A stretch of 28,298 nucleotides of DNA, filler included, from an uncultured virus (IMG/VR IMGVR_UViG_2061766007_001638) (taxonomy: Duplodnaviria > Heunggongvirae > Uroviricota > Caudoviricetes). It is 3 parts of one record of this genome, joined end to end, with 100 filler letters (N's around TTAATTAATTAA, not from the genome) between each part and the next. Parts side by side here need not be neighbours in the genome. Positions count along the whole stretch, not along the records: positions 3,412 to 28,298 come from IMGVR_UViG_2061766007_001638; 2 more parts are not named here. The stretch is one strand, 5' to 3'. The position numbers and the translations under genes are program-made. The notes under the pieces were generated by a model. That model saw only the letters and a list, made by a program, of their open reading frames with translations. It searched no databases and was not told where the DNA came from. Positions 1 through 28,298 of the stretch are shown here, in pieces (the stretch's first letter is position 1; every line of letters begins with the position of its first letter).

Positions 1-2
1 CT

Positions 3-518
3 TCAGATTATGATTATTTTCCTGCAGCTCGTGTTAGAATGGTTTCAAGTGATGGTTCATCTTCAATAATATTAAAAGTCATTGGAATGGAAGAACAACC
101 TGAATATTGGGGTGTAGAGCCTTGGAATAACTGGAGTGGATATTGGGGAACTGGAATATGTCAATCACAAACTGGATATAATACCATTACGCCTATTGTC
201 GATGAACTTACTGGTAATATAATATCTTATCCGCCTGAAGTGATGGAAGTAATGTTTATTATGGAACTTGGATATAATATATGGGATGATAATGCTGGAG
301 AAGAAGGAGATTATGTTTGGCAAACATTAGCTGAATCAGCTCCTGAATTATATAAAGATTTGGTTTCACGATATATGTATGCACAAGGTGATATTAGACC
401 AGNNNNNNNNNNNNNNNNNNNNNNNNNNNNNNNNNNNNNNNNNNNNNTATACAAAAACTACACCAGAACCTTCGTCAATCCTTCTCATCCTGATTGGAAT
501 GGGGCCACTATTCCTTAA
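3..518 (+). CDS. Hypothetical protein, 5'-truncated, W/Y/G-rich, with an internal N gap
   Basis: The frame is open from the window edge (SDYDYFPAARVRMVSSDG...) to TAA at 516-518. No family recognised. Confidence 0.6.
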   Translation, partial: SDYDYFPAARVRMVSSDGSSSIILKVIGMEEQPEYWGVEPWNNWSGYWGTGICQSQTGYNTITPIVDELTGNIISYPPEVMEVMFIMELGYNIWDDNAGEEGDYVWQTLAESAPELYKDLVSRYMYAQGDIRPXXXXXXXXXXXXXXXXYKNYTRTFVNPSHPDWNGATIP

Positions 519-533
519 GAGAAAAACCAACAC

Positions 534-1088
534 ATGACAGACGCTACCGAAGAAACTGAAACCGAAGAATTCGTAACTCCAAGAGATTTCACGGAGAAAT
601 TGTTCGGACAATACAAAGAAGTGGATTTCGGGAATGGAGAACCAGAAAGATGGCTCGACGTGATAAGTTCAAGAATCGGGGAAAAACTGAGATTCAGGAC
701 TTACCGTATCATGAAGGTGAAATACCAATTTCTGGTTGGAATATTCGACGAACTCGGGAACGTTCTCGTCTGTAACGCGAACAAGTATTTCCTGTTCGAA
801 AGCGACGAAGTTATTCCAGCATACCTTGGTTTTTACATGGGAAGCGGCACCATGTGGGACATGACACCAGACGAAGCGAAAAAGGAATGTATCGCCAACC
901 TTTACAGGAGGTTTTACACGAACTACACGCTTAGAAAGGTCCAGAAGAAAGGAATCGGATTTGGAGAGGGACATTATAGGCCAGTGGACCATTATTACAT
1001 TTTCGAAGGAAATGAGTTCAACCCGATACCAGAGTCTGACACTTACGAAAGCCTCGTGTACAGGATGGATATGGAATACGAGAGGTGA
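534..1088 (+). CDS. Hypothetical phage protein (184 aa)
   Basis: Uninterrupted ATG-to-TGA ORF with no TAG. Confidence 0.75.
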   Translation: MTDATEETETEEFVTPRDFTEKLFGQYKEVDFGNGEPERWLDVISSRIGEKLRFRTYRIMKVKYQFLVGIFDELGNVLVCNANKYFLFESDEVIPAYLGFYMGSGTMWDMTPDEAKKECIANLYRRFYTNYTLRKVQKKGIGFGEGHYRPVDHYYIFEGNEFNPIPESDTYESLVYRMDMEYER

Positions 1089-1103
1089 TTCCGACGAATA
1101 AAC

Positions 1104-1132
1104 TTGACTAATCTGTCTGTTTTCAGTATAAT
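1104..1132 (+). promoter_or_regulatory. Sigma70-type early promoter
   Basis: TTGACT (1104-1109), 17-nt spacer, TATAAT (1127-1132); ATG follows 6 nt later at 1139. Confidence 0.8.
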
Positions 1133-1138
1133 GGTGTC

Positions 1139-1567
1139 ATGTTCAGTAAAATAAAGACACTCTTTCAAAGACTTTCATTATTCGTCTGCGGATACACGTG
1201 GAAGGAGACGGATAAAGTCGTCGACGACATGCACAGGTGGGAAACGGAGGACAGGGACGTGTCAAGGAAGATATTCTCATATTTCAGGATTCTAAACAAG
1301 GTGGACGGACTGAAAGTGTGGATTAGCAGCGGTTCTCCGTTCAGTCCGTTCTCTGGCGACTGCCATCTCCACATGACCCTTGAGGGAGGGGGATTCTATG
1401 ACAACAAGACCCAGTACTTCACGTCAATAAAGGGACTTCTTGCTTTCATGGAAAGCGGGTTGTGCGGGACCACGCTTTCAACCAAAGGAAAATCGTTCAC
1501 GTTTCCTAGTTTCAGGACCAAGAATGAGCTTGAGATGAAGCTCCAGCTCATGGGGCTAATCGATTAA
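1139..1567 (+). CDS. Hypothetical protein (142 aa)
   Basis: ATG-to-TAA ORF directly behind a near-consensus promoter; no TAG. Confidence 0.75.
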   Translation: MFSKIKTLFQRLSLFVCGYTWKETDKVVDDMHRWETEDRDVSRKIFSYFRILNKVDGLKVWISSGSPFSPFSGDCHLHMTLEGGGFYDNKTQYFTSIKGLLAFMESGLCGTTLSTKGKSFTFPSFRTKNELEMKLQLMGLID

Positions 1568-1629
1568 CGGTATAATATAACCCAACAGAGGAGAAAAGCA
1601 GAGTGTACACAATCGGAAACGACCCGAGC

Positions 1630-1729
1630 NNNNNNNNNNNNNNNNNNNNNNNNNNNNNNNNNNNNNNNNNNNNTTAATTAATTAANNNNNNNNNNNNNNN
1701 NNNNNNNNNNNNNNNNNNNNNNNNNNNNN
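1630..1729. other. Artificial contig-joining linker
   Basis: 44 N, TTAATTAATTAA (1674-1685; stops in all six frames), 44 N. Confidence 0.95.
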
Positions 1730-1839
1730 AAAAGCGATTTATTTTCTGTCTATTCCGTTCAGGCCGTACACGTTAGGAAAAATTGTCTATGACAAGATGA
1801 TAAATCGTAAGTACAAAAAGGAATCGGAAAAACAAAGGA

Positions 1840-2832
1840 ATGACAAAAATGGACGAGAGTCTTTCACTTGAGGATAAGATAAAGCTCATTGATTCTAAGA
1901 TTGAGGACATGAAGAAAAGAAACGTTGAGCTTAAGGACGTGTATGACAGGATGAAATCCGAGGCTTCCCAGAATCGGGAAGACGACGAGGAGATAACAGA
2001 CATGGTCAAGCGCATACGAGAACAGCACAGGACGAACGCCGAGCAGTGGATGCGTGAAAACGGATATGAAGACATGATTGAAAAGCAACTTGNNNNNNNN
2101 NNNNNNNNNNNNNNNNNNNNNTAGACGGAAATAGCATCTGGAACGACGCGAGAAAAGACACGAAGCTCGCGTACGAAAAAATCGAGGAATCAAAGAAGAT
2201 GGTCGCAAAGGCAATCAACATCCTCGAAGCTACTGTGGAAAAAGTGAAGTGGGCTTGTGAAGACGCAGACTGGGACAACGGGGNNNNNNNNNNCCAGCCG
2301 AACGGGGAGTACAGCGTCGCGTCCCGTTCCCAGACTTTCAACGTAAAGAGAATGAGGGACAACGACGAAGAGAACATCTACACGAAATTCTCCGAAAAGG
2401 CGGTGAATGCTGGACTCTGGTACGCGAAGACGTTCAATACCGTAATCGCGTTTCGCGGGGAGATTTGCTGCGAGGCCGTCCAGAACTTCGGAATNNNNNN
2501 NNNNNNNNNNNNNNNNNNNNNGCGAGTTCCCATACGAGGAGAACTGGTTCCTGAGACATGGAGTATACGGAACGGTTAACCACTTCCTCAAGGTCGTCGA
2601 GACGTGCAGGAAGGCTGGTTACGACGTCGACACGGTTCCAGTGGTCATGGGAGAAGAAGACAACGAGGTCCTCGTGACCAAGGTTCTTCTCAAGTCTTTC
2701 AACGACGCGCCAGCGGAGGACGGAGAGGGAGTTGTCCTGAACATCAAATGCGAGGACCCGAGCCAGGAGCTGAAGAGTTTCGTGTGGCACTACAAGTCCA
2801 AGTCCCGCGAGTATCTTCAGAAAATCAAGTGA
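1840..2832 (+). CDS. Hypothetical protein or proteins with an N-terminal coiled coil, broken by three N gaps
   Basis: MTKMDESL... continues after the gaps as DGNSIWNDARKD...MVAKAINIL... and EFPYEENWFLRHG...LQKIK, ending in TGA. It could be two genes. Confidence 0.55.
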
Positions 2833-2841
2833 GCTGTTGAA

Positions 2842-3025
2842 ATGTCTGAAATATCAATCGCGGTGTTTTCGTACTGCATANNNNNNNNNNNNNNNNNNNN
2901 NNNNNNNNNNAAGGAAGAACGGAAGGGAGAGTATGCGGATAACCCCAGGAATGGCGTTGTTCCTGGCCGTAATCTGGCCAATAGGACTTGTTGCCGCGTA
3001 CATGGCGTTTATGAGAAACCGATAA
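2842..3025 (+). CDS. Small putative membrane protein
   Basis: MSEISIAVFSYCI-gap-RITPGMALFLAVIWPIGLVAAYMAFMRNR, ending in TAA; hydrophobic segments. Confidence 0.5.
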
Positions 3026-3041
3026 CACATATAATATTGAC

Positions 3042-3311
3042 ATGAAGAAGATTGTTTTAGCGTTGTGCATGGCGTTTGGACTTGCATTTGCTTCTGGCCC
3101 CGACACCAAAAAGAAAGAAGATACGAAGGAACGTGTCGTCGAGCTGTCCAAAATTGACTGGGCTAACGTTCAGAGGGGAATGGCGGCTTCAAACCGCTAC
3201 CATTTCGTTGAGCAGAACGTGACGTTGGTCATCACGAACAAGGTAGATGATGTTTTCCCGATGACTCTTCCTCCATATAGGCCGATTGGACGGAGCGCGG
3301 AGAGGATAGAG
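3042..3311 (+). CDS. Putative secreted protein, 3'-truncated by the linker
   Basis: Signal-peptide-like MKKIVLALCMAFGLAFA-S; TATAAT at 3030-3035 lies 6 nt before the ATG. Confidence 0.6.
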
Positions 3312-3411
3312 NNNNNNNNNNNNNNNNNNNNNNNNNNNNNNNNNNNNNNNNNNNNTTAATTAATTAANNNNNNNNNNNNNNNNNNNNNNNNNNNNNNNNN
3401 NNNNNNNNNNN
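3312..3411. other. Artificial contig-joining linker
   Basis: 44 N, TTAATTAATTAA (3356-3367), 44 N. Confidence 0.95.
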
Positions 3412-3465
3412 CGATTCCTCTCTCCTCCATCCACCTGTCATATTCATCTTCCCATGTAGAGAAAC

Positions 3466-5168
3466 TCAACTATTCCGTATTTCCTTCCATCCTCGCTCCT
3501 TGTTCCTGGAAATTATACGCCTTATATTGTTCGCGCCAACTGGATTCGCACTATGAATATGTACAGTAACGTTATCGCATCCGCAGAAATCAAGATAATC
3601 GAAGCATCTTACGTAATCCCCTCCCTGAGACTGGTAGTCTCCAGCATCGTGGTCTGTGTCTATGAGTGTTACGTCCGAAAAATCGTTTCTTTCGTGGCAC
3701 CAGTCAATGAAATCGTTCACACTTTTGAACCACTTGAACCCATCTGGGGCTTCCCTTATGTCGTCAATCCATATCTTTATTCCGTTCTCTGGGACTTCGT
3801 CCGACTTCTCTCCGCCGATGTCTTTCTCGGCTTCTTGGATGTTTCCCTCTTCGTCCCTATATATTCCCATGAGCCTGTCGTAGATTTCCTTTAGGTTGTC
3901 GTTTTCTTTCTTGTCATTGACATTGTGGAACGCAAGCCTGACAGTCCATACGTCATCGGCACAATCGTTGCTCCAGTCTATCAGCCATACGTGTCCGAAC
4001 TGTTCAAGAAGCTTTTTCACGAGCTTTTTCACGACAGCCAGATATGTGACAAGCTTTCTTTCGGTTCCAGCTCCGTTGCATCCCCCGAAAACCGTGATTA
4101 TGTAATCGTCATACTCTGTTCTGTGGACAGAACTCAATCTGAGACTGTCTTCCTTGTGCTCTTCGTCTGGGTCGGCCTGACAATCCTTCACAATATCGTT
4201 TACGACGACGAAAATCCAATCACTTGACGGAATGTCCATCCATTTTTCGCCCCACTGGTTCACTGGCTTGTCGTCGTAGTCTGGAATCCAGTCTTCCATA
4301 AGAAGCTTCAGGCTGTTGTGGACGAATTTTCTTGTCTCCTGGATATTTTCTCTTCCATTATCAGTCATTGGGAACTTTTCCTCACTTTTGAACGAACACC
4401 GATACTCTGGCTCGTCATCTTTTTCGTCATCTGCAAGAATCTTCACGTCGCAGACTATTGAATAGTAGTACTTGTCCCCGTCCTTGAGCTTCTTGTCTAT
4501 TCCCTTGGCCCTGAACTGTATTCGTCCTATCCTGTACGCCTCCGAAAGGGTCTTCAATTCCCCGCCGTCCATTGTCTTGAGGCCAAGCGGATTGTATTCT
4601 GGGTCGACTATGTACAGTTCGTCGTCTACCTGGATGTAATAGACTGGCTCGTACTTTGCGGTCTTGTAGTATTCCGCTATCTTCTCCCCGAAACCCTCCA
4701 GCGGAACCTTGTCGGTTATGAACTGGACGTCGTTTTCCGNNNNNNNNNNNNNNNCACGCCTCTATGAGCTCTGTCGACAGGTCTTTCGGGATGTTGATGT
4801 CTTCCGTCTTGAGGTATTCCTTGCAAAATGAAATGAATCTCTAAGAGCCTCTTTCCAGAGCCTCAAGATAAATCTGCGTAAGATGGTCTTCCTCTTCCTT
4901 CGTCGTCGTACATGTCCATTTTCCTTCCTTGTACTTGAATGAAGGTCCTCCTAGGTTCGCGTACTTGTTAAGTTTGACTTCCAGCCATATGTTCTTCTCG
5001 TTTTNNNNNNNNNNNNTAGAACTTCGTGTCCGAGCCTTCATATCTTGAAACCTTTAGGTTTGAAAATGGTTCACCCTGTGATTGCAGAAACTTCTCGAGA
5101 TTGTCCTTTATCTGAACCTCGAATTTGTCCGATTTCGTTTCGGATGTCTTTGTCCCTTCGCCTATCAT
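3466..5168 (-). CDS. PD-(D/E)xK nuclease-like domain fused to a C-terminal cyclic-phosphate-processing receiver (cREC)-like domain
   Basis: MIGEGTK...GSDTKF-gap-IWLEVKLN...LERGS[TAG 4841-4843]RFISF-gap-IAEYYK..YYIQVDD..YNPLGLK, then the supplied 368-aa ORF ending IWIDDIREAP..IDTDHDAG..HIHSANPVGANNI and TGA. GTAAATA at 5177-5183. Confidence 0.65.
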
Positions 5169-5200
5169 AGTATTAATATTTACGTATCCCAAAATTCTTG

Positions 5201-7023
5201 TCATTGGTTTTTGGCAGTGTCTTCTATGCTCTTTGACATTGTCAATTTCTCTTTTTGCGTCTTAAGATACGTTGTTAAGTGCAGCCTTGACGCATCCCTT
5301 ACCGATACAATTNNNNNNNNNNNNNNNNNNNNNNNNNNNNACTCTGCAAAACTCTAAACATTCTTCAATTCAAGAGGATTTCCTTTGTTTTTTGAATTTC
5401 CTCCTATAAAATACACGTCATCGCCAATCTCTATGTATCTACATCCCTTTCTCTTGTAATAGCTGTCTATGCTATCTATAATCTAGTCTTTGAAACTCTT
5501 TCCGTTTTCACTTTCGGAATCCTCAAACGTAAACAACGTGTATTTCTTGTCAGTTTCATCTTGATTTTGTTCTTCGTCTCCGTCCGTATGCGGCTTTTTG
5601 CTGGGAAGGAAATCATCGGTTGAGATGAAAAGTTTGTATATTTCCCTGAATTTTGTAAATTCATCAGAAAACATCATTCTTCCGTCATTTCCGCATAATT
5701 TTTTAAATTTTTCTTTTATTATCTTTGCTATNNNNNNNNNNNNNNNNNNNNNNNNNNNNATATATGTAATTTGATGAAAGAAACATGAATTTTCTAACCC
5801 ACTCCAAAACGAAGAAATTAAAAACTTTAGCTAACTGCTCAAATCCTTCTGGGAAATTCTTTGCCTCTTCTGGGTTGAAATTAAGTTTTTCCTAGACATT
5901 CTCGATTTGATTCAAACTATCTATGCAAAACTATACATTTTCTCCAAGCTGTAAAAACTTGTTCCTTATGGCATCTGATGTTGTCATTATATCAGTTAAC
6001 AATTTATTAAATTTCTTGTCTGTGTATGAAGTTTTCCTGGTATCATTTTCTCTGTAATATGTGTCTCTTACTTTACTGAGTTTCCCGTCTTTGAACATTA
6101 GACTAAACTTAAAATATCCAGCGTCCTCATAATTAAGCTTCACTTCTACGAAGCCAGTCAGCNNNNNNNNNNNNTGTACATAACGTCAGAATCATTAGAG
6201 CCGCCGACCCACGCAGCACCTGGTTCATCTACGTGGTTTTTTGAATCGTTTTTGCCAGTTATGAGCAAATTTAAACCGTCTCTTACGGAAACCTCTTTCT
6301 TTTCCCAGTCTTTTACTGGCTTGGAGTCCCTTGTTTTGATTTTTGAAGTATTTAATATGTCTTCGTTAACGTTTTCTTCTTNNNNNNNNNNNNNNNNNNN
6401 NNNNNNNNNTTTGCACTGTCATCAAACTTGTCACCAGAATTTTCATACGATTTACGTCTGAACTCTACTGCATCCTGAACGTTTAATAACTAGTCCCGTG
6501 TTTCATCTATGTTTATGTCAACACCGTCTTTACCGAAAAACTCGTCTTTATATTTTTTAATCTATTCAATGGTATCTTTTTCGTTATTTTTGATGTTAAT
6601 CGTTTTGTTTATAAGGTTAAAAACTATTTTTCTGTCATTTATCTCATATATTCTATTTTTCAGAAGGTCGTACATCACGGAAAAGAATTCCATATCAGTT
6701 TTCGTAATCATCATCCACGGTTTTCCTNNNNNNNNNNNNNNNNNNNNNNNNNNNNNTTTTTTCCACTTATTGACCATGTTCTGAAAAATGCAGAATTTAT
6801 CTTTTTGAGTTTTGTATTCTTTAAAATCTACTGGAATCTCCGCACTTCCATTATTTTCAAGATTGATTAAACCATACGCACTGGTTTTTCCCAAACGCTT
6901 GAACGTGAATATAAAATCATCTGTATTAAGAACAAACTAATCTTCATCATAAGATTCTTTGTTCTAAGATTCTGATAGTGTTTTTTTGGACCACCCAATG
7001 AAAAACTGTTTGAAATTTTCCAT
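5201..7023 (-). CDS. Large PD-(D/E)xK nuclease-like protein related to the downstream gene; 8 in-frame TAG
   Basis: ATG at 7023 with GAGGTG upstream. TAG at 6964, 6937, 6562, 6490, 5931, 5892, 5483 and 5354. Motifs GGSNDSDV-gap-GFVEVKLN and YYKRKGCRYIEIGDDVY..NPLELK; TGA at 5201-5203. Spans five N gaps. Confidence 0.6.
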
Positions 7024-7038
7024 TTATTAATCTTCACC

Positions 7039-8346
7039 TCATTTTTTCAGAAGATGCAATATTTGATTTATCTGCCCGAACTGTCCGACTATCTTATAGC
7101 ATCTGCCAGTCTTTCCAAGCTTTATGATTACACCTTCGCTTGGGAAGAAATTCTCTTTCCAGTTGTCAAGCTTCTTCATGTTCTTGTTGAACATCTTTAG
7201 TTTTTCCTTGGTGAGCTTTCCGTTGTCCTTCTCTATTTCGCTGATTGCGCTTTCAAGTTCCAATGCAAGCTTCTGGGAGGTCTTAGACGGGTCGGCAGAA
7301 ATGAATCCAGTGACGTTCTTCAAAAGAAGGCTTCCAGCTTTCGACACCAAAGATTCGACTGGACGCATTATCTCCTCGTTCATCTCGTCTTTCTGGGATT
7401 CAAGGGTCTCCATGACTTTTCTGTACTCTTCGGAATGGACGTTCACCCCAGCCCTCTTTGCGAAAGTGCAGATGTCGCTCTTCGTAGGACGCTTCCCACT
7501 CAGATAATTCAGCCTGTCCGCCATCTCCTTCAGGAACTGGCAGTCCTTGTCGACCCCTATTCCGTTATGGTTGCAAACGTTTATGATATAGCGTTTAAGG
7601 CGCTCGTTTGCATAGTCCTGAATGGTCGTATTGAGGGAGAACCCATCTATGAGCTTGTCGAAGTCCTCCATCAGCATCCCGAGGGCTTTCGACGCATTTA
7701 CGCTGTCCTTCATCCTGAGGACGTTCTGCTACGTAATCTCGAACATTTCCTGTTTCAGGGCGTCGTGTCTCTTGAGGGTTTCGTAAAGCCATTTTGAAGA
7801 ATCCCTGTCCTCCGAAATCTTGTTGAACTTATCGTCAAACACGTCTACGCTGTTCAGCTGGAGAAGACACCTGTTTCCGTAATCCAGGATGTTCGCGCAT
7901 GGAGGATACACGATTTCAATGTTCGCGAAATTCTGTCCGTTGTTAAATAATCTCAGCAAATCCTTCTGTTCAATGGACGACAGGGCTTTTTGCAGGCTTT
8001 CTGCGGACGTCACGAACGCTTCCTTGAGCTTTGGGTTTCCGTCAAAGTACTGTCCTAGCTTGGATATGTTCATCGGCTCCTTAAGGGATGCCTTGTTTCT
8101 CGCGAATCCAAAATTTCCATCCTTGAACGTGACCATTATGTTTGCTCCGTCGAGCTTTTCCGTCAGGGTGGTCTTTCCCTGAAACACGTCTTGCAATATC
8201 GAACGCATTTCACCGAAGGTCATTTTTCCGTCTTCGTAAAGATGCATTATCCTCTATGCGGCCCCTCCTTCCAGGATTATCTCTTTGTCAAAAACCTCTT
8301 TAACTATCGCTCCGAGGTCGAGCCTGTCTTCAGGTGTCAGTTTCAT
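7039..8346 (-). CDS. Ligase-like covalent nucleotidyltransferase-fold protein (KxDG motif), 435 aa
   Basis: MKLTPEDR...IILEGGAA[TAG 8254]RIMHLYED..TEKLDGANIMVTFKDG..ARNK..NIEIVY..MFEIT[TAG 7729]QNVLRMKD..SEGVIIK..YKIVGQF, TGA. No N gaps; the two supplied ORFs join in frame. Confidence 0.7.
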
Positions 8347-8407
8347 GCGCTTTTCTTTCCGATAATAAGTATTTCTGGAGTAATTAAAGTAGTACTCCTA
8401 TTAGGGA

Positions 8408-8438
8408 TATTTACCATTATCCCGTATTTCAGTATAAT
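8408..8438. promoter_or_regulatory. Overlapping divergent promoters: late GTAAATA (minus, 8408-8414) and sigma70-like TTTACC-17-TATAAT (plus)
   Basis: -35 TTTACC at 8410-8415, 17-nt spacer, TATAAT at 8433-8438; TATTTAC at 8408-8414. Confidence 0.6.
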
Positions 8439-8462
8439 ATTCTACATAGATAGGTTTTAACG

Positions 8463-9167
8463 ATGAAATTTGCAAACGCAAAATCCAAAAGCACCAAGCA
8501 ATAGAAAAAGGCATAGAAGAAAATGCCATTTGGGGGATAGGGAAGGACCTCGAAGAAAAGGAAGACAGCCGTCGACATGACGGACGAGGAATTAGAGGAG
8601 ATGATGCGAAAGAAAAGGGAAAGGGACGAAAATCCACAGATAAGGGAAAGATATTACGTCACGAACGCGGACCTTCTTAGGGAACTTGAAAAATGGAGGG
8701 ACAGCAACAAGAAGGAAGAGGAGAGAGAAAGGAAAAAATGGGAGAATCTCCCAAAATCCGTAACACAGGGAAAGGAATTCCAAGTCGACTACAACAAAAG
8801 GACCATTTCGGAAGAGCTTGGAAAGATGTTCATGGAACTTGCAAGGAAAATCTCCAACCATTCGTTTTTCAGGAACTATACATTGCAGGACAAATAGGAC
8901 ATGATGGGATACGCATATGAAAAGCTGATTACGGGACTTCCAAACTACAACTTCAAGTACAAAAACGCGTTTGCCTATCTAAGCCAGGTCTGCTTCAACG
9001 CATTCAAGACCACGCTTTCGAAATACTACAAGCAAATAAACATAAGACGCTCACTTACCAAAAAGGCTATTGTCGAACTAAACACATACCTCCCGAACTC
9101 AAGCATATCAAAATGCCTGAATAACCAGTTCGAGGGAAACGACTACGACGATTTCTCGGAGTACTGA
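8463..9167 (+). CDS. gp55: T4 gp55-like late sigma factor with 4 in-frame TAG
   Basis: YYVTNADLLREL..W, ISEELGKMFMELARKIS..FRNYT..DK[TAG 8895]DMMGYA and NAFAYLSQVCFNAF match gp55-family motifs. The in-frame ATG at 8463 adds a basic extension with TAG at 8502, 8514 and 8538; 8577 is an alternative start. Confidence 0.85.
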
Positions 9168-9168
9168 C

Positions 9169-9753
9169 ATGAGCACACAGAAGATAAACGAAGCATTGGG
9201 AATAGAGTCAATCGACTCGTTTCTCTCGTCATTGGACATAGACGACAAGAAAATCGACCAACTGAGCCAGGTGGACGAACAAGTGAGGGGCGACATAGAG
9301 AGAATAGATGCCCAAATGGACAATTACAAGAACGGCGGAATAGAAAAGGTCAACCTGGACGACATTTCCACAAGTCTCGGACACATAAAAGAGCTGGTTG
9401 AAGTCTCAAAAGATACCATAAGATACATATACCAGCAGATAATAGATTCTGAACTTGTCGATTCGGAACTTGTTGGAAGTTTTTCCAAGTTGCTCGAGGC
9501 CGTACATATCCAGATTTCCGAATACATCGGACTTTACAAAGACAGGCAGAATTTCTACTATAAAGTCAAGCTCGAAGCGATAAAACAGCAGAACAAGCTT
9601 GAGCAAATGAGACTGAAACAGGAATTTGACCTCGAGAAAATAGAGAAATCCAAGAAAAACGACGCAGTAACAGTCGACAACATGAAAGTCGCATACAGCC
9701 AGGAAGACTTAATCAAGCAGTTGGACGATGCGGACAATCCTGATTAGAATTGA
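9169..9753 (+). CDS. Helical protein, possibly gp16-like small terminase
   Basis: Reading through TAG 9745 gives ...NPD[TAG]N and TGA at 9751-9753. The helical pattern and C-terminal TVDNMKVAYSQEDLIKQL resemble T4-like TerS only weakly. Confidence 0.4.
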
Positions 9754-10430
9754 CCTTGCGTCTCTTGTAGTTCCTGCATATTCCGTTCGGGTCTACCTTG
9801 GGCCTTGCGTCAAGCCTGAACATAAATGGATTATTTGGATAACGCGGACACCTTCTTGGGGGTGAAATGAAATCAGAACAATCGCACGGCGGCGCTCCGA
9901 GTTCCCATCCGAAACTTCCTTCTGGGCCTTTATTGCACAGTTCTCCGTGAATCCACCAATGGTGGTCGCATCCATGATTGTCATACGTGCATTTTCTGCA
10001 TGGGTCTCCGTCAATCGTGTCGTTGAAGAATTTAAAATTTTCTGGATTCCTGCAAATCATGCGTCTTCCGTGTCGATTCCTTCTTTCATCCTTCGTTTCA
10101 GAGAATTCGCAGTTGAAACAGCAGTCTGGGTCTATCTTCCTATACTGAATCTTGTCCGCGTACACCCAGATGTCNNNNNNNNNNNNNNNNNNNNNNNNNN
10201 NNNNAGTTCTTTACCTTCCGTTCAAGACACTTCTCGGCCTCAAAAAGAGTCTGGAATCTCTCCGTGTCTCCGATTCCTTCTCCTTCTGCATTGTAAACCT
10301 GAACACAATAAAGCGTGACTGGAGCGGAGTCTGTCGGTTCGTCTGCCGNNNNNNNNNNNNNNNNNNNNNNNNNNNNNNNNNNNNNNTCCACTGTCTTCTG
10401 GGACTCTTCTATTCTGACGGAACGTTTCAT
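9713..10430 (-). CDS. Cys-rich hypothetical late protein
   Basis: MKRSVRIEES..., two gaps, then IWVYADKIQYRKIDPDCCFNC..CRKC..C..CDC..GICRNY and TGA. GTAAATA at 10442-10448. Confidence 0.6.
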
Positions 10431-10434
10431 ATCA

Positions 10435-10465
10435 GTAAATATTTACAGTATTAGATATGTATAAT
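10435..10465. promoter_or_regulatory. Palindromic bidirectional late promoter plus a TATAAT box
   Basis: GTAAATATATTTAC (10435-10448) is a perfect palindrome with GTAAATA on both strands; TATAAT at 10460-10465 on plus. Confidence 0.6.
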
Positions 10466-10475
10466 ATTCTTTGCC

Positions 10476-12077
10476 ATGATTGAATATGACGAGAAGATTG
10501 ATTCGATTTTGCGAGATTGGGTTGAAAAATTTCCACGGTCGTATTTTAANNNNNNNNNNNNNNNNNNNNNNNNNNNNNNNNNNNNNNNNNNNNNNNNNNN
10601 NNNNNNNNNNNNNNNNNNNNNNNNNNNNNNCAAGAATATTCTCGAATATGTCGAAAAATGCACACCTTTATTGAACGACAACAAATATATTATCTCGACA
10701 AAGGTATATTGGGTTCTGAACAAAATTCAAGATTTTCCAAGGTGCAAAATATGTGGAAGCAAATTANNNNNNNNNNNNNNNNNNNNNNNNNNNNNNNNNN
10801 NNNNNNNNNNNNNNNNNNNNNNNNNNNNNNNNNNNNNNNNNNNNNNNNNNNNNNNNNNNNNNNNNNNNNNNNNNNNNNNNNNNNNNAAAAATTGACGAGA
10901 CAAATATCAAGAAATATGGAACAAGGAGATTTACTCAAACAGACAAGTTCAAATCCATCATAATAGAACGAAATTACGATATCGAACAAAAGAAAAGGAA
11001 TACGCATCTTGCAAACAAATCTTACTCTGAATCAAAACCAGANNNNNNNNNNNNNNNNNNNCCAGACTTAATCTGGCATTATACTTCAGACGAATATCCA
11101 TTTGAATGTGACTTTTATTCTCCATCTGACAATATATACATGGAGTATAACGGAACATGGACTCACGGAGAACATCCATTTGATAAAAACAACCAAAATG
11201 ACATAGATAAGGTCAATGAGTGGAAATCGAAGACCGACAAGAATGGTAAAATAAGACCATATTACAAGAACGCGATATATACATGGACCATTCTCGATGT
11301 GAGAAAAAGAGAATGTGCAGTTTCAAACGGTTTAAAACACATCGTATTCTGGAACTTGAACGAGGTATACGAATATGCAATACCAAATTATAATGATATC
11401 CTTCTGGTAAAAGACATAATAATTCCTTTTAGACGAAGCGTAATAGAAAACGAATTCATTTATTATAGAGACACAAAATGTCCAATATTGAATCAATATG
11501 TTTCAACCAGAAACGAGATAGTTAAGTTTTTTCAACAAGATATGTTCTTCAAAGAAGAAAGAAGGATATGGAACAAAGATATTGTCAAACGGAACAAGTT
11601 GATTGAAAACAGGATGAAATATCTTAAAAAGAATGTAAGTGAGCTTACACATTGCGATATTCTCAATGGATTCAAAAGGTCTGGAATATATTATGGATAT
11701 TCACATTTCAATCCTTTGTGGTTCAAGTGGTTCATAGAGAAATATGGAGTAAAAAAATGTTATGACCCGACTGGAGGATGGGGTCACAGGCTTCTTGGTG
11801 GATTAGACTTAGAGAAATACATATACAACGACAAGTCTCAAACTACAAAGAAACATGTAGATGAAATGATAGACTTTTTCAATATAAAAAATACAATTAC
11901 ATATTGTTCTGATGCANNNNNNNNNNNNNNNNNNNNNNNNNNTGTTCACTTGTCCTCCATATTTCAACCTAGAGAAATACGAATGTGGTGATTTCAAGTC
12001 TAGAATTGAATTTGATGAATTTATAGAATGTCTGTTCAATATCTTTAATTTCAAAAATTCGTGTAATATATTCGGAC
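10476..12077 (+). CDS. Zn-ribbon/KYG-repeat Vsr/DUF559-like endonuclease fused to an amino-DNA methyltransferase; 3' end lost in a gap
   Basis: PRCKICG, TNIKKYG, SKP..YPFECDFY..IYMEYNGTWTHG..D..KR; then, with no gap, YDPTGGWGHRLLG (SAM-binding motif I); after a gap, FTCPPYFNLEKY (motif IV). Visibly AT-richer than its neighbours. Confidence 0.75.
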
Positions 12078-12087
12078 NNNNNNNNNN

Positions 12088-13603
12088 CATACCGTTGCTC
12101 CAGCTGTACTGCTGCGTAAGACCATCGACCACGATGTAGTGGTAGTAGTTCTTCGCATCCCACACGCTGTTCATGATGCCGTAACGCGTACGAGCACCGA
12201 TACGAGGCGTGAGGGTGTCGGGGTCCAGGACCTTCTGGAGCTGCACAGGGACGTATGGGCAATAAATTATGCCGTTGTCCGCAGGATGCGCACCCTTGTA
12301 TCCCATGACGATGTAGTCGCCAGCCGCATAGACGTCGCGGACGAGGAGCTGCTGACCATCGTTGATGAGACCAATCTTCGTGAGCGCACCGACGCCGCTG
12401 TCAGGCACGGAAGGAGCGTTCTTGCTGTTCTGGAACGAGACGAACTTCTCGCGGCTCATCTGCTCGAGGAGGGCGCAAACGCGAGGTGACGTAATCACGA
12501 AGTTTGCGTGTCCACGACGAGTGCGGAGAGCAATCTGGTTAGCCTCAATCGTGACCTGAGTGAGGAGCGTCTGGAGACGGCCCATCTGGTCAAGACCATC
12601 TGCGTAAGCAGGATTCCATCCAGAGATGGAGCCTCCGACGATAGCCGTCTTCACCATCTCCGTCACAATCTGACGGTCGATTTCAGCACCAAGCTCGTAG
12701 GTGATGAGGTTCACGAACTCGGACTCAACGTCAAAGTTGTGGATTGCCNNNNNNNNNNNNNNTCTTGGCCTCAACCATCGTCTTGAGGAAGTCGAACGAA
12801 ACCATCGGATAGGAACCGTTGCTGAAGCGTGCATACTCGGAGTTGTATCCGAGAGGTGCACCCTCGCCAGACCAAGGTCCATTTCCGTTGGTTCCGACAT
12901 ACTGCTTCCACGCAGCTGCCTTAGCGCCGTCCTCTGTGAACCAAGGAGCGTTTGTAGAAGAACCATCAGCCTTGGTTCCATTTGCATACGTTCCATTCCA
13001 CGCAGGAGTCTCACCCGTGAGAGATGTGAGTCCACCAGTAAGCTCGTTGCCCGTATAGCGGGTATCGACTGGATTGAATCCGATTTCCTGGTCGTGGATG
13101 TCCAGATGACCCGTTGGGTCTGTGCGGCAGTCACCATANNNNNNNNNNNNNTCGCCATACTTCGCACGATAAGCGAGAGCGTATCCGAGAGGTCCGTTGA
13201 GGGCCTGGACACCAACGAGCTCATGAGCGATGAGGGATGGGAACAGACGACGCACCATAGGCATGATGACGTTCGGGAGGTAGTAATCACCGTAATCGGA
13301 AGCGTTCTTGATGTTCTCGCGTCCGAACTTGCCCTTCAGATATCCCTTAGACGTCTTTCCGTCAATAGGATATGCGTCCTTGCCACCGAGGGGGGACTTT
13401 CCGCCTCCGTAAATCTCACCAGACGTCATGCCCGTGGCTTCCGTCAGGAGACCAGCCTTGGCGAACTCCTTCGCCGTGTTCTCGAGAAGCTGAGAAACGC
13501 TCTTCCTCACCTCGTAGCTGGTAATCTTCTCAGAGCCAGCCTCGACGATGGGAGCCCAACGCTTCATAATCGTCTCGATGTCTTCTTGAATAATCTTTGC
13601 CAT
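12088..13603 (-). CDS. gp23: T4 gp23-like major capsid protein; 3' end in a gap
   Basis: MPMVRRLFPSLIAHELVGVQALNGPLG, VEAK-gap-AIHNFDVESE..AEIDRQI, TRRGHANFVITSP, GYKG..GIIYCPYVP, DPDTLTPRIGARTRYG. Probable LLTE/A processing site; no visible TAG. Confidence 0.95.
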
Positions 13604-13627
13604 TTTTACTTTCCTTTTGTTTATGGC

Positions 13628-14620
13628 TTAGTTTTTTGGGGTTAGGTGGTCAAGGGTGTCAATCCATTGCTGCATGTNNNNNNNNNNNNNNNNNNNNNNN
13701 NNNNNNNNNNNTGGGGTTTCCTCTTCCTCATCTACTGTGGTGGAATTGGAATCTCCTTCCGAGTTTTGCTCTGGTGGATTACTTTCCGTCCCGTTGCCAT
13801 CACCTTCACCTGTCTTTTCGGGGGTTTTCTCTTCATCCTGTTTTTCCTGCATGATGTCGTTAATCGCCTCCTCCAAGTTCTTTTCCTCTTGTATCGAATC
13901 CCTTTCGTCCTCCAGTTTCTGCTGTACGCTTTCCAGTACGGTCTTGTAACTGGACTTCGCGTCCTCGAGAGACATCTTTTCAAGGCGTTTTCTCACCTCT
14001 TTGGATTCGACTATAGGTAAATTCTTAGTTTTTTCGTTTATGAACTCCATTTTCTCGTATTTTTCGCATTTTTCCTGGAGCTTCATGTTATTGTCGATTG
14101 ACTCTTTCAAGATTGTCTGACAGTTCTCAAGCTTTTCTTTCAATTCTACGCTCTCGTTCATGAACTTTGCCTTAATCTCGTCTTTCTCCTTTTCAACCTG
14201 CTTCTGGACCGCGTCGTCGTTGACAAGAAGCATTCCCTTGAGTGATTCTTGAATCTGCTCGAGTTTCTGCATCCTTTCGTAGTCAACNNNNNNNNNNNNN
14301 NNNNNNNNNNNNNNNTGGTCTACGGCTTCCGTCATAAGCTTCTGGGATTTAAGGACGTCAATCTTGTTCGCCTTCTCAAATACCTCTTTCTGATGTGCGG
14401 TTATGCTCTCGAAGACTTCCTTGAACTCCTTTTCCATCTTCTCTTCCACGAGTTTCTTGGTCGCCTTTATCGCGTTGTCCCTCGTCTCGTCGAGCTTGGT
14501 CTGGAAATCAAGCATGAAAGTGTCGAGGCTGTTTTTCTGGGACTCGTTAAGAGTCACCCCGACTTCCTCAAACACCTTGAGGAGTTCATCGTATTTCTTC
14601 TTTAGCGTTTTAAGTGCCAT
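13628..14620 (-). CDS. gp22: gp22-like prohead core/scaffold protein
   Basis: Long E/K-rich coiled coil immediately upstream of the capsid gene, with several LxE/IxE sites (LNES, MTEA, LKES, LEEA) and a C-terminal MQQWIDTL helix; TAA; no visible TAG. Confidence 0.75.
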   Translation of the reverse strand: MALKTLKKKYDELLKVFEEVGVTLNESQKNSLDTFMLDFQTKLDETRDNAIKATKKLVEEKMEKEFKEVFESITAHQKEVFEKANKIDVLKSQKLMTEAVDXXXXXXXXXXVDYERMQKLEQIQESLKGMLLVNDDAVQKQVEKEKDEIKAKFMNESVELKEKLENCQTILKESIDNNMKLQEKCEKYEKMEFINEKTKNLPIVESKEVRKRLEKMSLEDAKSSYKTVLESVQQKLEDERDSIQEEKNLEEAINDIMQEKQDEEKTPEKTGEGDGNGTESNPPEQNSEGDSNSTTVDEEEETPXXXXXXXXXXXXMQQWIDTLDHLTPKN

Positions 14621-14642
14621 GTCAGTAAATCCTGTCTATTCG

Positions 14643-14699
14643 TATTTACAAAAAAGTTATGGACATTCCGTCATTTTTGGATATCTTTTAGATATTTAC
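14643..14699 (-). promoter_or_regulatory. Tandem late promoters upstream of the scaffold-capsid operon
   Basis: GTAAATA at 14643-14649 and 14693-14699. Confidence 0.7.
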
Positions 14700-14707
14700 A
14701 TTATTTT

Positions 14708-16591
14708 TCATTGGTTTCCGAAGCCAAACGACGGTTCCTCGCTACTATTTTCCTCTCCAGGGGGTGAATTATCGGCTTTTGGGGGTTCTGGAGCCTCGCC
14801 GTCTCCTTCTCCAGATGGCTCTCCTCCATCTTCTTCTCCTCCGCTTTCCTGACCCTCTTCTTCATTTTCCTTTTCTTCGCCAGAAAGCCTCAGAGGTGAC
14901 TTGAAGTCAAGGGGCTTGTTGTCGTCTCCAATCTTGTCGGCATAATAATCAGCAAGCGCAACAAGCTGCTTCTCTTTTATCAGGTTAAGGAAGTTCTGGT
15001 CTATTTCCTCGTCCGTCATCTTGAGAATCTTCTTCATCGCGTTTATCTTGGAGAGTTCTTCCTGGTCTACAACGGCCTTGTACGTATCCATCATGGCCGT
15101 CACGTGTTTCTGGGTCTGGTACAGGTCATAAAGGATTGGAGTCACGAAATCAACGCTGAAATCCGATTCTTTAAGCTGATATGTCTTCCAGAGTCCTATG
15201 AGCTTCAAATGGGTGATGAAACTTCTCTTTAGACCCATCGACATTCTTCTCTGTATTCTTATGACGCTTCGCGCCATGGAATATTCTTCATATGTTATCG
15301 TATCATCTCTCTCAAGCGAATTCTCTGGAGCCTTGTATCTTGAAAAAGGAACCTTGAACTACTTGAAAAGACGCCTTAAGAAGAATTCGATGTCTGCTAT
15401 CTATTCATAATCTGCGGTTGAACCGACCGATTCCACCGTAGTACCGTCGTTGGCGTTTGTCTTTCCGAAGAAATACGTCTCTAGCATCGAAACTGGGTTG
15501 TATACCTGGGTAATTTCCCGTTCGCTGCTCTGGTTCATCTCTCTGGACGAGATTATCTTCTTCGACTTGAGGTCGTTTATGAACTGCTGTATTTTCTGGC
15601 GTGCGACCTTGTCCGCCATTCCGCCAGTGTTGATGTTGAAGAGAAGTCTTTCTGGAGCCCTAGTAACACGTAGGATTACGGCTGCGTCCTGCATGAGTGC
15701 GAGCTGATGGTATGCCTATTTGCATTTTTCTATGAGAGGAAACACCATCAAACCGTCTGGAGACGTTTCTCCAGATGAAATGTACGTAATCTGTGGCCAC
15801 AGAAGGGGAATCGTGTCGTCCTTGTCGAAATCGACGTTGGACTAGACGGCAATCATGTTGTTGAATATGGACCTCGCCCCTATACAACTGTTCGAGATAA
15901 TGTTCTTCAGGTCCTTGTTCATCTTCTCCTTGTTGAACACTATGCCCATCGAACGTCCAGTCTCTCCGTTCAGAAGGGTTTCATAGTATTCTGTAGGAAG
16001 ATACTTCACCCCTATTATTCCGAGTTCTGGTTTCTGTGGATTGATGATGTTCTCGAATGCAACCTCCCCTTCGACAAGGAGTTTCTTCACCATCCAGAAC
16101 GCATCTTCCTTGAACTTGAACAGGTNNNNNNNNNNNNNNNNNNNNNNNNNNNGGTGCTTCTTGTTCGCTGGAATGTTAAGTTTTATCGTCTGACCAGTCT
16201 CGTCTTCGTGCAGAACGTCATCAGCTATCTCACATAGGCAAAAATCGCACTCCGTGTACATTGCCATGGCCCTGTACTGCCTTATCCTCTCCGACTTGTT
16301 CGTCATCAGTGGAAGTGCAAGAATGCCAGAGAACAATGACTGGAAGTATCTGTCTGGAGACGCAATCTAAGTGTGTGTAGGGAACCTTGAAACAACGGAA
16401 CGCCTGTCTATTATGTCCTATATGTTGTTCTGGGCGTTGTTGAATATCTCTATGTTCGGGTTTTTGCTGATTGCCTCTGGTCCGAACTGCTGATTTCCGA
16501 CGGGGATTTGGTTTTTCTGGACCTAATCCCCGTGGTTTATCTGCCTTTTTCCATTAAGGCTCCTGTATTTCCTGAACAAACCCTCTAACAT
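14708..16591 (-). CDS. gp20: T4 gp20-like portal protein with 7 in-frame TAG
   Basis: RIRQYRAMAMYTECD..EIADD, AYHQLALMQDAAVILRVTRAPERLLFNINTG, SMLETYFF..GTTVESV, IADIEFF..FKVPFSR..ITYEE. TAG at 16523, 16418, 16367, 15842, 15716, 15401 and 15359; TGA at 14708. Confidence 0.93.
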
Positions 16592-16600
16592 AATAAATCA

Positions 16601-17365
16601 TCAAAGATTGTTGCCGATTGCATTTGAAGCGGAACCGTTATCGGATTTTCCATTCGCGTAATCGTCGATATCTGCAAGGCTCTCGTCATCTCCATGCCCA
16701 CTGTCGTCGGCATTCTGCTCGCTTCTCTTCTGCCATTCGGACTTTTCGTCATCCGCGTCGTCAAGGTCGTCGTCTTTGCTTGAATCGTAGTAGAACCAGT
16801 CCGTGCTTGGGTCCCCCAGCTTCTCCCTGACCGCCTGGATTATTCCATCAATTCCCTTTACGTCTTTTTTCGACCCGAACTTCTTTTCAAGTGCGTTCAT
16901 AGCCTTTTCGGCTTCGGCGTTGGTGAGTTTTATGTTCTTCTCACCCTCTGGTCCGCTTCCGTTTATCGTTATCTCTGTAAAATCCTTGTCTCCCTTGAAC
17001 TTGACCTCTACCGTTCCGACTGGTCCCTTCTCGCCAAGGAACGCGGTTCCCATTCTAAGGACCTTTCCTGGCTTCACGACGGCAATCGTCTTGTCGTTTC
17101 CGTGCTTCTTGTTCCAGTCAGACATTATGTCCGCAGCAGACATTGCTTCATCTGCCTTGGTAGTGACCTTTCCACCTTTCTTGAAGTATTCCTCTATCTG
17201 GTCCACGGCGTTTCCGAGAGCTATGTCCGTGATGTAGACCTTGTCTTCCTTGTTTCCTTCTTCTAGCTGTTCTCCGTCCGTATATTCATCGTCTTGGTTT
17301 GGAAAATACCTTCCCTCGTTCACCATGTGAACCCAGGTTTTCATGCATTCGGAAAAAGTCTTCAT
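16601..17365 (-). CDS. Hypothetical late protein, candidate internal head protein
   Basis: 254 aa with N-terminal MKTFSEC..VNEG and an acidic tail; GTAAATA at 17396-17402; directly upstream of portal. Confidence 0.7.
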   Translation of the reverse strand: MKTFSECMKTWVHMVNEGRYFPNQDDEYTDGEQLEEGNKEDKVYITDIALGNAVDQIEEYFKKGGKVTTKADEAMSAADIMSDWNKKHGNDKTIAVVKPGKVLRMGTAFLGEKGPVGTVEVKFKGDKDFTEITINGSGPEGEKNIKLTNAEAEKAMNALEKKFGSKKDVKGIDGIIQAVREKLGDPSTDWFYYDSSKDDDLDDADDEKSEWQKRSEQNADDSGHGDDESLADIDDYANGKSDNGSASNAIGNNL

Positions 17366-17449
17366 AATAAATGTCCTTTGGGATTGTTTATATCTTATTT
17401 ACAGCAAAACCAAACGGAACCGTAAGCTTGCAGGAGATTTACTACTAGA

Positions 17450-17706
17450 TTAATGTATGTACTTTCCGTTTAAGATGTCGTGGATATTCTCTACGGCGTC
17501 TTTCTGTGAAATGACGGATTCGTTTTTTACTGGATATTCAGTACTTTCCGTAACCATTCCGTTTTTAGACAGCCTTGCTTTTCTTTCCTCGGAAATTTTC
17601 TTCCTATGGTCGTATGTTACGACTTCCCTGACCTTTTGGNNNNNNNNNNNNNNNNNNNNNNNNAGTCCAATATGCTCACTATGAGTTTCTCGCCAGAAGT
17701 CATCAT
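17450..17706 (-). CDS. Small hypothetical protein
   Basis: MMTSGEKLIVSILD-gap-QKVREVV...GKYIH and TAA. The start overlaps the TGA of an upstream frame (..ETQKVIGG) that emerges from the large N block. Confidence 0.45.
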
Positions 17707-18634
17707 CCACCTATCACTTTCTGCGTCTCATGAAGAGGAATGGGCTTGAAATTCCCTAGTTTGTCAGACGTCCAACCGTCTTTTTCTTCATCGTAATAAN
17801 NNNNNNNNNNNNNNNNNNNNNNNNNNNNNNNNNNNNNNNNNNNNNNNNNNNNNNNNNNNNNNNNNNNNNNNNNNNNNNNNNNNNNNNNNNNNNNNNNNNN
17901 NNNNNNNNNNNNNNNNNNNNNNNNNNNNNNNNNNNNNNNNNNNNNNNNNNNNNNNNNNNNNNNNNNNNNNNNNNNNNNNNNNNNNNNNNNNNNNNNNNNN
18001 NNNNNNNNNNNNNNNNNNNNNNNNNNNNNNNNNNNNNNNNNNNNNNNNNNNNNNNNNNNNNNNNNNNNNNNNNNNNNNNNNNNNNNNNNNNNNNNNNNNN
18101 NNNNNNNNNNNNNNNNNNNNNNNNNNNNNNNNNNNNNNNNNNNNNNNNNNNNNNNNNNNNNNNNNNNNNNNNNNNNNNNNNNNNNNNNNNNNNNNNNNNN
18201 NNNNNNNNNNNNNNNNNNNNNNNNNNNNNNNNNNNNNNNNNNNNNNNNNNNNNNNNNNNNNNNNNNNNNNNNNNNNNNNNNNNNNNNNNNNNNNNNNNNN
18301 NNNNNNNNNNNNNNNNNNNNNNNNNNNNNNNNNNNNNNNNNNNNNNNNNNNNNNNNNNNNNNNNNNNNNNNNNNNNNNNNNNNNNNNNNNNNNNNNNNNN
18401 NNNNNNNNNNNNNNNNNNNNNNNNNNNNNNNNNNNNNNNNNNNNNNNNNNNNNNNNNNNNNNNNNNNNNNNNNNNNNNNNNNNNNNNNNNNNNNNNNNNN
18501 NNNNNNNNNNNNNNNNNNNNNNNNNNNNNNNNNNNNNNNNNNNNNNNNNNNNNNNNNNNNNNNNNNNNNNNNNNNNNNNNNNNNNNNNNNNNNNNNNNNN
18601 NNNNNNNNNNNNNNNNNNNNNNNNNNNNNNNNNN

Positions 18635-19406
18635 GAATACAAGACGACCGACGCCGTTAAAAATTCCGCACAACATCATTGTTATGATGACCAACTGCTG
18701 AGAAAGTCCAGATTCCTTGAGAATTGACGCACAAGAACCGATTAGAATGAGTCCCATCGAAATGTTCAGGAACATGAACGTCCACATTTTCCTGAAAAAC
18801 GGGTCTTTCAAGCGTTCAATGTAGCTGAAATCCTTCTTTTTCTGTCTTTTAAGCTTGATTAACGCGTATTTCGGCTTGTTTATGAGGANNNNNNNNNNNN
18901 NNNNNNNNNNNNNNNNNNNNNNNAGAACGTTCCAGCGATTCCAAACCTCGGAAACAGGAATCCAAACAGCCACGAACAAAGCGCGGAACCCAATCCAAAC
19001 GTGAAAATCGATATTGCCGAAAGTATTCCCTTATGTTTTGTCGCTGGAAACCAGAGAAGCATGTTCTTGTTTGGAGTAATATAACCAATCNNNNNNNNNN
19101 NNNNNNCAACGGTAGGCTTTTGATTGAACATGCAAGTCCTCCAAGGGCGAGTCCAGAAATAAGAAGAAAAGACGACGCGGTCGCTGCCATTTTTATCCGT
19201 CTCTCCACAAGAGGACCAAAAAGTGCAGCACCCATTCCAAGGAAAAAGATGTTCAGGCAGAACGTAAACTGAACTGCCTTTACGGAACATCCCATAATCT
19301 CGGCTATATGCGGGGTAAACAAGCTGAACGCATAACAGAACCCGATACACAGAGTCAACATTATGCACGGAAACACCGATTTCAACAATTTATACATCAA
19401 TTTCAT
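18635..19406 (-). CDS. MFS transporter, oxalate:formate antiporter (OxlT/YhjX-like) family; 3' part masked
   Basis: LCIGFCYAFSLF, FFLGMGAALFGPLVER, IGYITP..L.WFP..KG..SAISIFTFGLGS, F..MW..MFLNISMGL, GIFNGVGRLVF; many transmembrane-like segments across three gap-shifted frames. Confidence 0.8.
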
Positions 19407-19493
19407 TTCTTTTTCGCCTTTAGATGGTTGTGTTCACAAAATCTCAAAACATCTTCCTCTGTACGAAACGTGTGTCGTCTCCATAATATTATA

Positions 19494-22349
19494 TCACAAA
19501 TCATCTACTTCCATGATGTTCATGTTTCTCGGGTCGTGCGTGGGGAATCCAGTGGCCACTAGGAACTTTCTCAGCGTTCCTATTATCAGCTTGTCCCACA
19601 TAGTGTCGTAATCTATCTCGAACAACCCCTCGAACTCCTTCGGATACTGGTCTGGCTTGTATGCCAGGACGTTTATACCGTACTTGTTCGTCGGCTTTAC
19701 GTACAGAAACCTAACCTTGTCACCGACAAGTATCTGGTCATAATATTTCCCGAGTTTCATGTTCTCTAGAATCTGGTTGTAAAACGTGCATGCCTTCGCT
19801 ATTCCGCTTGTCCCCTTCGCCATTTCAAGAAATCCGACGGATTCCTTCTCGGTTCCGTACCCTTTCCAGAACGAAATCTCGTCTATACTCAGCTTTGAGA
19901 ACCTTTCATACGCCTTGCTCAGGTATTTCTTGAAATCCTCAGCGGTCCAGTCGTTTCTCAGTACCCCGCTGTATATGTCCGCCAGGAATTCCTTGACCGT
20001 TAGGGGGATGTTCCCCTTCTTGAGCTCGATTCCAGAGTATTTTATATTGTCCACTATTTCTGGTCCCTCTTCAAGTATCTTCCTAACACCGTAGTGTTTC
20101 TTTGACTCGTATATGCCCGTGTCAGCTATGTATTCAAGGGAATATCTGAGAACTTCTGGATTTTCGCTGTGGTATTTTTCGCGTACCAGGTCCTGCACAA
20201 ACTTGTTAAGGTCGTTCTCGACGAAATCCTCTACGTATTCCCACAACTTGAGTTTCCATTCGTCGCTCCAGTCGAACATCTTCTCTGGAAGGTTGTATGT
20301 CCTTCTGAAATAATCAGTTATGCAGCGAATGGTTATGAACTGACTGTCAGTATCACCGCTCACGACATATAATAGATTCTTTCCATTCTTGTCTACTATA
20401 TCTAATAGGTTAGAAGGAGCCTGTATGGCGAACTTATCTCCAAACCTCTTGTTGAACACGTCTGCGACATGAAGTGCTGCATTGATGTTGCAGAACTTTC
20501 CAGTCCTTGTTATCGTCTGCGCCATGTGGATGTTGTAAAGTGGGCTGTACGGAGTTCCGATTATCCCGTAAATCGAGTTAATCATAATCTTAATTGCCTG
20601 CTGTCTGGCATCAAGGTTCTCGACGAGTTCCTTTACGGAATCTATCTGGTCCTCTGGAACTTGTTTCTTGTAGAGCTTCATTTCAAGCTTCTTCATCTCC
20701 TTCTTCGTGGACTTCCTGAGATTGAAGAAGTGGGCGCACCACTCTGCAACAACACCTTTTTTTAGGCTGTGTTTAAGGAAAAGCGTATTGTTCCTCGTGA
20801 ATATGCATTTTTCGTCTAAGAGCTTCAGAAGCTCTTTCCTGCTTATTGCCTTGTGTTGGTTGTTTGCGGTTAGTATATAGTATTTTTCTATGTTTTCCGA
20901 ATCAAGCTCTATCGGTTTCTCGAATTTGAACCCAACCTGGTCTGGGATTGGCTCCCTTGAAATCTTTCCAACATACGTCTCTGGGGACAGATTGCACGCA
21001 CGGATGCTAGACGGATATAGGCTGTTGAAGTCTACCGTCGCTATTCCGTCCTTGTACAGTCCAGGAATGGGCTCGAACACGAACGCACCCTCGTACTTCT
21101 CATTCTCCTCCCTCTTGGCCTTGTACGAGGTAAAAACTGCTTTTTTCATCTGCGTCCTGGAGAACATCACGAGGGAGCCGACGAGATATCCTATGGACGC
21201 GTAAATCGAATTGTAGTCGCTGAGTCCGAACGACGTAATCATCCTTGCAAGATTAGACATCTTGCATCTTTCCTCTATTTTCCTTGCTAGGTCCACGTCG
21301 CGTACGTTATATTCGTAGAATTTCTGGAAGTCGTTCTCGTACAGGGTCTTCAGGTTTCCNNNNNNNNNNNNNNNNNNACCAACGTTGCTGAGCCCGAACC
21401 CGCCGTCAAGCGGGTTTTTTATCTTGAACTTGTCCCTATAGAGGATGAGCGAATCACAGATGAAAATTCCCTTTATGTCGGCCAGAATCTCCGCCTGCTT
21501 GTTCGCCCTCTCGTTCTGGAGATTGTTCTCCCTTACCCTTACCACTCCGACTGGAGAAAGCCTCTGCGTCACCCTGCTGAGCTTTCCCGTCCCGAGGTTG
21601 TCTGGATTCCCGAGGACGCGTTCAATCCTGTTTACGATGTACGGAACGTCGAAGCTTTGGATGTTCCATCCAGCAATAACGTCTGGCGTGTTCGCCTCGA
21701 ACCAGTCGAGAAAGTGGTTCAACAGGCTCATTTCATGTCCGTTGAACTTGAAAAGGACGAAATCGTCTTTCGGCATGTCCTTGAGAGGTTCGTCCTTGAA
21801 ATCTATTTCACATTCGCCAAGGGACCACGTGTAGTATTTTTTTGTCAGAGAATCGTAAATTGTAATCATATTAATTCGGTTCCTGGCCGTCTTCGGGAAC
21901 TCGAACGGTCCTGACATCTCAGTCTCGATATCGATGTAATGCGTCCTGACTGGCTGCGTGTTGAACCCCTGGTCGAGCGCGCATCCAGCGAACATCTTCT
22001 GAAGAAACTCCTTCTCTGGAGGAAGGCATTCGACTATGTTCAAGGAACCGTTACAGGAATCTACGTACTTCATCCTGTTTTTCGCATTCGAAAACGTCCT
22101 CGTCTCGACGTACCTTCCGTAGATGTCCTTTTCCGACGTTGGATAGTTCACGTTGTACTTTATATGTGAACTGTGAGGGCATATGAACGTCTGCGGATTT
22201 CCGTTCGTGTCGTATCCAAACAGGATAATCTGCCCGTTTCTCTCATGGTCGGTCGTGTAGTGGCACGAACGGTATCCATTTCCTATGTATTTCTTCCACT
22301 CCGACTTAGGGATGTCGGTCAAATCGACTGAATTCTCGAATATATTCAT
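19494..22349 (-). CDS. gp43: Family B DNA polymerase (gp43-like)
   Basis: Exonuclease motifs DIETE, GWNIQSFDVPYI and YNVRDV; polymerase motifs DFNSLYPS, KIMINSIYG, SGDTDS and KKHY. TATAAT at 22390-22395; no visible TAG. Confidence 0.97.
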   Translation of the reverse strand: MNIFENSVDLTDIPKSEWKKYIGNGYRSCHYTTDHERNGQIILFGYDTNGNPQTFICPHSSHIKYNVNYPTSEKDIYGRYVETRTFSNAKNRMKYVDSCNGSLNIVECLPPEKEFLQKMFAGCALDQGFNTQPVRTHYIDIETEMSGPFEFPKTARNRINMITIYDSLTKKYYTWSLGECEIDFKDEPLKDMPKDDFVLFKFNGHEMSLLNHFLDWFEANTPDVIAGWNIQSFDVPYIVNRIERVLGNPDNLGTGKLSRVTQRLSPVGVVRVRENNLQNERANKQAEILADIKGIFICDSLILYRDKFKIKNPLDGGFGLSNVGXXXXXXGNLKTLYENDFQKFYEYNVRDVDLARKIEERCKMSNLARMITSFGLSDYNSIYASIGYLVGSLVMFSRTQMKKAVFTSYKAKREENEKYEGAFVFEPIPGLYKDGIATVDFNSLYPSSIRACNLSPETYVGKISREPIPDQVGFKFEKPIELDSENIEKYYILTANNQHKAISRKELLKLLDEKCIFTRNNTLFLKHSLKKGVVAEWCAHFFNLRKSTKKEMKKLEMKLYKKQVPEDQIDSVKELVENLDARQQAIKIMINSIYGIIGTPYSPLYNIHMAQTITRTGKFCNINAALHVADVFNKRFGDKFAIQAPSNLLDIVDKNGKNLLYVVSGDTDSQFITIRCITDYFRRTYNLPEKMFDWSDEWKLKLWEYVEDFVENDLNKFVQDLVREKYHSENPEVLRYSLEYIADTGIYESKKHYGVRKILEEGPEIVDNIKYSGIELKKGNIPLTVKEFLADIYSGVLRNDWTAEDFKKYLSKAYERFSKLSIDEISFWKGYGTEKESVGFLEMAKGTSGIAKACTFYNQILENMKLGKYYDQILVGDKVRFLYVKPTNKYGINVLAYKPDQYPKEFEGLFEIDYDTMWDKLIIGTLRKFLVATGFPTHDPRNMNIMEVDDL

Positions 22350-22396
22350 TTTTATTGGTTTTAAAGTCGTCCTTGATGACTGTGTCTATATTATAC

Positions 22397-22426
22397 AAAA
22401 AGGCGGAGATTGAATCTCCGCCTTTT
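22397..22426. terminator. Intrinsic terminator hairpin
   Basis: aaaa-AGGCGGAGAT-tga-ATCTCCGCCT-ttt, with a T-tract on both strands. Confidence 0.8.
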
Positions 22427-22447
22427 GAGCCGATATTTCTGTGTGAA

Positions 22448-23585
22448 TCAGCTCTCTCCAAACCTCTTCTTGAGAATGTCGGAAAATCCGTCTCCCTTGA
22501 GGACTGCGTTGGAGGTGTATATTATGTATTCGAGGATTATTGCGTTTAGTTTGTTGTCCCATGTTCCCTCTGGCGGACGACCTCTCTTCCCCTGGTATTC
22601 TGGGGGGAGGACTTTCTTGTCACCAGTTACTTTGTAATACATGTATCCGAAAGCGCCCTCGTCGATTTCCCTTATCTCCCTTGGCGGCTCAAGGACTGGA
22701 TTTGTATCTTTTTTAGACTTCTTATTTCCTTTTTCAGAATCTCCAGATTCTTCATTATCATCGAATCCTTCGAGGTCTCCATCGTAATCTTCCTTGCCTT
22801 GGGAATCTTCAGAGTCGCTGGACGAACCGATTTCCCATCCGTCGTTCAAATCTATCTTATACTTGTCTTGAAAATACTTTAATCTTTCACGCATCATTTC
22901 CTGCAATTTCTCTACGGATTCACCCTATATCGTCTCTGTCCTATTTTCAACGACTTCCATGTCCTGCGTAATTTCATCTCTATTTGTAACAAACCAATCC
23001 TGAACGTTCTTGTCGTAATTGAACACGAGCTCCTTATACCCAGATTTCTTCTTATCTCCGTACTTCTCGACCCTCTCGCATATGAACATGAACGCGTTCT
23101 CTCCTCCTTCTCCTTTCTTGTCCTTTATAGAGACTCCATGTTTCGTCTTTTTCACGTCGACAAATTCCTCGTCTCCTCCAAAACCCAGTTTCTTTGCCTT
23201 TTCTCTCGCACGCTGGTCCCTTTTCTCCTGTTCCTTCTGTCTAAGAGGCTCGAATTCCTTGTTCCATTTCGAAACCACGCCTTCATCATCGTCTTTCTTT
23301 CCGTCGTAGTTAGACATGGCTTTCTTTTCCTTTGCGGCCTGATGGATTTCCTGTTTTTCCTCGTCAGAAAGAGCGTCATACTCTTCCCTCGACATGGTGT
23401 CCTCTGGACTTTCTGGATTTTTCGATATCGCAAGGACGTCATCATACGAAGGTGGGTCGTCTTCATCCTAAATGGCGGAATCATCATCNNNNNNNNNNNN
23501 NNNNNNNNNNGTAGAACATGTAGTTTTTGTCTGATTCGTTGATGACTTTGGCCATCTTCTTGATGAAATCTTCTAGTTTTTCCAT
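22448..23585 (-). CDS. Acidic, highly charged hypothetical late protein with 2 in-frame TAG
   Basis: MEKLEDFIKKMAKVINES-gap-DDDSAI[TAG 23468]DEDD..RTETI[TAG 22925]GESVEKLQEMM..KRFGES and TGA. GTAAATA at 23616-23622. Confidence 0.7.
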
Positions 23586-23629
23586 TGTCTTGCCTGTTGT
23601 TTTGTTTACAGTTCATATTTACAGAAAAC

Positions 23630-23659
23630 AAAGACGCCGATTGTTGAATCGGCGTCTTT
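23630..23659 (-). terminator. Intrinsic terminator hairpin
   Basis: AAAGACGCCGATT-gttg-AATCGGCGTCTTT, a 13-bp inverted repeat downstream of the 23700-24521 gene. Confidence 0.8.
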
Positions 23660-23699
23660 TACACCATATTAGGATTAAAAATGCCAGATATTTCCTGGT

Positions 23700-24521
23700 T
23701 TATTCTTCCAGTTCCTGTGATTCTGAGCCCTGGAGGTCCATTAGCTTGGACTGGATGAGCTTGTTTCTCATATTGTCAAATTCAACCTGGCCAGCCAGGT
23801 CGTTTATCTGCTCGTCAACTTTTTCCTGGGCTTCCTCGCTCGACGCCATGAGTTGCTTTGTCTTTAAGTCGACTAGCTTGCAGAAATCTGAGCTCTTTAT
23901 CCCAGATGGGTTCGTGGATTTGTCGAACTGTAGTTCCTGTGGGACCGAAGACTCGAAAATCGTGGTTTTTATGGCCTCGTTGTTCTTCTCGACCTCCTCC
24001 TTCAGGCTCTTTCCCCTTTCGAATATGTCCTTGACGTCGTTTTCTATGTTCTCGTTCTCAAATGCGGTCTCGGAGTCCGAAAGCTTGACGTAATCGAACA
24101 CGATTCCGTATTTCTTGAACTCTTTCTCTATTTCGTGGTTGCCGATATACTCCATCAGCTTTACTATAGGGGCTATCTTCTGACAAAGCTTCTGGATTTT
24201 CGTAAGTTCCCCGTCCTCTAGGATTTCTGGTGCCAGGAGGGTGCAGATTTGCCTGTAGACCTGCGATGTCTCCTTCTTGAACTCCTTTATCTTGTTCGTC
24301 TCGTCGTCGGTTCTGTCCTTTTTCTTCTTGTCGAGGATTGACTGGATGTCGCGTCTCGTTACGAGCATTATCTCGTAGAACCTGGAGTAGTTGTCCTTAT
24401 TCCTGGATTTTACCGAAGTGAGATTCTCCTTCTTGANNNNNNNNNNNNNNNNNNNNNNTTTCTCGAACTCGTCTCCCTTGATGAGGGTTGTCTTGTCTGT
24501 CTGGTTTTCCATAGTGTTCAT
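23700..24521 (-). CDS. Hypothetical helical early protein
   Basis: 273-aa ORF ending in TAA, with TATAAT at 24522-24527; the true start may be 24512. No TAG. Confidence 0.7.
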   Translation of the reverse strand: MNTMENQTDKTTLIKGDEFEKXXXXXXXXKKENLTSVKSRNKDNYSRFYEIMLVTRRDIQSILDKKKKDRTDDETNKIKEFKKETSQVYRQICTLLAPEILEDGELTKIQKLCQKIAPIVKLMEYIGNHEIEKEFKKYGIVFDYVKLSDSETAFENENIENDVKDIFERGKSLKEEVEKNNEAIKTTIFESSVPQELQFDKSTNPSGIKSSDFCKLVDLKTKQLMASSEEAQEKVDEQINDLAGQVEFDNMRNKLIQSKLMDLQGSESQELEE

Positions 24522-24534
24522 ATTATACAGAAGG

Positions 24535-24560
24535 AAAAGGCTGGGTTAACCCAGCCTTTT
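24535..24560. terminator. Intrinsic terminator, perfect 26-bp palindrome
   Basis: AAAAGGCTGGGTTAACCCAGCCTTTT immediately after the dUTPase stop. Confidence 0.85.
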
Positions 24561-24563
24561 CGA

Positions 24564-25130
24564 TTAACGATTCAGCGAATCTGTCGAACCAAATCCCCCA
24601 TCGCCCCGATTAGTGACTTTGTCCTTGAAAAGCTCGACTTTAGTAGCGACTTCGACTGGTTGCGGAGTCTCGATTGGATAAAGAACAAGCTGAGCGAACT
24701 TGTCTGACGGACACAACACGGCCTGTTTCGCTATCGCCGAGTCCTTATTCGTGGTATTAACCACGTTTACTAGAATCTCCCCAGTGTAAGAGGAATCTAT
24801 TATTCCAGCGGTGACGTGAAGGCCCTTAAGCGTTGCTATTGAAGATTTGTCTTCTACTTTCAACACGTATCCTTCTGGGATATTTACGCATATTCCTGTT
24901 GGAATGAGGGCGCTTTCGCCTGGGCCGACCACTATGTTCGTAACGCATCCAGTCTGGACGGACTGGTCTACCCTGATGTTGCACTTAGTCATCTCAATCA
25001 TCTTGTTCATGTCGACCCTCGTCAGGTCATAGGGGACGTAGATGTCGAGACCTGCGTCGGTAGGATTAGCCCTCGTTGGGCTCTTTACACCCCTAATCTT
25101 GGTGTATTTCAGCTCTGTAACTTTTCCCAT
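24564..25130 (-). CDS. dut: Trimeric dUTPase
   Basis: Motifs AGLDI, DKSSIA, AGIIDSSYTGEI, KFAQL and RGDGGFGST. ATG 25130 preferred over GTG 25166; TATAAT at 25196-25201 and 25217-25222. Confidence 0.95.
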   Translation of the reverse strand: MGKVTELKYTKIRGVKSPTRANPTDAGLDIYVPYDLTRVDMNKMIEMTKCNIRVDQSVQTGCVTNIVVGPGESALIPTGICVNIPEGYVLKVEDKSSIATLKGLHVTAGIIDSSYTGEILVNVVNTTNKDSAIAKQAVLCPSDKFAQLVLYPIETPQPVEVATKVELFKDKVTNRGDGGFGSTDSLNR

Positions 25131-25253
25131 AAATATTTTCCTTAGTTTCCTGAACAACCAGAACACATTTTCATTCCTGTCTCTGTCGTTGCAATATTAT
25201 ACGGAAAAGAAAAACCATTATATCAACGACGAATAAAACTAAGATAAGTTAAG

Positions 25254-25943
25254 TCATATATCTATATGTCCTCCATCGGAACAATAAATAGTCGAACCGT
25301 CTGGAAGAGACCACGGAAAATTTGTCATTCCCCTTACCGTCTCTTCGTCTTTTCCTATGGTTACTCTAACTAGAGAGTTGTTTCTAATAAATGCATCTTC
25401 ACCAATGCTTTCTATACCACTTCCGATTATTATGCTCGTAAGACTGGTACAACCGTCAAACGCATAAATATCCACGTTCTTGACATTTGGCATGTCGACG
25501 GATAAAAGACTTGTGCAACTAGTGAACGCATAACCACCAACACTCGAAACATTCGACACGTCAACTGACGGAAGATTGGTGCAGTAAGAAAATGCACACA
25601 ACCCTACATTCTATACATTCGGCATAGATACTGACTTTAGATTATTACATCTGAAAAACGAATACTCACCGATATTCTAGACTTTCGGCATGGAAACTGA
25701 TAACAATTTTGTGCAATTAATGAACACACTGCTCCCAATGCTATGGACTTTCTTTCCGAAATTTACATTCTCAACATAATCTATCTCTATTCCATGGTTA
25801 GTCATGAAATCGCTATTAATCTCTCCCCTAACGAGAAATCTTCTTGGTTCCTGTTCACCCTAAATATAAAATTCAGTTCCAAAGCTGTCTATCCATTCGA
25901 CGTCCCTTTGTCCTGGCTATCCCAAAAAAACTCCTGATGACAT
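25254..25943 (-). CDS. BspA/LRR_5-type leucine-rich repeat protein (229 aa) with 4 in-frame TAG
   Basis: ATG at 25943 after AGAGGT; TAG at 25917, 25860, 25677 and 25611; 22-23 aa repeats of the form V.MP.V..(I/V)G..AF..C..L.S; TGA. Confidence 0.85.
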
Positions 25944-25979
25944 GTTTATTACCTCTAATTTCCAAAAATTAAGAAAAAA

Positions 25980-26357
25980 TCACTTCTTGAAGCTCTCAGT
26001 CCATTTCCTGAACATGATGTTCCCCCTGGAATACGCGTCGGTCTCAATCATCGTGAGCTGGTCGTTCTCTGAGAGCTTTCCAGACTTGTCGTACCCAGCG
26101 AAATTCTCTGGGTCTGTTATGTTCTGATTGTGGTGTATGAGTTCATGGCAGAAAGACCTCAAAATGTCTTTCAAGTGCCTCTTGTCGACGAAAAGGGTTA
26201 TCGTCCTAGTCTGTGAATTATAGTTTCCAGTCCTTATGAACGGGTCAAGAAGGTCCTGTGGTGAATAGTCTATGTTTACTTTCGGAATAGGGTCCACCTG
26301 GATTCCGTTCTACCTAAAAAACTCGTAAATCTACTCTGTATAGTCCTTGAACTTCAT
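25980..26357 (-). CDS. HEXXH zincin-like metallopeptidase-domain protein with 2 in-frame TAG
   Basis: MKFKDYTE[TAG]IYEFFR[TAG]NGIQVDP..RHLKDILRSFCHELIHHNQ..ETDAY; GTAAATA at 26364-26370. Confidence 0.75.
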
Positions 26358-26373
26358 CAGGACTATTTACCAC

Positions 26374-26625
26374 TCAACAAGTAATGCGCCAAGGTCCGTA
26401 CATGCTCGGAATCGCACACCAACACGCACCACTCTTGTTGTTCGGGCCTCCTGGCCTGTTTGGGCATGTCGCACAGATGTCCTTTCCTCCAACCCATCCG
26501 TTATCATTGACGTGTTGTCTGTTGAACGGGTCTGAGGAGTTTGACCTCTGGTAGTTGAAATCGTCTTCGTCTTCTATTGTTATGGTTATCTTTTTCATTT
26601 CAGAACAAATCTCATTTATGCTCAT
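26374..26625 (-). CDS. Small Cys-rich hypothetical protein
   Basis: CATCPNRPGGPNNKSGACWC motif; ATG to TGA. Confidence 0.6.
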   Translation of the reverse strand: MSINEICSEMKKITITIEDEDDFNYQRSNSSDPFNRQHVNDNGWVGGKDICATCPNRPGGPNNKSGACWCAIPSMYGPWRITC

Positions 26626-26633
26626 CGCACCAA

Positions 26634-27078
26634 TCAGGAAAGAGCCTTTCCAAGAATCTGAGAGACGAGTTTTCTATCCAAGCCAGGTACATTTGGAAGA
26701 GCTTTCATGAACGCTCCCATGTTCTTTTTGAGCGGCTCGATTCCACTTTCGGATAAAAGTTTTTCTACTATGGCCTTCGTCTNNNNNNNNNNNNNNNNNN
26801 NNNNNNNNNNGCTCATCCATCTCCTTTTTTGCAAGGTCTTCCCTTCTAGCGGAAGAAAACTGGGAAATCGAGTCCTTGTGGGTCTTCATGGACTTCTCGA
26901 GGACCTTTGTGCAAACTGCATCGGTTATCTCCCTCTGTGGATTTGCGTTTACGGTCAGGTTCTTTATCTCCGACACTATTGTTCTGAGGCAATCTCTCGT
27001 CGTCTGGTCCTTCGAAACCATCGCAAGCTTTATGCTTGACTGTATCCTGTCGTAAATCTCAGAAATTAATTTTTCCAT
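26634..27078 (-). CDS. yqeY: Stand-alone GatB/YqeY domain protein
   Basis: IKLAMVSKD...LRTIVSEIKN, VLEKSMK.HKDSISQFSSARREDLAKKE-gap-KAIVEKLL.ESG....KNMGAFMK..DRKLVSQIL; the frame changes only at the N gap. Confidence 0.88.
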
Positions 27079-27081
27079 ACA

Positions 27082-27267
27082 TCACCTGTTATACTGCAGA
27101 TTTTTATTGTCTTCAGTCGAACATTCAACATCTTGCACGAACATTCCAGCTTCCGACATGTCGTCAAGGGCGTCTGACACCTCTTCGACGTTTTTCCCGT
27201 AAATCGAACTTCCGTCTGGAAGAACGCACATTGCAAAATCCTTGAATCCGTCTATGTAAATCTTCAT
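27082..27267 (-). CDS. Small hypothetical protein (61 aa)
   Basis: ATG-to-TGA ORF tightly packed in the operon. Confidence 0.55.
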   Translation of the reverse strand: MKIYIDGFKDFAMCVLPDGSSIYGKNVEEVSDALDDMSEAGMFVQDVECSTEDNKNLQYNR

Positions 27268-27268
27268 G

Positions 27269-27518
27269 TCACTTGAATCCTATGATGTTCGGCTCCTCGT
27301 CGAGGNNNNNNNNNNNNNNNNNNNNNTTGTGAGATGAGGGAACCGTCGTGAACAAAAGTCATAAGATACGACACGCATCCGTCTGAATCTACTGAAATCC
27401 TCGTTATGCACCTCAGCGTGTCTCCCTCATAAAACTTTACGTAATCTCCGATTTTGAAAATAGTCCTCTTTCCGTTTACGGATACGGTTATTTTGTCGAA
27501 TTTAGCCTTTTTGTTCAT
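27269..27518 (-). CDS. Small hypothetical protein
   Basis: MNKKAKFDK..FKIGDYVKF..-gap-LDEEPNIIGFK and TGA. Confidence 0.55.
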
Positions 27519-27785
27519 GATAATCCACCACACACATGAGATTTTCAAGCTTGAACAGGTAAACCGTCTCTCCTGGATTGACTTCTATCTCGTCTCCAGT
27601 CGAATTGGACATGACAACGTCTCCAAGCTTGAACTGATATTCTGGAGATGGAACTACTGGAAGTTCTATTATCTTGNNNNNNNNNNNNNNNNNNNAACCC
27701 TAATTCCTCCGACAACGGAAGTTTCAGTGCCACCGTAAATCTTCTTGCAAAGGGCAGTTCCTCTCAACGGGACGAGTTCTCTCAC
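27502..27785 (-). CDS. GroES/gp31-like co-chaperonin, missed by the ORF track
   Basis: GTG start overlapping the upstream TGA: MRELVPLRGTALCKKIYGGTETSVVGGIRV-gap-KIIELP...FKLGDVVMSNSTGDEIEVNPGETVYLFKLENLMCVV, then TAA. Follows the GroES pattern PL..GGI..K.GD.V.. Confidence 0.65.
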
Positions 27786-28279
27786 TTCTTTTCCTTTTTC
27801 TGTGACTTTCTGTTCTTTGTTAGCTTTGTGGGAGGAATTTCCTTTGAGCTGTCTGATTTCTTCGATTCCTTTTCAAGGACGGCTATTGCCTTCTGGGAGT
27901 TGTTCATCCCATCAAATCCCTCTATGTCCTTACCTTCATCATACAACTTCTTCANNNNNNNNNNNNNNNNNNNNNAGACTTCCGACTGGTTGGTTGGCAA
28001 GGGTGTTCGTATATCTGTCATAATCCGTAACTGGGAAACTCCTGCTCTTTTCAAGAAGCGCGTTCGATGCCGCGTCAAGCATCGACTTGACCTTTAAGAN
28101 NNNNNNNNNNNNNNNNNNNNNNNNNNNNNNNNNNNNNNNNNNNNNNNNNNNNNNNNNNNNNNNNNNNNNNNNNNNNNNNNNNNNNNNNNNNNNTCGTTTA
28201 TTTCCTGAAACAGGACATTTTCATTCTCAGAACGCTCAATGTCAAGCTTTGCCTTCGCGTATTTCCTGAAGGTCTCCAT
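27782..28279 (-). CDS. Hypothetical protein with a basic C-terminus, two N gaps
   Basis: METFRKYAKAKL..LFQEIN-gap-LKVKSMLDAAS..-gap-KKLYDEG..KKEKK and TGA. Confidence 0.5.
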
Positions 28280-28298
28280 GTTATTTTCTTTGATTTCC

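Follow-up and report, generated by a model that had tools for sequence, protein, structure and literature searches.

In-frame TAG codons in a predicted gp55-type late sigma factor gene may place late transcription of recoded T4-like phages downstream of the code change

The window, that is the whole stretch of uncultured phage DNA analyzed here (28,298 nt including filler, with 40 masked runs and 2064 N in total), is assigned by its reading frames to a T4-like phage in which TAG is read as glutamine. The portal protein gene (PHROG 213, E 8.6e-60) is whole only when TAG is translated as Gln, and seven such codons are found in it. The DNA polymerase is about 27% identical to those of cultured T4-like phages, and a blastn search with positions 7039-9753 against cultured and deposited phages gave no nucleotide match. 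The gene of interest, here termed gp55, is preceded by a divergent ligase-like gene and followed directly by a conserved gene (Table 1). Under translation table 11 the gp55 frame breaks into 8577-8897 (106 amino acids) and 8901-9167 (88 amino acids); with TAG as Gln it forms a single ORF of 234 codons with neither TAA nor TGA inside. Annotators should be aware that table 11 splits or truncates gp55 in such phages. A PHROG scan of the ligase-like frame gave no match; the K-x-D-G motif seen in it is typical of nucleotidyl-transferase ligases.

Table 1. Positions of gp55, its neighbors, promoter-like boxes and comparator genes in the window
Feature	Position	Strand	Remark
Ligase-like gene	7039-8346	-	435 codons; K-x-D-G motif by eye; 1-2 TAGs; behind GTAAATA
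GTAAATA box, candidate late-type promoter toward the divergent ligase-like gene	about 8408..8414	-	Motif scan
Sigma-70-type promoter-like site TTTACC-17-TATAAT	8410..8438	+	Consensus scan, 10/12 matches
Enriched box GTATAATA ahead of gp55	8432-8439	+	
gp55-type late sigma factor gene (predicted)	8463..9167	+	234 codons with TAG as Gln; stop TGA
N-terminal K/Q-rich basic extension, residues 1-56	8463..8630	+	Holds 3/4 TAGs
In-frame TAG, codon 14	8502..8504	+	Identical in run X3 contig
In-frame TAG, codon 18	8514..8516	+	Identical in run X3 contig
In-frame TAG, codon 26	8538..8540	+	Identical in run X3 contig
Internal ATG (Met39), possible core start free of leader TAGs	8577..8579	+	In most of the closest clade, not in L008
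In-frame TAG, codon 145, conserved core	8895..8897	+	Aligned with a Gln of T4 gp55
Conserved gene directly 3′ of gp55	9169..9753	+	TGAcATG junction; TAG at codon 193
Portal protein gene, comparator	14708..16591	-	7 TAG/34 Gln codons
Family-B DNA polymerase gene, comparator	19494..22349	-	PHROG 262; 951 codons; 0 TAG/24 Gln codons
GTATAATA ahead of the DNA polymerase gene	22389-22396		Box scan

By homology, the product of 8463..9167 is predicted to be a late sigma factor of the T4 gp55 type. PHROG 234 matched residues 61-205 (E 1.4e-21), and tblastn hit 1251 phage records, all at <60% identity; among the matches listed, most were annotated as late sigma factor. A family profile built from 28 members matched T4 gp55 in the late-transcription complex (PDB 7d7c, chain F) with E 6.7e-22, T4 residues 7-122 corresponding to profile positions 59-169. 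No Pfam model reached its cut-off in a scan of gp55. Since T4 residue 7 aligns at profile position 59, the first ~55 residues represent an extension that T4 gp55 does not have. PFGG and LTLAEKQEIKLK-type segments of this extension are kept across clades, non-recoded relatives included, and we regard it as real coding sequence on the grounds of such conservation. The acidic-aromatic C-terminal tail (…GNDYDDFSEY-type) is conserved in the closest clade and in L011.

All four gp55 TAGs lie in the frame of ATG 8463, as originally predicted. According to the part of PMC2988020 available to us, residues 44-123 of T4 gp55 comprise the RNAP-core and DNA-binding sites, and T4 without gene 55 shows no late-gene transcription. 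TAG 8895 falls inside the segment aligned to these residues; therefore, a product truncated there should be inactive. The claim that a start at ATG 8577 would not spare this half of the protein held as well, the same TAG cutting after residue 144 and ahead of the NYNF..NAFAY..FNAF block. Its alignment column is occupied by Gln (CAA/CAG) in 10 recoded relatives, by Glu in 20, and by Gln in T4 gp55; gp55 TAG columns hold Gln encoded by CAA/CAG in relatives and Gln in T4. Assembly errors do not explain the gp55 TAGs. Run X3, which belongs to another study, contains a 336-base contig without a single difference from the window over 8500-8835, so the three leader TAGs are present there too, and none of the differences listed for a ~90% identical contig of run X4 within 8463-8585 (29 substitutions and two indels in 123 bases) falls on these three codons. 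Run X1, in which a longer contig contains the whole stretch, may be its source, so it provides no independent support for the TAGs; among the runs listed for the stretch, none was of RNA. As read from the frame, full-length gp55 cannot be obtained without TAG read-through.

Promoter classes are treated here as sequence motifs alone. On this basis, gp55 indeed stands behind a host-type TATAAT box (8433-8438, 24 nt ahead of its ATG), as had been proposed. The longer box GTATAATA was found in six copies in the window versus 0.33 expected, a number reached in 0/100 shuffles; it precedes gp55 and the genes for DNA polymerase, dUTPase and the product of the gene at 24521, and is also found at 10459 and 1570. 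In 22 of 39 loci, four of the five non-recoded relatives among them, the 90 nt that precede gp55 contain an exact TATAAT. The second box, GTAAATA, occurs 10 times in the window (2.5 expected) and precedes the ligase-like, scaffold-like, 17365 and 26357 genes. In the related records G001-G003, 63 of 92 GTAAATA copies lie ≤150 nt ahead of a gene start, and the genes fronted by them mostly contain TAG in G001 and G002, not in G003. The minus-strand copy next to gp55 shares bases with the −35-like hexamer of the promoter that faces gp55. Upstream of gp55 itself, GTAAATA is found in several clades as well, and part of gp55 transcription may therefore be late. The overlapping or adjacent boxes at gp55 suggest a possible interplay of late and early polymerase. 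Many relatives have a ATATTTAC element upstream of gp55, and others a palindromic GTAAATATTTAC between TATAAT and the gp55 ATG. Elsewhere in the window, TTGACT-17-TATAAT (1104-1141) is only 6 nt ahead of ATG 1139 and a TATAAT adjoins ATG 24521 (24519-24528); judged from this spacing, both genes may be read from leaderless mRNAs.

The gene adjoining gp55 downstream had the same arrangement in every case seen, in four phages. In the gene at 9169..9753, TAG 9745 is the second-last codon, and the final Asn behind it is conserved in a relative, which argues for read-through. The copies in the four phages are 33-66% identical (the window; L007, 3595-4167; L004, 4458-5111; L071, 16611-17273, minus strand). 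The PHROG scan of the window copy was empty, and nothing in the PDB was matched at E <0.03; from its position we consider the gene a candidate late-transcription partner.

Homologous loci were collected by pattern scans (2 viral, 44 metagenome and 13 viral-contig loci). Duplicates or identical copies (L001-L003, L009, L023, L035) were dropped from the counts, and loci with no or nearly no in-frame TAG in the neighboring genes (L004, L031-L034, L044) were set aside as non-recoded; the 5′-cut loci L043, L044, L047 and L048 and locus L046, which gave no match to the boundary motif, fell outside the full-length set. Starts of gp55 were curated by eye, the more downstream ATG being taken in doubtful cases. 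Among the 33 full-length gp55 genes in recoded contexts, 32 had at least one in-frame TAG (n = 1 to 8 per relative). All 32 had a TAG in the N-terminal extension, 18 of them also in the core, and in most clades there is no ATG between the gp55 TAGs and the core. A TAG-free gp55 in recoded relatives had been named as evidence that would count against the original prediction; it was found in a single case (1/33), L010, where 5 of the 12 neighboring genes contain TAG, 12 codons in total. In non-recoded relatives gp55 was TAG-free throughout, the lone TAG five codons from the end of L004 gp55 being probably its stop codon.

The TAG share of Gln codons amounted to 0.356 in the gp55 extension (69/194), 0.129 in the core (27/209) and 0.153 in 233 neighboring genes (404/2636), corresponding to an odds ratio of 3.05 for extension versus neighbors (p = 4e-11 in a naive test uncorrected for relatedness). 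A TAG cluster at the N-terminus that is special to gp55 was rejected: other TAG-containing genes of three related contigs showed the same 5′ bias, with 117/329 = 0.356 in the first 60 codons and 0.198 in the rest, a control that may be inflated by over-long start calls. Across all TAG-containing genes of G001-G003, TAGs lean to the 5′ ends (mean relative position 0.44 versus 0.50), and this lean may in part be an artefact of the same kind. With regard to individual genomes, the gp55 share was 0.47 in G002 (12 of 60 genes higher, genome mean 0.25), 0.12 in G003 (19 of 101 higher, mean 0.06) and 0.11 in G001 (42 of 68 higher, mean 0.17). The TAG rate of the neighbors predicts 5.7 TAG-free gp55 genes in 33 (P(≤1) = 0.013, independence assumed); at the rates of TAG-using genes (0.20-0.36), a single one in 33 is the chance expectation. 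The TAG density of gp55 is that of an ordinary TAG-using gene.

In the alignment, TAG occupied 30 different columns of the extension and 15 of the core. TAG exchanged with CAA/CAG within each of five clades, and just one all-Gln column was TAG in every member of its clade. Positional conservation of the gp55 TAG sites was rejected on account of this exchange. In recoded gp55, the presence of TAG is constant, the sites are not. The original prediction had regarded the TAGs as placed in the late regulator to serve as a checkpoint; with an ordinary TAG share and sites that exchange with CAA/CAG, this placement was not borne out.

The window comprises genes of two classes. Six other genes behind TATAAT (polymerase, dUTPase, nuclease-MTase, orf24521, orf1139 and, for its N part, the MFS gene) contained 0 TAG in 62 Gln codons versus 4/12 in gp55 (Fisher p = 4.3e-4), in line with the absence of TAG from these genes that had been noted originally; N masks blur where the nuclease-MTase and MFS genes begin. 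The dUTPase and major-head-protein frames likewise had no in-frame TAG. Early genes that carry TAG at rates similar to gp55, which would have weakened the idea, were not the rule: the DNA polymerase gene was TAG-free in four of five related phage records and had one TAG in the fifth. For the 92-kb record G002, 25 of 98 frames were dropped as probably spurious (D+E+K <15%); of the 60 genes with ≥5 Gln codons, 30 were TAG-free and 20 had TAG in ≥40% of their Gln codons. PHROG scans of 39 TAG-free and 31 TAG-containing frames, three locus-border-crossing frames being left out, assigned to the TAG-free class both DNA polymerase pieces, the clamp loader, dUTPase, dCMP deaminase, thymidylate synthase and kinase, a sigma-70-family factor and an IF3-like factor. 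The TAG class included portal (13 TAGs), large terminase (13), head-tail adaptor (5), tail fibre (11), gp55 (8/17 Gln codons), glycosyltransferases and transposases. In G001-G003 and the window taken together, 13 of 15 GTATAAT-fronted genes except gp55 were TAG-free versus 22 of 59 GTAAATA-fronted ones (p = 0.001); a 470-aa gene behind GTATAAT in G001 carries seven TAGs. The TAG-free sigma-70-family factor of G002 (PHROG 351; L070, 1375-2142), a possible middle-stage sigma ahead of gp55 in the cascade, and the IF3-like translation initiation factor (PHROG 9787; L073, 9063-9677) are encoded at separate loci.

Searches for tRNA genes gave none in the window and none in the incomplete relatives G001-G003. 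The complete relatives G004 (414 kb) and G005 (418 kb) had 20 and 33 tRNA matches, respectively. ARAGORN revealed no CUA anticodon in G004 and one tRNA(CUA) in G005; this gene lies outside the main array, with a GTATAAT box ~35 nt ahead of it. Two odd tRNA matches in G004 and G005 were rejected as suppressors because their anticodon loops appeared CAT-like or CGT-like by eye. The release-factor domain PF00472 was present in 0 of the 5 related records, none of which yielded a release-factor gene. The phage of the window presumably has a suppressor tRNA of its own. In both complete relatives a tmRNA gene lies inside the tRNA array (L098, 2595-2927, tag GNDYRMAA, in G004; L103, 1667-2002, tag GNDYSMAA, in G005).

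From the observed identity of the gene, its TAGs, the two gene classes and their recurrence in relatives, we infer the temporal order of events, the suppressor as the limiting factor, and whatever benefit the phage may draw. The preferred reading, which we consider probable (roughly 0.6), is that the suppressor comes first and that late transcription is placed downstream of the code change via the TAG-bearing gp55. Unless UAG is decoded as glutamine, the gp55 mRNA could not be read to its end. Replication and nucleotide-metabolism genes would be kept TAG-free because they need translation by the unmodified host, and TAG would be tolerated in a second class of genes comprising portal, terminase, tail parts and gp55. 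With gp55 in the TAG-permitting class, full-length sigma would build up only once suppression works, presumably by a phage tRNA(CUA) expressed from an early TATAAT-type promoter, and late transcription would thus follow the code change. With four TAGs, the sigma yield would scale with approximately the fourth power of read-through efficiency, giving a delay and a sharp onset. There is good support for gp55 being dependent on suppression, and the data are consistent with this dependency having arisen simply because gp55 is not needed early.

A more far-reaching version, in which the TAG leader of gp55 has been selected as an ultrasensitive sensor for the level of suppressor tRNA and times the whole late programme including TAG-free capsid genes, appears doubtful to us. 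The original prediction had likened the arrangement to a translational AND-gate, and two of its elements stand, the requirement of read-through for full-length gp55 and the avoidance of TAG in replication and nucleotide-metabolism genes, and the placement as a checkpoint is hypothetical. If such a sensor existed, its yield with n TAGs (1 to 8 in the relatives) would scale with read-through raised to the power n, the late-type box before gp55 would add positive feedback in some clades, and TAG-rich late mRNAs would never be made before they are readable.

We consider it rather unlikely, and clearly less probable than the preferred reading, that there is no gating at all, suppression being already efficient when the gp55 mRNA appears, for example in the middle stage or by way of a late-type box that gp55 itself possesses, and the TAGs being neutral synonyms of CAA/CAG. 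The free turnover of TAG positions, a TAG density typical of the TAG-using class, the GTAAATA boxes preceding gp55 in several clades and the TAG-free gp55 of L010 all agree with neutrality, as do the many TAG columns with K, E or R in other members, since single-base drift is expected in a loosely constrained charged segment. However, in the clade of the window the gp55 strand bears only the TATAAT-type box common to TAG-free early genes, and the sole suppressor tRNA found, that of G005, is located behind the same GTATAAT box type; therefore, the tRNA and the gp55 mRNA would start together. Moreover, even under drift the dependency holds whenever suppression is incomplete.

Two further explanations dispense with the dependency or with the code switch. 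A TAG-independent sigma could be made from Met39 (ATG 8577), the leader TAGs merely closing a short upstream frame. T4 gp55 has no such extension, most of the closest clade retains Met39, which is also the called start of several database homologues (P0006-P0010), and the cores of L005 and L006 are TAG-free. Nevertheless, TAG 8895 still interrupts the core in the window, the extension is conserved as protein in non-recoded relatives too, and L008 and all other clades do not have Met39, so their start must lie upstream of the TAGs; we regard this explanation as very improbable. Scarcely credible is a host that itself reads TAG as sense, with no code switch during infection, although no suppressor tRNA was found in the window or in the incomplete G001-G003, nor a tRNA(CUA) in the complete G004. 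Half of the genes are strictly without TAG (30/60 in G002; 0/62 Gln codons in early-type genes of the window), for which there would be no reason if the host decoded TAG, and G005 encodes a tRNA(CUA) of its own.

The preferred reading, late transcription downstream of the code change, may be compared with known systems. With T4 (gp55, PDB 7d7c/7d7d chain F; PHROG 234), the phage of the window shares homology over the RNAP-core/DNA-binding segment of gp55 and its small size, a T4-type family-B polymerase, and, as a candidate counterpart of the single −10-like box of late promoters, the short A/T-rich motif GTAAATA enriched ahead of genes. The hydrophobic/acidic C-terminal tail of T4 gp55 binds the sliding clamp, according to the accessible text of PMC2988020; the tail of the window gp55 is also conserved and acidic-aromatic, and clamp binding is putative. 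T4 gp55 works with gp33 and the gp45 sliding clamp, whereas here the clamp loader alone was seen, in G002, and no homologue of gp33 was identified. Further differences are the ~55-residue basic K/Q-rich N-terminal extension with in-frame TAGs and an identity of the window gp55 to those of cultured T4-like phages of about 25-35%.

According to the current view, a change of code lets recoded phages set the timing of their late and lytic functions, and a tie to the transcriptional cascade is now proposed. In the part of the preprint of Borges et al. available to us, recoding is proposed as a regulator of late and lytic genes; lysis and structural genes are recoded, and integrases avoid the recoded stop codon. 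Our data resemble that account in the standard-code-compatible early genes, the TAGs in structural genes and the proposed order of suppressor tRNA first and recoded genes later; they differ in that the late-class transcriptional master regulator is itself recoded, which would couple the cascade of transcription to the switch in translation. Neither 'sigma' nor 'gp55' occurs in the accessible preprint text, and 'sigma' is absent from the accessible text of the theta-ribozyme paper and of the 2026 jumbo-phage survey; the accessible text of the Lak megaphage paper uses it once, within a list of translation-related factors. Among the papers listed by a literature search, no title or abstract connected stop-codon recoding with gp55 or with a late sigma factor. 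The code-15 phages of the phAss-1 study (PMC10607447), as far as its text was available, were rejected as relatives, being siphoviruses and unrelated.

A late sigma factor that needs the new code would be a simple wiring, from code change via sigma to late transcription, and would account for the holding back of TAG-free late genes such as those for capsid and scaffold. In Streptomyces, the bldA tRNA-Leu(UUA) controls regulator genes that contain TTA, and the limiting role of the tRNA has been demonstrated there. By analogy, both systems would have a master regulator that is translatable only when a particular tRNA is available. They differ in that bldA concerns a rare sense codon in a bacterium and the phage a reassigned stop codon, without homology; the limiting tRNA is demonstrated in Streptomyces and presumed for the window phage.

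Several further features of the window and its relatives were observed. Only residues 182-373 of the minus-strand frame 11809-13290 match the major head protein (PHROG 138, profile positions 215-406), and the remainder looks like noncoding sequence; this frame and the plus-strand frame 12701-14020 are open on opposite strands at a GC content of ~0.5. The major head protein gene may be split by an intron or other insert, or its frame may be lost at masks. Long antisense frames are also present in the counterpart region of G002 (38.4-42.5 kb). Under table 11, the MFS-like frame ends at TAG 17756-17758, where read-through would add 14 codons, and the GatB/YqeY-like frame ends at TAG 26674-26676, where read-through would fuse it to the next frame (26374-26625). 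The DNA polymerase gene of two relatives (L071 of G002, 3202-8429; G003, 141018-146491) is split by an insert with an HNH/homing endonuclease (PHROG 3339, one TAG); unlike in these relatives, it forms one frame of 951 codons in the window.

Follow-up and report, generated by a model that had tools for sequence, protein, structure and literature searches.

It is customary to regard homing endonucleases and restriction-modification systems as two distinct classes of selfish elements that cut DNA. The Seg/Mob homing genes of T-even phages include the T4 gene segD, which is flanked by genes 23 and 24, and Hef, found in T4-related phages, belongs to the EDxHD or Vsr-like homing endonucleases. Type IIG/IIC enzymes of the MmeI and Eco57I type, in turn, serve in cellular defence and combine an NPPY gamma-class methylase with a C-terminal target-recognition domain that reads short sites. 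The EDxHD endonucleases also include I-Bth0305I of Bacillus phage 0305phi8-36 (PDB 3R3P); its published description gives the catalytic scheme as E170, D196, N208, H213 and D222, next to E25, D51, H64, H69 and D97 in Vsr (PMC3239194). Here we describe a gene of an uncultured rumen phage in which a predicted nuclease of this homing type is fused to a predicted DNA methyltransferase, and whose methylase belongs to a family tied to homing-type nucleases. As far as titles and the opening parts of abstracts tell, no report of a homing-endonuclease/methylase fusion at a capsid gene was found in the literature.

The gene, a single one of ~575 codons, occupies positions 10476-12077 on the plus strand of the window, by which we mean the whole stretch of 28,298 nt that was analysed. 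The window is interrupted by 40 N runs of incorrect length, and in its coordinates the five visible pieces of the gene fall into three frames. Contig X1-1 (5,584 bases, from run X1, the probable source run) spans the four internal gaps in one frame and gives their true sizes as 21 letters (81 in the window), 155 letters (120 in the window), 19+15 and 26+8. The apparent frame changes are thus an artefact of wrongly sized N runs. In line with this contig, the pieces are colinear and in frame with single open reading frames of 560 aa and 545 aa in two related loci, L006 and L007 (52% identity over residues 184-459), and matches to the family lie far above chance, with 182 homologues at E<=1e-3 and a best value of 2.8e-116. 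The gap-free stretch 11062-11916 translates into 285 aa without a stop (P0001) and contains CDFY at 11107-11118, YMEYNGTWTHG at 11137-11169 and DPTGGWGHRL at 11764-11793; FTCPPY follows at 11945-11962, behind the N run 11917-11942. An earlier note on this DNA had described such an open frame carrying a nuclease core and a SAM-binding motif, and had read it as a homing-type Vsr-like nuclease fused in frame to a methyltransferase; the contig and the two related reading frames, with all named motifs intact, bear this out. Its remark that no TAG is visible also holds for the 477 visible codons of the gene, the in-frame count in the portal gene being seven. No tRNA or suppressor tRNA was found in the window.

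Both neighbouring genes lie on the minus strand, opposite to the fusion gene. On the left is a gene at 9713..10430, starting at 10430 and identified by tblastn to loci L003, L004, L007 and L012 and by open reading frames, which we call the up gene. The 45-nt spacer at 10431..10475 separates the two divergent starts; its ~20 nt beside the up gene form a conserved leader that is present in relatives with an empty site (alignment of L003, L004 and L012). One sigma-70-like match in the spacer (TTTACA-17-TATTCT), with 0.6 expected by chance, gives no evidence of a promoter. On the right, the major capsid gene runs from 13603 down to 12088 (minus strand; phrog_138, major head protein, E 2.7e-39 and 4.9e-15), and blastn of this gene against cultured phages gave no match. 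The 3' ends of the fusion gene and the capsid gene are both hidden in the N run 12078..12087. Contigs enter this gap by 22 and 33 letters, with the frame still open, and then end, so that its true length must be far greater than 10 bases; homology with L006 and L001 provides an estimate of ~46 last codons of the fusion gene, the intergenic spacer and ~19 last codons of the capsid gene. No contig of the run bridges this junction, and adjacency to the capsid gene is therefore given by the scaffolding alone.

In base composition the gene stands apart from its surroundings, as had been claimed: its GC content of 0.323 is below that of the left flank (0.429), of the capsid gene (0.551) and of the DNA beyond it on the right (0.444-0.448). 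Glutamine is encoded by eight CAA and no CAG codons in the fusion gene, and by two CAA and 25 CAG codons in the portal gene. The sharp GC jump at the edges, together with the wrongly sized N runs and the unbridged right-hand junction, would also fit a chimeric scaffold that joined an unrelated AT-rich gene to a phage. We regard such an artefact as scarcely credible, since the second assembly links the whole gene to ~3.7 kb of left flank (contig X1-1), the N-free stretch 10387-10549 contains the starts of both the up gene and the fusion gene, near-identical pieces occur in X3, a run of another study, and the same cassette is found at the same slot in other loci.

These other loci are L005, L006 and L007; in L006 there are two copies in tandem, each with a nuclease of its own kind, and in L007 there is one. 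Empty sites beside the capsid gene, which the earlier note had proposed to look for, exist in the close relatives L003, L004 and L012, where the capsid gene is followed directly by the up gene. Members of the clade of the window's own phage have either both nuclease and methylase or neither, and in L001 the capsid-flank slot is occupied by other genes. Taken together, the foreign composition and the absence from close relatives make the gene look mobile and horizontally acquired. A footprint of a lost cassette was sought in the long spacer of L004, where a 12-base likeness appeared at first; blastn-short returned only chance words, and most of that spacer turned out to be the start of the up gene.

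The product can be divided into three parts. The N-terminal part begins with piece A (10476..10549), which comprises the ATG and the first 24 codons of a helical module and is covered by contig X1-1, and continues in piece B (10631..10766) with the first CxxC of a Zn ribbon (FPRCKICG). Piece B matches L006 8969-9076 and L007 9024-9131 with 42% identity. Piece C (10888..11040) represents a KYG-type repeat region, a putative homing-endonuclease DNA-binding module, whose match to phrog_3339 ('homing endonuclease') is weak (E 0.019); homologues have DUF7487 (PF24308) in this place, a domain for which no mention was found in the literature. In the window only the first CxxC and one KYG are in view, the remainder lying under N. 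Modules of this kind carry DNA binding in phage homing endonucleases, and the one here may do the same.

The middle part (11062..11400, residues 1-113 of P0001) is a predicted Vsr-like, EDxHD-type PD-(D/E)xK nuclease domain of the homing-endonuclease type, an assignment based on sequence motifs and on a structural model. It contains D17, E28, N30, H35, D79 and K82. In an alignment of 19 relatives (A5), D17, Y19, H35, D79 and K82 are invariant, and E28 is kept in 17. D17, N30, H35 and D79 fit the composite EDxHD motif as laid out in PMC3239194, the mapping being one of motif order and spacing and not a residue-level superposition. The upstream Glu of that scheme falls under the N run 11043-11061, where the letters of contig X1-1 open with an in-frame Glu codon. 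The structure predicted for P0001 by AF2 has a pLDDT of 94.5, and its residues 1-108 align with Vsr (1cw0_A) over 88 residues at Z 6.3 and rmsd 3.5, a Z that unrelated folds can also reach. Vsr is the only non-methyltransferase among the top 50 structure matches to this model, and relatives match phrog_3339 ('homing endonuclease') at 8.5e-23. Foldseek, queried with the model of P0001, found nothing at E<=1e-3. The nuclease-only profile (A5) found nothing meaningful among PDB sequences, its best match being a repeat-like phycobilisome linker at 0.0021, and neither 3R3P nor Vsr matched the nuclease by sequence or profile in the PDB profile search.

The C-terminal part appears to be a small amino-methyltransferase that would act on DNA, at N6 of adenine or N4 of cytosine, and that comes from a CPPY branch with a remote relationship to PF01555. 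It opens with a helical N-terminal subdomain at 11401..11760 (FQQD, NRxKYL, YGYSHFNP; alignments A1 and A4, AF2 models), and the separately encoded methylases of the family begin where this subdomain begins. The first half of the Rossmann core (11761..11916) contains motif I, DPTGGWGHRLLG, the acidic end of strand 2 (YND) and motif III (SDA). Motif I is intact; in the alignment its D and GGWGH as well as the ND are invariant, and the Asp of motif III is nearly so. Piece E (11945..12076) adds motif IV, FTCPPY, and a conserved NxExYECG segment, and matches phrog_12517 at 1.1e-6 and phrog_498 ('DNA methyltransferase') at 9.7e-5. The CPPY form had been taken for a less common catalytic variant; within the family it is the rule, found in 130 of 139 new representatives with SPPY in another four, and it is also present in gp77 of Listeria phage B054. 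In full-length homologues ~85 aa follow motif IV and contain no additional domain, and a target-recognition domain is not apparent.

Because the window copy is cut by N runs, the fold was assessed on a homologue with 57% identity, P0003. Residues 235-483 of its model superimpose on TrmN (3tma) over 160 residues with Z 15.8 and rmsd 2.6, and on Trm11, METTL5 and RsmD, likewise class I amino-methyltransferases, with Z 13.8-15.5; Trm14, of the same class, is a further match in this range. This places the domain in the seven-strand Rossmann-like fold of class I, SAM-binding residues included. The scores of these structure matches are flat, the nearest solved structures are RNA and not DNA methyltransferases, and HemK, a protein methyltransferase, appears among the weak matches. 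At the sequence level the relatives are of another kind: hhalign of A4 against B054 gp77 (ParB_N + PF01555) gives a probability of 96.6% and an E of 5.8e-10, and both share the motif FTCPPYFxLExY. Neighbours in BFVD and the ESM Atlas are automatically named N4-cytosine DNA methylases or 'DUF7487/DNA methylase', and 15-98% of the members of neighbouring Atlas clusters carry PF01555. The Pfam gathering threshold of PF01555 was not reached, with no Pfam match for the window pieces or for P0003, P0004, P0010 and P0050; searches of the pieces against Pfam, PHROGs and NCBIfam gave weak matches or none, neither Pfam, NCBIfam nor PDB sequence profiles recognised the window's methylase or nuclease, and the whole-family profile (A2) had no match among PDB sequences at E<=1.

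It is conceivable from these comparisons that the domain methylates RNA or a protein, for example that of the neighbouring capsid gene, or only binds. The best solved structures are tRNA and rRNA m2G/m6A methyltransferases, the Cys of motif IV lies outside the classic (D/N/S)PP(Y/F/W) residues (although gp77, which scores above the PF01555 cut-off, has it too), and the gene is constantly found beside the capsid gene. We nevertheless consider a substrate other than DNA highly improbable: in sequence its relatives are DNA methylases of PF01555 that share its TCPPY motif, four of the 139 representatives have SPPY, and a DNA nuclease invariably accompanies the domain. A mere binding role fits poorly with the invariant SAM-binding residues.

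Beyond this window, the gene is one member of a large, uncharacterised family of nuclease-plus-methylase cassettes. In many large phages that have not been cultured, such a cassette, either as a fusion or as a pair of adjoining genes, fills the position immediately 3' of the major capsid gene. The methylase family comprises 2,567 representative clusters at E<=1e-3. The architecture search that had been suggested showed that the fusion recurs in 14 of 37 related viral loci (11 Vsr-like, one PD-ExK-like, one HNH and one LAGLIDADG), while another 20 have an abutting upstream nuclease gene (three Vsr-type, 17 HNH-like); of the last three, one has a downstream nuclease gene and two sit at a contig edge. 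A nuclease partner, fused or abutting, was therefore present in 35/35 assessable loci, in a set that is not de-replicated and in which ~ten loci share one 312-aa form. The HNH assignment of the 251-256 aa split partners was made by eye and with phrog_1035, Pfam giving no HNH match for them. The statement that such methylases are normally separate genes does not apply to this family: fusion is the commoner state, with 89 of the 139 new representatives at >=450 aa and 28 at 330-449 aa, and the split methylases abut a nuclease gene, the two overlapping by a few bases as in an operon.

The methylase is thus found with four or five unrelated nuclease types, the N-termini of the LAGLIDADG and HNH fusions being unrelated as well. 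On the methylase tree (220 rows) the N-terminal state changes at least 24-41 times, and P0100, P0005 and P0007 have an intact methylase with a degenerate or absent nuclease. This pattern would fit just as well if the methylase were an ordinary beneficial phage gene, such as an anti-restriction orphan residing behind the capsid gene, and homing endonucleases of several families repeatedly invaded just upstream of it, the fusion serving expression only and the two activities not cooperating. The tandem copies with different nucleases in L006 and the other genes in the slot of L001 would agree with such repeated invasion. On balance we hold this account to be unlikely, if a serious contender: not one of the 35 assessable loci has a nuclease-free methylase gene, the two parts come and go together in the window's clade, and fusion is the majority state, with operon-like overlap in the split pairs. 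Homing genes that stand alone usually retain signals of their own and are not generally known to become joined to an adjacent gene.

The genomic slot is equally recurrent. A capsid homologue adjoins the methyltransferase in 30 of the 37 loci, co-directionally in 29 and convergently in one (L020). The earlier description of the gene as convergent with the capsid gene is consequently right as to the opposite strands in the window, but depicts an exception in the family. The window copy is inverted relative to 29 of the 30 others, an arrangement that simple homology-guided homing does not predict. One fixed slot combined with patchy presence is the signature of site-specific mobility, and it argues against a single-chain weapon of the restriction-modification kind that would work without homing, degrading host DNA or that of co-infecting phages at numerous short sites wherever these are unmethylated, while methylation protects its own genome. 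Such a weapon would fit the order known from Type IIG/IIC enzymes, with the nuclease ahead of the methylase in a single polypeptide, and the small size of a methylase that has no evident reader of long sites; standalone relatives of the nuclease, moreover, are multi-copy in Lak megaphages, at 6-8 places per genome. Every partner, however, comes from a homing-endonuclease family in which the DNA-binding N-terminus is long (DUF7487, NUMOD3, LAGLIDADG), and we find this possibility clearly improbable.

The explanation that we favour, at somewhat better than even confidence, is that of an intact, acquired and mobile nuclease-plus-methylase cassette that homes into the capsid-flank slot while its methylase spares the carrier. 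During co-infection the nuclease would cut cassette-free relatives near this slot, and recombinational repair would copy the cassette in, amounting to intronless homing or at least to marker exclusion. The methylase, made with or within the nuclease, would mark the DNA of the carrier, which would thereby be spared; it probably also guards against host restriction. A point against this explanation is the contrast between the long sites of homing enzymes and the short ones of methylases. What is observed comprises the architecture, the intact motifs, the composition, the patchy presence among relatives, the recurrent nuclease pairing and the capsid-flank position; DNA as the substrate, cleavage, homing and protection through methylation are inferred. 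Of the readings offered in the earlier note, a self-marking selfish element, a single-chain weapon resembling restriction-modification and a methylase mobilised by homing, each is still a candidate. A stronger version, towards which we are only tentatively drawn and which we would sooner doubt than accept, is a cut-and-mark homing element in which the methylase modifies the very target of the nuclease. Self-immunity would then be epigenetic instead of resulting from a sequence change of the target site, such elements would have arisen independently from no fewer than four nuclease folds that are unrelated to one another, and the capsid 3' flank would be a landing site shared across very distant phages.

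If the methylase does protect its carrier, the cassette would represent a new self-immunity mechanism for free-standing homing genes, a natural bridge between both kinds of elements and a source of pairs of rare-cutting nucleases and methylases. Even if the two activities are uncoupled, the analysis identifies a predicted, so far unannotated gene for DNA modification that is common among phages of the rumen, the gut and aquatic habitats, and the 3' flank of the capsid gene stands out as a hotspot of mobile genes.

Among the described systems, I-Bth0305I (PMC3239194) shares with the window gene its phage origin and a multidomain layout in which a DNA-binding N-terminus precedes a Vsr-like core with the Asp, Asn/His, His, Asp pattern. 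That enzyme is intron-encoded, has NUMOD modules and lacks a methylase, whereas the window gene is free-standing, has a Zn ribbon with a KYG module of the DUF7487 type and runs on into a methyltransferase domain. With the Seg/Mob homing genes of T-even phages it has in common an AT-rich, patchily distributed insertion between conserved structural genes, including the slot at the capsid flank. The Seg/Mob proteins are GIY-YIG or HNH enzymes of ~200-250 aa without a modification enzyme; the likeness is one of lifestyle and not of family, the nuclease fold being different (Vsr-like). The closest counterpart of the methylase is B054 gp77 (PF02195 + PF01555), which belongs to the same branch and likewise has a DNA-binding or nuclease-like domain fused at its N-terminus. 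In gp77, which exceeds the PF01555 cut-off, this partner is ParB_N instead of a homing nuclease, and its locus, close to the genome end, is away from the capsid gene, in the company of an anti-repressor and of small genes without names. Finally, the order of a nuclease N-terminal to an amino-methyltransferase in one polypeptide, combining cutting with self-marking, recalls the Type IIG/IIC enzymes, from which the window protein is set apart by its CPPY motif, the lack of a C-terminal recognition domain, the homing-type partners of its family and a locus among structural genes.

The gene at window positions 10476-12077 (+) is, as predicted from its sequence, a homing endonuclease carrying a methylase. 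It lies in a scaffold with 40 N runs (2,064 N in total) and is visible as five N-free plus-strand pieces (10476-10549, 10631-10766, 10887-11042, 11062-11916 and 11943-12077), bounded by a minus-strand gene starting at 10430 and by the N run at 12078. The longest piece translates into 285 amino acids without a stop (P0001) and contains the SAM motif DPTGGWGHRLLG as well as the nuclease core CDFY...YMEYNGTWTHG, which means that no gap separates the two domains, as an earlier note had read this frame. FTCPPY, which the note placed after a short gap, was recovered in the last piece. A stop between the domains had been named as a refutation; none lies between nuclease core and SAM motif, which share this N-free piece.

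Read in window coordinates, the five pieces fall into three different frames, an artefact of wrong gap sizes. We compared window 10205-12748 with Logan contigs from four public runs, among them X1, a bovine gut metagenome and possibly the source sample of the window. One X1 contig of 5,584 bases (X1-1) spans about 3.7 kb of left flank and the whole visible fusion gene, to 22 letters past 12077. In it, 81 N of the window correspond to 21 letters and 120 N to 155, and the other two N runs inside the gene gain 15 and 8 letters, which places all five pieces in one frame. No in-frame stop occurs among the extra letters that the contig adds, to which this check is confined. X3, a run from another study, contains 11701-12077 with one difference. 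The pieces also match, in order and in frame, single ORFs of 560 and 545 amino acids in two related viral loci (L006 8843-10525 and L007 8943-10580), with 52% identity to the former over its residues 184-459, and we estimate the real fusion protein at about 575 amino acids. N-run lengths differ from true gap lengths where tested (10349-10386, 10550-10630, 10767-10886, 11043-11061 and 11917-11942, of the 40 runs), so that genes across N runs look frameshifted, for example the capsid gene at 12749-12762. An 835-base run (17800-18634) covers most of the region between genes around 16601-17365 and 18849-19406, and every frame seems open there only because of N.

The nuclease domain of the window found no named match in the curated libraries Pfam, PHROGs and NCBIfam. 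Free-standing proteins with DUF7487 (PF24308) and phrog_3339 'homing endonuclease' (E 8.5e-23) are among its relatives, and in cultured phages it matched Lak megaphages alone, at 6-8 copies per genome. Lak records concerned include MK250029.1 (206800-207126) and MK250016.1 (41731-42477); beside the Vsr-like nuclease copies these phages carry one distant methylase homologue (25-26% identity over 83-89% of P0010, a separately encoded methylase). In an alignment of 19 nuclease domains D17, Y19, H35, D79 and K82 are invariant and E28 is present in 17. Taylor et al. (2011, PMC3239194) define the EDxHD family through the residues Glu, Asp, Asn/His, His and Asp, equivalent to Vsr E25, D51, H64, H69 and D97. 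Mapped by pattern and without superposition, the order and spacing of CDF ... EYNG ... WTHG ... WTxxDxxKR in the window fit this family as D, N for x, H and D; the upstream Glu lies beneath an N run, and the first codon that X1-1 adds there encodes Glu. In a confident AF2 model of P0001 (pLDDT 94.5, pTM 0.80), residues 1-108 match the Vsr-DNA structure 1cw0_A with a modest score (Z 6.3, rmsd 3.5, 88 residues), the sole non-methyltransferase row in the best 50 of 48,161 chains for this model. Foldseek with the P0001 model gave no match at E<=1e-3, and a search of the nuclease profile against PDB sequences none of significance.

The METHYLTRANSFERASE domain was modelled in the full-length homologue P0003 (57% identical; pLDDT 84), whose residues 235-483 match the class I amino-methyltransferases TrmN, Trm14, Trm11, METTL5 and RsmD in a flat list (Z 14-15.8). 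These matches show the predicted fold and the (D/N)PP(Y/F) neighbourhood, substrate not included. A substrate other than DNA is nevertheless very improbable, and the sequence points to DNA, because the relatives found by sequence are DNA methylases. Searching with P0010, tblastn retrieved gp77 of Listeria phage B054 and a Vibrio phage 'N-4 cytosine DNA methylase'. The former combines ParB_N with a domain passing PF01555, aligns with the methylase family profile in hhalign (96.6% probability, E 5.8e-10, 172 columns) and is identical to the family in the FTCPPYFxLExY segment. Neighbours in BFVD include a full-length analogue of 747 aa (E 2.9e-29) as well as Pithovirus 'cytosine-N4 DNA methyltransferases'; those in the ESM Atlas, all viral, carry the automatic names N4-cytosine DNA methylase or 'DUF7487/DNA methylase domain-containing protein'. 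Across 47 separately encoded methylases, the motif I residues, the ND following strand 2 and the CPPY Cys do not vary, and the motif III Asp is almost invariant. CPPY was found in 130 of 139 new representatives and SPPY in 4, an alternation suggesting that Cys takes the position of Ser in classic N4/N6 enzymes. All visible methylase motifs are retained in the window copy; Pfam, NCBIfam and PHROGs yielded no functional model for the methylase.

The fusion gene is compositionally foreign to its surroundings, which include genes for a major head protein (phrog_138), a portal protein (phrog_213) and a family B DNA polymerase. Two traits already noted were upheld: it is AT-rich, with 32.3% GC against 43-55% around it, and has no visible TAG, while the portal gene (14711-16597, -) has 7 in 629 codons with TAA and TGA absent. 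TAG has to be read as a sense codon in the portal gene, and relatives have Gln at 4 of the 7 sites (6-8 of 9-10 rows). In this phage TAG also serves as a sense codon at 7042-8400, 3469-5037, 5204-5911, 6355-7023 and 25257-25979 (-); the capsid, scaffold and fusion genes of the window have none in frame, and no suppressor tRNA was found in the window. For Gln, the fusion gene uses CAA at all 8 visible codons, the portal gene CAG 25 times versus CAA twice.

Sixteen related viral loci were retrieved with the capsid protein. Three (L003, L004 and L012; 74-89% capsid identity) lack the cassette, the capsid gene being followed directly by the gene found at 9713-10430 (-) in the window. The alignment of these empty sites runs from the capsid stop through a terminator-like hairpin to a conserved leader of about 20 nt, which the window keeps and immediately past which its cassette starts. 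In L004 the gene next to the capsid gene also has an in-frame TAG (about 4660-4845, +), with a GC of 0.30-0.32 versus 0.49 in the adjoining capsid gene. L007 has one cassette and L005 the beginning of one, while L006 has two in tandem behind one capsid gene (8843-10525 and 10629-12440, +), the first with a Vsr-like core, the second instead with a nuclease segment resembling, by eye, the classical PD-ExK motif. Whole P0001, nuclease included, is 52% identical to the first copy; its methylase part is closer to the second (66% over 138 aa). In the closest relative, L001 (97% capsid identity), other genes occupy the slot. They lie at 8780-9639 (-), a 195-aa ORF convergent with the capsid gene and a 69-aa ORF resembling, by eye, the tail of a TnpB-type protein; Pfam matched neither. 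Present, absent or replaced among close relatives, the cassette thus marks a polymorphic slot.

In cassette-bearing capsid relatives the cassette is co-directional with the capsid gene, and in the window it is inverted. At the left junction, where the sequence is N-free and also lies inside X1-1, the inversion is genuine; an assembly chimera is scarcely conceivable. On the capsid side, the fusion gene and the capsid gene (12088-13603, -) are both still open on entering the gap 12078-12087, which, by homology, would have to hide roughly 46 codons of the one and 19 of the other. No bridge was found in the Logan contigs of the four runs, which stop 22 and 33 letters in, so the capsid adjacency rests on scaffolding and synteny. 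A second X1 contig, aligning to window 11149-12165, holds a diverged related cassette with a capsid-like piece upstream on the same strand, the usual direction, so that a single rumen sample contains both arrangements.

Of 1.84 billion representative clusters searched, the methylase-domain profile matched 2,567 at E<=1e-3, 643 at <=1e-10 and 223 at <=1e-30. The 139 new top representatives comprise 89 of at least 450 aa, 28 of 330-449 aa and 22 below 330 aa. Pfam, run on the first 77 by rank of the 95 representatives of at least 400 aa, assigned DUF7487 to 37, LAGLIDADG to 2, NUMOD3 to 2, HNH to 1, the Vsr-type REase_MTES_1575 to 1 and nothing to 34. A profile search of IMG/VR gave 37 methylase loci without de-replication; a single 312-aa form accounts for about ten of them, and two are from contigs that also supplied L006 and L007. 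CPPY is present in 36, the remaining one being cut by a contig end; GC of the methylase gene is below that of its flanks in 33; and a major capsid homologue adjoins it in 30, upstream on the same strand at 104-2,342 nt in 29 and convergent, as in the window, in L020. Seven loci have no capsid match, two of them starting at the contig edge. Setting aside two loci at contig edges, the methylase is paired with a homing-type nuclease in 35 of 35 assessable, not de-replicated loci. The partner is fused and Vsr-like in 11, and fused and PD-ExK-like, HNH (Pfam) or LAGLIDADG (Pfam) in one each; a separate Vsr-type gene abuts upstream in 3 and lies just downstream in 1. In 17, a separate intact gene of 251-256 aa with an HNH-like motif ends a few bases inside the methylase start, a call based on the motif, a phrog_1035 match (2.2e-7) and columns of invariant His, Asn and Lys; Pfam found no match in these partners. 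Automatic database names for such proteins exist, e.g. 'DUF7487/DNA methylase domain-containing protein', and we found no description in the literature of nuclease-methylase fusions or their capsid-flank position. The window supplies a further member, unusual in its inverted orientation.

Pairing by fusion or tight operon with at least four predicted, unrelated nuclease folds is a classic sign of a functional link, with a restriction-modification pair as the nearest analogy. On balance, we regard the fusion gene as a putative mobile cut-and-mark cassette. Its nuclease would attack, near the capsid flank, genomes that lack the cassette, and repair would copy the cassette into them, while the methylase would mark, and so spare, carrier DNA and probably also help against host restriction. 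Alternatively, the methylase could be a useful resident or cargo gene beside which homing nucleases repeatedly invade. This main rival is possible, if unlikely. In its favour, the methylase is intact where the nuclease has decayed (homologues P0100, P0005 and P0007), the N-termini of LAGLIDADG and HNH fusions bear no relation to the Vsr type, and a rough FastTree phylogeny of 220 methylase domains, without support filtering, requires at least 41 changes of N-terminal state. Changes between none and an extension number 24, versus 69-75 among the five label shuffles listed out of 100, in a row set biased by its length window. Against it, the 35 assessable IMG/VR loci include no nuclease-free methylase locus, and nuclease and methylase come and go together in the clade of the window. 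For the earlier note, then, the observed fusion is confirmed and its interpretation supported in part only. The cut-and-mark cassette would act through homing; a non-homing weapon akin to restriction-modification seems improbable.
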